IMG/VR virus record: IMGVR_UViG_3300011242_000003
Location: 82,795 to 146,794 of that record
Length of the DNA stretch: 64,000 nt
Source: a virus
Taxonomy: Duplodnaviria; Caudoviricetes
Strand: one strand, 5' to 3'
The translations under genes and the position numbers were made by a program. Under the pieces are notes generated by a model. It was not told where the DNA came from. It made no database searches and saw only the letters and a program-made list of their open reading frames with translations. Within the stretch, counting starts at the first letter, position 1, and each line of letters opens with the position of its first letter. Below are positions 1 to 64,000 of the stretch, one piece after another.

Positions 1-48
1 AGTTTAGATAGCAATTATAATTATTGATATGAGAAAGAGGTTTATAAA

Positions 49-312
49 ATGGTAGTAGTAAATTGTGGAGTAGAACAATTAATGCAGATGATAGAAGAAC
101 AGGACGTAGAGGTTGTTATGATTAATTATTTATTATCTCCTGACGGAAAGATTTGTAATAATTATACGATAATGAATGTGGAGAAGGGTAGCAAAGTTTG
201 GTTTGAAAATTGTTTAATTGTTTATAGGAAGATGGTAAAAGATGAAAAGGCTTACCCTATGTTTGGTACGATTGTTTATGATGAAGCTGAAATTAAAAGG
301 ATAAATGGTTGA
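49..312 (+). CDS. hypothetical protein
   Basis: ORF with GAGG RBS. Confidence 0.7.
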   Translation: MVVVNCGVEQLMQMIEEQDVEVVMINYLLSPDGKICNNYTIMNVEKGSKVWFENCLIVYRKMVKDEKAYPMFGTIVYDEAEIKRING

Positions 313-386
313 GAATAAATTCGCAATTTTAAAAGGGAATACTTCTCTTTTAAATAAATCAATAGAATAAAATATTAAAAATAGTG

Positions 387-415
387 TTGACAATATATAG
401 AATCAGTGGTAATAT
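387..415 (+). promoter_or_regulatory. sigma-A-type promoter
   Basis: TTGACA-N17-TAATAT with TG extension; box B upstream. Confidence 0.7.
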
Positions 416-440
416 TAATATTGTAAGGGAGATGATGAAA

Positions 441-902
441 ATGAGTAGAATTAAAATCTCAATGAATCAAAGCAGTAGTGGATGGAATACACTTATGAAA
501 AAATACTATATAAGCTTTCAAGTAACAAAAGATAATGAAGAGTTTTATCATGTATTTTTAAATCATGGGAAATTTAATGAAGAAGATACTGTGTTTATCA
601 GTCTTTTTAAGTTGGCAGATGAAGAATTCTTAATAGAAAACAATATTGATTATATAGTTGATAAAGACAATAATATAATACCAATTGGCATTATTGATTT
701 TCAACAACAGGATAAGAGATGTTGTGAAGATGTGTTTCGATGTATTGTTACAAGTAAAGATGAATTGTATAAATGTAATGAAATTATAGACAATATAGTT
801 AAGGCAATTAAGATAAAATATAAAAGTGAAAAATTCATAGATATGTTTAATACAAGCAAACATAATTCAATTAATTTAGTTAAAGAAATAGGCTTAGAGT
901 AA
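441..902 (+). CDS. hypothetical protein
   Basis: ORF 384..902; likely start at ATG 441 after AGGGAG. Confidence 0.7.
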   Translation: MSRIKISMNQSSSGWNTLMKKYYISFQVTKDNEEFYHVFLNHGKFNEEDTVFISLFKLADEEFLIENNIDYIVDKDNNIIPIGIIDFQQQDKRCCEDVFRCIVTSKDELYKCNEIIDNIVKAIKIKYKSEKFIDMFNTSKHNSINLVKEIGLE

Positions 903-989
903 TAACTAATTACACAAAAGATAAACCTCTTTTGAGGTAAGTTAAATCAATAAATAAATATGTACTAATATAAAGCATATAGAGGTGAA

Positions 990-1373
990 ATGATGATATC
1001 AAAAATAATATGGAAAATCATGAGACATTTTGAAGATAAGTTAACTGTATATATAATTCAAGACGAGTATAAAAATAACAGAATTTTTATTCCAAATAAA
1101 AAACAAAGTGAATGGAAAATATCTTATGTGGAAAAAACAAATTATGGAGTAGAGATATCTGGTAATATGTTATATGATGATTTTATATATAAAATTATAC
1201 CTATGAAACCATATAATTTTTATAATACATACCCCGATAAAGAAAATAATTCAGTTTATAAACTATATGGGAAATTAAGAGAACAGTATAAACCAAATGC
1301 AAAAGAATGTATTAATATGGTTTCAAATTTTCTATTTTTTATTATAGGTTTAATAATAGGAATTATTTTTTAA
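990..1373 (+). CDS. hypothetical protein with C-terminal TM helix
   Basis: RBS GAGGTG; hydrophobic C-terminus FLFFIIGLIIGIIF. Confidence 0.7.
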   Translation: MMISKIIWKIMRHFEDKLTVYIIQDEYKNNRIFIPNKKQSEWKISYVEKTNYGVEISGNMLYDDFIYKIIPMKPYNFYNTYPDKENNSVYKLYGKLREQYKPNAKECINMVSNFLFFIIGLIIGIIF

Positions 1374-1459
1374 TAATCAAATAAAACAAATATTTTAAAA
1401 GGATAATATATTAAATTTAAGGAGAAAATATGGATTTAATCGTGGGAGAGTGAGATTAT

Positions 1460-1852
1460 ATGATTAAAGGATTGGGAACAGAACACTATTCAGTAAAACA
1501 AAATGAATTAGCTAGTAATTTTGTAGACTTGCATTGGAAAGAAGATGACAGCTATAGCACTATACCTATTGAAGATTTAGATGAGATTGTAGAGCTAATT
1601 CAAAGTTATAAAAAATATGTATTAAAAGAAACTCCTAAATATCCATTCATGGAATGTACAAACAAATGGATGACTAAAAATGGAGAAGAATTAGAGTTAG
1701 CAAGTATGACTAGAAAACACTTAAAAAATTGTAAATCAATGATAGAAAGTATCTGCCATGATGAAAAGTTAAATGCAACAGATTATATTATATATAATAA
1801 TATAGTAGAGGAATTAAATATCAAAAATATGGAACGATTTAATAGATATTAG
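1460..1852 (+). CDS. hypothetical protein
   Basis: ORF with GGAG RBS. Confidence 0.7.
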   Translation: MIKGLGTEHYSVKQNELASNFVDLHWKEDDSYSTIPIEDLDEIVELIQSYKKYVLKETPKYPFMECTNKWMTKNGEELELASMTRKHLKNCKSMIESICHDEKLNATDYIIYNNIVEELNIKNMERFNRY

Positions 1853-1865
1853 AGGTGAAAAGTAA

Positions 1866-2282
1866 ATGGAATTTATAAGTGCAGAAGAATTTTTAAAACA
1901 GCCTGTAGAAGTCCGAGAAGTATTTATAGAGTGGTGGAAGCCGAGTGTGGGAGATTTATATTGTAATTTGTATAATGGTCAGCAGGACAATATTTTAGTT
2001 GTAAATAATGTTCAGTTAGAATTATTTAAGACATTTTCAAATGATATTAAAAGATATGGAGTGATTTTATTCACAGAAGGTCAGCTTAGAAAGCTTATTG
2101 AGGATAAGACAGGATATCATTTAGAAATTTCAGCAGAAATTGGGACAGGACGTTATGTAGCTGATTTCTACAAAAATAATAAATCTAACAGATGCGGAAG
2201 AAAGATGATTAAAACACTGGAAACGGATTTACTTCAAGCATATTGGGAAATAGCTTGTGAGATAGCAAAGGAGAGCATATAA
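1866..2282 (+). CDS. hypothetical phage protein
   Basis: RBS GAGGTG; stop codon is the left arm of box A 2280. Confidence 0.75.
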   Translation: MEFISAEEFLKQPVEVREVFIEWWKPSVGDLYCNLYNGQQDNILVVNNVQLELFKTFSNDIKRYGVILFTEGQLRKLIEDKTGYHLEISAEIGTGRYVADFYKNNKSNRCGRKMIKTLETDLLQAYWEIACEIAKESI

Positions 2283-2315
2283 AAAGTAAATTTTAAGCGA
2301 ATTGGAAGTGATATT

Positions 2316-2525
2316 ATGGAATTAAAATTAAGTTGTGTTTGTTGTGGAAACACAGAGTTTTCCACGGAAATGGGGATAATAACAACTAATTTAACCAATG
2401 ATTGTTCACATACACATAATGTAAATATAGTAAAAGATAATAAAATTATATGTAGTAAATGTGGATTAGAAGACTATATTAAAAATTTAGAAATTAAAAT
2501 TTGTTATCAAGAGGAGTGTGAATAA
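2316..2525 (+). CDS. small zinc-ribbon protein
   Basis: CVCCG...CSKCG. Confidence 0.65.
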   Translation: MELKLSCVCCGNTEFSTEMGIITTNLTNDCSHTHNVNIVKDNKIICSKCGLEDYIKNLEIKICYQEECE

Positions 2526-2899
2526 TGAGTAATTTAGTAAAAGGTGTAGAAATAAATATTGAAATAGGAACAGGTAAAATCGACGAAACCATAGCAGAAG
2601 AAATAAGAAAGAATCTTGTAAACGACATTAATGATTTAATTAAAGAATGTTACAATACATATAATAATGCGTGTTTAATTAGAAGCACGTTGACAACTAA
2701 TGCATTGACTATAGGTGATTTTAAAGTAGGAGATACTGTAAAATTTGTTAAGGTAGTAGGGGTAGATTCAAAAGTATCGCTAGGAAGCGTAGGAAAAATT
2801 GTAGAAATAAATAAAGGTTTAGAATATCCTATATATTGTGATATAGATGATGAACCTCATTATGGATTTAAACCTGAAGAGTTAGAGTTAGTTGATTAA
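2525..2899 (+). CDS. hypothetical protein, C-terminal SH3/KOW-like domain
   Basis: FKVGDTVKFV...FKPEELELV; RBS GAGGAG. Confidence 0.65.
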   Translation: MSNLVKGVEINIEIGTGKIDETIAEEIRKNLVNDINDLIKECYNTYNNACLIRSTLTTNALTIGDFKVGDTVKFVKVVGVDSKVSLGSVGKIVEINKGLEYPIYCDIDDEPHYGFKPEELELVD

Positions 2900-2908
2900 A
2901 AGGAAGGT

Positions 2909-3235
2909 GTGATAAAGATGATTTTAAACTGTCAAGAATATATGAATTGGAAAAAAGAAAATACATATGACAATCTTATGGATTTAGTTGCTGATTACAA
3001 GAGAAATTTTAATACACAAATTAAACTTATTACAGGACACAATGATGTAGGTTATAGTACAGCTTATAACACAGTGTCAATAAGATTTACAGATGAAACA
3101 GAATTAGAGTTAAATGTCCACGAATATATAAGTAAAGATAGAGGTGTTAAATATAGCATAAAAGTTGATTACAAAGGTAATAAAGAAGATTTTATATGTT
3201 TGGCAGAACTAATAGATAGTTATGTAGACTTATAA
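2909..3235 (+). CDS. hypothetical protein
   Basis: ORF with RBS; ends in box A 3233. Confidence 0.7.
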   Translation: MIKMILNCQEYMNWKKENTYDNLMDLVADYKRNFNTQIKLITGHNDVGYSTAYNTVSIRFTDETELELNVHEYISKDRGVKYSIKVDYKGNKEDFICLAELIDSYVDL

Positions 3236-3287
3236 AAGTATGATTTTATAAGAATAAAATATTAAAAATATAAGAGAGGATAATTTA

Positions 3288-4184
3288 ATGAGAAATAATG
3301 AAGTTCAACTTTGGATAGCTTTAGATAAAAATAAGAATTATATATTTATCGAAAATGCAATTCAAGGTGAAGATTATTATTGTCCTTCATGCGGAGGTAT
3401 TGTAAGAGCTAGGGCAATAAATTCTAATTTAGTCACAGAACATTTTTATCATATAAACAGATGTAATTGTAATGGTGGAGAATCTTCTTTGCATTTATAT
3501 TGGAAAAATAATTTAATAAATATAGGAGAAGAAATATACCTACCAACAATTGGAAATATTACTTGTATTGACAAAAGAATAGAATTTACTTTTAACACTA
3601 AAGATGGAATATATAGACCTGATTTAATTATCAAAACAGATAATCCTAATAATAGATTTATTATATTTGAAATATATAATACTAACAAAAAGAATATTAG
3701 TGAATATGAAGATATATGGAATGAACTGAAATATCCTGTTTTTGAAATCGATGTTAAGAATTTAAGAAAAAACAAAGATAACTTAAATGAGGAACTAACA
3801 TTATTATATGATAGAAACAAAGAATATTTTATAAAGAATTCTAAAATGATTATAGGACAGTTATACAATAAATTAACTGAAAGGATAGAGAACAAAAATA
3901 TTGAAATACCTAGGGATATTCAAAAAATGATAGATTTAGGATTTGTAAGTGAGATTGAAATTATTAATAAGATAAAGTCTTACCCATACAAACGTAAATA
4001 CCCTTTTGATGAAGGTATATTGAACCAATATTCTTATATATTTGAAAATAACTTAAATGTAAAAATGAGTATTGATAACCTAAAAATGATGCTAACTAAA
4101 CAATGGTGGAGCAAAAATACATATAAAGACATCGTAATACCACTATTAAATATACATAATGAATTAGAAATATACGTGCAATAA
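3288..4184 (+). CDS. CoiA-like zinc-ribbon / PD-(D/E)XK nuclease
   Basis: YYCPSCGG...HFYH...GESSLH...YRPDL...IFEIY. Confidence 0.65.
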   Translation: MRNNEVQLWIALDKNKNYIFIENAIQGEDYYCPSCGGIVRARAINSNLVTEHFYHINRCNCNGGESSLHLYWKNNLINIGEEIYLPTIGNITCIDKRIEFTFNTKDGIYRPDLIIKTDNPNNRFIIFEIYNTNKKNISEYEDIWNELKYPVFEIDVKNLRKNKDNLNEELTLLYDRNKEYFIKNSKMIIGQLYNKLTERIENKNIEIPRDIQKMIDLGFVSEIEIINKIKSYPYKRKYPFDEGILNQYSYIFENNLNVKMSIDNLKMMLTKQWWSKNTYKDIVIPLLNIHNELEIYVQ

Positions 4185-4237
4185 AGTTGGGATTTTAATT
4201 TCTTAATAATTTAAGTAAAATAATATATTAAAAAGTG

Positions 4238-4266
4238 TTTACAAAGTAAAACATATATGTTATTAT
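4238..4266 (+). promoter_or_regulatory. sigma-A-type promoter
   Basis: TTTACA-N17-TATTAT, TG extension, box B 5 nt upstream. Confidence 0.65.
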
Positions 4267-4304
4267 AAAAGAGTAGTAAGAATACTACAGATTGGAAGTG
4301 AGAA

Positions 4305-4880
4305 ATGAATAAGTTAAATCTAATATGTAGAGAGTTTATAAGTGTAAATCACTATATGTCGTATCGAGCAGTTAAAAAAGGAAAAGGAACAATGGTTATG
4401 GCATATAAACCTAAAGAAACTAAAGATTTTGAGAAATTATTTGGAAAATACATAAGAGAAGAAATTGAGAAACAAGGATGGATTAAACCATCTAAGGGCA
4501 AATTAATAATAATGGATACTATATTTTACTTCGACAGAACTGACAGAGATGCACAAAACTACTTTAAATCAATATGTGATATTGCAACAGAATGTGGTGT
4601 ATGGGAAGATGATAATATAGTAATGGAAAGAGTTAATAGAATATATTATGACTCAAATAATCCTAGAATTGAAATAGAAATTTATGAGTCAGAATTCAAT
4701 GGTATATTTGATAATGATGAAGAAATGAATACATACATAGAAAAATGTAGCCAATGTAATAGATATAAAAGAAATTGTAGTATACTTAATAAAGCATTAG
4801 AAGGAAGAATACAAGAAGAAGTTATTAAGGATGAAAATAATAAATGGAATTGTATTAAATTTAAAAGCCCTATGAAATAA
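4305..4880 (+). CDS. rusA: RusA-family Holliday junction resolvase
   Basis: SVNHY; DRDAQNYFKSICD; WEDDN; NPRIEIEI. Confidence 0.8.
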   Translation: MNKLNLICREFISVNHYMSYRAVKKGKGTMVMAYKPKETKDFEKLFGKYIREEIEKQGWIKPSKGKLIIMDTIFYFDRTDRDAQNYFKSICDIATECGVWEDDNIVMERVNRIYYDSNNPRIEIEIYESEFNGIFDNDEEMNTYIEKCSQCNRYKRNCSILNKALEGRIQEEVIKDENNKWNCIKFKSPMK

Positions 4881-4906
4881 AATATTAAATTAGGAAGAAG
4901 GATATT

Positions 4907-5380
4907 ATGGAAAACTCAGAGCAACTTCAAGATTGTTTATCAAGACTTGAAGAAATAGCTAAGACTACTGAGGGTATGGCAATATCAAACGAAGAAAGAG
5001 CATCAAATATAGCATTATTACTGGAACATTCAAAAGTTACACAAAAGAAGATTAAACAATTAGATGAAGTATTGTTACAGATAGGCAAAATGTCAGATGG
5101 CTTACATATGTTATCTATTAATACATCTATAGAATCAGCTCATACAGATGCACCCGCCGTTGGTGTTATCGCAACTGAAATGAGAAAAATGAGCGAACAT
5201 TATAGCGAATACAGAAAAGAATTACAAAAACTATCTGATGATATAGAAGATGGTATAAAGGAACTAGTTGATAAATTAGAAATATCAAGTGCGGGTGTTT
5301 TAGATACAAGTGCTAATTTAGAAGAGCTAACTGCTTGTACGGAGGAATTAGTGGCTACTTTAGAAGATATAATTAGGTAG
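4907..5380 (+). CDS. cytoplasmic methyl-accepting chemotaxis signalling-domain-like protein
   Basis: LSINTSIESAH...GVIATEMRKMSE resembles the MCP hairpin LALNAAIEAAR...AVVADEVRKLAE; SANLEELTACTEEL resembles a methylation helix. Confidence 0.7.
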   Translation: MENSEQLQDCLSRLEEIAKTTEGMAISNEERASNIALLLEHSKVTQKKIKQLDEVLLQIGKMSDGLHMLSINTSIESAHTDAPAVGVIATEMRKMSEHYSEYRKELQKLSDDIEDGIKELVDKLEISSAGVLDTSANLEELTACTEELVATLEDIIR

Positions 5381-5401
5381 TTAAAAAAGGAGAGATAAGA
5401 A

Positions 5402-5812
5402 ATGATTAAAGATTGTGAAACTTGTATACATAATAGAGGTGGAATTAATTGTGGTCTTAAACCTAAATATAATGATTATAAACTAGAAATGGAACAGTTA
5501 ATTGAAAAATGGGGAGAAAATAATGGATTTGGGTTTTCATTGGATTGTCCATCGTGGTATGAAGAGCCTAGTAAAATTAAAGTTACTAATGATGTAAAAG
5601 GTATTAATGATTGGTTTGAAAAAGAAAAGAATATAATTTTCAAAGCTGAAGATATAAACATTAAGCCTATGGAAATTAAATTTGGCAAAGAGTTAGAATG
5701 CACATGTTGTATAGAAAATGAAAATGTAAAAGATAGAAATGTTGATTGGGTAATTGCATTACCTGAAGAAATTTTGAAAAGTGTGCGAGATGGAAAATAC
5801 ATGAATCATTAA
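5402..5812 (+). CDS. hypothetical Cys-containing protein
   Basis: RBS GGAG; ends in box A 5810. Confidence 0.7.
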   Translation: MIKDCETCIHNRGGINCGLKPKYNDYKLEMEQLIEKWGENNGFGFSLDCPSWYEEPSKIKVTNDVKGINDWFEKEKNIIFKAEDINIKPMEIKFGKELECTCCIENENVKDRNVDWVIALPEEILKSVRDGKYMNH

Positions 5813-5860
5813 AACAAGAGTTTTAAAAGTAAAATATTAAAAAGAAAGAAGGAATTGTTA

Positions 5861-6148
5861 ATGAAAAGACAAATTAGAAGAGGAGTTTTTGAGACCAATT
5901 CAAGTTCAACACACAGTATTACAATGTGTTCCAAAGAAGAATATGAAAGATGGGAAAAAGGAGAGCTATTATTGAGTTATTGGAGAGATGAATTTGTAGA
6001 AGCAACTGATGAGAATAAAGAGGATGAAGATAATAAAACATATGATGAATATTGGGATGATTGTGAATTTGAAACATATGAGAACTCATACACAACTAAA
6101 AGTGGTGAAAAAGTAATAGCCTTTGGATATTACGGTATAGATAATTAA
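5861..6148 (+). CDS. small acidic protein with FETNSSSTHS motif, adjacent to the radical SAM gene
   Basis: RRGVFETNSSSTHSITMC; ATG 5861. Confidence 0.75.
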   Translation: MKRQIRRGVFETNSSSTHSITMCSKEEYERWEKGELLLSYWRDEFVEATDENKEDEDNKTYDEYWDDCEFETYENSYTTKSGEKVIAFGYYGIDN

Positions 6149-6172
6149 TTAAATTAGAGAGGGTGAGATAAT

Positions 6173-7057
6173 ATGAGATTAATAGGAGATTACATAAACG
6201 GAAATTATACAGTAAAAATATTTGATGATGGTACAAAAGTTAGAGAAACTAATGAAGATGAATTTAAAGCTAAATTTCCTGAGAGTATGGATGTTAAAAT
6301 AACTAATTATTGTGATATGAATTGTCCAATGTGTCATGAAGGTTCTACTACTGAAGGTAAGCATGGTGATTTATTAAATGTAGATTTTATAAATACATTG
6401 CATCCATATACCGAATTAGCTTTAGGAGGAGGTAACCCATTATCTCACCCACAATTAATTGAGTTTTTAAAGATATGTAGAAGTAAAAGAATTATAGTTA
6501 ACATGACAGTAAATCAAAAACATTTCATGAATGAGCAGGAATATATACAGCTTTTGATTGACCATAAACTAATAACGAGTCTAGGAGTTTCATTGACAAA
6601 TGTAACCGATGAATTTATAAAGACTATTCAACAATATCCTAATATAGTTTTACATATAATAAATGGCATGATAAGAATTGAAGATTTAAAGAAATTATAT
6701 GATAAAAACATTAAAGTATTGATATTAGGTTATAAACAATTTAGAAGAGGAATTGTTAATTATAAGAATAATGGTGAAAATATAGAAGACCTCAAAGCTG
6801 AATTATACAATGAGTTAGAAAATGCTATAAATCACTTAAAGGCAGTTAGTTTTGATAACTTGGCAATAAAACAATTAGAAGTAAAGAGATTAATGTCTCA
6901 AGAAGAATGGGGCGAATTCTACATGGGTGATGATGGAAAGTTCACGATGTATGTTGATTTAGTTGAACAGAAATATGCTAGAAGTTCTATATCTGAAAAA
7001 AGATATGATTTATTAAATAACATAGATGATATGTTTGAAATTATATTAAAAGAATAA
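6173..7057 (+). CDS. radical SAM protein
   Basis: CxxxCxxC (CDMNCPMC); ALGGGNPLSHP. Confidence 0.9.
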   Translation: MRLIGDYINGNYTVKIFDDGTKVRETNEDEFKAKFPESMDVKITNYCDMNCPMCHEGSTTEGKHGDLLNVDFINTLHPYTELALGGGNPLSHPQLIEFLKICRSKRIIVNMTVNQKHFMNEQEYIQLLIDHKLITSLGVSLTNVTDEFIKTIQQYPNIVLHIINGMIRIEDLKKLYDKNIKVLILGYKQFRRGIVNYKNNGENIEDLKAELYNELENAINHLKAVSFDNLAIKQLEVKRLMSQEEWGEFYMGDDGKFTMYVDLVEQKYARSSISEKRYDLLNNIDDMFEIILKE

Positions 7058-7153
7058 AATGAAAAATTTAATGGAATGATTTGTAAGTATGGTTATTGCT
7101 ATTTTGGAAAAGACCACTAAGTAATTTTATTATATGACGAAGGGGAGATATTG

Positions 7154-7343
7154 ATGGAAGAAGTAAGACCTAAATGGGGGCATAGGAATAGACGATAATT
7201 GGGGAAGTTTTCTTATAGGTGCAAATATCAATATAGGTAATTGGAATGGTTTTAGATATGGTTATATTTGCATTTACTTAGGATTTAAAACTTTGATAAT
7301 TGGAAAAGATGCGACTTTTGACAAAACAAATAGAAATGATTAA
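7154..7343 (+). pseudogene. 62-aa gene split by an extra G in a G5 run (7176-7180)
   Basis: RBS AGGGGAG, then MEEVRPKWG; the frame reopens as IGIDDNWGSFLIG...NRND* if one G is removed. Confidence 0.55.
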
Positions 7344-7384
7344 ATATATAATTCAAAGATATTATATATGAGGAGGAATTAATA

Positions 7385-7738
7385 ATGGGAAAAGTAAAAA
7401 TATCAACATTGTCAAAAGACACTACAATTCTTATAGATGGAGATTGTAGGGTAACCACTGTGGAAAATGTACTTGATAATTTAGATAATTATAAGGATAG
7501 GGAAATGTATACTACAACACCGTATAAGGCTAGTTTTAATGCAAAAGAGATAATAGATGATGCTATAGAGTATGTACAGTGTAACGATATGTATGAAGAT
7601 TGGGATGAAAGAATATATGATGATGTAACTGAGGAAGATATAAAAGATGTTCAAACTGTATTCGATAGAATATTGGCTAGGAGTCCAAGTCAAAACATCA
7701 GTTATATAGCAGATAAATTAATAGAATTTGATATATAG
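7385..7738 (+). CDS. hypothetical protein
   Basis: RBS GAGGAGG. Confidence 0.75.
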   Translation: MGKVKISTLSKDTTILIDGDCRVTTVENVLDNLDNYKDREMYTTTPYKASFNAKEIIDDAIEYVQCNDMYEDWDERIYDDVTEEDIKDVQTVFDRILARSPSQNISYIADKLIEFDI

Positions 7739-7777
7739 ATAATTTGTAGATAAAGTGATAAGAAAGGAAGCATATAA

Positions 7778-8002
7778 ATGGAGGTAGGATTTAGTTACGG
7801 AGTATTATGTGGTGAACTTGAGAAACAAGCAAATGAACAAGGTTTTACATTCGGTGAAGATATGGAATTTATTGAAAGTTTAAGAAAGGCTTACAATATG
7901 GGTTGTTTTTATTTTCTTACAGACAAACAAAAAGATATGGCTATTAAGAAAGTTCATAAAGAGGTAGTAAAACGATTAAAGCCGTTAAAAAAGATTAATT
8001 AA
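7778..8002 (+). CDS. hypothetical protein
   Basis: RBS AAGGA. Confidence 0.7.
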   Translation: MEVGFSYGVLCGELEKQANEQGFTFGEDMEFIESLRKAYNMGCFYFLTDKQKDMAIKKVHKEVVKRLKPLKKIN

Positions 8003-8026
8003 AAAATAAATAAATTATAAAGGAAG

Positions 8027-8440
8027 GTGAAAAATATGGCTAAAGACTATTTATGTAAAGACTGTGAATTTAACAATAATGGATGGTGTAAAAAGAGAAA
8101 AATACAAGGATTAAAAGATATTGTCGTATGTGAATTTAAACCAAGCCCAACGTCAATAGAGGATGAAGAATTTGATAGTGGAATGTATAAACAATTTGGT
8201 AAAAGAGAAATGTTCCATAATGTTCAAATGCAAATGATAGGTATTGATAGAGATGACTCTGTAGAGGATAAATTTAAAATATTAAAACAGGTTATGGTTA
8301 ATTTAGAACAAATGTTACAAGCAGAAGAAAGTATTCATGGAATAGCAATAGAATATTCAGTTGATGAAGATATTCACAAAGATAGCATTGCAATAAGCAA
8401 TGAATGGCTTAATGAAGTAGGACAATATAAGGGAGATTAA
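8027..8440 (+). CDS. hypothetical protein, N-terminal Cys cluster
   Basis: CKDC...C...C. Confidence 0.7.
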   Translation: MKNMAKDYLCKDCEFNNNGWCKKRKIQGLKDIVVCEFKPSPTSIEDEEFDSGMYKQFGKREMFHNVQMQMIGIDRDDSVEDKFKILKQVMVNLEQMLQAEESIHGIAIEYSVDEDIHKDSIAISNEWLNEVGQYKGD

Positions 8441-8442
8441 AA

Positions 8443-8616
8443 ATGAATAAAATAATTAAAGAAAGAATAGTTAAATCAAAATGTATGGCTGATATGCTAG
8501 TTTGGTTAGGGTTTGAATATGAAAAAGGTGAAGAAGGATATATTTTTGAGAGAACTTATATGTTTGATAATGCTTGGAGAGATATACATTGTTTAAGGCA
8601 AATGTATAGAAAGTAA
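8443..8616 (+). CDS. small hypothetical protein (57 aa, below ORF-track cut-off)
   Basis: RBS GGGAG; MNKIIKERIVKSKCMADML... Confidence 0.65.
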   Translation: MNKIIKERIVKSKCMADMLVWLGFEYEKGEEGYIFERTYMFDNAWRDIHCLRQMYRK

Positions 8617-8629
8617 GGAGAGATTGTAA

Positions 8630-8815
8630 ATGGAAAATAATAAAGGTGTATTAAAATACGAAATAGACACCATCGAAGTGCATAATTTTAATTTAAAAAT
8701 TGATATAATAAATAGTCTTTTGGAAAAAGGATTTGACATTGTAGAAAAGCCTATATTAGAAAAAGGTCAACATATAGGTGCATTATTGACCATATATAGT
8801 GTAGAAAATAAGTAA
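8630..8815 (+). CDS. hypothetical protein
   Basis: RBS AGGAG. Confidence 0.65.
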   Translation: MENNKGVLKYEIDTIEVHNFNLKIDIINSLLEKGFDIVEKPILEKGQHIGALLTIYSVENK

Positions 8816-8822
8816 CTAAACA

Positions 8823-9539
8823 ATGTCTAAGTTCAAAGCAAATATTGTTATTATAATTCTAACCATTGTATTAGGATTTATAGTATTCAATATTATAGGC
8901 GAACTTAGAGAAGAGAAAGTGAGTCAACAAAAGGAAGAGATTATAACAGAAGCAAAAGAAGAAATTAAAGATATGACAGAGGTAATTAAACAACTAGAAA
9001 GTGAAATACATAAGACAAATAAACTATTAGTATTAGAAGGTACTTGCAAATCAGATGTAATCTATTCTGATAAAGATATACATGAAAATACTAATGAGAA
9101 TTTTAAATGGATTAAAAATAAGTTTTCTGAATGGAAATCAAGAGAGCTTAAAGTAAATGCTACATATAATTTTGGATTTACATATAACATGGAGAATGTA
9201 TGGATAGTTACTGAAGGTGAGGACATTATAATTAATCTATCTAAGAATGATATTAGTTTAGAGTATGTAGAATTGGTTAATACCGACTCATTATACACAA
9301 AGAGTATAGGTTGGTTGTCTAAAGGTGATTTTACACCACAAGAGATAAATGTACTACAAGAACGTTGTTGGATTAGTACATTCAATAGTATACAAAGTAA
9401 CACAAAGTATCGTCAACAGGCAATAGAAAGTGTTATGGGCAATCTAAAGGATATGTGTAATAAGTTAGGTGTTGAAGTTGAATTTAAGTATAGTGATATT
9501 GATGTAGTAGAAAATAATGATGCGGAAATACATAATTAA
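8823..9539 (+). CDS. membrane-anchored protein, DUF4230-like
   Basis: N-terminal TM; VNATYNFGFTYNM; ends LGVEVEF. Confidence 0.55.
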   Translation: MSKFKANIVIIILTIVLGFIVFNIIGELREEKVSQQKEEIITEAKEEIKDMTEVIKQLESEIHKTNKLLVLEGTCKSDVIYSDKDIHENTNENFKWIKNKFSEWKSRELKVNATYNFGFTYNMENVWIVTEGEDIIINLSKNDISLEYVELVNTDSLYTKSIGWLSKGDFTPQEINVLQERCWISTFNSIQSNTKYRQQAIESVMGNLKDMCNKLGVEVEFKYSDIDVVENNDAEIHN

Positions 9540-9567
9540 ATTAAGCGAAATAAAATATTAAAAAGTA

Positions 9568-9596
9568 TTGCAATTGAAAAGTAAGCATGATATACT
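9568..9596 (+). promoter_or_regulatory. sigma-A-type promoter
   Basis: TTGCAA-N17-TATACT, TG extension, box B 5 nt upstream. Confidence 0.75.
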
Positions 9597-9661
9597 AAAG
9601 AAGTAGTGAGTAGTTACTACAAAGATTAAGTAAAATAATATATTAAAAAGGAGGGGTTTGT

Positions 9662-9901
9662 ATGAAGTATGAAGATTATCCAATAAACTACAAAGTAGAA
9701 GGACATATTGACAACACTATACTATATGAAATAATAAACAAATGCGAAGCAGATAAAGTTGTTCTGACTTCAAAGAGCTATGTAATTCATGGTAGTTTAT
9801 TATATACTTATGAAAAGTTAAAATTATTAGATGTTGAATTTGATGAAACATTAAAAAAACAACCAATGGTATTTACTAAAAAACAATATTCCAATAGGTA
9901 A
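9662..9901 (+). CDS. hypothetical protein
   Basis: RBS GGAGG. Confidence 0.7.
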   Translation: MKYEDYPINYKVEGHIDNTILYEIINKCEADKVVLTSKSYVIHGSLLYTYEKLKLLDVEFDETLKKQPMVFTKKQYSNR

Positions 9902-9953
9902 AATAATATTTAATTATCAATAGCAACCAATTTATTAAAGTGAGGTGATATAA

Positions 9954-10238
9954 ATGGATTATAAAATTCAAGACATTGAATCGGCAGTCTTTAAATATAT
10001 TTCGACTAATGAAAAACTATTGGAGATATCTTATTCAAAGTCAACAAATCTAACCATTGACAGTAGAGTTGAAGATTATATAAGAATGTTAAACCAATTA
10101 TACAATGACACAGGATTATTAATACAATCAGATACAAATTTATATGAAATTAATGAACCAAATTACAAGAATAAAGTTGTGGCAACTGTAGAATGGAACA
10201 ATGAGAGTCAACAATATTATGCTAGATATATACATTAA
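9954..10238 (+). CDS. hypothetical protein
   Basis: RBS GAGGTG. Confidence 0.7.
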   Translation: MDYKIQDIESAVFKYISTNEKLLEISYSKSTNLTIDSRVEDYIRMLNQLYNDTGLLIQSDTNLYEINEPNYKNKVVATVEWNNESQQYYARYIH

Positions 10239-10258
10239 CTTAAATAATCAATTTATTA

Positions 10259-10356
10259 ACAATTTGTACATATGAAAAATGTAGTAAACGAGAGTAAATA
10301 AAAGAAAACAAGAGATAAAAATTAGGGATTTAGATTAAATGGTTAGTTTTAAACGG
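10259..10356 (+). repeat. composite element, copy 1 (ACAATTT-N3-CATATGAAAA, phased AGTAAA repeats, box A)
   Basis: Aligns in register with 35637..35735. Confidence 0.7.
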
Positions 10357-10444
10357 TTATAAATTGTATTAAATGATTCAGAGAAATTATATACAATAAC
10401 ATATAAAATAAAATATTAAATTAAATAAGAGGAGAGATGTTTTA

Positions 10445-11290
10445 ATGGAACAAACAAAAGGATATTTAAGATTAGAAGGTAAAATATGGGGACTGAATAA
10501 CAAAGAACCATTTACTAATTCAGTAAAAAGAAACCTTTCATTTGGAATTCAAAGTAGCAAAACAAATTCTAACTACGTTCAAGTAGGAGATTGGAAAAAT
10601 ACGAAGCTAAATGTAAAGTTAAAATCAAACACAGATGATGAAGTAACTGAATTAAACGAGCAAGATGCAATAGATTTTGTTAAAGATAATTTCAAAGATG
10701 GTGATAGTGTATATCTAAATATTAGGGCTGATGTAGATACATACCATAAGAAATTAAATTGGATAGTAAGTAATATGTATAAAAAAAGCGAAGATATTAA
10801 TTTTGATAGCGATGATTTTGAAGAGGTTAATGAGTTAAATCAAGCTATTATAATAACAGAAAAACCTACAGATGAATCAGTTAAAGTAGGAGTAACAACC
10901 TTTAAAGGAGAAATGGTTGAATTAGAATTATCTTTAGAAGATGATGTTATTAAAAATTATATGACATCTAATGCAAAAGTTGGAGATTTGATGCAGGTAA
11001 CTATAAAAGTTGATAATAGACCAATATACGAAGAAGGTCAATCTAAGAGTACAACAGAAGAAAGAACTACTTTAAAAGGTAGAAAGGTGGGAGGAAATAA
11101 TTCTGGAAACTATAAAAAGATAAAAGATAGAAAGTTAGTAATGGAGTTAGTTGATATTGACGTAGAGAAAACAGAAAGTAAAAAATATACTAGAGATGAA
11201 ATTAGAGAATCTATTAATTCAGCAGAGTTTACACCTAAAACCAATAATACTTCTAATGATGTTAGTGACGAAGAAGATTTACCATTTTAA
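10445..11290 (+). CDS. putative single-stranded DNA-binding protein
   Basis: Acidic tail DEEDLPF; first gene of the replication module. Confidence 0.7.
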   Translation: MEQTKGYLRLEGKIWGLNNKEPFTNSVKRNLSFGIQSSKTNSNYVQVGDWKNTKLNVKLKSNTDDEVTELNEQDAIDFVKDNFKDGDSVYLNIRADVDTYHKKLNWIVSNMYKKSEDINFDSDDFEEVNELNQAIIITEKPTDESVKVGVTTFKGEMVELELSLEDDVIKNYMTSNAKVGDLMQVTIKVDNRPIYEEGQSKSTTEERTTLKGRKVGGNNSGNYKKIKDRKLVMELVDIDVEKTESKKYTRDEIRESINSAEFTPKTNNTSNDVSDEEDLPF

Positions 11291-11347
11291 TCATATTAGA
11301 AGTTGTTATATAAAAAATAAAATTATATTTAAGGAGAGATTTAATTT

Positions 11348-12358
11348 ATGGGATTTCAAAAAGCAAGAAGAGAAGATATTTGGATAAAATCATTAAGCAT
11401 AGCACCTTCAGGAGCAGGTAAGACATACTCAAATCTAAGATTAGCTACAGGTGTTGCAAAGGCTATAAAGGAAGCCACAGGGGAAGAGGCGAGAATAGCA
11501 TTTATAGAAAGTGAATCTAAAAGGTCTACATATTATGCAGATGAGTTTGATTTTGATATGTTAGAAATTAAAGCACCATTCACACCTGAAAAGTACATAG
11601 ACGCAATAGACGAAGCAATAGATGGTGGATATAAAATATTAGTTATAGATTCATTATCTCATGAGTGGAATGGAAAGGGTGGATTATTAGAAGTACATTC
11701 AAATATGCCTGGAAATTCATATACTAACTGGTCTAAGATAACACCTAGACATGAAAAATTCACAGATAAAGTTATTGATTCACCTATACATATATTTGCA
11801 ACCGTAAGAGGAAAGGATAAGTATGTTCTTGAAGAACAAAACGGAAAGCAAGTACCAAGAAAAGTAGGAGTAGGATATCAACAAAGGGATGATTTAGAAT
11901 ATTTATTCACAGTAGCATTTACTTTAGAACAAGATACACATTATTTTAATACTGTTAAAGATAATACACATTTATTTGAAGATAGACATGAGATAATTAC
12001 GGAAAAAGATGGAGAATTGTTATATAAGTGGGCAGTAGGAGGAGATGTGAAAGCTAAGAAGGCAGAGTTAGAAAAAGCCAAAGAAGAAGCAAAAGCTAAA
12101 ATAGCATTAAACGCAGAAGATGAAGCTAAAAAAATGGCTGATGAAGTAGAAAAGAAAAAGAAGAAACAGCAAAATAAATTGTCTTTAGATGAATTAAAAG
12201 CAGACATACTTATTAAATGCAAAGAGTTATCAGACAATGGGAAAAGAAGTGATGTAATATCAACGCTTAAAGAATTAAACTCTAGCCCAAATCCTAATGA
12301 TATAACAAGTAAATCAGTAGCAGAAAAAGTTATAGAAGCGTTTGAAAAATTAGCTTAA
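11348..12358 (+). CDS. AAA-family ATPase (Sak4-like recombinase)
   Basis: Walker A APSGAGKT; Walker B LVIDSLSHEW. Confidence 0.8.
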   Translation: MGFQKARREDIWIKSLSIAPSGAGKTYSNLRLATGVAKAIKEATGEEARIAFIESESKRSTYYADEFDFDMLEIKAPFTPEKYIDAIDEAIDGGYKILVIDSLSHEWNGKGGLLEVHSNMPGNSYTNWSKITPRHEKFTDKVIDSPIHIFATVRGKDKYVLEEQNGKQVPRKVGVGYQQRDDLEYLFTVAFTLEQDTHYFNTVKDNTHLFEDRHEIITEKDGELLYKWAVGGDVKAKKAELEKAKEEAKAKIALNAEDEAKKMADEVEKKKKKQQNKLSLDELKADILIKCKELSDNGKRSDVISTLKELNSSPNPNDITSKSVAEKVIEAFEKLA

Positions 12359-12416
12359 ATTAAAAATAGCCCATGTCTTGTATAGGATGTGGGCTTATAT
12401 TAAAGTAGGTGATAAA

Positions 12417-12866
12417 TTGAAATGTAGATATTCTTATTGTAAACACAACAATGAAGTTAATAAAGAGGATGCTGTAAAAGAAGGTAATTCTTATTATCAT
12501 AAAGATTGTTTAAAAGAAAAGCAATTAAAATCTGAAATAGAGAGTTATTTTCTAAGTAATATGCCCTCTACTACAATGCAGTTACTTAGAAAAGTTATTA
12601 AGCAACTTATACATGAAAAACATTATTCTGCCGAATATGTATTATTTGTATTAAAATATATAAAAAACAATAATAAACCTATAAACAATCCTTTTGGGTT
12701 GATAAATTATTGTGGAGATAACAGAATATATACTTTATTTAATAAACAAGAAATAAATAAGAAATTTAAAGAAATAGATATGGGTACAGAATATATACCA
12801 AAAGAAGAGTCAGAGGTTAAATTTACTTACAAAAATAGCAATAAGAAGATTACAGATATAATATAG
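12417..12866 (+). CDS. zinc-finger protein, possible helicase loader
   Basis: CRYSYC...YYHKDC; TTG start after AGGTG; directly upstream of helicase. Confidence 0.55.
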   Translation: MKCRYSYCKHNNEVNKEDAVKEGNSYYHKDCLKEKQLKSEIESYFLSNMPSTTMQLLRKVIKQLIHEKHYSAEYVLFVLKYIKNNNKPINNPFGLINYCGDNRIYTLFNKQEINKKFKEIDMGTEYIPKEESEVKFTYKNSNKKITDII

Positions 12867-12877
12867 GTGGTGATTTA

Positions 12878-14275
12878 ATGAAGATTAATGATATTAAAAA
12901 ATTTGAAAAGTTATATAAAATAGAATTACCTAGAGACGATATATCTGAAACAGGAGTAATCGGGACAATATTAGTTCATCCAGAATTTATTTATACTACT
13001 GAATATCTTAAACCTAATCAGTTTTATAATAGAGAATTGGCGTGTATATATCATATAATTAACAATCTTATGGGTAAGGGAATTACAGAGATTGATAATT
13101 TTATGATATTGACAGAAATAGAAGGAAATAAAGGATTTAAAAATATTATAAATGAATATGAGGATATATCTAGGGACATATGTGGATGGTTAGATAGTTT
13201 AAGACTTGTATCAAGAAGTGATATTGAGGGTTTTGAATTGTTGGCTAAAAACATTATAACTAACGCTTATAAAAGAGATACATATATAAAATTAACAGAG
13301 ATGTCTAATTCGCTTATTTCAAGCAAAGAAGATATAAACGCTTTAAATTATAATATCCAAACAGAAATCACAAAGTTTGCTGATAGTTACATTATAAATA
13401 CCAATATACAAAAGATAGGAGATAAAGTTGATAAACTATGGGAGTTGATTGAAAGTAGAAGAAATGATTCTGGTTTTGCAGGTCTTCCAAGCAAATTTAA
13501 AGGATTAAACGAATACTTTACTTATGAAAATGGTGAATTAGTAGTAATTGGAGGAAGGGCAAAATCGGGAAAGTCAATGTTTTTTCTAAATGAAGCAATT
13601 CATAAAGTTGACAATGGTGTTCCAACGGCTATATTTGATACGGAGATGAGCGATGAAAGATGGTTAATTAGATTTTTAGCTTTGAAATCAGGAGTTGAAA
13701 TCAAGAAGGTTAAGAATGGAAATTGTACTCTACAAGAATCAAAAGCTATAAAAGAAGCAAAAGAATGGTTAAAAAATAAACCCTTAGTTCATATATACGA
13801 TACAGAGTGGACAAAAGATAAAATATATATGACTGCAAAACAATTAAAACAAAGTATGGGATTGGGTTTTTTGATATATGATTACATAAAAGTTGATGAT
13901 ACAAGTGGAGGAGATACTAAAGAGCATAACGTACTAGGAGATATGACAAATTTTTTAAAAAATAAAGTAGGGGGAGCATTGGATATTCCAGTTTTAGCAG
14001 GGGCTCAAATGAGTCCAAAGGAACAGAGATTAGCAGATAGTGATAAAATAAATAGATATGCTTCAACAATAGCATACTGGATACATAAAACAAAAGAAGA
14101 AATGGTTAATGATGGTGAAAAAGCGGGGAATTGCAAATTATTTATTGATTATAATAGAAATGGAACACAAATGGAGGAAGATGAATATTTAAATTTTGTG
14201 TTTGACGGTAATAAAGCAAGAATTTTTCAAGCTGAGAAATTTTATAATATAGAAGGTGGAAATCTACCATATTAA
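12878..14275 (+). CDS. dnaB: replicative DNA helicase, DnaB-like
   Basis: GGRAKSGKS; FDTEM; LIYDYIK; AGAQM. Confidence 0.85.
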   Translation: MKINDIKKFEKLYKIELPRDDISETGVIGTILVHPEFIYTTEYLKPNQFYNRELACIYHIINNLMGKGITEIDNFMILTEIEGNKGFKNIINEYEDISRDICGWLDSLRLVSRSDIEGFELLAKNIITNAYKRDTYIKLTEMSNSLISSKEDINALNYNIQTEITKFADSYIINTNIQKIGDKVDKLWELIESRRNDSGFAGLPSKFKGLNEYFTYENGELVVIGGRAKSGKSMFFLNEAIHKVDNGVPTAIFDTEMSDERWLIRFLALKSGVEIKKVKNGNCTLQESKAIKEAKEWLKNKPLVHIYDTEWTKDKIYMTAKQLKQSMGLGFLIYDYIKVDDTSGGDTKEHNVLGDMTNFLKNKVGGALDIPVLAGAQMSPKEQRLADSDKINRYASTIAYWIHKTKEEMVNDGEKAGNCKLFIDYNRNGTQMEEDEYLNFVFDGNKARIFQAEKFYNIEGGNLPY

Positions 14276-14293
14276 ATTTAAGGAGGGTGCTGA

Positions 14294-15340
14294 TTGGACA
14301 AAAGTGAATTGAAAATATATTTAAAAGATAATCCAGAATATATAGAAAATGTTTTAGAAAGTATTGGTTGTCATCATATAAAAATAATACCTAATAAAAG
14401 AGTTCAATCAGCCTTAGAAGATGGAGATAATCAAACCTCTGTTCAAGTAAAGTTAAATGATACTTTGTCTACGGTGGTTCATACAAGAAGTGAATTTCAA
14501 AAGTATGAAATTAAAGACATTTTTTCATTGGTACAATTCATAAAAGATTACACATTAGGAGAGGCAATTCAACACATATGTAAGGTTTGTGGTTTAAAAT
14601 ATAGTAACAATGTAAAAAAACAAAACGTCAGCACCTCTTATCAATTTCTTAAAAAATTCAAAAGAAGTTTAAATAAAGAAGCTAGATTAGAAGAGTATGA
14701 GAGTGAAACTAAAATATTAAATGAAAGCTTTAAAGAAAGGTTTATAAGAAATACTTGTAAATTATTTTATGATGATGGTATTTCTGAAAAAACCCAAGAT
14801 AAGTTTGAGGTATCTTTTGACGTATTAGATAATAGAGTTGTATTTCCAATAAGGAATGATGAAGGTGGAATATTAACATTTAAAGGTAGAACTTGTGATA
14901 TAGATTATAAAATCAAAGGCATACCAAAATATATCTCATATTACTCTTATTATGCTGAATTTTATCTATTTGGATTATATGAAAACTATTTTGATATATT
15001 AAATTCAGAAGATGTAATTATTGGAGAGGCTGAAAAGTTTGTAATGCAACTAGATAGCATGGGAATACATAATTCGGTAAGTTTAAGCAAGAAAATAATA
15101 AGTCCTTATCAGCTAAATAAATTATTAAAACTAGGAAAGGATATTGTTTTAGCTTTTGACAAAGGAGTTTCTTTAGAAGATATATATATAGAATGTAGAA
15201 AATTCAAAGGTTTATGTAACGTTTATTATATATATGATTATGATGATTTATTATCAAACAAGCAAAGTCCAACAGATAGGGGTTTTGAAATATTCAATAA
15301 ATTATATACGGAGTATAAATTTAAATATAAAGGAGAATAG
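14294..15340 (+). CDS. DNA primase (TOPRIM)
   Basis: RVVFPIRN...FKGR; IIGEAEK; LAFD. Confidence 0.8.
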   Translation: MDKSELKIYLKDNPEYIENVLESIGCHHIKIIPNKRVQSALEDGDNQTSVQVKLNDTLSTVVHTRSEFQKYEIKDIFSLVQFIKDYTLGEAIQHICKVCGLKYSNNVKKQNVSTSYQFLKKFKRSLNKEARLEEYESETKILNESFKERFIRNTCKLFYDDGISEKTQDKFEVSFDVLDNRVVFPIRNDEGGILTFKGRTCDIDYKIKGIPKYISYYSYYAEFYLFGLYENYFDILNSEDVIIGEAEKFVMQLDSMGIHNSVSLSKKIISPYQLNKLLKLGKDIVLAFDKGVSLEDIYIECRKFKGLCNVYYIYDYDDLLSNKQSPTDRGFEIFNKLYTEYKFKYKGE

Positions 15341-15346
15341 TGAGAT

Positions 15347-16978
15347 ATGAAATATAAATTAATAGGTAGAAATGATTTTTTTATGCCAGTAGAAACGATT
15401 TTAGATAATAGAAGTATATCAAGGGAATTATTTGATTTAGATAAAACGGTAATAGAAGACTATAATAACTATGATAATATGCAAGAAGGTATAAACTTAT
15501 TAATAAGTCATATTAACAATAAGGGTAAAATAGTGATAGTAGGAGATTGTGATGTTGATGGGGCTACAAGTTTTGCAATATTATATAATAGATTAAAAGA
15601 TACATATAAAGATATTGATTTACATTTGAAAATACATAAAGGAAAAGAACACGGTTTGTCTAATGATATTATAATAGAAGATGATGTAAGTTTAGTGATA
15701 GTTATAGATGCAGGTAGTAATGATTATAAACAACATAAACAGTTAAAAGATAGAGGAATTGATGTTTTAGTAATAGACCACCACGAATGTGATAAAGGAT
15801 ATAGTAAACATGCTATAGTTATTAACAATCAACTAAGTAAAAAAGTCTACAATAAAAACCTAAGTGGGGCGGGTGTAGTTTATAAATTCATAAAAGCTTT
15901 AGATGATTATTTATTTGAAAATAAGTCGGAACAATATATTGATTTAGTTGCATTAGGCAACATAGCAGATGTAATGGATTTACATGAAAAGGAGACTAGA
16001 TATTATGTTTATAGGGGAATTGAGGTAATTAACAATACTTTTATAAAGGCATTAGTCGAACAAAACAAATTTGATTTAGAAGATAAATATAATGTTGAAA
16101 AAGTTGGATGGGTTATTGCTCCTAAGTTAAACGGCACAATAAGAAGTGGTACTCAAGAAGAGAAATTAAAAATGTTCCAAGCCTTCGTATCTGATGATTA
16201 CGATTTTTGTTTAGAAACAGCAAAGATGTGTAAAAATATTAAATCGAGACAAGATAATGCCGTTAAATCTGGTATGGCTAAGATTATAAAAGACATAGAA
16301 TTAAATAAAGATGATAAATGTTTAATATTAGAAGTTGGAGATAAGTTAAATCAATCTCATACAGGATTAGTTGCAATGAAGTTGTCAGACAAATATAAAC
16401 TTCCAACACTTCTATATAGAGATATAAAAGATAAAGATGGTTTTGTGGGTGGTAGTTTTAGAGGTGTCGATGGATTTACTGATGATTTAAGAATGGATAT
16501 ATTGAATAGTAATCTGGTGGAATTTTCACAAGGGCATCCACAAGCGGGAGGTTATCAATTAAAAAAACAAAATATACCGAATTTAAAAAGATATCTTGAT
16601 GATTTATATAAAAATATAGAGAATATAGACAACAAAGAATATCGAGTAGATTTTATTTTATCAGAAAATGATATTGATGATTATGTTATAAATCAACTTG
16701 CTAGTTTAGAAAGTGAGTTTGGTAATGGAATAGATGTCCCATTGATTGCTTTTGAAGATATAAAATTAGAATTAAATAAGGATATAAACCTAAAAGGGAA
16801 ATTGAATATAGTATTTTATATAAATGGAGTGAAGTTTATTAAAAAATTCTCAACAAATATATTAAAAGAAAGTTTACTTGATAAAAATGTTACAGTTAAT
16901 TTTATAGGAAAGTGTAGTATGAACACATATAACAATACAGGACAAGTAGAAATAGTAGATATTGAGGTGAAAGAATGA
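15347..16978 (+). CDS. recJ: RecJ-like ssDNA exonuclease (DHH)
   Basis: DCDVDG; IDHH; LGNIADVM; GHPQAGG. Confidence 0.9.
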   Translation: MKYKLIGRNDFFMPVETILDNRSISRELFDLDKTVIEDYNNYDNMQEGINLLISHINNKGKIVIVGDCDVDGATSFAILYNRLKDTYKDIDLHLKIHKGKEHGLSNDIIIEDDVSLVIVIDAGSNDYKQHKQLKDRGIDVLVIDHHECDKGYSKHAIVINNQLSKKVYNKNLSGAGVVYKFIKALDDYLFENKSEQYIDLVALGNIADVMDLHEKETRYYVYRGIEVINNTFIKALVEQNKFDLEDKYNVEKVGWVIAPKLNGTIRSGTQEEKLKMFQAFVSDDYDFCLETAKMCKNIKSRQDNAVKSGMAKIIKDIELNKDDKCLILEVGDKLNQSHTGLVAMKLSDKYKLPTLLYRDIKDKDGFVGGSFRGVDGFTDDLRMDILNSNLVEFSQGHPQAGGYQLKKQNIPNLKRYLDDLYKNIENIDNKEYRVDFILSENDIDDYVINQLASLESEFGNGIDVPLIAFEDIKLELNKDINLKGKLNIVFYINGVKFIKKFSTNILKESLLDKNVTVNFIGKCSMNTYNNTGQVEIVDIEVKE

Positions 16979-19900
16979 TGAGTAATTATAATATATTACA
17001 TCTACATAGCGACTATAGTAATGGAATAACATCAATAGACTCTGTTACGAAATTTGATAAATACATAGAAAAAGCAAAAGAACAAGGTATGACTGCTATA
17101 GCATTTACGGAACATGGATGTATATTTGATTGGTTTAAAAAGAAGCAATATTGTGAAGACTATGGTTTAAAATATATTCATGCGGTTGAAATGTATATAA
17201 CTAAAACATTAAACGAAAAGATAAGAGACAATTATCATTGTTGTATGTATGCTAAGAATTATAAAGGTTTTTTAGAATTAAATGCATTATGCTCAAAAAG
17301 TTTTAATAGAGAGGATGGAAGTTATTACTATTCGCCTAGAATAACCGTTGATGATTTATTAAATACAAGCGAAAATATAATAATAACGTCTGCTTGTTTA
17401 GGAGGTTTCTTTAATTCAAAAGATGATGAGTTAGAAAAGAATATATTAGATTTTATGACAAACAATAAAGAACGTTGTTTTTTAGAAATTCAACATCATC
17501 TAGTACATAGTCAAATTAATTTAAATAAAAAATTATACGATATACATTTGAAAACTGGATTAAGATGTATAACTGGAACTGATACACATTGTTTAAATGA
17601 AAAACATGCAAAAGGGAGAGTTATATTACAAAAGGCTAAAAACATACATTTTGGAGATGAAGATGGTTGGGATTTAACATTTAAAACATACGATGAATTA
17701 CTGGAGTTGTATAAAAAACAAAACATAATACCAATAGAAGAAATAAAAACAGCTTTAAATAATACTATTGTACTATCAGACATGGTCGAAGAATTTAGCA
17801 TTGATAGTAGTTATAAATATCCTAAGCTTTATGAAGATGGATTGAAGGTTTTAAAAAATAAAATAAATGAAGGTATTTTAGAAAAAGGGATAAACAAGTA
17901 TAGCAATTACAAATCTGAATATATACCAAGGATAAAGTATGAATTGGAAACATACATACATAATGGTGCGGTAGACTTTTTATTATTAGATGAGGATATT
18001 AAAAGTTGGGCGAGAGAAAGAGATATATTCCCTGGATATTCGAGAGGTTCTGTTTCTGGAAGTGAAATAGCTTACATTATAGGTATGACGGATATTGATT
18101 CTATAAAACACAAAATGAATTTTGAAAGATTCATGAATGTTGAACGTGTAAGTCTTGCGGACGTTGATACCGATTGGCAACCAAATCACAGAGAATTAGT
18201 TAAAGATTATATATATAACAAAGAAGGACTCTATTGTGCTGATATAGTCACATTTAATACAGTAGCCTTAAAAGGAAGTGTAAGAGACGTTGGCAGAGCT
18301 TTAGAAATACCTTTAGATGAAGTAAATGAAATTTGTTCAAACATTGAAATCAACGAAGAAAAATATAGAAAAAAGTATAAAGAGTTATTTGAGTATGTAG
18401 ACATTATAAATGGAACGATAGTTTCGATAGGGACTCATCCATGCTTTACTGGGGAACAGTTAATATTAACAAATGAGGGTTATAAAGAAATAAAAGATTT
18501 AAATGTGGGAGATGAAGTTTTAACTCATAACAATAATTATAAAAAAGTTGTAGACGTTATGATAAATAAAAGTGATGACATATATGAGGCTAAACCTTGT
18601 GGAACTTTACCTATAAAAGCTACTGGTAACCATCCTTTCTATGTAAGAAAAAGAAAGGATAAAAGGTTGAGAAAATATAAGGATGGTATAGATACAACAA
18701 TAAAAAAATATTCTTCTCCAGTTTGGATGTCTTTAAAAGATATAGAAAAGGGCGACGTTGTAGGTATTCCAATAAACAATAAATCTAAAATAGTTAATAA
18801 TGAGTTTGATTTACCATATAAAAATAAAATGTTATGGTGGATTGTAGGAAGATATTTAGGGGATGGTTGGATTACTGAACTAAACAGATTAGACAAAAGA
18901 AATAATAGAAAATATATTGAAAAACATTTGATAATATGTTGCAACAAAAACAACAACGAAACAAATGACATAGTTGATGTTTTAAAGAACATTGATTTTA
19001 ATTATAGAATAGAAGAAAGGGCAACGGTTAATAGAATATATATAAAAAACAATGATTTGCTAGAATACCTTAAAACGTTTGGTAAATATGCTGATGGTAA
19101 ATTTATACCAAATGAAGTGTTAAATTTACCCAAAGAACTACTTGAAGAATTTTTGAACGGATATTTAAGTGCTGATGGTTATTGTGATGAAGTTAATAGT
19201 ATTTATAGTTTTAAAACTGTAAGTAAAAAGTTAGCATTAGGATTTATAAACTGTATTGCCAAAGTATATAACAGACATTGTAAGGTGCATGTTCAAAAAG
19301 AAGGTAAAGATGTTATAGAAGGAAGAATAGTAAAAAGAAAAGAGAAGTACATTGTTAGTTTTACAAAGGACGTTAGAAAGAAAGAAAGAAGTTTTTGTGA
19401 AGATGGATACATATGGATGCCTCTTAAAAGCATAGAAAGATTAGATGTTAAAGAGAAAACTTATAACTTATCTGTATTAGATGATAATAGCTATACTGTA
19501 AATAATATTGCAGTTCATAATTGCGGTACAATTGTTAGCCCTATACCTCTAGATGATGTCGTTGGATTATGTACAATAAGCACATGTTCTCACCCTGTTT
19601 CTATGCTGAGTATGAAATGTATTGATGCTCAAAACTTTACTAAGCTAGATATACTTGGGTTAGATAATATACAACTAATAAATGAAACTTGTAAGTTGGC
19701 AGGAATAGAAAGATTAGTTCCTAACAATGTTCCTGACGAAGAGGTTGTTTGGAAGTCAATGGCTGATAACAATTTATTAATATTCCAATGGGAATCTGAT
19801 AGTGCGGGTGCGTTTTTAAAGACATTGTTAAGCGATAAAACACTAGAAAGTATAAAAAAAGTAAATCCAAATTTTAGATATGTTGATTTGGTGTCTATGG

Positions 19901-21258
19901 GCAATGGGGCAATTAGACCCGCAGGAAGTTCTTATAGAACAGCTTTAAGCAACGGAGAATTTAAAGATAATGGACACAAAGCGTTAAATGATTTATTAGC
20001 ACCAACGATGGGTTATTTAGTTTATCAAGAGCAGATACTTGAATTTTTACATCAATTTTGTGGATATACAATGGGAGAAGCGGACGTTGTACGTAGAGGA
20101 TTTGCAAAAAAAACAGGAACAGAAAAATTTATACCTAAGATAAAAGAAGGGTTTATAAAAACTATGAAGGACAAATATGGCGTTGAAAAAGAAGAGTCTG
20201 AAGAAATTATAATAAGCTTTATTCAAGTTATAAATGATGCTAGTTCCTATCTGTTTTCATTAAATCATAGTGAGCCTTATACTTATATTGGTTATATATG
20301 TGCATATTTACGTTATTATTATCCATTAGAATTCTTATCTGTTGCATTTAATATAAATAAAGATAATCAAGAAAAGACAACTAAAATTACTGAATACGCC
20401 AGAACTATAGGGGTAAAGTTAAATAATGCTAAATATGGCTATGCAAAAGGAGAATGTTTTTTTGATAAAGGCACTAACTCAATATATAAAGGTATAGGAG
20501 CTATAAAGAATTTAAACACAAAAATCGGAGATGAATTATACGAACTATCACAATCTAACAAGTTTACCGATTTTTTCAACTTACTAATAGCAATTCAAAA
20601 TGAAACCTCGTGTAATTCAAGGCAACTTGACATTCTTATAAAATTAGGGTATTTTAGTGAATTTGGGAAGACGCAGAAACTACTTAATATAGTTGATTTA
20701 TATAATAAAGTTTATGTAAAAAAACAATTTAAAAAAGATAAACTTCCCGACTGTGTACCCTTAGAGATTCTAACCAAATACGCCAATGTAGAAACTGAAA
20801 AAACATTAAAAGATATTAGAATGGATGAATTAATGGTGGAGCTAATGTCTAATATACAGGATAAAGATATTTCAATAGAAGATGTTTTTAAGGTTCAAAT
20901 GGATTACCTAGGATATATAGATTATAAAAATGATAAGTTAGAAAAAAGATATGTATTAGTTACTTCAATAAATACCAAATATACGCCTGTGGTAGATACT
21001 TATTGTTTAAATAATGGTGGCACATGTAGATGTAAAATTAGTAAAACGATATTCAAAGATAAAGAGATTGATGTAGGTGATATAATATATATACATAATA
21101 TGACTAGAAAGTTTGGATATAAGAAAGTTGGAGAAAAAGAAGATAAAAAAGGAAATGTAAAACCTATATTTGAACAAGATGAAAGTAAACAAGATTGGTG
21201 GATTACAAGCTATAACAAAGTAGATATAAATGAGGTGTTAGACGAAATTGAAGGCTAA
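16975..21258 (+). CDS. dnaE: DNA polymerase III alpha subunit (family C) containing an intein
   Basis: PHP HLHSDYS; SRGSVSGS; ADVDTD; KLDILGL; YLFSLNHS. Confidence 0.95.
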   Translation: MMSNYNILHLHSDYSNGITSIDSVTKFDKYIEKAKEQGMTAIAFTEHGCIFDWFKKKQYCEDYGLKYIHAVEMYITKTLNEKIRDNYHCCMYAKNYKGFLELNALCSKSFNREDGSYYYSPRITVDDLLNTSENIIITSACLGGFFNSKDDELEKNILDFMTNNKERCFLEIQHHLVHSQINLNKKLYDIHLKTGLRCITGTDTHCLNEKHAKGRVILQKAKNIHFGDEDGWDLTFKTYDELLELYKKQNIIPIEEIKTALNNTIVLSDMVEEFSIDSSYKYPKLYEDGLKVLKNKINEGILEKGINKYSNYKSEYIPRIKYELETYIHNGAVDFLLLDEDIKSWARERDIFPGYSRGSVSGSEIAYIIGMTDIDSIKHKMNFERFMNVERVSLADVDTDWQPNHRELVKDYIYNKEGLYCADIVTFNTVALKGSVRDVGRALEIPLDEVNEICSNIEINEEKYRKKYKELFEYVDIINGTIVSIGTHPCFTGEQLILTNEGYKEIKDLNVGDEVLTHNNNYKKVVDVMINKSDDIYEAKPCGTLPIKATGNHPFYVRKRKDKRLRKYKDGIDTTIKKYSSPVWMSLKDIEKGDVVGIPINNKSKIVNNEFDLPYKNKMLWWIVGRYLGDGWITELNRLDKRNNRKYIEKHLIICCNKNNNETNDIVDVLKNIDFNYRIEERATVNRIYIKNNDLLEYLKTFGKYADGKFIPNEVLNLPKELLEEFLNGYLSADGYCDEVNSIYSFKTVSKKLALGFINCIAKVYNRHCKVHVQKEGKDVIEGRIVKRKEKYIVSFTKDVRKKERSFCEDGYIWMPLKSIERLDVKEKTYNLSVLDDNSYTVNNIAVHNCGTIVSPIPLDDVVGLCTISTCSHPVSMLSMKCIDAQNFTKLDILGLDNIQLINETCKLAGIERLVPNNVPDEEVVWKSMADNNLLIFQWESDSAGAFLKTLLSDKTLESIKKVNPNFRYVDLVSMGNGAIRPAGSSYRTALSNGEFKDNGHKALNDLLAPTMGYLVYQEQILEFLHQFCGYTMGEADVVRRGFAKKTGTEKFIPKIKEGFIKTMKDKYGVEKEESEEIIISFIQVINDASSYLFSLNHSEPYTYIGYICAYLRYYYPLEFLSVAFNINKDNQEKTTKITEYARTIGVKLNNAKYGYAKGECFFDKGTNSIYKGIGAIKNLNTKIGDELYELSQSNKFTDFFNLLIAIQNETSCNSRQLDILIKLGYFSEFGKTQKLLNIVDLYNKVYVKKQFKKDKLPDCVPLEILTKYANVETEKTLKDIRMDELMVELMSNIQDKDISIEDVFKVQMDYLGYIDYKNDKLEKRYVLVTSINTKYTPVVDTYCLNNGGTCRCKISKTIFKDKEIDVGDIIYIHNMTRKFGYKKVGEKEDKKGNVKPIFEQDESKQDWWITSYNKVDINEVLDEIEG
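18442..19521 (+). mobile_element. 360-aa intein with LAGLIDADG homing endonuclease
   Basis: GTHP|CFTGEQLILT ... IAVHN|CGTIV; block B ATGNHPF; VGRYLGDG and LNGYLSADG. Confidence 0.92.
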
Positions 21259-21787
21259 TTTAAAGAACAAAGATATTAAATATATTATAGACAATGACTT
21301 TTATGTATTAATAGATACGAGAGAAAAGAAGAATCATCATATTATAAAAGCGTTTGACAAATATAATATTAAATATAAAATGCAGAAATTAGAATATGGA
21401 GATTATGGATGTTTAATAGTTAAAAATGAAAACCTAGGAATTTTAGATAATATACAATTAAAAATATCTATAGAAAGAAAAGCTAACCTTGAGGAAATTG
21501 GGAGTAATTTAACAAAAACAAAAAATAGATTCGCCAAAGAAATGAAAAGATGTGTAGATGATGGTGGTGATATGATTATTATGATAGAAAATGCTACATA
21601 TGACGATATAGCTGATAAAAACTATAAAAACGACCTAACACCAAAGCAGTTCTTAGGATTAATTCATGGAATATATTCCACATATAAAATTCCATTTATA
21701 TTTATATCTAAGAAGAAATGTCCATTATTCATTTATGATACTTTAAAATATTTCACTAGAGCATATCTTAAAAATTATGTAAAATAA
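21248..21787 (+). CDS. ERCC4-domain nuclease
   Basis: IDTREK; YGDY; IERKA. Confidence 0.85.
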   Translation: MKANLKNKDIKYIIDNDFYVLIDTREKKNHHIIKAFDKYNIKYKMQKLEYGDYGCLIVKNENLGILDNIQLKISIERKANLEEIGSNLTKTKNRFAKEMKRCVDDGGDMIIMIENATYDDIADKNYKNDLTPKQFLGLIHGIYSTYKIPFIFISKKKCPLFIYDTLKYFTRAYLKNYVK

Positions 21788-21801
21788 AATATTAAAAACA
21801 C

Positions 21802-21830
21802 TTGCAATTTATAACAGTATATAATATAAT
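21802..21830 (+). promoter_or_regulatory. sigma-A-type promoter
   Basis: TTGCAA-N17-TATAAT; box B 5 nt upstream. Confidence 0.7.
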
Positions 21831-21871
21831 AAACTCATAGGATAAAACATAACAAAATCCTATGAGTTTTT
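21831..21871 (+). terminator. intrinsic terminator
   Basis: AAACTCATAGGAT / ATCCTATGAGTTT stem plus T tract. Confidence 0.7.
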
Positions 21872-21894
21872 AATTTAGAAAGAGGTGGTATTAA

Positions 21895-23758
21895 ATGAAA
21901 GAAATAAAAAGATACAAGAATTCACAATACTATTTATTAATAGAAGACGAAGAGGAGAAAGAAATACTGATGGATGTAGATATATCTGAGATTGATAAAG
22001 TTTTTGGAGAAGGAATAGTAAAAAGAGCTTTTAAGCAAGTTGCTAATTGGTATATGGATGAAACATTTGAAGAAGTAAAAGAAAGAATAAATTTTAACCA
22101 AATATTAGACTGTGTAAATCTTGAAGAAGATTTGTTTGTTGAATTTGTAAATGACACAATTATTAGGATAAGTGTGTCTGAATGGGGAGATATAGAGAGA
22201 TTAAAATAATTTCATAAAAGGAGAGTGTTTATAAATGAAATAAAACTTTTATTTTAAAGGGAATAATATATTAAAAGGAGTGAATTGGATGAAAAATATT
22301 AAATGTTTATTAGGTCACAGACGAATGAAATTAAAGGATGTAGAAACAGATACATATGAAAATGATAACGAGAAGATTAAAACCTATAAATGTAAACATT
22401 GTGGAATGATTGTGGGTGGTAGAACACTAAGCATTAAATCTAAAATTAAATCACTTGATGATATCAAAGAAGATGAAGCATTAATAAATAAGCCTTATGT
22501 CAGAATACGTGAATACGAAAATTGGAGTGAAAGTAATATGAGAAATCGTATTTCTATCGACTCTGAAGATGGACTTCGTGGAGTTATATATTTTATATCT
22601 GAAGATGAAATTAGTGAAATTGAATTTATGGGTATGACACTTTTAACAAAGCAAAGTTTTAGTATCTATGAAGGGTTGGATATAGACTGCAAAATATATA
22701 AAGCTAAATATATTGAAGATTCAGATAGAATAATTCCACAACATTATATGATAGATGGTGTTGACACACTAAAAGCTAGTAGTTATATTGGTGGGTATTC
22801 TAATGTAAAATTAAACAATGAGTCAAATATTTTGGCTATAGAATATGATTGTGATAAAAGATATGATAAATCAGGTTGGTGGAAGCTTATTCATCCTAGA
22901 AAGTTCAATATAAAATATTATTGTGAGGAGTAGATGTCATGAAAAAGAAAATACAATAAGCCACATATGTCCTTGTGAAGATAGGGAATTAATACCTGCT
23001 TCAAAGATTTACAGTGATATGAGAAAAGAGAATAACATATATCATCAATGTGAATGTGGCAATACAGATATAGATATATTTTCAGTAGTAGAAGTATTGC
23101 ATCACGCACAAGAAATAGATATACCTTCTGTTGAAATAAATTATATATGTCCTGCTTGTGGTAGTATGATGACCGAATCAGCATATTTATATAAAAGAAA
23201 GGATGGTAAATTACATGAAATGGGAGACCAAAAATAGAATAAATAATATTAATCAACTTAATCAAAATAGACAAAAGAATAAATTATTAAAGGATAAGCC
23301 TATAGAAGAGCCAAAGGAAGAGAGGGTGGAAACATCAAATCCAATGTTTAATTTGGATACAGAAATAGGAAGAGCGTTTTTATTGGATTTATTATTAGAT
23401 GATTATAATATAAAATTATCTGATTGGCAAAAGGAAGTAATAATAAAAGGAGATAAATTAAATGATAGATAGTAGAGAATTATTAGAAATGATAGAAAAT
23501 GGATGTAATGGGGATATACAAGAAACCATTGAGTTTATGAATGAATTAATAAATGATATACATAATGACCCTAATAAACTTGTAGCAAAGCTAAATAAAG
23601 AAGTTGAAAAATATGCTTCAGACAATTTCAGATGTGAAATATGTGGATATGAATTAAGAGAATCAAGGACTAAAGAATATAGTGATTGTAGAGGATGGAA
23701 AGTGCAAGAAGATTTTGTTGTAAATGACTGTACAAATCCAGATTGTGAAAATTATTAA
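21895..23758 (+). other. run of five hypothetical CDS (21895-22209, 22280-22933, 22923-23237, 23203-23472, 23462-23758)
   Basis: Tightly packed ORFs, several with Cys pairs; no family recognised. Confidence 0.65.
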
Positions 23759-23786
23759 ATTAAGTAAAATAATATATTAAATTATG

Positions 23787-23815
23787 TTGCAATGCTTAAA
23801 TAGATATGGTAGTAT
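23787..23815 (+). promoter_or_regulatory. sigma-A-type promoter
   Basis: TTGCAA-N17-TAGTAT, TG extension, box B 5 nt upstream. Confidence 0.65.
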
Positions 23816-23853
23816 AAGTATATAAAGTAAATACATATGAAAGTGAGAGTGAT

Positions 23854-24420
23854 TTGATGCGAAAGAGAATAGTAAGTTGTATGTTGATTGCTTCAATGAT
23901 GACTACAACACAACTGCTACTCCCTATAGAAGCGAAAGAAAGTGGAAGGGATATAACAACAATTAGTACAAAAGATAAGTCGGATAAAATATTAAATGAT
24001 ATAAATACATATAGAGAAGAATGTGAAAAGAAAAGACAAATAGAAGAACAAAAGAGGATTGAAAAGGAAAAGAAGTTAGAGGAAGAGAGAAAAAGGAAGG
24101 AACGAGAGTCTAAAAGAGTTCCTATGACATTTGAGTTAAGTGCTTATTGTAGTTGTTCACAATGCAGTGATGGATGGGGAACGAATACAGCTAGTGGATT
24201 ACCAGTACAAGAAGGGTTTGTAGCATTACCAAAAGACATTCCATTTGGTACTAAAGTAATAATTCCTGAGTTGGGAGCTGAATACACGTGTCAAGACCGT
24301 GGAGGCTTCATAGAGTACACAGATGAAGGATATATGAGAGTCGATGTATATATGAGTAGTCATGAAGCATGTTTACAATTTGGAAGATTTGTAGTCGAAG
24401 GATATTTAGAATATAAATAA
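23854..24420 (+). CDS. secreted 3D-domain (MltA-like) cell-wall protein
   Basis: Signal peptide; ELSAYCSC; IPFGTKV; CQDRGG; RVDVYM. Confidence 0.85.
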   Translation: MMRKRIVSCMLIASMMTTTQLLLPIEAKESGRDITTISTKDKSDKILNDINTYREECEKKRQIEEQKRIEKEKKLEEERKRKERESKRVPMTFELSAYCSCSQCSDGWGTNTASGLPVQEGFVALPKDIPFGTKVIIPELGAEYTCQDRGGFIEYTDEGYMRVDVYMSSHEACLQFGRFVVEGYLEYK

Positions 24421-24436
24421 AGGAAGTGAGTTGAGT

Positions 24437-27400
24437 ATGTCATTAACTACAGGATTAATCATATATAGTATACTAGTTCTAATATCATTATTTGTTAATT
24501 ATTGCTTATATTATAATGATTAAAATAAAATATTAAATACATATTAAGGAGAATAGAAAATGGTTCAAATATTAAAATATGAAACTTATTATAAAGTATA
24601 TAATAATGGCGGTAGGGTTGTGACATACGAAACTTGGGATGAAAATATATTGCAAAGTACAATTAATTTGCTTATAAATTTAGGAGTAACCTATGAGGTA
24701 ATAGATAGAACAAGTAAAGGAGAATAAGTCATGAAATTTGTATTTAGTCAACTATTCAAAAACATGAAAGATAATGACAGATACACAACAGATGATAAGA
24801 GTTGCAATATTAAGTATATAGATAAAATCGGAGAAGAGCTTAGAATTGAAGCAATAGATAGGAGATTTCCAATGGTGGTTAAAGATAATGTAATATTTAG
24901 AAAGGTGGAGAGGTAGAATGAAAGATATAAAGATAGATGAAGCGATGTCTTATGCACGAAAGAAACTAGATGAGGCTGAGTTAAAGCTTGTTGAAAAAAT
25001 AAGAAAAGGAGATGAAAATGATGTATTACGTTGGAGAGTCAAAATTGAAGTTTATCAAAATATTATAAGAGATATAATAAATACATATCCACAAAATTCA
25101 CAAGAGGAATTGATGCATCGTATTGAGATGTTGGAAAAAGATAGAGATATGTATAAAACACTTTACATAAAAACAACAGAACTTGTAGGGGATGTTATGA
25201 AAGATAACAAGAAATTATCAAATAAACTATGCAATGCGTATAGATAGCTATGATAAATATGTTAAATGTAATATTTTAAAGGAGTTTGGAAGGATAAGCA
25301 ATATGAATAAAAAAGAAATTATAGGATTCAATAAACCTAGATATCATAGTGATTCAGATAGTATATGCCCTAATTGTGGACATAAAGAATGGATTGGTTT
25401 AACAGGGGTTGAAGGTGTGTTTGTATCTAAAAGATATAATTATTACACTTGTTCTAAATGCAGATGTCAATGGAAGGTGAAACAATGAAATTAAAAGAGT
25501 TAAAAAATATAATTCAATCTAAGATTATATATTTATGGACAGATGATGATTGTATTCAAATTAAAGATAAAGATTTTATGTATTCAAAATATGGTGAGTG
25601 TGAAGTTGGATGTATATATGACGATAAAGATTGTTTATGTGGTAGTCATTTAGATATTGAATTATATTAATAAATAAAAATATATGTAAATAAGGGAGAG
25701 ATTAATAATGGATGTATATGAAAGTCAAATGGAATTATTATTGGAAAGAAAAAAGTTAAATTCGTTAATTGGACACTGTGAAAATATATTAGATGACGTA
25801 TTAAATTTTAACGATATTATTATGAATATTGTCAGTCCTGATAAACTTAAATCAATGAATGTACAATTATTAATAAACGAAGATATTATGAATACATTAA
25901 AAATATTATATAAACAACAAATAAAATATGCAACAGAACGAAAGTTAGAAATAGAATCTTTGTTAAAATAACCCAATAAATCAATGGTTTTAACGGTGCA
26001 AAATATTAAAATTAAAGGAGTGGTAGAAATGAAAAATGATAATTATGAATATGGATTTGACTTATATGAAGACATAAAACAATTATATGGAGAGAATTAT
26101 GAAGAAATTAATAGTAAAAGATACAAGTTACTTGAAGGTTTGAATAATGATATTCTTGAAATAAAACTGTTAAGGAATATAATTCAAAATCCAGTGCCAA
26201 TAACAAGAGAACAATTTAACGAATGGGTTAAAACAAAGAATAAAATAATAAACGAGTACCAATATGATTTAACTTTAAGAACTATACATACATTAAAAAA
26301 TATCGAAGATTTTGCATATGTCCATCATGTCATTGAATAGATGAGGAGTTGACCGCAATGAAGAAATATATTAAAAAACTAAGTGGTAGACCCAAGGATG
26401 GAGATATAGTTGAATGTATAAGACCATTTATAGTAATTCCTACTTTTCTGTTAGCATTTATACTTATGTATTGGAGCATAAAACTTAATTTCATTGGATT
26501 TGGAATTATGTCAATGTTATTTTCATGGCAAATAGGATGGGGAATGAGTATAGAACGATTTAAAAAGAGTGATAAGAAGGATGGTGTTTAGATGTTACAA
26601 GAAGGAGATAAGGTTAAAATTTATAATGACAAAATAGATTATTATAAAAAACATGCTTATTCATTTATGGACTTAGATAATGAAGGAATAGTATACCAAG
26701 TCATGGAACAAACAGCAGTAGTTATGTATGGGCATACAGGGTTTAATGTTGATAAAAATGATTTATATGTAGTAGAGAGGAGGAATAGCAAATGGGATAT
26801 ATTTGTTTAAGTTGTTACAATGAATATTACAAAGATGGATTAAATTTAAACAAGAATGATGATTATAATTATAAATGTCCATCCTATAAATGTGGAGATA
26901 TGAATGTTGTAGAAATAGATGATTTAATAATGCCTATAATAAAAGAATTAAATATAAAGGGTTATATAACCAGATATTGCTGTAGTGGGCATTATTATGA
27001 AGATAATACTAATACATATATAAGTTTTGATGTAAATACTGTGCCTGAAATAATTCCCAAAGGATTTGTTTTGGAAGATGAAGAGTTTTATAAAGACAAT
27101 AATTGGACATTTTTAAATAATATGATATGTATTAGAAAGTGGTATAAAGACATAGAATATGGTTCAATACATAAAGAGATAATACAGACTCATTTAGATT
27201 TATTAGAATGGGTAAAAGAATTACCATATGTAGAGTAAGATATTAAAATATATCACTATAAAATTGAAGTTTTATAAGATTAAAGAGTAAAATATTAAAA
27301 GGAGTAAGAAGCGATGAAACATTTAAAAATGTGGTTAGGTTTAGTATTAATAATAATAGGCGGTGTCTATGCTATATATTTAAAAATTAATAACATAGAT

Positions 27401-29406
27401 ATGACTGAATTAAGATTACTTATTACATATTGGAAAAGTTATATACTCATAACAACTGTTACGCTTGGTGGATATTTCATAATTAGTAAAGATATACAAT
27501 AGAGAAATTTAAAAATATTAAAAGTGTGAGGTGAATTTATGCTTGTATTAATGACTGCATGTGTAAATAAAATAGAAGTTACATATAAAAAGAAAACTAT
27601 TTTTGGAAAAGAAAAGGAATATACCACATGTTTAAAACATTGGTATGATTGTCACTATTGGAAAGAGGTGATATCTCAAGATGAAACGGATACAAAAATT
27701 GAGAGAATAAAAGAAGTTATAAAAAATGAAGTAAGAGAAGCAATGAAAGAAAAATTTAAAAATTCTACTGTAGATGTTGAATTAAACGTAAGAATAAAAG
27801 ATTTACATACGTTTAAGATTAAAGAATTACTAGAATTATTAACACCTGAACAGTTTAAAAGTGAATTTGGATTTTTATTTAATGAGATTAAGAGTTAAAA
27901 GGAGGATAATAATATGAAATTACAAGATTTAATACCATATATACATTCAAACTTTGAGATTTATTATAAAGGTCAGCATTGTGGAGATTTTGATTTTGAA
28001 AAGAATGACATTGATAATGACTCTTTTAAATGGCTTTTAGATTTAAGTGTTGTAGATATAGAAACCGATGAAGAACCTATAATAGCAATTTATACAAGGG
28101 ATTAGAGGTGATAAATAAATGAAAGATGTGATAGGAATATCCTTATGCATAATTGGTGTACTCTTAGGTTTATACGTTGGGATATACGTTATGTTTATAG
28201 GTGGTATATTGGGAATAGCCAATGCAATAGATACAGGAACTATGAGTGGGTACATAATAGCAGTTAATATAATTAAGATAATATTTTCTAGTCTTGCAGG
28301 TTTTATTTGTTATTTGATTCCATGTACTATTGGATGTGCAATTATAGATAAATAGAAGAGGGGAGATTAAAGTGTCCAATGATGAATTAATAGAATTTAT
28401 TAATAAACAAATAGAATCATTAAGATTACAAATCCTTGAACAAGAAGGAGATTACGAGTGTGCAGAAAATATTCATGAACATATGGATTGTTGTATACGA
28501 TTAGAGAGGTCAGAAGCAACAAAACAAACATTAGAAGATATTAAAAATATAATATTATATGGAAAAAGAATAAGATAAAAGACGTGTTTTATATGGTAGA
28601 ATATATTAAAAAGAGGTGATGTTATGGAATTTGAAATAATGTATGCATTACAAGAAGGTGAGACTAAAACTCAAATGGACATGGATTTACGGATATTTGT
28701 TGATTGTATGTTTGTTAGTAATGTAGATAGTGAGAATATTTATAGGGTTGATGTAATTATAACTGACATACGTAAATTAAAAGACTTGGGCTATTATTTC
28801 GATGATGATATTGTAATTTATGGGTGTGACATGGATATTATAACTACTAGAAAAACATTAAAAGAATTAGGATTATAAGGGGTGAATATTATAATGGAAA
28901 ATGAACAATTGAAATTTAAATTTGAATATACGGATGAATTTAGACAAACAACGAAATTTGAGCAAGATACAAATGCAGATACATTAGAATGTTATAATGG
29001 TAATTTAGAATCAATGGTGGATAAATTTAAGCAGTTTTTATATGCTTGTGGTTATAATGGTGATTTGGTTCAACAAGTACAGATAACAGAGGAATAAATT
29101 CAGAATTTTAATAGAATAAAATATTAAATTAGTATTGCAATACAACCCAATACATGATATTATATATTTAAAGGAATAAAATATTAAATAATTTAGGAGG
29201 TGAAAATAATGTCTATATGGGAAGATGAAGGAAGGGAGCGATTGAGAATTGACGGAATAACCATAGATGAAATTATGAAAAGTCTTAGAGGAATACATAA
29301 AAATGAATTAGATGAATTGATGGTTGATTACATAACAGATAATAGGCTTGAATTTAAGGAACAAGAAGCTATAAGACTATTTGTTAAATTTTTAAAAGAG
29401 AAATAA
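24437..29406 (+). other. run of about 19 small hypothetical CDS (24437-24523, 24560-24727, 24731-24916, 24918-25247, 25234-25488, 25485-25670, 25708-25971, 26029-26340, 26349-26591, 26592-26810, 26792-27238, 27314-27502, 27539-27898, 27914-28105, 28119-28355, 28372-28578, 28624-28878, 28882-29097, 29200-29406)
   Basis: Co-oriented ORFs, mostly with clear RBS; several are hydrophobic; punctuated by box A and box B. Confidence 0.7.
29135..29163 (+). promoter_or_regulatory. sigma-A-type promoter
   Basis: TTGCAA-N17-TATTAT, TG extension, box B on both sides. Confidence 0.65.
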
Positions 29407-29417
29407 GGAGAGATTAG

Positions 29418-31976
29418 ATGATAGAGGTAATAGGAAAAGAAAACTGTAATGTGTGCGAGGAAACATGTGAATTTTTAAATACTAGAGATATAAAATTTGT
29501 TTATGGGAAGATAGACGATTATCCTATAGAAGAACAAAAGAACATTAAGAAATTAGCCATTAAAAATAAAATAATGTCATTCCCAATAGTATTTTGGGAC
29601 AATGAAATTATAACAGCTAATGAATTGAAAAACAGAATATCTCAAAAGGTTATAAAAAGAAATGGCTTAGAGGTTAAATTTGATAAGAACAAGATAATAT
29701 CTGCTATAGATAGAGCAATATTTGAAGTTAATGAGGTTGATATTAATATACCTAAGAATATAGCTAATAAGATTGAGTCTATTGTAAATACTAAAACATT
29801 GAAAGTTGATGATATCCAAAGGTTAATTGAGGATGAATTAAAACTTATAGACAATGACCTATATACTAGATATTCAGAATATAGAATACGTAAAGACAAA
29901 GAACGTAAAATAAAAGCAAAAATGCAACCAAAACAAAGATTACTTTCTGATGAATTTATAAGTAAATATAAACATATAAAAAACCCAATGACACCTTTAG
30001 GTGAATTTACATATTATAGAACATATTCAAGATGGATACCTGAATTAAATAGGAGAGAATATTGGTGGGAAACTGTTCAAAGGGTTGTTGAGTATAATTG
30101 TAGTTTATTGCCTACTAGTGTATCGGAAGCAGAGAAATTATATGACAACATATTCAATTTAAGACAATTTCCTAGTGGAAGAAGTTTATGGATAGCAGGT
30201 ACAAAATCAGCAGAAGACTTTCCTTTATCTAACTTCAATTGTAGTTTTGTAGTAATAGATAGTTTTAAGAAGTATAAAGAATTATTTCATGCCTTATTGG
30301 TAGGTGCAGGAGTTGGGTTTAGAGTATTAAATGACGATGTTTCCAAACTACCACCAATAAGAAATGATATTGAACTAATACATAAACAATATAAACCTGT
30401 AAATAAGAAAAGTAGAAATGAGTATACTTCTTTAAAATTTAAAGGGAATAAGGTAGAAATTGTAGTAGGAGATAGTAAATGTGGTTGGTATAATGCTTTA
30501 GATTATTTATTTGAATTATTAACCAACAAAGATTACAAATATATCAAAACAATTATATTTAATTATAACCACGTAAGAGCATACGGTGAAAGATTGAAGA
30601 CATTTGGAGGTTTTTCTTCAGGACATACATCATTGAAAATTATGATTGAAAAGATTTATAATATTATTAATAATAGGGTTAATAACGATGAAATACAATT
30701 AAAATCTATAGATTGTATGGACATAGCCAACATAATAGCTGAAAATGTTGTTGTTGGAGGAGTGAGAAGGTCGGCTGAAATATGTCTATTTGGTGCTGAT
30801 GATAAAGAAATACTTACTGCAAAGAATAATTTGTATGTTCAAAATGGCGATAAATGGGAAACAAATCAAGATATTATTCATAGGAAAATGAGTAATAATT
30901 CCATAGTTTATTATCAAAAACCCTCAAGAGAAATGTTACATTGGCAAATAGAACAAATGAGATATAGCGGAGAACCCGCATTTATAAATATGGAACAGGC
31001 ATTAAAAAGAAATCCTAATGCTAAAGGAGTTAACCCTTGCACAGAAATTATACTAGATGATAGACAATCTTGTAATCTAACTGTAGTAAATATGATGGCT
31101 TTTGTAGATGAGAATGGGAATATAGATTATGAAGGATTATTTGAAGCACAGAAATTATCAGCTAGAATGGCTTATAGAATGACTTCTGTAGATATAGAAA
31201 TGCATGATTGGAAACTAACTCAACATAGAGACAGATTATTAGGCTGTGATTTAACAGGTCAACAAGATTTCATTAATTCAACAAATATCAATCAAAAAAC
31301 TTTCAATGAATTAACTAATAAATTGAAAGTAGTGGCTAGAATATCTGCTGATGACATAGCAGATGAAAACGGATTAAATAAGAGTTTACTAGTTACCGCA
31401 GGAAAACCAAATGGAACGTTAGCATTATTACCAACAGTTTCAGCAGGATGTCACTTCTCACATTCACCTTATTATGTTAGAAGAATAAGAATATCTGCTA
31501 ATGACCCATTATGCAAAGTAATTGAAGAATTAGGATATCCAATACTTCCTGAAAACGGAGAAGAATGGGATACTTGCAAAACAAAAGTTGTAGAGTTCCC
31601 TGTAAAGTCACCAGAAGGTAAGACTAAATATGATGTTTCTGCGATAGAACAATTAGAATATTATAAGATGTTAATGAATGAGTACGTTGAAATGAATCAG
31701 TCTATTACAGTTCATGTAAGAAATAATGAGTGGGAAGATGTAGAACAGTGGATGTGGGATAATTGGGATTGTGTAGTTGGGATATCGTTCTTATCTTTAG
31801 ATGATAACTTCTACCCTCTATTACCTTATGAAGCAATAACAAAAGAAGAATATGAAAATAGATTAGCAAATATGAAGCCTTTTAATCCTAACTTAATTTC
31901 TAAATATGAAAAAGTTGAGTTTGAAGCAGAAGGTGTAGAAGATGCTGAATGTTCTGGCGGTTGTGGAGTAAGATAA
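29418..31976 (+). CDS. nrdJ: class II (adenosylcobalamin-dependent) ribonucleoside-triphosphate reductase with N-terminal glutaredoxin-like and ATP-cone domains
   Basis: CNVC and SFP motifs; VIKRNG ATP cone; YYRTYSR; GGVRRSAEI; NPCTEI; C-terminal CSGGCGVR. Confidence 0.88.
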   Translation: MIEVIGKENCNVCEETCEFLNTRDIKFVYGKIDDYPIEEQKNIKKLAIKNKIMSFPIVFWDNEIITANELKNRISQKVIKRNGLEVKFDKNKIISAIDRAIFEVNEVDINIPKNIANKIESIVNTKTLKVDDIQRLIEDELKLIDNDLYTRYSEYRIRKDKERKIKAKMQPKQRLLSDEFISKYKHIKNPMTPLGEFTYYRTYSRWIPELNRREYWWETVQRVVEYNCSLLPTSVSEAEKLYDNIFNLRQFPSGRSLWIAGTKSAEDFPLSNFNCSFVVIDSFKKYKELFHALLVGAGVGFRVLNDDVSKLPPIRNDIELIHKQYKPVNKKSRNEYTSLKFKGNKVEIVVGDSKCGWYNALDYLFELLTNKDYKYIKTIIFNYNHVRAYGERLKTFGGFSSGHTSLKIMIEKIYNIINNRVNNDEIQLKSIDCMDIANIIAENVVVGGVRRSAEICLFGADDKEILTAKNNLYVQNGDKWETNQDIIHRKMSNNSIVYYQKPSREMLHWQIEQMRYSGEPAFINMEQALKRNPNAKGVNPCTEIILDDRQSCNLTVVNMMAFVDENGNIDYEGLFEAQKLSARMAYRMTSVDIEMHDWKLTQHRDRLLGCDLTGQQDFINSTNINQKTFNELTNKLKVVARISADDIADENGLNKSLLVTAGKPNGTLALLPTVSAGCHFSHSPYYVRRIRISANDPLCKVIEELGYPILPENGEEWDTCKTKVVEFPVKSPEGKTKYDVSAIEQLEYYKMLMNEYVEMNQSITVHVRNNEWEDVEQWMWDNWDCVVGISFLSLDDNFYPLLPYEAITKEEYENRLANMKPFNPNLISKYEKVEFEAEGVEDAECSGGCGVR

Positions 31977-32049
31977 TATATTAAAAGCCATGACAAGGGG
32001 CTTTATGCCTTGTCCATATAAAATATATAATGAAAGAAGGATTTTGAAA

Positions 32050-32636
32050 TTGAATAATAATATTAAATTAACAATAATCAATAAAAAAGACAATCTAATA
32101 CTAACTATGGATAAAAACAAACCAACTTATGTGGTATCAATAATCAATGGAAGTATAGAATTTGAAGGAGAATTAAGTAATTATAATAAATAACTAAATT
32201 TCAAAGGAGAAATGATATTATGGGATATTGTGTTTATATGGAAGAATGTACAATTAAATTTAAGAAAGAAAACATGAAGTTAATATTGCAAAAATTATCT
32301 AATTATTTTAAGAATAGTAGTCTTAGGTGGGTAAATGGGTTTGATATAGAGGATATGACTGCAAAAGAAGATGACGAAGATACACCATTAGAGCTTGAAG
32401 ATATTTGGGACGATTTAAGATATGAAATTCAAGAAGAGGATAATTACTATATTATAACTGATTTTCTAGGTGAAAAACTAGGAGATGATTTTAAGTTTTT
32501 AAATCTTATAGCTGAATATTGTGAAGATGGATATATAGAATTTACAGGAGAAGATGGAGAACAATTTAGATTTGTTATAAAAGGAGATAAGGCTTATGAA
32601 CAGTATCCAAATGTATCTTGGACGGAAGAAGTATAA
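32050..32636 (+). other. two hypothetical CDS (32050-32193, 32220-32636)
   Basis: ORFs with RBS. Confidence 0.6.
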
Positions 32637-33229
32637 TGGCTAAAACAGAAGAGACCATAAAACTAGAAAAAGATATTTTCAAAGCAACTCAAAAACAAGG
32701 CGTATTTGGATGCATGGAAGTTACTATAGGTTGGTGGGGTAAAGAAAGAGTTGATTATATAACCTATGATACTAAAGGAATATGGAGATGTTTTGAGATT
32801 AAAGTTTCAAAAGCAGATTTTCATTCTAAGGCTAAAAAGACATTTATAGGTCATTATAATTATTATGTAATGCCAAGTAATCTATATGAACAAGTTAAAG
32901 ATGAAATACCTAATCATATAGGAGTGTATTGTGGTTCAAGCCTTGTAAAACGTGCTAAGAAACAAGAATTGGGTGTTGATGAGCAAATACTCAAAGACAG
33001 TATGATAAGGTCTTTATATCGTGAATATGAGAAGAAAGTGGCTAGTGAAGATGCAACATTAATGGAGAGATGCAGAAGTAAGATACAACGACTAGAAAGA
33101 GATTATAAAAATGAGAAAAGAGATTATATGAGTTTAAGAAATGCCACAATGTCAGCTCTACATAAGATAAGTCAAAAATACAATATTGATTATGGTGAAT
33201 TAAAGAATATATTAAGAGAGGAAATATAG
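32636..33229 (+). CDS. MmcB-like PD-(D/E)XK nuclease
   Basis: RVDY...FEIKVSKADF...YYVMP. Confidence 0.7.
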   Translation: MAKTEETIKLEKDIFKATQKQGVFGCMEVTIGWWGKERVDYITYDTKGIWRCFEIKVSKADFHSKAKKTFIGHYNYYVMPSNLYEQVKDEIPNHIGVYCGSSLVKRAKKQELGVDEQILKDSMIRSLYREYEKKVASEDATLMERCRSKIQRLERDYKNEKRDYMSLRNATMSALHKISQKYNIDYGELKNILREEI

Positions 33230-33232
33230 GAT

Positions 33233-34249
33233 ATGTTGGTAAAAATTCTAACTGAGAATTTAACACATGATGATTTATATATACTTAAATCAAAAGGTAT
33301 TGATACAAATAAACTGCATGATGTCAATATAACTTATGATGATATACTAAATGAATATATGATAGGTTTTATAGACAAAAATAATGAACCTATTATTTTA
33401 CTAAATAATGCGAAACAACAAACTTTTGAACCAATCGTAAAAGAAATGACAATTAAAGAGATAGAAAAGATACTCGGATATTACATCAAAGTAGTTGGTT
33501 AAAAGTTAGATTTTATATGACTAAAATATTAAATAAGAAAGGAAATGATAGATTATGATATTTAAAATAATAATAAGTTTAATGTGTTTTTTAGGATATT
33601 ACACTGAAATGAAAGTTAGAAAAAAGCTTATAAAAGAAAATACCACAAATAGTTTAATAAAATCTTTAGACTGTTCAATGTGGATGGGAATATACATAAT
33701 ACTCTTAGTTTTAATTCAAATTCAAATTATGTTATAAAATATATTAAATAAAAATAGAAAGAAGGAACAAATATGTTTACTGTTTTATGTTGGGTGATTT
33801 TAGTTTTATCAATAATTTCTAGTATAAGTTGTCTTATTGGTGTAATTGTTGAAGATAAAACATCTAAAAGAATTCAATCTTTGTTATCTTTGGCAGTTCA
33901 AATATTATATGCATATGTGCTTTATCAATATATGTTTATAATATAAATTATTAAAAGGAAGTGAATTAATAAAATGAAAGAATCTTTAAAAAAGTATAGA
34001 GCTTTAGGCGTTATTTTTATTGGTATGATATTCAATGTTATAGAAAGCGTATTCTTTGCACAGAATGGAAATCCATTTAATCTAAAACCATTAAGTGTTG
34101 GGGAATGGGTTTGTGATATAATAGCAACTTTAATTGTTGTCTTTGGGTTTATGATGGCAACATACGATATGTGGAAATATAAACCTAAAAAGATTACAAC
34201 ATATAAAACAGTTAATGGTGAGGTTGTTGAAATGAAGATTGAGGAATAA
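33233..34249 (+). other. one hypothetical CDS (33233-33502) and three small membrane proteins (33555-33737, 33773-33946, 33974-34249)
   Basis: ORFs with RBS; the last three each have two hydrophobic segments. Confidence 0.65.
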
Positions 34250-34289
34250 CATAAATATATTAAATGGGAAGAAACGGAGAGATGATTAA

Positions 34290-34952
34290 ATGAAATTTCA
34301 AGTTGGAGATAAGGTAAGAGTAAAAAAAGATTTGTATGTTGGTGCGGTGTATGATGAATATGATGTAACTTCGGAAATGCTTAAATTTAGAGGGGAAATA
34401 GTAGAAATATCTGAAGTATACGGTGATAGTTATGATATAAAAGAGGATAATACATTTGCTTGGACTGATGAAATGTTAGAAGATGCAAACTTACAAATAC
34501 AAGTAAAATACATAGATAAGAATATAACACCAATGGTTAAAAAAGATGGTGGAGATTTAGTCGATTTAAGAGTTAGTAGAGTTTTAAAAAATGGCGAAGA
34601 AGTATCTTTCCCATGTGAATATAAATTTGGAGATACACTATTCTTTAAATTAGGTTTTGCTATGAAACTACCAACAAATATGAAAGCTAATGTATATCCT
34701 AGAAGTGGCATGTTTAAAAATTATGGATTTTTATTAACTAATTCTGTAGGTCAAATTGATAATTCTTATTGTGGAAATGAGGACGAGTGGGGTTCTATGG
34801 TTTGGTGTACTAGAGATGGAATAATAAATTATAATGATAGAATACTACAATTCGAGGTTGTAGAAAGAACTATGGAAAATGTTGAATTTAAAGAAGTTGA
34901 ATCCCTAGATGAAATTAGTCGTGGCGGATATTCTAGCACAGGAGTAAAATAA
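34290..34952 (+). CDS. dut: trimeric dUTPase with N-terminal SH3-like extension
   Basis: VDLR; PRSG; GQIDNSYCG; RILQF; RGGYSSTG. Confidence 0.88.
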   Translation: MKFQVGDKVRVKKDLYVGAVYDEYDVTSEMLKFRGEIVEISEVYGDSYDIKEDNTFAWTDEMLEDANLQIQVKYIDKNITPMVKKDGGDLVDLRVSRVLKNGEEVSFPCEYKFGDTLFFKLGFAMKLPTNMKANVYPRSGMFKNYGFLLTNSVGQIDNSYCGNEDEWGSMVWCTRDGIINYNDRILQFEVVERTMENVEFKEVESLDEISRGGYSSTGVK

Positions 34953-34965
34953 CTAATAATAACCT

Positions 34966-34996
34966 AAAGCATATGGATTAATTCTGTATGCTTTTT
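34966..34996 (+). terminator. intrinsic terminator
   Basis: AAAGCATATGGA / TCTGTATGCTTT plus T tract. Confidence 0.7.
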
Positions 34997-35066
34997 CTAA
35001 TATCATCTATAATATGCAATAATTTAAAAAATGTGCAAATTATATAAAATAAAATATTAAAAAGTG

Positions 35067-35095
35067 TTGCATATATTTTCATAGTATGGTAATAT
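35067..35095 (+). promoter_or_regulatory. sigma-A-type promoter
   Basis: TTGCAT-N17-TAATAT, TG extension, box B 5 nt upstream. Confidence 0.65.
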
Positions 35096-35160
35096 TAAAT
35101 TATCGAAGGAAATGTACGGCAAATAACTAAATAATTATATTAAATAAGGGGGAGTTTCTA

Positions 35161-35601
35161 GTGTTAGAAAATCAAAGTATTAATAGTGTTTCAAAAGAGG
35201 AGAATTGTACTTGCTACAAGTGTGGTCATACATATAAGAAAGATAAAATAAAGAAATTTAAAATACATGACAGAAATGAAACTAGCTATTTTTATTATAC
35301 AGATGCAGATATATACTTATGTGAAGAATGTCAAACTCTTATTGATACAGATTGGTTTAATAATGAGGAGATGTTACATCAAGATTCAACTTACAACTGT
35401 GAAGAAGAATTACAAGACTTTATAAATAATTTTCCTTTAGAGTATCAAGAGAAAGTATATAACCAAGGCTTTCCATCTGAATATAGAGTGGATAGCAAAG
35501 ATTGGATAAAAGACCAAATTAAGTTAGATAAAATATTAAAAAGAAAAGAGTGGAGTGATAGTGAGATTGAACAATATATAAGCTATTATGAAAATACATA
35601 G
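35161..35601 (+). CDS. zinc-finger hypothetical protein
   Basis: CYKC...LCEEC; RBS GGGGAG. Confidence 0.7.
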   Translation: MLENQSINSVSKEENCTCYKCGHTYKKDKIKKFKIHDRNETSYFYYTDADIYLCEECQTLIDTDWFNNEEMLHQDSTYNCEEELQDFINNFPLEYQEKVYNQGFPSEYRVDSKDWIKDQIKLDKILKRKEWSDSEIEQYISYYENT

Positions 35602-35636
35602 AAACCATTGTATTGATAAAAATATATAATTTGTTT

Positions 35637-35735
35637 ACAATTTATTCATATGAAAACATGAGTAAAATGGAGTAAACAAGAGTAAATGAGAGGTGAGTTA
35701 GTAAAATATACCATTAAAATAGTTATTTTAAAAGG
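35637..35735 (+). repeat. composite element, copy 2
   Basis: AGTAAA at 35661, 35671, 35681; box A at 35715. Confidence 0.7.
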
Positions 35736-35745
35736 AGTGTATAAA

Positions 35746-36030
35746 GTGATAAATTATATTAAAAATTTGTTTAAGAGAAATGAGGCAAAAGAAGAAATAT
35801 CAGAGAACAATATTAAAAATAAAAAATATTTAGTTAAAAAGGTTATATACGAAGAAATTGTTGATGAAAATAAACTTAAAGAAATTATAAGCGAATATAA
35901 TATGCAGATTAAACCTAAAGCATATGCCAAGAAAGACGGAGTGAATATAATGTGTTTTCAACCAAGACCTGAATATAGGTTAGATATCGAAGAGATGTAT
36001 GAGGAGGATTTTGATGAAAAAGAAATGTAG
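35746..36030 (+). CDS. hypothetical protein
   Basis: GTG start after AGGAG. Confidence 0.65.
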   Translation: MINYIKNLFKRNEAKEEISENNIKNKKYLVKKVIYEEIVDENKLKEIISEYNMQIKPKAYAKKDGVNIMCFQPRPEYRLDIEEMYEEDFDEKEM

Positions 36031-36348
36031 CAATTGCACTCACTGGATACCATATATAGATAATGGACAATGCAACCTAGATTCTCATTATTGTGAATGT
36101 GATGATAAGTGTGAAAAACATAATTATGATTATGTAGGAGTATTATTAAAGAACTATGGAAAAATGATGACTCTGCATATTCACAAAGAAAACAATTTGA
36201 ACTACAAGAAGAAATAATTAACATAGCTAAAATATTAAATAATATTAAAAGATTTGAGGAGTTAACTTTAGATGAGAAAATACAAACCATTAAAGAGTGT
36301 ACATTAAGATATGAGAGAGAAGATAAAATGATAGTTTTCATTGTATGA
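36014..36348 (+). pseudogene. frameshifted (or -1 recoded) gene: Cys-rich N-terminus plus tape-measure-like segment
   Basis: MKKKCSNC...VGVLLK, then the -1 frame ELWKNDDSAYSQRKQFELQEEI...IV*. Confidence 0.6.
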
Positions 36349-36384
36349 ATAAAATATTAAAATAAAACAAAAGGAGATATAAAA

Positions 36385-37442
36385 ATGGGAATGTATACTG
36401 GATTGAGATTTAAAGGAATTATAAAACAAGAGTACAGAGATGATATAAACGATTTAATCAATAATTGCTCTGAGTGGGAGGATTTACAATGTGATATATT
36501 TAAAGATTTTAGCAAAATTAGTAGAAGTAGTTTTATTCCATTTGGTGGTTTATCATATATGCCTGATTTATGGGAAGAAGATACTGGTTTAAGAGATAAA
36601 TACGGATATATGATAACTAAAGATACCGATGGGTTTGATAGGAAATTTGATAAAGAAACAGGCTTATTAACTTTCCAATGTAGTTTAAAGAATTATGATG
36701 ACACAATAGAGTATTTTTTAAATAATATATTAGTAGCTATATGTGAAAAATCATATCATATAGAAGAATTTTATGAAGAGAGTAATATATCCACAATGTA
36801 CAAGATTAACGATGGGGAATTGATAACTTTAGACAAAGGAATTAGATATAATGAATATGATAAAGATTATAATTACTTTACGGGAGAAGAAATTTACCAC
36901 AATGAAAATTTTTATAAGTTGAGTGAATATGATTTTACATATGGTAAAATGTGTTAAAATAATTGATTTAATCGAAGGAGAGGTATAATGTCAAGAAATT
37001 ATATATGTGAAAGACATGATTATTGTTTAAAAAATTTAAGTAGGGTACGAGATGAAATATCAAGAGGTATTAAATTTAATAAAGATGATGTAGAAGCCTT
37101 AGTTGATTTACTAGATAGTATTGACTCTGATATATACGATATAATTGACGAAATAGAATGTGTTAAAGAAATGGGTATTAAAATGGAAACCAGATTATCA
37201 AACTACAGGATGGCGATAGAAGACTTAGGGTTTCAAAGAATAAATAATTAAGGATGGGATATATAATGGAAAATATCAATTCTGTAATTGAAAGAAATAT
37301 ATGTATTCATTGTATATACAATGTTAGTTCCAATGGTTGTAAATGGAATCCGTATAAACAATGTACTGAATATGATAAAGAATTTTTTGATGGCGATTAT
37401 TTCAAAGAAAAGTATTTAAAGGAGGATATTAAAAATGTATAA
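36385..37442 (+). other. three hypothetical CDS (36385-36957, 36988-37251, 37254-37442)
   Basis: ORFs with RBS; the first is bracketed by box A 36324 and 36955. Confidence 0.7.
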
Positions 37443-38022
37443 TAAAACAATATTTAACAAGGAATTAAGCTTAATAACAAATGAGGAATATAGAGATTTT
37501 ATATCTATGTGTTTAGATAATGCACCTGATTATTTTTGGACTATACCTGCTAGTTCAAGTGGTAAGTATCATCCTAGTGCAGACTTAGGAGAGGGTGGTT
37601 TAGTTAGACATACTAAAGCCTGTGTTCAAGTAGGACTAGATTTATTAAAATGTGAACAATTCATTTATGATAATGATGATAATAGAGATATTGTAATTGG
37701 TGCTTTATTATTACATGACTGCATAAAAAATGGGTTTGGATATAGTGAACATACTGATTTTTTACATCCTCAATATGCTTATGAGTTTATTACTGGAACA
37801 TTAAACAATGAAGATTCACTAAGTGATTTTACCGCATATCTTATAAGATTAACAAGAATGTGTGTAAAAACTCATATGGGAAAATGGAATACAAGTAAAT
37901 ATTCAAACGATGTACTTCCAACTCCAAGTAACGATTTTCAAAAGATAATTCATCTTGCTGATTATATAGCTAGTAGAAAATACATAGTTATGGATGAAAT
38001 AAGATTATTTGAGGAGATATAA
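37435..38022 (+). CDS. HD-domain phosphohydrolase
   Basis: PASSSGKYHP; GGLVRHT; LLHD; HMG; HLAD. Confidence 0.85.
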   Translation: MYNKTIFNKELSLITNEEYRDFISMCLDNAPDYFWTIPASSSGKYHPSADLGEGGLVRHTKACVQVGLDLLKCEQFIYDNDDNRDIVIGALLLHDCIKNGFGYSEHTDFLHPQYAYEFITGTLNNEDSLSDFTAYLIRLTRMCVKTHMGKWNTSKYSNDVLPTPSNDFQKIIHLADYIASRKYIVMDEIRLFEEI

Positions 38023-38310
38023 ATGGGCAAGTTATTAATAGAACCTGAAACTAAATATTTAATTGAAAATTCACCAGAGAAATTTACAAAAGAAACTATA
38101 AATCTTTATAATAAGGCTATAAACGAAGTAGAACAGTCAGGTGAATATACTTTAATTGGTGTAGATTTAGCAACTAAGGATTTTGGGGATTGTAGTGTAG
38201 TTATAAAAAGCAGAATTGAAAATGGTAAATTAATATTTGAAGAATGTGTTCCTTATGAAGATTATATTAAAAATAATTTTCCATGCGATAATGTAAGTTT
38301 CAGAAGATAA
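38023..38310 (+). CDS. hypothetical protein
   Basis: RBS GAGGAG. Confidence 0.65.
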   Translation: MGKLLIEPETKYLIENSPEKFTKETINLYNKAINEVEQSGEYTLIGVDLATKDFGDCSVVIKSRIENGKLIFEECVPYEDYIKNNFPCDNVSFRR

Positions 38311-38490
38311 ATACGTTAATAATGTATTAAATATATGAATAATATGTAAATGTATATACCTATGAATCAATTAAAGTTTACATATTATAATATTGATTTA
38401 CACATATTTAAATGAAGATAACAGATTAAAATTAAAGCAAGGCACAATGAAACTATATAAAGATATTATAAAATGTAAGGAGAAGTAAAT

Positions 38491-38769
38491 GTGAGAAGAG
38501 AAAATACTAGAATATGTGAAACTACCCCAGTGACAAAACTACCTAAAACAATGGAAAAGTATAAAAGTGATTTAATAAACGAAGAAGATATAAGAATATA
38601 TACTGATAAAAGAGAAACTAAAAATGGAACATTGCAAATAGTTACTATCAAACATTTACTAAGTGAAATTGTAGCTAGTTATGAAGATAAAAGTCAACTT
38701 ATAGCCTATAACGAAGCTATTAAATTATTAGAAGATACGGTTCAAAATATTATAACTGAAGCATATTAA
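38491..38769 (+). CDS. degenerate peptide-chain-release-factor-domain-like protein (no GGQ)
   Basis: INEEDIRIYT...VTIKHLLSEIVAS...KSQL...AIKLL. Confidence 0.45.
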   Translation: MRRENTRICETTPVTKLPKTMEKYKSDLINEEDIRIYTDKRETKNGTLQIVTIKHLLSEIVASYEDKSQLIAYNEAIKLLEDTVQNIITEAY

Positions 38770-38788
38770 AAGGAGGAGGATTAATTAA

Positions 38789-40524
38789 ATGTTAAGTGAA
38801 GAAGAATTGAATAAACGTATAGAACTAGCTTTATGTATGGAGTTATTAAAGGAATATAATTCTTTTGATGATATTAAAACAAACTTTGATTTAATATCAT
38901 CAAGAGAGTGTTTAAGCAAAATGACATTAGAGGAACTTAAAGTGAAGTCAGAAGAAATACAGCAATTAATAATTAAACATGAAACTGTTAAATTTTTAGA
39001 TAAGGTTCTTAAAGAAATAGAATTGTATGGCGTGGAATATACCAAAGAGAAGTACTTGAAGGAGAGTTAAAAATGACTACACAAGAGTTAATTAATATAT
39101 TAGAAACCAAAATAAAGGATAAATCTAAACCAATAGGATATAACGTTAATGGTGAATTTAGAACGCTAGATGATTTAGTTGGCATCAATGAATGGGAAGA
39201 TGTAATAGAACTACAATATGAATTAGAAGTGTAAAGGAGATAAAATATGTGTAATATTTGTAATTGTCCATACTGTGGATATGAAAATAAAATAGACGAT
39301 TATGAAGGTGATTCCTTTGACCATGAATGTTTTAACTGTGGGGAAGAGTTTGAGGTAGAAGTTGAATATGAGCCTACCTTTTCAGCCAATAAAATAGAGT
39401 ATATAAAATGTGATGAATGTGGAAGAGAAGAAAGAAGCTCCAATATGAGTTATGAAAACTCAACTTTCCCTTATCCTCAAAAGTATAAAGAGAATAACTC
39501 TAAACTGTGTCATGATTGTTATGTTAAAGGTGTATTTGAGGATATTGAAAAAGAAGACGTGGATGATTTGTTTAAAGAATTGTGTGAATTAGAGAAAGCA
39601 AGACAAGAAGTTAAAACAGAAATTTTAACCGAACAATATATTAAATAAAGGAGGTAAGGTATGAATGTATTAATATCAATATTAATAGTTGTAGCTCTTA
39701 CTATATGTATGTTTATAATTGCAGAAGTAATATACTATTTATTAATCTTTATTCACTATGTATTAAGAAAAACAATATTGAAAAAATATGAATATAATAA
39801 AACACTTAATAAAGTTAAATACAAGCTAGGTTATAATCAACAGATGATTTTATTGTACAAAGGGGAGATTAAAGAACTGCCAGAGTTGTATAAAAATGAA
39901 ACACGCATTTGCTATTGTTTTAAAGAATGGGACTATCCTAAAAAGTTAGGTATTGATGAGAAGTTACTACAAGAAGGTGTGAAAAGTCAAAAAGAATGTC
40001 TAAGACTAAGTAGAATTTATTATGAAAATAAAAGGCAAGAAGATATTAAATCAAGAGTAGAATTTCTTGAAAAGGAATTAAAAGATATAAAGGAGAGAAT
40101 GTAATGAAATTATATAATGCAATTTGTTATGATGATGACTACGATATACAAGAGGTGCAAAATATTATAGCCAAAGATGAAGCAGATGCTATTAAGAAAG
40201 CACAGTCAATTAATCAATTCTATTCTGATGTTAAGGTTAAAGAACTTGGTATTGTAGGTGGATATAAGGTTAGATTAGAAAGGATTGAGGAATAGTATGG
40301 ATAAATTAAATGTTATAAAATTTTTAACTGATGAAATAGAAAAAGAAAATATTAAAATCAATACATATGATGAAGAATATGAAAAGGCTAAAATTCAATA
40401 TCCTGAGTTTATTCCTTGGGAGTGGTTTAAAAATCATCCACGAGGTAGTAATTCTAAGATTAAAGAGTATCTAAAAACTATAAGAAGATTATCTTTGGAA
40501 ATTGAGAAGGAGATGATGGAGTAG
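38789..40524 (+). other. six hypothetical CDS (38789-39070, 39073-39234, 39247-39648 zinc ribbon, 39661-40104 TM, 40104-40295, 40297-40524)
   Basis: Packed ORFs with RBS. Confidence 0.7.
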
Positions 40525-40525
40525 G

Positions 40526-41812
40526 ATGGATAAGATAATAGAAATTATAAAACAATTACAAAATACTTCAGGAACAAATGATAAATTGGCAATATTAAAA
40601 GCTAATAAAGATAATGAATTGTTAAAGAAGGTTTTAGAATATACATATAATCCATTTAAGAAATATAAAATCACTGAAAAGACTTTATATGACATAGAAG
40701 ATTATCCAGATATATTACCTAATATATCAATTTTTGAATTGTTAGATTTACTCTCAGAAAGTAATATAAATGATTCTCTAAGATGTACCATAAAATCATA
40801 TCTAAAACACTACTACATAGAAGATAAACAAATATACGAATTATATGCCATGATGTTATTAAAAGACCTTAGAATTAATATGGGTATCAAATCAATTAAT
40901 AAAGTATGGAAAGGGTTAATACCTGAATTTAATGTAATGTTAGCAGAGTCTTATTTCAAACAAAAGGAAGGATTTTTAAAAGGAAGAAACTTTATATTAA
41001 GCACAAAATTAGATGGTAATAGGCTTGTAATTATAAAGAGAAGTGGCACAATTGAGATGTATACTAGACAAGGTAAATTGATGACAGGTTTAATTGAAAT
41101 AGAAAATGATGCTAAACAATTACCTGATAATATGGTTTATGACGGGGAACTTATAGCAGACAATATTAATAATCTACCAAGTGATGAATTGTTCAGAGAA
41201 ACTATGACTAAGGCAAGAAAAGATGGAAATAAAACAGGATTGATATTCCATTGTTTTGATATGTTGCCCGTAGAGGAATTTGAAAAAGGTAGCTCTAAGT
41301 TAAATGCTCATGACAGAAAACAAATGTTAGAAAATACATTGTCAAAATTATTATTAGACCATATAGTAAATGTTAAAACATTATATAAAGGCAATGACGA
41401 ATCTAAAATAATAGAATTTCTTAATTGGGCTAAATCAAAGAATTTAGAAGGTGTTATGTGTCAATTGTCTGATGGAGTATATGAATGTAAGAGGACTAAA
41501 AATATATTAAAAGTTAAAGCAATGTTAGATTGCGATTTAGAAGTAATTGGATTTGAAGAAGGACAGGGTAAGTATGTAAATTCCCTTGGACGACTCAATG
41601 TTGAATATAAAAACAATATAATAGGAGTTGGAAGTGGGTTTTCAGACTCTATGAGGGATGAGATATATAACAATCAAGATAAATATATAGGTAGGATTGC
41701 AAAGATACAATATTTTGAAGAAACCACTAATAGCAAAGATGACAAAGTTAGTTTAAGATTTCCTATATTTATAGAGTGGAGAGAAAAAGGTAAAGAAGTG
41801 AGTTATAACTAA
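40526..41812 (+). CDS. ATP-dependent DNA ligase
   Basis: TKLDGNR; YDGEL; FDML; LEGVM; GVGSGFSD; SLRFPIF. Confidence 0.92.
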   Translation: MDKIIEIIKQLQNTSGTNDKLAILKANKDNELLKKVLEYTYNPFKKYKITEKTLYDIEDYPDILPNISIFELLDLLSESNINDSLRCTIKSYLKHYYIEDKQIYELYAMMLLKDLRINMGIKSINKVWKGLIPEFNVMLAESYFKQKEGFLKGRNFILSTKLDGNRLVIIKRSGTIEMYTRQGKLMTGLIEIENDAKQLPDNMVYDGELIADNINNLPSDELFRETMTKARKDGNKTGLIFHCFDMLPVEEFEKGSSKLNAHDRKQMLENTLSKLLLDHIVNVKTLYKGNDESKIIEFLNWAKSKNLEGVMCQLSDGVYECKRTKNILKVKAMLDCDLEVIGFEEGQGKYVNSLGRLNVEYKNNIIGVGSGFSDSMRDEIYNNQDKYIGRIAKIQYFEETTNSKDDKVSLRFPIFIEWREKGKEVSYN

Positions 41813-41841
41813 CATTGGCATAATTAAAAATAATAAAGGAA

Positions 41842-42314
41842 GTGAAATTTATGAATCCTGAGCAAATTAAAAATCTTAAAAAACTTATTACATTAATGAT
41901 TATACCTATTACAATGTCTTTATGGGTTTCGGTATTGTGTCAAGTATTAAAGCCAAATTTGCTGATGGTGTTATTTATGTTAGGTATGATTATGGCTATA
42001 ATTAGAGAATGTACAAGAATATTATTAGAAGATTAAAACTGTGAATTTAATTGAATAAAATATTAAATAATTATAAAATTTTAAGGAAGTGTATTAAAAT
42101 GGACAAAACGTTAATGAGGCAATTGCTACTATTTGAAGGATTATTAAATAATATAGAACAATCTTTTCAGAACTTAATAAAGGAAGTTCCACAAATCAAG
42201 GATAGTATAGATAATTTGGAAAGAGATTTTACGGAAGAAGAGACTACTCTAATGAATAATGCAGATAATCAATGCGAAAGAATATCTAAATTATTCGCTC
42301 AAATATATAATTAA
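41842..42314 (+). other. two hypothetical CDS (41842-42036 membrane, 42099-42314)
   Basis: ORFs separated by box A 42034 and box B. Confidence 0.65.
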
Positions 42315-42337
42315 TAAAAGTAAAATATTAAATTATA

Positions 42338-42366
42338 TTGACAAAATAAAGAAACTAATATATACT
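42338..42366 (+). promoter_or_regulatory. sigma-A-type promoter of the topoisomerase operon
   Basis: TTGACA-N17-TATACT; box B 5 nt upstream. Confidence 0.75.
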
Positions 42367-42446
42367 GATAGTGTAGTAGGGATTTCTTGCTACACTATTT
42401 CAATTAATGAGAGTAAAATATTAAACTTAGAAAGAGAGGTAAAAGC

Positions 42447-44414
42447 ATGAGTAATAATTATAATTCAGACTCAATTCAATCATTAGGATTGCTTGGTGGT
42501 GTACGAGCAAAACCTGCGTCTATAGGGTTAGAATCTCATAGTCATACTTTTGTTGAAATATTAATGAATTCTATAGATGAATTTCGAGAAGGTCATGGAG
42601 ATAGAATAATAGTGACAAAACATAAAGACAGTTCTATATCTGTTCAAGACTTCGGAAGGTCTTTACCTATGGCTAAAAATTCAAATGGGGAGTATGCCTA
42701 TAAAAAGATTTTTGAAGAAATGTGGTCAGGAGGCAAATATAAAAACAATTCTAAAAACGAACAAGGAAATTACAAATGGTCTTGTGGAACTAATGGATGT
42801 GGAGCATTTGGAACTTGTGCCTGTGCTGATTTTTTAGAAGCAACAGCTATAGCCCCTAACAATAAGAAATATCATATAAGATATGAAAAGGGTATACAAG
42901 TAGGTGAATTTAAGGAAACTTCTCATAATTTTGATTATACGGGAACTATAATTCATTGGATACCATCAAAAGAGGTATTCAAAGGAGATAATGACATATC
43001 AAAAGAATTCATATGTGAAATCCTTAAACAACAGGCTATAACAAATGATAATTTAACTTTTATATACATAGATGAAAACACCAATGATGAGATTAGTTTT
43101 TGCTATAAGAATGGTGCTGAAGATTACATAAGGGAATTAGATAAAAACAATACATCTATAATAGATATTATAAAAATTTCAACTGAAGCCGAAGGTAGAG
43201 AAAACAACGATGATGAAACTTTTGCTATCAAATCAAATCTGACTTTTACTTTTAACAATGATATAAATTTAATGGAATATTATCATAATTCTTCATATCT
43301 TGAAAATGGTGGAACTCCACAAGATTTTATAAAAAATGGTTTTACATACGCAATAGATAAATATATCTCTGATAAGCATATGTATAAAAGTAAAGAGAAG
43401 AAGATTTCTTTTGATGATATTCAAGATAGCCTGATAATTGTTAGTGATACTTATTCAACTATATCTTTATACACAGACCAAGCTAAAAAGAAAATAAATT
43501 CTAAATTTATGAAATCTCATGTTTCCGACTTTATAAAAGAGCAATTGCATATTTACTTTACTGAAAATACAATTCAAGCAGAATTAATTTGTAATCAAAT
43601 CTTGTTAAATAAAAGAGTTAGAGAACATGGAGAAGTTGCAAAGAAGAATATTAAGAAAAAGCTATCTGAAAACAATGATACTTTTGGAAATAAAGTTGCC
43701 AAACTTACAGACTCTAAAATACATGGAGAAGAAGCAGAATTATTTATAGCAGAAGGTTTATCTGCCAAAACTTCCTTAGTAGATGCAAGAAACCCTAAAA
43801 CACAAGGAGTTTATGCATTAAGAGGTAAAGTATTAAATTGCTTAAAAGCTAACTATGATGAAATATTCAAAAATGATGTTATCTTAGACTTGATAAGAGC
43901 TTTAGGTTGTGGTGTTAAAGTAGATAATAAAAGATACAAAGAGTTTAATAGTTTTAATATAACAAAATTAAGATACGGCAAGGCTATAATAGGAGTAGAT
44001 GCAGACCCTGATGGAATTGGCTCTATTTGTCCATTGATACTTACAATGATTTATAGGCTTATGCCCGAATTATTATATCAAGGTAAAATATATATGGTAT
44101 TGACTCCTTTATTCAATGTTAAAGATAGCAACGGCAAAATACATTATTGTTATACCGAACAGGAAAAAGAAGAATTGATTAAAACTTTAAAAGGCAAATA
44201 TGTAGTAAAGCGTGTGAAAGGCTTGGGAGAACAAAATGCAGATGATATGTATACAACTGCTATGAATCCTGATACAAGAAGAATGATTAAAATAGAAGTA
44301 GATGATGCTAAAAAGATGATGGATATGTTTGAGTTATGGATGGGAACAGAGGTTGAGCCTAGAAAAGAATATATCACAGAACATTTACATGAATATTTTA
44401 ATTACGAAGATTAA
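42447..44414 (+). CDS. type IIA topoisomerase subunit B (GyrB/ParE-like)
   Basis: EILMNSIDE; DFGR; EGLSA; LRGKVLN; DADPDG; RVKGLGE. Confidence 0.92.
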   Translation: MSNNYNSDSIQSLGLLGGVRAKPASIGLESHSHTFVEILMNSIDEFREGHGDRIIVTKHKDSSISVQDFGRSLPMAKNSNGEYAYKKIFEEMWSGGKYKNNSKNEQGNYKWSCGTNGCGAFGTCACADFLEATAIAPNNKKYHIRYEKGIQVGEFKETSHNFDYTGTIIHWIPSKEVFKGDNDISKEFICEILKQQAITNDNLTFIYIDENTNDEISFCYKNGAEDYIRELDKNNTSIIDIIKISTEAEGRENNDDETFAIKSNLTFTFNNDINLMEYYHNSSYLENGGTPQDFIKNGFTYAIDKYISDKHMYKSKEKKISFDDIQDSLIIVSDTYSTISLYTDQAKKKINSKFMKSHVSDFIKEQLHIYFTENTIQAELICNQILLNKRVREHGEVAKKNIKKKLSENNDTFGNKVAKLTDSKIHGEEAELFIAEGLSAKTSLVDARNPKTQGVYALRGKVLNCLKANYDEIFKNDVILDLIRALGCGVKVDNKRYKEFNSFNITKLRYGKAIIGVDADPDGIGSICPLILTMIYRLMPELLYQGKIYMVLTPLFNVKDSNGKIHYCYTEQEKEELIKTLKGKYVVKRVKGLGEQNADDMYTTAMNPDTRRMIKIEVDDAKKMMDMFELWMGTEVEPRKEYITEHLHEYFNYED

Positions 44415-44428
44415 TGGAGGAATAATAA

Positions 44429-46462
44429 ATGCAATATAAGAAAGTAAAAATTGATGAATTGCTTAATGATAATGTTATGCTTTTTAGCCAATACATTATA
44501 AAAAATAGGGCTTTGCCAGATTTATATAGTGGCATGAAACCTATACATTCTAAAATATTATGGAGTATGTATGAGAATAAAACATTTGAATATGTAAAAT
44601 CTGCAACGGTTAGTGGTAGAGTATTTCAATATTCTCCTCATGGAGATTGTTATGATACCATTGTAAATATGGTTCAAAAAGATAGACACCTACATCCTCT
44701 TATAGATGGCGATGGAAGTTGGGGTAAATTCTGTTCAACGGAGATGGTAGCATCTGCTTCAAGATATACAGAGTGTAGACTATCTAATTTAGCAATTGAC
44801 TGTTTAGAAGGTGTTAAAGATAATATGGTTGAAATGATACCTAACTATGACAATAGTTGTGTAATGCCCAAATATACACCTACTAAATTCCCATTGATAC
44901 TGTGTATGGCAAGTAATGGAATGGCTGTAGGTATGGCAAATAATTCACCTTCATTTAACCTTATTGATGTTTGTGATAACACTATTAAATATCTCAAAGG
45001 TGAAGATATGAATGATATTGTACCTGACTTTGCTTCAGGCGGTAAGATTATTTATGATAAAAATGAAATAAAAAAAATTAATAATAATGGCATAGGTAAG
45101 GTTGTTCTTAGGGCAAAATACCACTTTGAAGATAATAATATAATCATTACTGAAATTCCATATGGTAATAAAATATATGTTGAAACTATTGTTGATAAAA
45201 TTATAGAATTATGTAAAAAAGGTAAAATAAAAGAAATAACAGATATCCTAGACCAATCTGGAAAAGATGGTTTAAGCATTGAAATTAGTTGTAAGAAAAA
45301 CACAGACAAAGAGAAATTGATGCAGAAATTATATGCTTTAACACCTTTACAATCCAACTTTGTTGCAAATATGAATGTGTTGGTAGAAGCATCTCCTATG
45401 GTACTAGGCGTAAAAGATACTATTGTTAAATGGAGTAATTTTAGACAACAATGTATGACTAATAAAATTAAAAACAATATTGATATTAAATCTAAAAAAT
45501 TACACAAATCACTAGGTTTAAAAAGTGTATTGCTTGATATTGATAAAGCTATAGAAATAATCAAGGAATCAGAAACAGATGCTCTTATAATTAGTAATCT
45601 AATAATCACTTTTAATATAGATGAAGTTCAGGCTAACTATATATCAGATATTAAGTTGCGTAATATAAATCACAATTATATACTCAAACAGATACAAGAT
45701 ATAGATGCTTTACAATCAGAGGTAGAATATTTAAAATCTATTGTAGATAATATAGATGAAATTAACAAACTCATTATTAGTGAACTTGAAGAGGTGAAAA
45801 AGAAATACGGAAAACCTAGACAAACAGAAATAATATATGAAGATACATTGCAAGAAATATCTAGTGATGAACTTATCGAAGATTATACAACGACCTTAGT
45901 ATATACAAAGGAACAATATTTCAAGAAAACTAAGAAGTATTCAGAAGTTCAAAAGGTTAAAGATGGGGATGATGTGCAGACCATAATACAATGCTCTAAT
46001 AAAGATAAAGCTATATTTATAACCAATCAAGGCAATGGATATATATTAAATCTATGGGAAGTAGAAGATAAACAACCTAGTCAATTAGGAGAGTATCTAC
46101 CTTCAATATTACCACTAGAAAGTAAGGAAGAAGTTCTAGGTATGATTACTACTAATGACTGCAAAGGTTATGTTATAATTGTATATTCCGATGGTCATGT
46201 AGTTAAAATCCCATTACAATCATATTATACTAAACAAAACTCTAAGAAATTAAAAAATTGTTTATCTGATTGTGGTGAGCCTATACTAATAACTCAGATA
46301 ACTGAAGATAAAGATATTGAAATTGCAAGTTCTTTCGGTAAAACTATTACTGTAAATACTAAAGATATAAGTGAAAAGAAATCAAGAAGTTCTAATGGAG
46401 TAACTGTTATGAAAAGTACAAGAGAAGGATTCAAAGTTATCAAAGCAATAATACCAAACTAA
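44429..46462 (+). CDS. type IIA topoisomerase subunit A (GyrA/ParC-like)
   Basis: RALPD...GMKP; SPHGD; SRYTE catalytic Tyr; ITEIPY. Confidence 0.92.
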   Translation: MQYKKVKIDELLNDNVMLFSQYIIKNRALPDLYSGMKPIHSKILWSMYENKTFEYVKSATVSGRVFQYSPHGDCYDTIVNMVQKDRHLHPLIDGDGSWGKFCSTEMVASASRYTECRLSNLAIDCLEGVKDNMVEMIPNYDNSCVMPKYTPTKFPLILCMASNGMAVGMANNSPSFNLIDVCDNTIKYLKGEDMNDIVPDFASGGKIIYDKNEIKKINNNGIGKVVLRAKYHFEDNNIIITEIPYGNKIYVETIVDKIIELCKKGKIKEITDILDQSGKDGLSIEISCKKNTDKEKLMQKLYALTPLQSNFVANMNVLVEASPMVLGVKDTIVKWSNFRQQCMTNKIKNNIDIKSKKLHKSLGLKSVLLDIDKAIEIIKESETDALIISNLIITFNIDEVQANYISDIKLRNINHNYILKQIQDIDALQSEVEYLKSIVDNIDEINKLIISELEEVKKKYGKPRQTEIIYEDTLQEISSDELIEDYTTTLVYTKEQYFKKTKKYSEVQKVKDGDDVQTIIQCSNKDKAIFITNQGNGYILNLWEVEDKQPSQLGEYLPSILPLESKEEVLGMITTNDCKGYVIIVYSDGHVVKIPLQSYYTKQNSKKLKNCLSDCGEPILITQITEDKDIEIASSFGKTITVNTKDISEKKSRSSNGVTVMKSTREGFKVIKAIIPN

Positions 46463-46488
46463 TATATTAAAATAAAAGGGGTGATACC

Positions 46489-46641
46489 ATGAAAAGGGCA
46501 ACTTATTGTATAAATACGAAATGTAAAAGAAATTGTCTAAGAAAGAATATACCTACTGATAAGCCAATACCAAGCTATTTATTGGTATTATTCAATCACA
46601 AGCACTGCAAACATTATTTAAAGGATGAAAGGAAGATGTAG
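46489..46641 (+). CDS. small Cys-rich protein (50 aa)
   Basis: RBS GGGGTG; MKRATYCINTKCKRNC... Confidence 0.55.
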   Translation: MKRATYCINTKCKRNCLRKNIPTDKPIPSYLLVLFNHKHCKHYLKDERKM

Positions 46642-46644
46642 AAT

Positions 46645-47301
46645 ATGAAAATAACAAACACAGAAGTTTATGGATTTAAAAGTGCTTTAAGAGGTATGAG
46701 AAACCCAATGAATAGCCATCATTTAAGCGATAGTTACATGGAGAATAATGAGTATTTAATAGGGGAAAAAGATTTAAAACTAGCACAAAACCTTATTAAA
46801 TCAGGTACAGAACATTGTAAGTTTCTTAGACAAATACAAGTTTGGTGTGATATAGATGAGCCTAGATACTGGTGGTCAGAATTTGATACTTATAAAGTAG
46901 GTACAAGTGCAAATAGTTCTTCTACAATGCATAAACTTTTTAATAAAAAATCTCCTATAACAAAAGATATGTTTGTAATATGTCCAGAGGATGAAGATAT
47001 TGCAGAAATAGTTATAAACAGAATAAATGAAATTAGAAAAGAATGGCTTACAATAGAGGATAATCAGCAGTATAAAGATTATTTATTGTTAAGAGCTAAG
47101 AGATTGTTAATGGAAGGGTATTTGCAATTAAGAACGGTTAATTTAAATTATGCAGTAATTAGACATATTATATTACAACGTAAAAATCATAGATTAAAAG
47201 AGGAATGGCAAGACGTATTCTGTAAATGGGCTACTACATTACCATATAGTAAGAAATTGATATTCTGTGGAATTGAAGATGAGTATAATAGGCTCAAATA
47301 A
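46645..47301 (+). CDS. divergent ThyX-like protein
   Basis: LIKSGTEHCKFLR; PRYWWSEFDTY; LNYAVIRHIILQRKNHRLKEEW; no RHRxxS motif. Confidence 0.55.
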   Translation: MKITNTEVYGFKSALRGMRNPMNSHHLSDSYMENNEYLIGEKDLKLAQNLIKSGTEHCKFLRQIQVWCDIDEPRYWWSEFDTYKVGTSANSSSTMHKLFNKKSPITKDMFVICPEDEDIAEIVINRINEIRKEWLTIEDNQQYKDYLLLRAKRLLMEGYLQLRTVNLNYAVIRHIILQRKNHRLKEEWQDVFCKWATTLPYSKKLIFCGIEDEYNRLK

Positions 47302-47317
47302 AAAATAGAAAAAAATA

Positions 47318-47365
47318 AGGGCAATATAAAATAATCTAAATTAATAGACTAAATTATATTGCCCT
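47318..47365. terminator. terminator hairpin ending the + strand operon
   Basis: AGGGCAATATAA / TTATATTGCCCT. Confidence 0.65.
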
Positions 47366-47369
47366 AAAG

Positions 47370-47961
47370 TGTATATTAAATATAATTATGGTTATAATAT
47401 TAATGTTATTAAATATTCAAAACTTAATATTCTTTTATATTAATCATTTGCACCAAAAGATAGTTATTTCTAATTAAAGAGGTAACTATCTTTTCTTTTA
47501 AAAGGTATATTTTATTTTGTTTAAATTATTTTTAAATAATATGTATATTTATTGATATGTTGAATATACTATTAATATCTTCTTAAATAAGCATGGAGAC
47601 AGCTTATTAAAAAGAGAAATCTCAAATTAAATTTTATATTAGGGAATAAGTCATTATCTTGTAATTATTTGTAGTAATTATTTTAGATATTGGCTTATTT
47701 TCTATGTATATTTTCTCTAAAATAGAGTATAATTATAACATACCATTTCATAGGTATAATTGGGTTCACAAAAGAAAAAAGAAAGGATATATAGATTCAG
47801 AACGATTCACACCTGTTCCTTCACTATATATCCTTTGAATTATTTTAATATTTTTATTGACATATCATATATCCTTTGATATACTTAAATTAGACATAAT
47901 ATATTTGCTAGATATTAAACTAGTTAGAAGAGGGTGGATGCTTGGACATTTACCTTCTTTT
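47370..47961 (+). ncRNA. four tandem promoter-short RNA-terminator units (candidate sRNAs)
   Basis: TGTATA-N17-TATAAT 47370; TGTATA-N17-TATACT 47542; TGTATA-N17-TATAAT 47705; TTGACA-N17-TATACT 47857; each followed by a hairpin. Confidence 0.5.
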
Positions 47962-48369
47962 CTATTTTACTTTTTCCTTGATTAATGTTAAATCAACTTT
48001 AATGTCCTTAAGTTCAGTATTCATGGTATTTAATTCTGATTGAACATTGTTTATAACACCATTACTAATTTTCTGCTCTGTAAGTGCTTCGGAAAATGAG
48101 TCTATAGCTTTCTGAAACAGCTTTTTATCTTCTTTACTATCTGATTCCAACCTTTCAATAGTTTTATTTAATTTTTCTACATGAATTTCTTGAGATTGTT
48201 TAAGTCTATCTTCCATTGCCAGTCTTTCTTTTTTTTCTTCTCCCATTTGCCTTTCCATTTTGTCGTTCTGCTCTTTTTTATCCTTCTCTCTTTGAAAATA
48301 TATGTATATTAACATTGCACTTGGTATTCCTATTGTACTACATAATTGTAGAAAACTATTTACATCCAT
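47962..48369 (-). CDS. membrane-anchored coiled-coil protein, BhlA/UviB holin-like
   Basis: Single N-terminal TM plus coiled coil. Confidence 0.55.
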   Translation of the reverse strand: MDVNSFLQLCSTIGIPSAMLIYIYFQREKDKKEQNDKMERQMGEEKKERLAMEDRLKQSQEIHVEKLNKTIERLESDSKEDKKLFQKAIDSFSEALTEQKISNGVINNVQSELNTMNTELKDIKVDLTLIKEKVK

Positions 48370-48385
48370 ACTATTTTATTCCTCC

Positions 48386-49390
48386 TTAATCAAATAAATT
48401 ATCTAAATCAGATTCTTCTCGTAAATCGTAAAACTTCTGAGTTGTGCTGATATCATTATGTTGGGCTACGTATTTACTTACAGTTTTCATATCTTTTCCT
48501 TTTGAAAGAAGATAAGTTATAGCTGAACTTTTGAATAAATGTGGATTAATTCTTCTACCTAATATATCTGATAATACATTAGCACATAAGTCATCAGCCC
48601 AACTTCTTGAAACTGCTTTTATTTCTCCATTATATTTAGTAGTGAATATATATTCATGTTCATATTCTCTATATTCTAACCATAGGCTTATGTATTTCAG
48701 ACATTCTTCATTCAACATATATTGACAAACTTTTCCATCTATTGAGCGACCCTTTTCACGAACTTTGTTGCTTAGTACATATGTTTTGCCTTCAGGTATG
48801 CCATCTTTAATACATTCAGTTTTAAACTGTACAATACCTCCTCGTCTAGCACCACAATTAAATGCACATACTACCCATGCTAAAGATATGTAATTTTCAT
48901 CTTCCAATAACACCTCTTTTAGTTTAATATATTCTTCTTCTGAAATAGGTATTTTTTCATACACATAGTTTAGAGGTATATCTTTAAATGCAGTTGTAAA
49001 GTTTCTAAAAGTAGCGTATTCAGGCATATCCTCATCTTCTACTATATTATCAAGTATGTAACCACATAATGAACTAGTTGCTGATTTTTTGAATTTAAGC
49101 CCACTTGAAGACATACCTCTATTTACCAAGTAAGACATATATCTAGTAAAATCCCTCTTTTTAATTTTGTGCAATGGTTTATCATTACAAGATGTATATA
49201 TCCAATATACAAACTGTCTCAATGCTGACCAATATTGAGTTTTTGTATCAGGGGATAAAGTTGCCTTATTATCAAAAAACTCTTGTATTATATCTCTTGT
49301 TTCTTTATTGCATTGATTATACATTTCATCTGTGACTTCTGGTAATTTAATTGCTCTATCTCTAACCATATTTTTATTTATTTTTGCCAT
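48386..49390 (-). CDS. tyrosine recombinase
   Basis: SAM-like N-domain; CGARRGG (R); EKGR (K); PHLFK (HxxK); QHNDISTTQKFY (H, Y). Confidence 0.9.
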   Translation of the reverse strand: MAKINKNMVRDRAIKLPEVTDEMYNQCNKETRDIIQEFFDNKATLSPDTKTQYWSALRQFVYWIYTSCNDKPLHKIKKRDFTRYMSYLVNRGMSSSGLKFKKSATSSLCGYILDNIVEDEDMPEYATFRNFTTAFKDIPLNYVYEKIPISEEEYIKLKEVLLEDENYISLAWVVCAFNCGARRGGIVQFKTECIKDGIPEGKTYVLSNKVREKGRSIDGKVCQYMLNEECLKYISLWLEYREYEHEYIFTTKYNGEIKAVSRSWADDLCANVLSDILGRRINPHLFKSSAITYLLSKGKDMKTVSKYVAQHNDISTTQKFYDLREESDLDNLFD

Positions 49391-49408
49391 TTATTTATCG
49401 TCTCCTTT

Positions 49409-50299
49409 CTAGTTGTAGAATTGTTTTATATCTTCTGATTTTTCATATAACAATTTAATTATCGCCAATGTTTCATCTAGGGTTTTATCCAATTTTAATC
49501 TATTAAACTCAGAAGGGATTACATATAAATTATCAATTAAAGAATTGCCTCCCTTAGATATGGGTGTCTTATGGTCTACATCTAATTTATCATGCATACT
49601 GCTTTCAAATGCTTCTTTTAGAGTTATATTATAAACTGGGTCTTTATTGGTTTCACAAAAGATTTTAAAATCCTCAAAACTTAAACATTCAACATTTCTT
49701 TTCTTGGAATTTTGTTCTAAGCTTTTATATCTATAATATATATGTCTTTCATAGTTATTATAATATTTTTGTTTATTGCGATGACTACAACAATCCTTAC
49801 ACTCACCTGTTTTACACATCATATTTATGTTCTTTTTATTAGTAGTGAATTCATCTATTTGTTTGAATATTTTACATTGCGTACATTGAATATAGTAATT
49901 GTTATTGTAAAGTATTAACATTCTAACAGCACCATTAATAATTTTGTTATATTTATATTTTATTTCCCCATATCCTTGGTTAATCAACTCCATCATTTTA
50001 CTATAAGTGAACTCATTATCTTTTAATTTTATATCTTCAACTTGATTTTGCTCACATTCATAACCTATCAACCCACCTAATATACATTTATTTAATATGC
50101 TTGTTCTTATATTGAATTCATGATTTTTATAAATTACGTTTATCATAGATTTTTTACCATCTATATATTTATTTATATAAATATCACCTTTAACATCGTC
50201 ATAAATAAAATTAATAGTTTGTCCTATGCTCTTCTTCCAGTTAATACAACTTCCTCTTTTGGGTAGGTTATCTAAATATACTTTTCTCATTTTAATCAT
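49409..50299 (-). CDS. free-standing HNH endonuclease
   Basis: CTQC/CKDC; VDHKTPISKGG...NL...NRLK. Confidence 0.85.
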   Translation of the reverse strand: MIKMRKVYLDNLPKRGSCINWKKSIGQTINFIYDDVKGDIYINKYIDGKKSMINVIYKNHEFNIRTSILNKCILGGLIGYECEQNQVEDIKLKDNEFTYSKMMELINQGYGEIKYKYNKIINGAVRMLILYNNNYYIQCTQCKIFKQIDEFTTNKKNINMMCKTGECKDCCSHRNKQKYYNNYERHIYYRYKSLEQNSKKRNVECLSFEDFKIFCETNKDPVYNITLKEAFESSMHDKLDVDHKTPISKGGNSLIDNLYVIPSEFNRLKLDKTLDETLAIIKLLYEKSEDIKQFYN

Positions 50300-50337
50300 C
50301 CTTTCATAAACAATTTTTAATAAAATAAAAGGGCAGG

Positions 50338-50523
50338 TTATTTACCTACGCCTTCTGACCAATCTTTTAATATTTTTAATGTTTCATTTGTTTTAGGATA
50401 AACCCAAAACATTTTATTTGTGCTTGTATCTAATCCTTTTTTAAAATATTTAATATTATTATTTTTAAATCTATTGTATAAATTAATAGAGTAGCAAATA
50501 TAACAATATTTATTTAAATCCAT
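50338..50523 (-). CDS. small hypothetical protein (DUF5659-like)
   Basis: YICYSINL...FWVY; RBS GGAGAG. Confidence 0.6.
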   Translation of the reverse strand: MDLNKYCYICYSINLYNRFKNNNIKYFKKGLDTSTNKMFWVYPKTNETLKILKDWSEGVGK

Positions 50524-50575
50524 TCTTCATCTCTCCATTTACCATTTATTGCTTTAAATATATTCTATAATACGC

Positions 50576-50605
50576 AATGTCGTGAAATGATGGTTTCGCG
50601 ACATT
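50576..50605. promoter_or_regulatory. candidate tyrosine-recombinase crossover site
   Basis: AATGTCGTGAAA-TGATGG-TTTCGCGACATT: 12-bp inverted arms (one mismatch) around a 6-bp spacer. Confidence 0.55.
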
Positions 50606-50765
50606 ATTAGATATTTTTGATAGGGTGGTAGAATCGTTGATATTACTTATGTATAGGTATTTTTGATTTTATTTTTATTTGTGGATAAGTTATTTTTCTA
50701 TAAAAAGTTTAGTAATAGTAAACAAGCTATACTCCTTATTAAATATAAAATAAGTCAACACAATA

Positions 50766-50796
50766 AAAAGAGTAGACTATTAAAAATCTACTCTCT
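50766..50796 (-). terminator. intrinsic terminator after holin
   Basis: AGAGTAGA / TCTACTCT stem with T tract on the - strand. Confidence 0.65.
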
Positions 50797-50913
50797 AATA
50801 TTTTACTTATTTTAAATCATATTAATTATTTTAAATTATAATCATACAAATACTAGTTTAAGTTTAAAATATATTCCAATTAATTTTATATAACTAATAT
50901 ATTAAATACTATT

Positions 50914-51267
50914 TTATTCTAGGTGTTTACCAATAGACTCATCAATAGACTTTACTGCTAGGTTTCTTAATTCATCAATTTGTGCTTTAGTTACATAAGG
51001 AATCTTTTCAACTATTAATTTAGTAAATTCTTCTGCTTTATCACCAACTAATTCTCCAAGTCTAAATCTTTCCTCAATAACTTTTGCTAAGTCTATTGCT
51101 AATTTCTTATTTGCCTCATACTCATGAACTCCTATTTCAGCTTTTTTCTTTTCTATTAAAGTAGATATATATTCACCAACTAACTTTGCTAATGCAGGTA
51201 TTACTATTGCTAAAATAGCCACCAATGCTGTTCCTAAAATTGATAATATTTGATTTATTATTTCCAT
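50914..51267 (-). CDS. holin (LL-H-like)
   Basis: N-terminal TM; lysis-module position; VIEE...KAEEF...AV pattern. Confidence 0.65.
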   Translation of the reverse strand: MEIINQILSILGTALVAILAIVIPALAKLVGEYISTLIEKKKAEIGVHEYEANKKLAIDLAKVIEERFRLGELVGDKAEEFTKLIVEKIPYVTKAQIDELRNLAVKSIDESIGKHLE

Positions 51268-51428
51268 TATTTATTCCTCCTTAAATTTTGATAAAATAAA
51301 AGTATACATAAGTTTACTATGTTTACATATGTATACTTACTATAATTTGTAAATTAAAATGTTTCTTTTAATTGGATTATGTTTTAATATTTTGGTTAAA
51401 GTGGTTCACAATATCCTTCTATTATGCA

Positions 51429-60121: not shown

Positions 60122-63100
60122 TTATCTTTTTACTCCGCCATTCCTTAGTTGACTTTTAACAACTTTTTCAATATTGTTATCCAATCTTCTTGTATCTAAT
60201 TCACTACCATTATTATAAATCTCCCATTCATTCTTATAAACAACAGTAGGACTATCTTTTGAAACATCAATATTTTTTAATATATTTTTGAATAAATTAT
60301 ACATACCATCTTCAATAGCCATATATTTTTCTAAATCTTCAAGATAAGGTACTAGTTTAGTAAATGCTTCTGTTTGTTGTTGATTTAAAACAAGCTCTTT
60401 TTTATGTAATAGTGCAGGAATGCCACCATTATCGAAATCCCCTGTATACATTCCACCTGTCTTGAATTTAGATACTTTGTCCTTTTTAATCCAACCAATA
60501 GCACCGTTAATATTATTAGTTCTACTTAGTGCCACTCTACCATTATTATCATTTACAACATATAATCCATCAGATGTTTTAATACCTGCACCTTTCCAAC
60601 TACCACTACTACGTGATGTTGAACTATCCACATATATATCAGAAGATAAATCTTTAACTTTTACCTTACTACCCTTTTTAACATTTCCAGTAGAGGTAGT
60701 GCTACTTCCACTAGATGAACCCTTACTAGAGGAAGACCCACTAGATGACGACTTACTGCTTGAAGCCGTTCCATTTGCAATCTTTTGGTCTTCTTTTAAT
60801 TGATTTATCATATCTTTTACATAATCAGATATACTGCCCGTAGTTTCTTTGAAATAGTCACCATATTTTGTAAGTAAACTCTGAATTTCTTTGTAGTTCT
60901 TTTCTTTTAGCAATTTATCTGCTTCTTGATATAGACGTGAATCCTCTAATAATTTATCATATTTACTTTCTATTGTTTCTTTCTCTTTTTCTTTTGCTTC
61001 AATTTGTACTCTTAATTCAGATTTAGCAATTTCTTCTTGTAGTTCATATTGTTTTTTCTGACTATATGCCGAATCATCATTTTTCCATAATTCTAACTCT
61101 GCTTTTAACTTTTTAAGTTTTTCACTTTCATTAGAATATCCGTTTTCTAATCTATCAAGTTGTTCTTTTAACTTATCTATTTCAGCATCAATCTTTTTAA
61201 TTTCTGCCTCACGCATTTCTTCATACTTTTTCTTTAATGCATTAACCAATTCATTTCTCATATCAAGAATACGTTTATTTGCCTCTTCTTCTGCTTTTAT
61301 TCTTTCCGCTTCATAATCTCTAGCATCTTTTTCCACTTGTTCTTTTGATTTGGAAGTTGGTGGTTTGGATGAACCACCTTTAGGTTTAGAACCACCTGAG
61401 GATGTACCTTTATAATCCGCACCATTAAAGCTAACTCCTCCACCCCCAAACCCTCTATTAAATTCACTAAATGAAGTATTAATTCCTTTTATCCCTGCAT
61501 CAACCGTTTTAATTTGTTTTATAGTATGAGCTAATGCTCCATTCATATTGAAAGTTGGGTCACCAAAATCTTGCATAGCCACGTTTTGCATACTAGTTAT
61601 TAGATTATTAAAATTACCTTGCAAAACTGACATCTGTTGATTAAGTTTTTGTAAAACATATGCCTTTTGTTCAGCTAATGATGTAAAATTTTGTAAATCC
61701 TTTTCATATTGAGAGGCTGAACCTCCAACTAAGTTACTTAGCCATTGTGCTAATACTGGATTTAAACTATTCATTAACCCTGCTTTTGCTTCATTGAGAG
61801 TACGATAGTTTCTTACATCAAAATTATAAGCGGAACTATTAACATCTACAAATTGACTAGCGTATTCGTCAAACATAGATTGTGCCTCATCAGCATTGGA
61901 TAATAGTGATGAATAGTATGCTTCATTATTCCCCATCATTATTTGATATGCTTCATTTTGAATACTTTCCATTCCTGCAATTTTTTGATTTAAAAACTCT
62001 TGTGCATCTGAAACATTAAAAATTGCTCCACCAATATCAGGATATTTACTCGCTATAGATGCTACTAAATCTGGTGTCATCGACCCCGCTTCATTGATTT
62101 TTTCTATCATATCATATAATGATTTAGCTTCAGCGGTTGCTTTTCCATAAGATTCTGTTGCTGTTGCAATCATATCAGGAGAACCCAAATTGCCCACATC
62201 AATGTTTTTCATCTTTTCTTTAACCTCGTCCGCAGTTAAACCTAATGAATTCAAAGAATCTTCCATTATTTTTGTTTTCATCGCAACAGAATCAACACTC
62301 ATTCCTTGTCCTATATCAACATTGCTATTTTGCTCTTTTGCTGTTTTGTTAGCGTTGAGACTTTCTGTTGATTGGTTTATATAGCCATTAAGAACATTAT
62401 ATGCCTCACCTAAATTCTTATTGTCATCTTTTAATAGTTTTAATGCGGGTAAAAGTGCATTTATGGTAGATTGATACCCTTCAACTATTTCTTGATTTTT
62501 CTTTAATCCTGAGTTGCTTACAAGGTGAAAGTCACCCGTTTCATCCTTATACCATTTTTTACCTTCTAATTTTAATTTATTATATTCTTTAAGTTTTTCA
62601 TTTGCATCTTCATAATTTTTAATTAATTGATTCATACTTTCAACACTTGCATTTTGTGCGTTTACATTGTTTTTATCTAAAACTTCATTAGCTTTTGCCT
62701 TAGATAATTCAAGATTTTTATCTATTAACTTTTGAGTAGCATCTACATTTAACATCTTTTTATTCGTGTCTTCATCTATATAAGTTATTGCATCTGGATA
62801 TACAGCAAGTAATCCCTCCAACGCAGATTGAAGTTCTTGCTCTTTTTCAGCGTACTCTTGTGTTCCTTTTTTAACATTTTTTAATTGGTTTTCTACCGAT
62901 TTGTAATTATCAATTAAGTCAGATACATTATTATTTGCATCATTTTTCATTGAGGATGCAAACTCGTCATTTAATTCTTTTAGTTTTTCATCAGCATGAA
63001 CTATACTATCCGCAAATTGCATTACTTTTGTTATTAATGATGTTATTAATAAAGATATTCCCATTGAAAACACACTTGATATCGCTACAGAAGCAATTTT

Positions 63101-64000
63101 AGATGTAACACTTACTGCTTTTAATGAGGTGTCTAACACTTTTGTTTTTACAGATGTTGCGATAGCACCATTCCCCATAAATTTAAAAGCATTATTAACG
63201 CCATTGGTGATAGTGGTTGTTTTTTCTGCTGTAAGCCCATACTTTCCTATAGCGGTAGACATTGACTCAGTCGCCATTGCTGTAGATTTCATTATTACAG
63301 ATGCTTTGTTAAATGCGACTATTGAACCTGTTGCAATGGCAACTACTGTAGGAATCCCACCGAAAACCTCTATTATTTTGCTTAAAATATTCAACACTAC
63401 TGTTCCACCAGAAACTATTGATTTAATATCTTCTGAACTTATAAGACTAACCCATATACTAGATAGTGTTTCTTTAAAAGCGTTCATCTTTCCTTCTATA
63501 GAGTCAAGATATAATTCTTGTTCACGTTGGGCTGAACCACTTGAATTCAAAGCTGTATTATAGGCGTTAATACCATCAGTCATATTTGACATAATTCCGC
63601 TGAATATATTCCCTTGTCTTTGACCTGCAATTACATATTGTAAATAAGCCTTTTGACCATCAGTTAATTTAGGATATATCTCTGATAATTCAGTCATTTG
63701 CTGATATGTGGATTTAAAAGTATTTTCATCTAACATTATATCTACTTCTTTGCCTGCATCCGCTGTAAGTTGTTTTATAACATCTCTTAATTTTGATACA
63801 GGTATTGAGGTTTCATCTATCTCAGTTTTCATTCCACGAAGTCTCATGCTCAGGGTCTTGATTGCATTACCTACTTTTTCAGAATCCTGAATTGATGCGT
63901 TACCCGCCACAAATATACCAACAGATTGTTCATAGCTGTTACCTGCTTCAGATAATGCATTACCCATTTGCCTTAATCCATTTGCAACATCTTCTGAAGT
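60122..64000 (-). CDS. tail tape measure protein (5' end outside the window) with C-terminal SH3-like domain
   Basis: GNAIKTLSMRL, FKSTY, AGQRQ repeats; frame is open to the window edge; GWIKK; ALLHKKELVLN. Confidence 0.9.
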   Translation of the reverse strand, partial: TSEDVANGLRQMGNALSEAGNSYEQSVGIFVAGNASIQDSEKVGNAIKTLSMRLRGMKTEIDETSIPVSKLRDVIKQLTADAGKEVDIMLDENTFKSTYQQMTELSEIYPKLTDGQKAYLQYVIAGQRQGNIFSGIMSNMTDGINAYNTALNSSGSAQREQELYLDSIEGKMNAFKETLSSIWVSLISSEDIKSIVSGGTVVLNILSKIIEVFGGIPTVVAIATGSIVAFNKASVIMKSTAMATESMSTAIGKYGLTAEKTTTITNGVNNAFKFMGNGAIATSVKTKVLDTSLKAVSVTSKIASVAISSVFSMGISLLITSLITKVMQFADSIVHADEKLKELNDEFASSMKNDANNNVSDLIDNYKSVENQLKNVKKGTQEYAEKEQELQSALEGLLAVYPDAITYIDEDTNKKMLNVDATQKLIDKNLELSKAKANEVLDKNNVNAQNASVESMNQLIKNYEDANEKLKEYNKLKLEGKKWYKDETGDFHLVSNSGLKKNQEIVEGYQSTINALLPALKLLKDDNKNLGEAYNVLNGYINQSTESLNANKTAKEQNSNVDIGQGMSVDSVAMKTKIMEDSLNSLGLTADEVKEKMKNIDVGNLGSPDMIATATESYGKATAEAKSLYDMIEKINEAGSMTPDLVASIASKYPDIGGAIFNVSDAQEFLNQKIAGMESIQNEAYQIMMGNNEAYYSSLLSNADEAQSMFDEYASQFVDVNSSAYNFDVRNYRTLNEAKAGLMNSLNPVLAQWLSNLVGGSASQYEKDLQNFTSLAEQKAYVLQKLNQQMSVLQGNFNNLITSMQNVAMQDFGDPTFNMNGALAHTIKQIKTVDAGIKGINTSFSEFNRGFGGGGVSFNGADYKGTSSGGSKPKGGSSKPPTSKSKEQVEKDARDYEAERIKAEEEANKRILDMRNELVNALKKKYEEMREAEIKKIDAEIDKLKEQLDRLENGYSNESEKLKKLKAELELWKNDDSAYSQKKQYELQEEIAKSELRVQIEAKEKEKETIESKYDKLLEDSRLYQEADKLLKEKNYKEIQSLLTKYGDYFKETTGSISDYVKDMINQLKEDQKIANGTASSSKSSSSGSSSSKGSSSGSSTTSTGNVKKGSKVKVKDLSSDIYVDSSTSRSSGSWKGAGIKTSDGLYVVNDNNGRVALSRTNNINGAIGWIKKDKVSKFKTGGMYTGDFDNGGIPALLHKKELVLNQQQTEAFTKLVPYLEDLEKYMAIEDGMYNLFKNILKNIDVSKDSPTVVYKNEWEIYNNGSELDTRRLDNNIEKVVKSQLRNGGVKR

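What the first reader, a model, noticed from the sequence alone, without database searches (positions are those of the whole stretch)
36014..36348. Early gene hides a 22-aa copy of the phage's own tape-measure protein behind a -1 frameshift
36151-36216 encodes ELWKNDDSAYSQRKQFELQEEI. TMP (61028-61093, - strand) has ELWKNDDSAYSQKKQYELQEEI. That is 20/22 aa and 56/66 nt identical, with mostly synonymous changes including a Ser AGT/TCA switch, suggesting protein-level constraint or capture from a relative's TMP. The segment is in the -1 frame of the Cys-rich ORF starting at 36014. The junction is TTA AAG (an A_AAG shift-prone tetramer) with AGGAG 7 nt upstream, so it is either a 1-nt deletion or programmed frameshifting. 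Inference: a TMP-epitope decoy against a host sensor, or an inhibitor of tail assembly or superinfection.
Basis: partly seen in the sequence, partly recalled or inferred. Interest (0 to 1): 0.72.

Follow-up and report, generated by a model that had tools for sequence, protein, structure and literature searches.

The report
Tape-measure DNA patch scarring two small genes
A 66-base piece of a phage tail tape-measure gene has overwritten the boundary between two small early genes. It lengthens the first gene and removes the start of the second, and it looks like a one-off recombination scar, not a programmed frameshift or a decoy.

Summary
Window 36151-36216 matches the tape-measure (TMP) gene at 61028-61093 (- strand) in 56/66 nt and 20/22 aa. 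The edges are sharp, and it is the only other copy in the genome.

The frameshift and decoy reading fails. Ten related contigs carry the Cys-rich gene as a stand-alone 52-56 aa ORF. In five of them a separate 50-54 aa (or longer) gene follows, with its own ribosome-binding site and ATG. No homologue joins the two genes.

In this phage about 50-66 nt at that junction were replaced by TMP sequence. The exchange points lie in two 17-18 nt zones where TMP and the old junction already resembled each other. Gene 1 therefore runs 15 codons further, in the wrong TMP frame. Gene 2 has lost its ribosome-binding site, ATG and first ~13 codons.

The slip site has no heptamer and no downstream RNA structure, and the layout is not conserved.

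The 10 nt differences from the resident TMP change only 2 residues (P ~5e-6). The donor was therefore probably a diverged TMP allele.

This is a new example of ordinary phage mosaicism. The scan has noted comparable TMP-fragment scars on other DNA.

The parts
36014..36217 (+). Gene 1: small Cys-rich (probably zinc-binding) protein, 67 aa plus TAA here. Codons 1-51 (36014-36166) are homologous to the 52-56 aa stand-alone relatives. Codons 52-67 (36167-36214) are a new tail, read from the TMP patch in the wrong frame.
   Evidence: ORF list. Alignments to relatives. The source's gene caller called this 67-aa ORF, and it is a singleton cluster.
36151..36216 (+). TMP-derived patch, 66 nt, in the -1 frame relative to gene 1 and in frame with the remnant of gene 2.
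   Evidence: 56/66 nt and 20/22 aa to the resident TMP. E 2.4e-17. Three-way chimera pattern.
36151..36168 (+). Left exchange zone. 13 of 18 positions are shared by the window, the TMP and at least one relative's ancestral junction. This covers the last codons of gene 1 and the old ribosome-binding site.
36200..36216 (+). Right exchange zone. 14 of 17 positions are shared by the window, the TMP and relatives, including a 10-nt run identical between the TMP and L006. It encodes ..EEI in both the TMP and gene 2. Positions 36217-36225 match neither well.
36217..36348 (+). Remnant of gene 2, a small helical protein of unknown function. The conserved core and stop (36346-36348) are intact, but the ribosome-binding site, ATG and first ~13 codons are gone. 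No ATG/GTG/TTG occurs in this frame between the upstream stop (36127-36129) and 36328.
   Evidence: Homologues P0001 and P0002 and loci L004-L006, L010, L011. The core shows no excess of non-synonymous change.
36136..36151 (+). AGGAG (36136-36140) and A_AAG (36148-36151), the proposed stimulator and slip site. AGGAG arises from Val-Gly-Val codons; relatives have only GGAG there.
   Evidence: No RNA structure downstream.
61028..61093 (-). Resident TMP counterpart of the patch. It is residues 970-991 of the part of the TMP visible in the window and lies inside a module conserved in 13 TMP homologues.
60122..64000 (-). Tape-measure gene. It runs off the window and record end and continues at the record start, giving 1685 codons stop to stop once the 98-nt terminal overlap is joined.
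   Evidence: phrog_4211 8.5e-68

Best explanation
This is a recombination scar. Ancestrally the locus held two separate, translationally coupled small genes. Gene 1 was a 52-aa Cys-rich protein ending ..KYGRM[KR]. One to three bases after its stop came gene 2, a 50-54 aa protein starting MYNKAI, with a GGGAGG ribosome-binding site embedded in the end of gene 1. In the lineage of this phage a short tract of a tape-measure gene replaced that junction. The tract is at most 66 nt, of which about 30-50 nt are unambiguously TMP-derived. The two exchange points lie in 17-18 nt zones where the TMP sequence and the old junction were already 70-80% alike. This suggests a short-patch double exchange or a template switch guided by microhomology; that step is inferred. 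There are three consequences, and all are shown by the sequence. (1) The stop of gene 1 is gone, so gene 1 reads 15 extra codons through the patch in a non-TMP frame. (2) Gene 2 has lost its ribosome-binding site, ATG and first ~13 codons. (3) The TMP-frame 22 codons happen to be in phase with the rest of gene 2 but have no canonical start. The donor was probably not the TMP allele now in this genome. It was more likely one about 15% diverged at the DNA level, either from a co-infecting relative or resident before a later swap of the tail module. The differences are almost all synonymous, as they are between true TMP orthologues. No programmed frameshift or decoy function needs to be invoked.
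For: (a) Ten related contigs were examined (L004-L006, L008-L014; L012-L014 are near-identical at this locus). All carry gene 1 as a stand-alone ORF with its stop at the same place. It is followed by gene 2 in five, by an unrelated gene in L012-14 and by others in L008/L009. Gene 1 and gene 2 are therefore independent modules, and the stop is ancestral. (b) The three-way comparison gives, outside the patch, 19 and 26 positions matching only relatives against 1 and 2 matching only TMP. In the core 36169-36199, 11 match only TMP against 2 only relatives. The edge zones are shared by both. The replacement adds a net 4 nt, which accounts for the frame offset without any point indel. (c) The 22-mer lies in a module conserved across 13 TMP homologues of 400-2200 aa. 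It is absent from every relative's early locus, so the direction is TMP to early locus. (d) Divergence: patch to resident TMP is 56/66, patch to L007 TMP 51/66, and resident to L007 55/66. All three encode nearly the same peptide. P ~5e-6 for 10 substitutions and P ~2.5e-5 for the 7 on the patch branch under random substitution. (e) Singleton: searches of 5.8 billion clustered proteins found the 67-aa extended gene 1 only in this record, and no fused form of 36-126 aa or 92-2000 aa. A degenerate protein-level DNA pattern for the 22-mer found nothing else in IMG/VR or the GTDB genomes. (f) With an L006-type junction as proxy, the TMP site is the best double-anchor match in the whole genome at 28/37. 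Other relatives rank it less clearly, so this is only suggestive.
Against: The gene 2 remnant shows no decay. There are no stops or indels in 44 codons, and the ratio of synonymous to non-synonymous change against relatives is like that among intact relatives. The event is therefore either recent or the remnant is still used. The patch is in phase with gene 2, a 1-in-3 coincidence. The donor allele was not found in any collection. No RecT, ERF, RecA or YqaJ homologue was detected in the genome, so the enzymology is unknown. Raw reads could not be inspected.
Confidence: 0.82

Rival explanations
1. The hybrid open frame (TMP 22-mer plus gene 2 core, 36130-36348) is expressed. Expression would come from low-level -1 slippage at A_AAG, from non-AUG initiation (ATT at 36142/36145 after AGGAG), or from re-initiation at the gene 1 stop. 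The TMP-derived helix is kept by selection, for example as a TMP mimic, a decoy for a TMP-sensing defence, or a modulator of tail assembly.
For: The patch is in phase with gene 2 and open. The differences from the resident TMP are strongly synonymous-biased. The gene 2 core is undecayed. A_AAG is a known shift-prone tetramer and AGGAG lies upstream (established knowledge of dnaX-type shifting). TMPs are contacted by host defences such as SNIPE (bioRxiv 10.1101/2025.11.03.685801).
Against: There is no X_XXY_YYZ heptamer. There is no structure downstream (z = -0.01). AGGAG is 7 nt upstream, not the 10-14 nt typical for -1 stimulation, and is only a Val-Gly-Val codon by-product that relatives lack. 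There is no canonical start. The layout is a singleton among ten relatives and 15 billion proteins. The synonymous bias is equally explained by a diverged TMP donor.
Confidence: 0.08
2. Assembly artefact: the metagenomic contig is chimeric, either mis-joined at this spot or stitched from two strains, so the patch or its 15% divergence from 'its own' TMP is not real for any single phage.
For: The record is a metagenome assembly and reads could not be checked. A strain chimera would explain why the patch differs from the TMP in the same record.
Against: The shared runs at the edges are 10 nt or less, far below assembler k-mer sizes, so an assembler could not splice 66 nt there. The patch is not identical to any other sequence in the record. 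The contig closes on itself with a clean 98-nt overlap and an intact 1685-codon TMP across the join, which indicates a good assembly.
Confidence: 0.04
3. A single-base sequencing or mutational indel has split one ancestral fusion gene (Cys-rich domain + TMP-like helix + C-terminal part) into two frames.
For: The two frames overlap for 88 nt, and a 1-nt change would join them.
Against: Relatives show no indel at the junction. The ancestral state is two genes with a stop, a ribosome-binding site and an ATG. No fused homologue exists. Frame 0 keeps homology beyond the supposed break.
Confidence: 0.02

Closest known systems
Mosaic 'novel joints' in phage genomes made by illegitimate or homeologous recombination (Hendrix/Juhala/Pedulla model, from my own knowledge; lambda Red recombination between 22%-diverged sequences, with joints in identity blocks as short as 2 bp, Martinsohn et al. 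2008, PMC2327257)
   Same: A foreign tract with sharp borders sits in an otherwise collinear locus. The borders fall in short, imperfect pre-existing similarity ('shoulders'). The likely donor is a related phage.
   Different: The tract is very short (66 nt or less) and comes from a non-homologous gene, a tail gene copied into an early-gene junction. It is not an exchange of allelic modules. It damages two genes and does not swap intact ones.
Microhomology-mediated templated insertions and template switching (MMBIR/FoSTeS-type events)
   Same: A short stretch is copied from an ectopic template and both ends are anchored in microhomology. The result is a replacement of nearly equal length (net +4 nt).
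   Different: The mechanism is not demonstrable from one sequence. The donor is ~15% diverged from the only copy in the genome, so the template was probably another genome or an allele that has since been replaced.
Programmed -1 ribosomal frameshifting (dnaX; phage tail-chaperone G/GT)
   Same: Two overlapping frames, an A_AAG tetramer, and an SD-like AGGAG upstream.
   Different: No heptamer, no downstream structure, unsuitable and unconserved SD spacing, and no conservation of the two-frame layout. Relatives terminate gene 1 and restart gene 2.
Stand-alone TMP-derived mini-genes and TMP-contacting defences or exclusion systems (SNIPE, bioRxiv 10.1101/2025.11.03.685801; Ltp-type superinfection exclusion, from my own knowledge)
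   Same: A piece of TMP sequence lies outside the tail module.
   Different: Here the piece has no start of its own, is only 22 codons from the middle of the TMP coiled-coil region, and is not conserved in any relative.

Membership tests
Programmed -1 ribosomal frameshift site | Slippery heptamer X_XXY_YYZ in the zero frame | tested here: not met
   Zero-frame codons are GTA TTA TTA AAG AAC. Only the A_AAG tetramer is present, and no heptamer occurs anywhere in the 88-nt overlap.
Programmed -1 ribosomal frameshift site | Stimulatory RNA structure 5-9 nt downstream | tested here: not met
   Fold of 36152-36240: -4.2 kcal/mol, z = -0.01 against shuffles. No Rfam family anywhere in the window.
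Programmed -1 ribosomal frameshift site | Two-frame architecture and trans-frame product conserved in homologues | tested here: not met
   Ten relatives have separate genes. No fused protein was found.
Programmed -1 ribosomal frameshift site | Measured frameshifting or a trans-frame peptide | not testable with these tools
   Needs a reporter assay, ribosome profiling or mass spectrometry.
Recombination scar / mosaic joint | Chimeric three-way pattern: flanks match orthologous loci and the core matches the donor | tested here: met
Recombination scar / mosaic joint | Relatives retain the uninterrupted ancestral state | tested here: met
   L004-L006, L010 and L011 carry the stop, ribosome-binding site and ATG of gene 2.
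Recombination scar / mosaic joint | Segment is native to, and conserved in, the donor family | tested here: met
   13 TMP homologues conserve the module around the 22-mer.
Recombination scar / mosaic joint | Short pre-existing similarity at both borders | tested here: met
   13/18 and 14/17 shared positions. The genome-wide rank of the TMP site is only suggestive.
Recombination scar / mosaic joint | Identified donor sequence identical to the patch | tested here: not met
   No TMP with the patch's DNA sequence was found in IMG/VR, the GTDB genomes or the protein clusters. The nearest are the resident TMP (85%) and L007 (77%).
Tape-measure protein (donor gene) | Profile match and tail-module context | tested here: met
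   phrog_4211 at 8.5e-68. tblastn to annotated TMPs of large Bacillus and Lactococcus siphophages. The orthologue in L007 lies next to Sipho_tail and Prophage_tail genes.

The most novel reading that the evidence does not exclude
The start-less hybrid frame (TMP-derived 22 residues fused to the conserved core of gene 2) is translated early in infection, by slippage at A_AAG or non-AUG initiation. It is maintained by selection as a mimic of an internal TMP helix, for instance to titrate a host factor or a defence protein that recognises the tape measure.
Probability: 0.06. Interest if true: 0.65.

Novelty: new member of a known kind. Interest (0 to 1): 0.2.

Why it matters
The finding is mainly a clean, datable example of how phage genomes get scrambled. 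A tract of a few dozen bases from a structural gene was copied into an unrelated early locus at two microhomologies, remodelling two genes at once. The longest gene in the genome, with coiled-coil coding sequence, is a likely donor simply because of its size and composition. The case is also a caution: a peptide-preserving divergence pattern can be inherited from the donor gene family and need not mean selection at the new site. It does not reveal a new frameshift signal or anti-defence device.

Tried and rejected
- Nearest phage records: blastn (distant mode) of 35600-37000 against 50,697 phage records gave no match.
- Orthologous loci in IMG/VR: the search for related loci with the Cys-rich alignment found no relative. 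The JGI metagenome scan gave one, L006.
- Other carriers of the 22-mer: a degenerate DNA pattern for the first 10 residues of the TMP motif found no further carrier in viral contigs or genome contigs.
- Function of the two small genes: Pfam and PHROGs gave nothing significant. The ESM Atlas returned only unnamed small viral proteins for gene 1 and nothing for gene 2.
- Structure: AlphaFold2 of gene 1 with 7 sequences gave pLDDT 47.6, too poor to use, so no fold search was run.
- TMP internal repeats: none, so the patch is not closer to another TMP repeat unit. With the record circularised, the whole TMP holds one copy only.
- Donor allele in 90% clusters of the closest TMPs: none.
- Phage recombinase (RecT, RecA, ERF, YqaJ profiles) in the genome: none detected.
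- Rejected: alternative genetic codes, because the -1 frame upstream of 36130 holds many stops of several kinds.
- Rejected: an antisense-RNA role, because the patch is in the sense orientation of the TMP mRNA on the early-gene strand.

Full report
**1. Observation**

Window 36151-36216 (+) and the reverse complement of 61028-61093 share 56 of 66 bases and encode 22-mers that differ at two conservative positions, R/K and F/Y. Ungapped extension on either side shows no further similarity, so the edges are sharp. BLAST against the whole record gives E = 2.4e-17 and 4e-14.

The segment is in the -1 frame of the ORF starting at 36014.

The - strand ORF is a tape-measure protein (TMP). It hits phrog_4211 at 8.5e-68 and gives tblastn matches to annotated TMPs of 130-170 kb Bacillus and Lactococcus siphophages.

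The locus lies among ribonucleotide reductase, DNA ligase and type II topoisomerase genes.

The record is a 146,794-nt IMG/VR virus contig with 27.7% G+C, and the window is its last 64 kb.

**2. What relatives show**

The -1 frame product has two small homologues. Both start with their own Met, MYNKAI...

On their contigs (L004, L005), on a JGI contig (L006) and on Logan contigs (L010, L011), the Cys-rich protein is a stand-alone 52-aa ORF ending ..KYGRM[KR]. One to three bases after its stop comes a separate gene starting MYNKAI. A GGGAGG ribosome-binding site for that gene is embedded in the last codons of the Cys-rich gene.

In L012-L014 the same Cys-rich gene is followed by an unrelated 62-aa gene. 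In the more distant L008/L009 it is followed by others, and the stop is always at the same position.

The two genes are therefore independent modules and are never fused. Searches for fused forms found none, whether of 39-126 aa with the C-terminal part, 92-2000 aa with the Cys-rich part, or 36-118 aa with the extended ORF. The extended 67-aa version of gene 1 exists only in this record.

**3. Anatomy of the scar**

A DNA alignment of the window with five relatives, with the TMP laid on in register, gives these counts:

| Region | Matches only relatives | Matches only TMP | Shared by window, TMP and a relative |
|---|---|---|---|
| Left flank 36120-36150 | 19 | 1 | 5 |
| Left zone 36151-36168 | 0 | 4 | 13 of 18 |
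| Core 36169-36199 | 2 | 11 | 12 |
| Right zone 36200-36216 | 1 | 2 | 14 of 17 |
| 36217-36225 | 4 | 2 | 1 |
| Right flank 36226-36270 | 26 | 2 | 16 |

- The right zone includes a 10-nt run identical between the TMP and L006.
- Positions 36217-36225 fit neither source well.
- The replacement is 4 nt longer than the ancestral stretch. This alone moves gene 2 from the +1 to the -1 frame relative to gene 1, and there is no point indel at 36148-36151.

Three consequences follow from the sequence:

- The gene 1 stop is overwritten, so gene 1 continues for 15 codons through the patch in a non-TMP frame to TAA at 36215-36217.
- Gene 2 loses its ribosome-binding site, ATG and first ~13 codons.
- The TMP-frame 22 codons are in phase with the gene 2 remnant, but that frame has no ATG, GTG or TTG between the stop at 36127 and 36328.

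The frame-0 reading keeps the relatives' C-terminal ..K.YG.M beyond the proposed slip site. This argues against a fusion at 36148.

**4. Direction and donor**

A phmmer search of 1.84 billion representatives with 160 TMP residues around the 22-mer returned 40 proteins, most of them well over 1,000 aa. In an alignment of 13 of them, the 22-mer lies in a conserved module with an invariant Trp and a D/N-S pair. The segment is therefore native to TMPs and foreign to the early locus.

The closest TMP is P0003 on L007, 88% identical over the segment and located in a tail module. It shares the Phe of the patch.

At the DNA level the patch matches the resident TMP at 56/66 and the L007 TMP at 51/66, while the resident and L007 match at 55/66. 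Ser codon-family switches also occur between the two genuine TMPs.

Ten random substitutions would leave 2 or fewer residue changes and no stop with P ~5e-6. For the 7 substitutions assigned to the patch branch, with 1 or fewer residue changes, P ~2.5e-5. The divergence therefore accumulated under selection in the TMP frame.

The simplest reading is that it accumulated inside a TMP gene. The donor would then be a TMP allele ~15% diverged from the one now present, either from a co-infecting relative or the resident allele before a later tail-module swap. No such allele was found.

The record's ends overlap by 98 nt, and the TMP ORF reads across the join for 1685 codons. The genome is therefore complete, and it contains no other copy of the segment.

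**5. Frameshift hypothesis**

- There is no X_XXY_YYZ heptamer in the 88-nt overlap.
- The 89 nt downstream of A_AAG fold no better than shuffles (z = -0.01).
- No Rfam family matches anywhere in the window.
- AGGAG is produced by Val-Gly-Val codons. Relatives have only GGAG there.
- The two-frame layout is unique to this record.

I put programmed frameshifting, or any selected expression of the hybrid, at under 10%.

**6. What remains open**

The gene 2 core shows no stops or indels. Over the 31 core codons compared, its differences from relatives (4-6 non-synonymous and 6-11 synonymous codons) resemble those among intact relatives. The event is therefore recent, or the remnant is still used in some way.

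Using an L006-type junction as a proxy for the ancestor, the TMP site is the best double-anchor match in the whole genome at 28/37. With other relatives it is only among the best, so this is suggestive and no more.

No RecT, ERF, RecA or YqaJ gene was detected. The mechanism, whether a short-patch double exchange or a template switch, is inferred from the anatomy and from what is known of relaxed phage recombination (PMC2327257).

Reads could not be examined.

**7. Comparison and verdict**

This is an instance of phage mosaicism by microhomology-guided illegitimate recombination. It is unusual only in that the patch is very short, comes from a non-homologous late gene, and damages two early genes.

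TMPs are known to be contacted by defences such as SNIPE (10.1101/2025.11.03.685801). The decoy idea is therefore conceivable, but nothing here supports it.

Earlier notes of this scan describe comparable TMP fragments in small phage genes on other DNA. One was judged a copying scar. Another is a conserved stand-alone mini-gene, a useful contrast because it has its own start and a second carrier.

Interest is low. The value lies in a well-resolved evolutionary footprint and in the caution about reading selection from a donor-inherited substitution pattern.

Noticed in passing
window 63903-64000 and record positions 3-100 (outside the window): The record's two ends overlap by 98 identical bases, and the tape-measure ORF reads straight through the join (1685 codons stop to stop). 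The contig therefore looks like a complete circular or circularly permuted genome of ~146.7 kb, although it is classed 'linear' with 79% estimated completeness.
   Followed up: yes
window 40526-41812 versus L010 11415-13430 and L011 4315-6261: At the syntenic position upstream of the GyrB/ParC-like topoisomerase genes, this phage has an ATP-dependent DNA ligase (PF01068, 428 aa). Its relatives L010 and L011 have an NAD-dependent LigA-type ligase (PF01653 with BRCT, 648-671 aa). This is a non-orthologous replacement.
   Followed up: partly
L006 1158-1502 and L011 1669-2382: Gene 2 (MYNKAI..) is modular. It is 50-54 aa in L004, L005 and L010, but in L006 and L011 the same 47 residues continue into a much longer protein (237 aa in L011).
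   Followed up: partly
window 35686-36030: A 114-aa ORF lies between the 146-aa CxxC protein gene and the Cys-rich gene and overlaps the latter's start by 17 nt. It has no counterpart in L005, L010 or L012, which have a ~110-nt spacer. L006 has a different 71-aa hydrophobic ORF there.
   Followed up: no
window 8441-8616 and record 65912-66086 (outside the window): A 177-nt direct repeat with 87% identity sits in an intergenic position after ORF 8027-8440. No Rfam family matches it.
   Followed up: no
window 38861-38907: An imperfect 47-nt palindrome (89% self-complementary) lies inside or next to ORF 38789-39070.
   Followed up: no
window 37254-37442 and 35161-35601: Two further small Cys-rich (CxxC-type) proteins lie within 1.5 kb of gene 1. 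This early block is rich in small putative zinc-binding proteins of unknown function.
   Followed up: no
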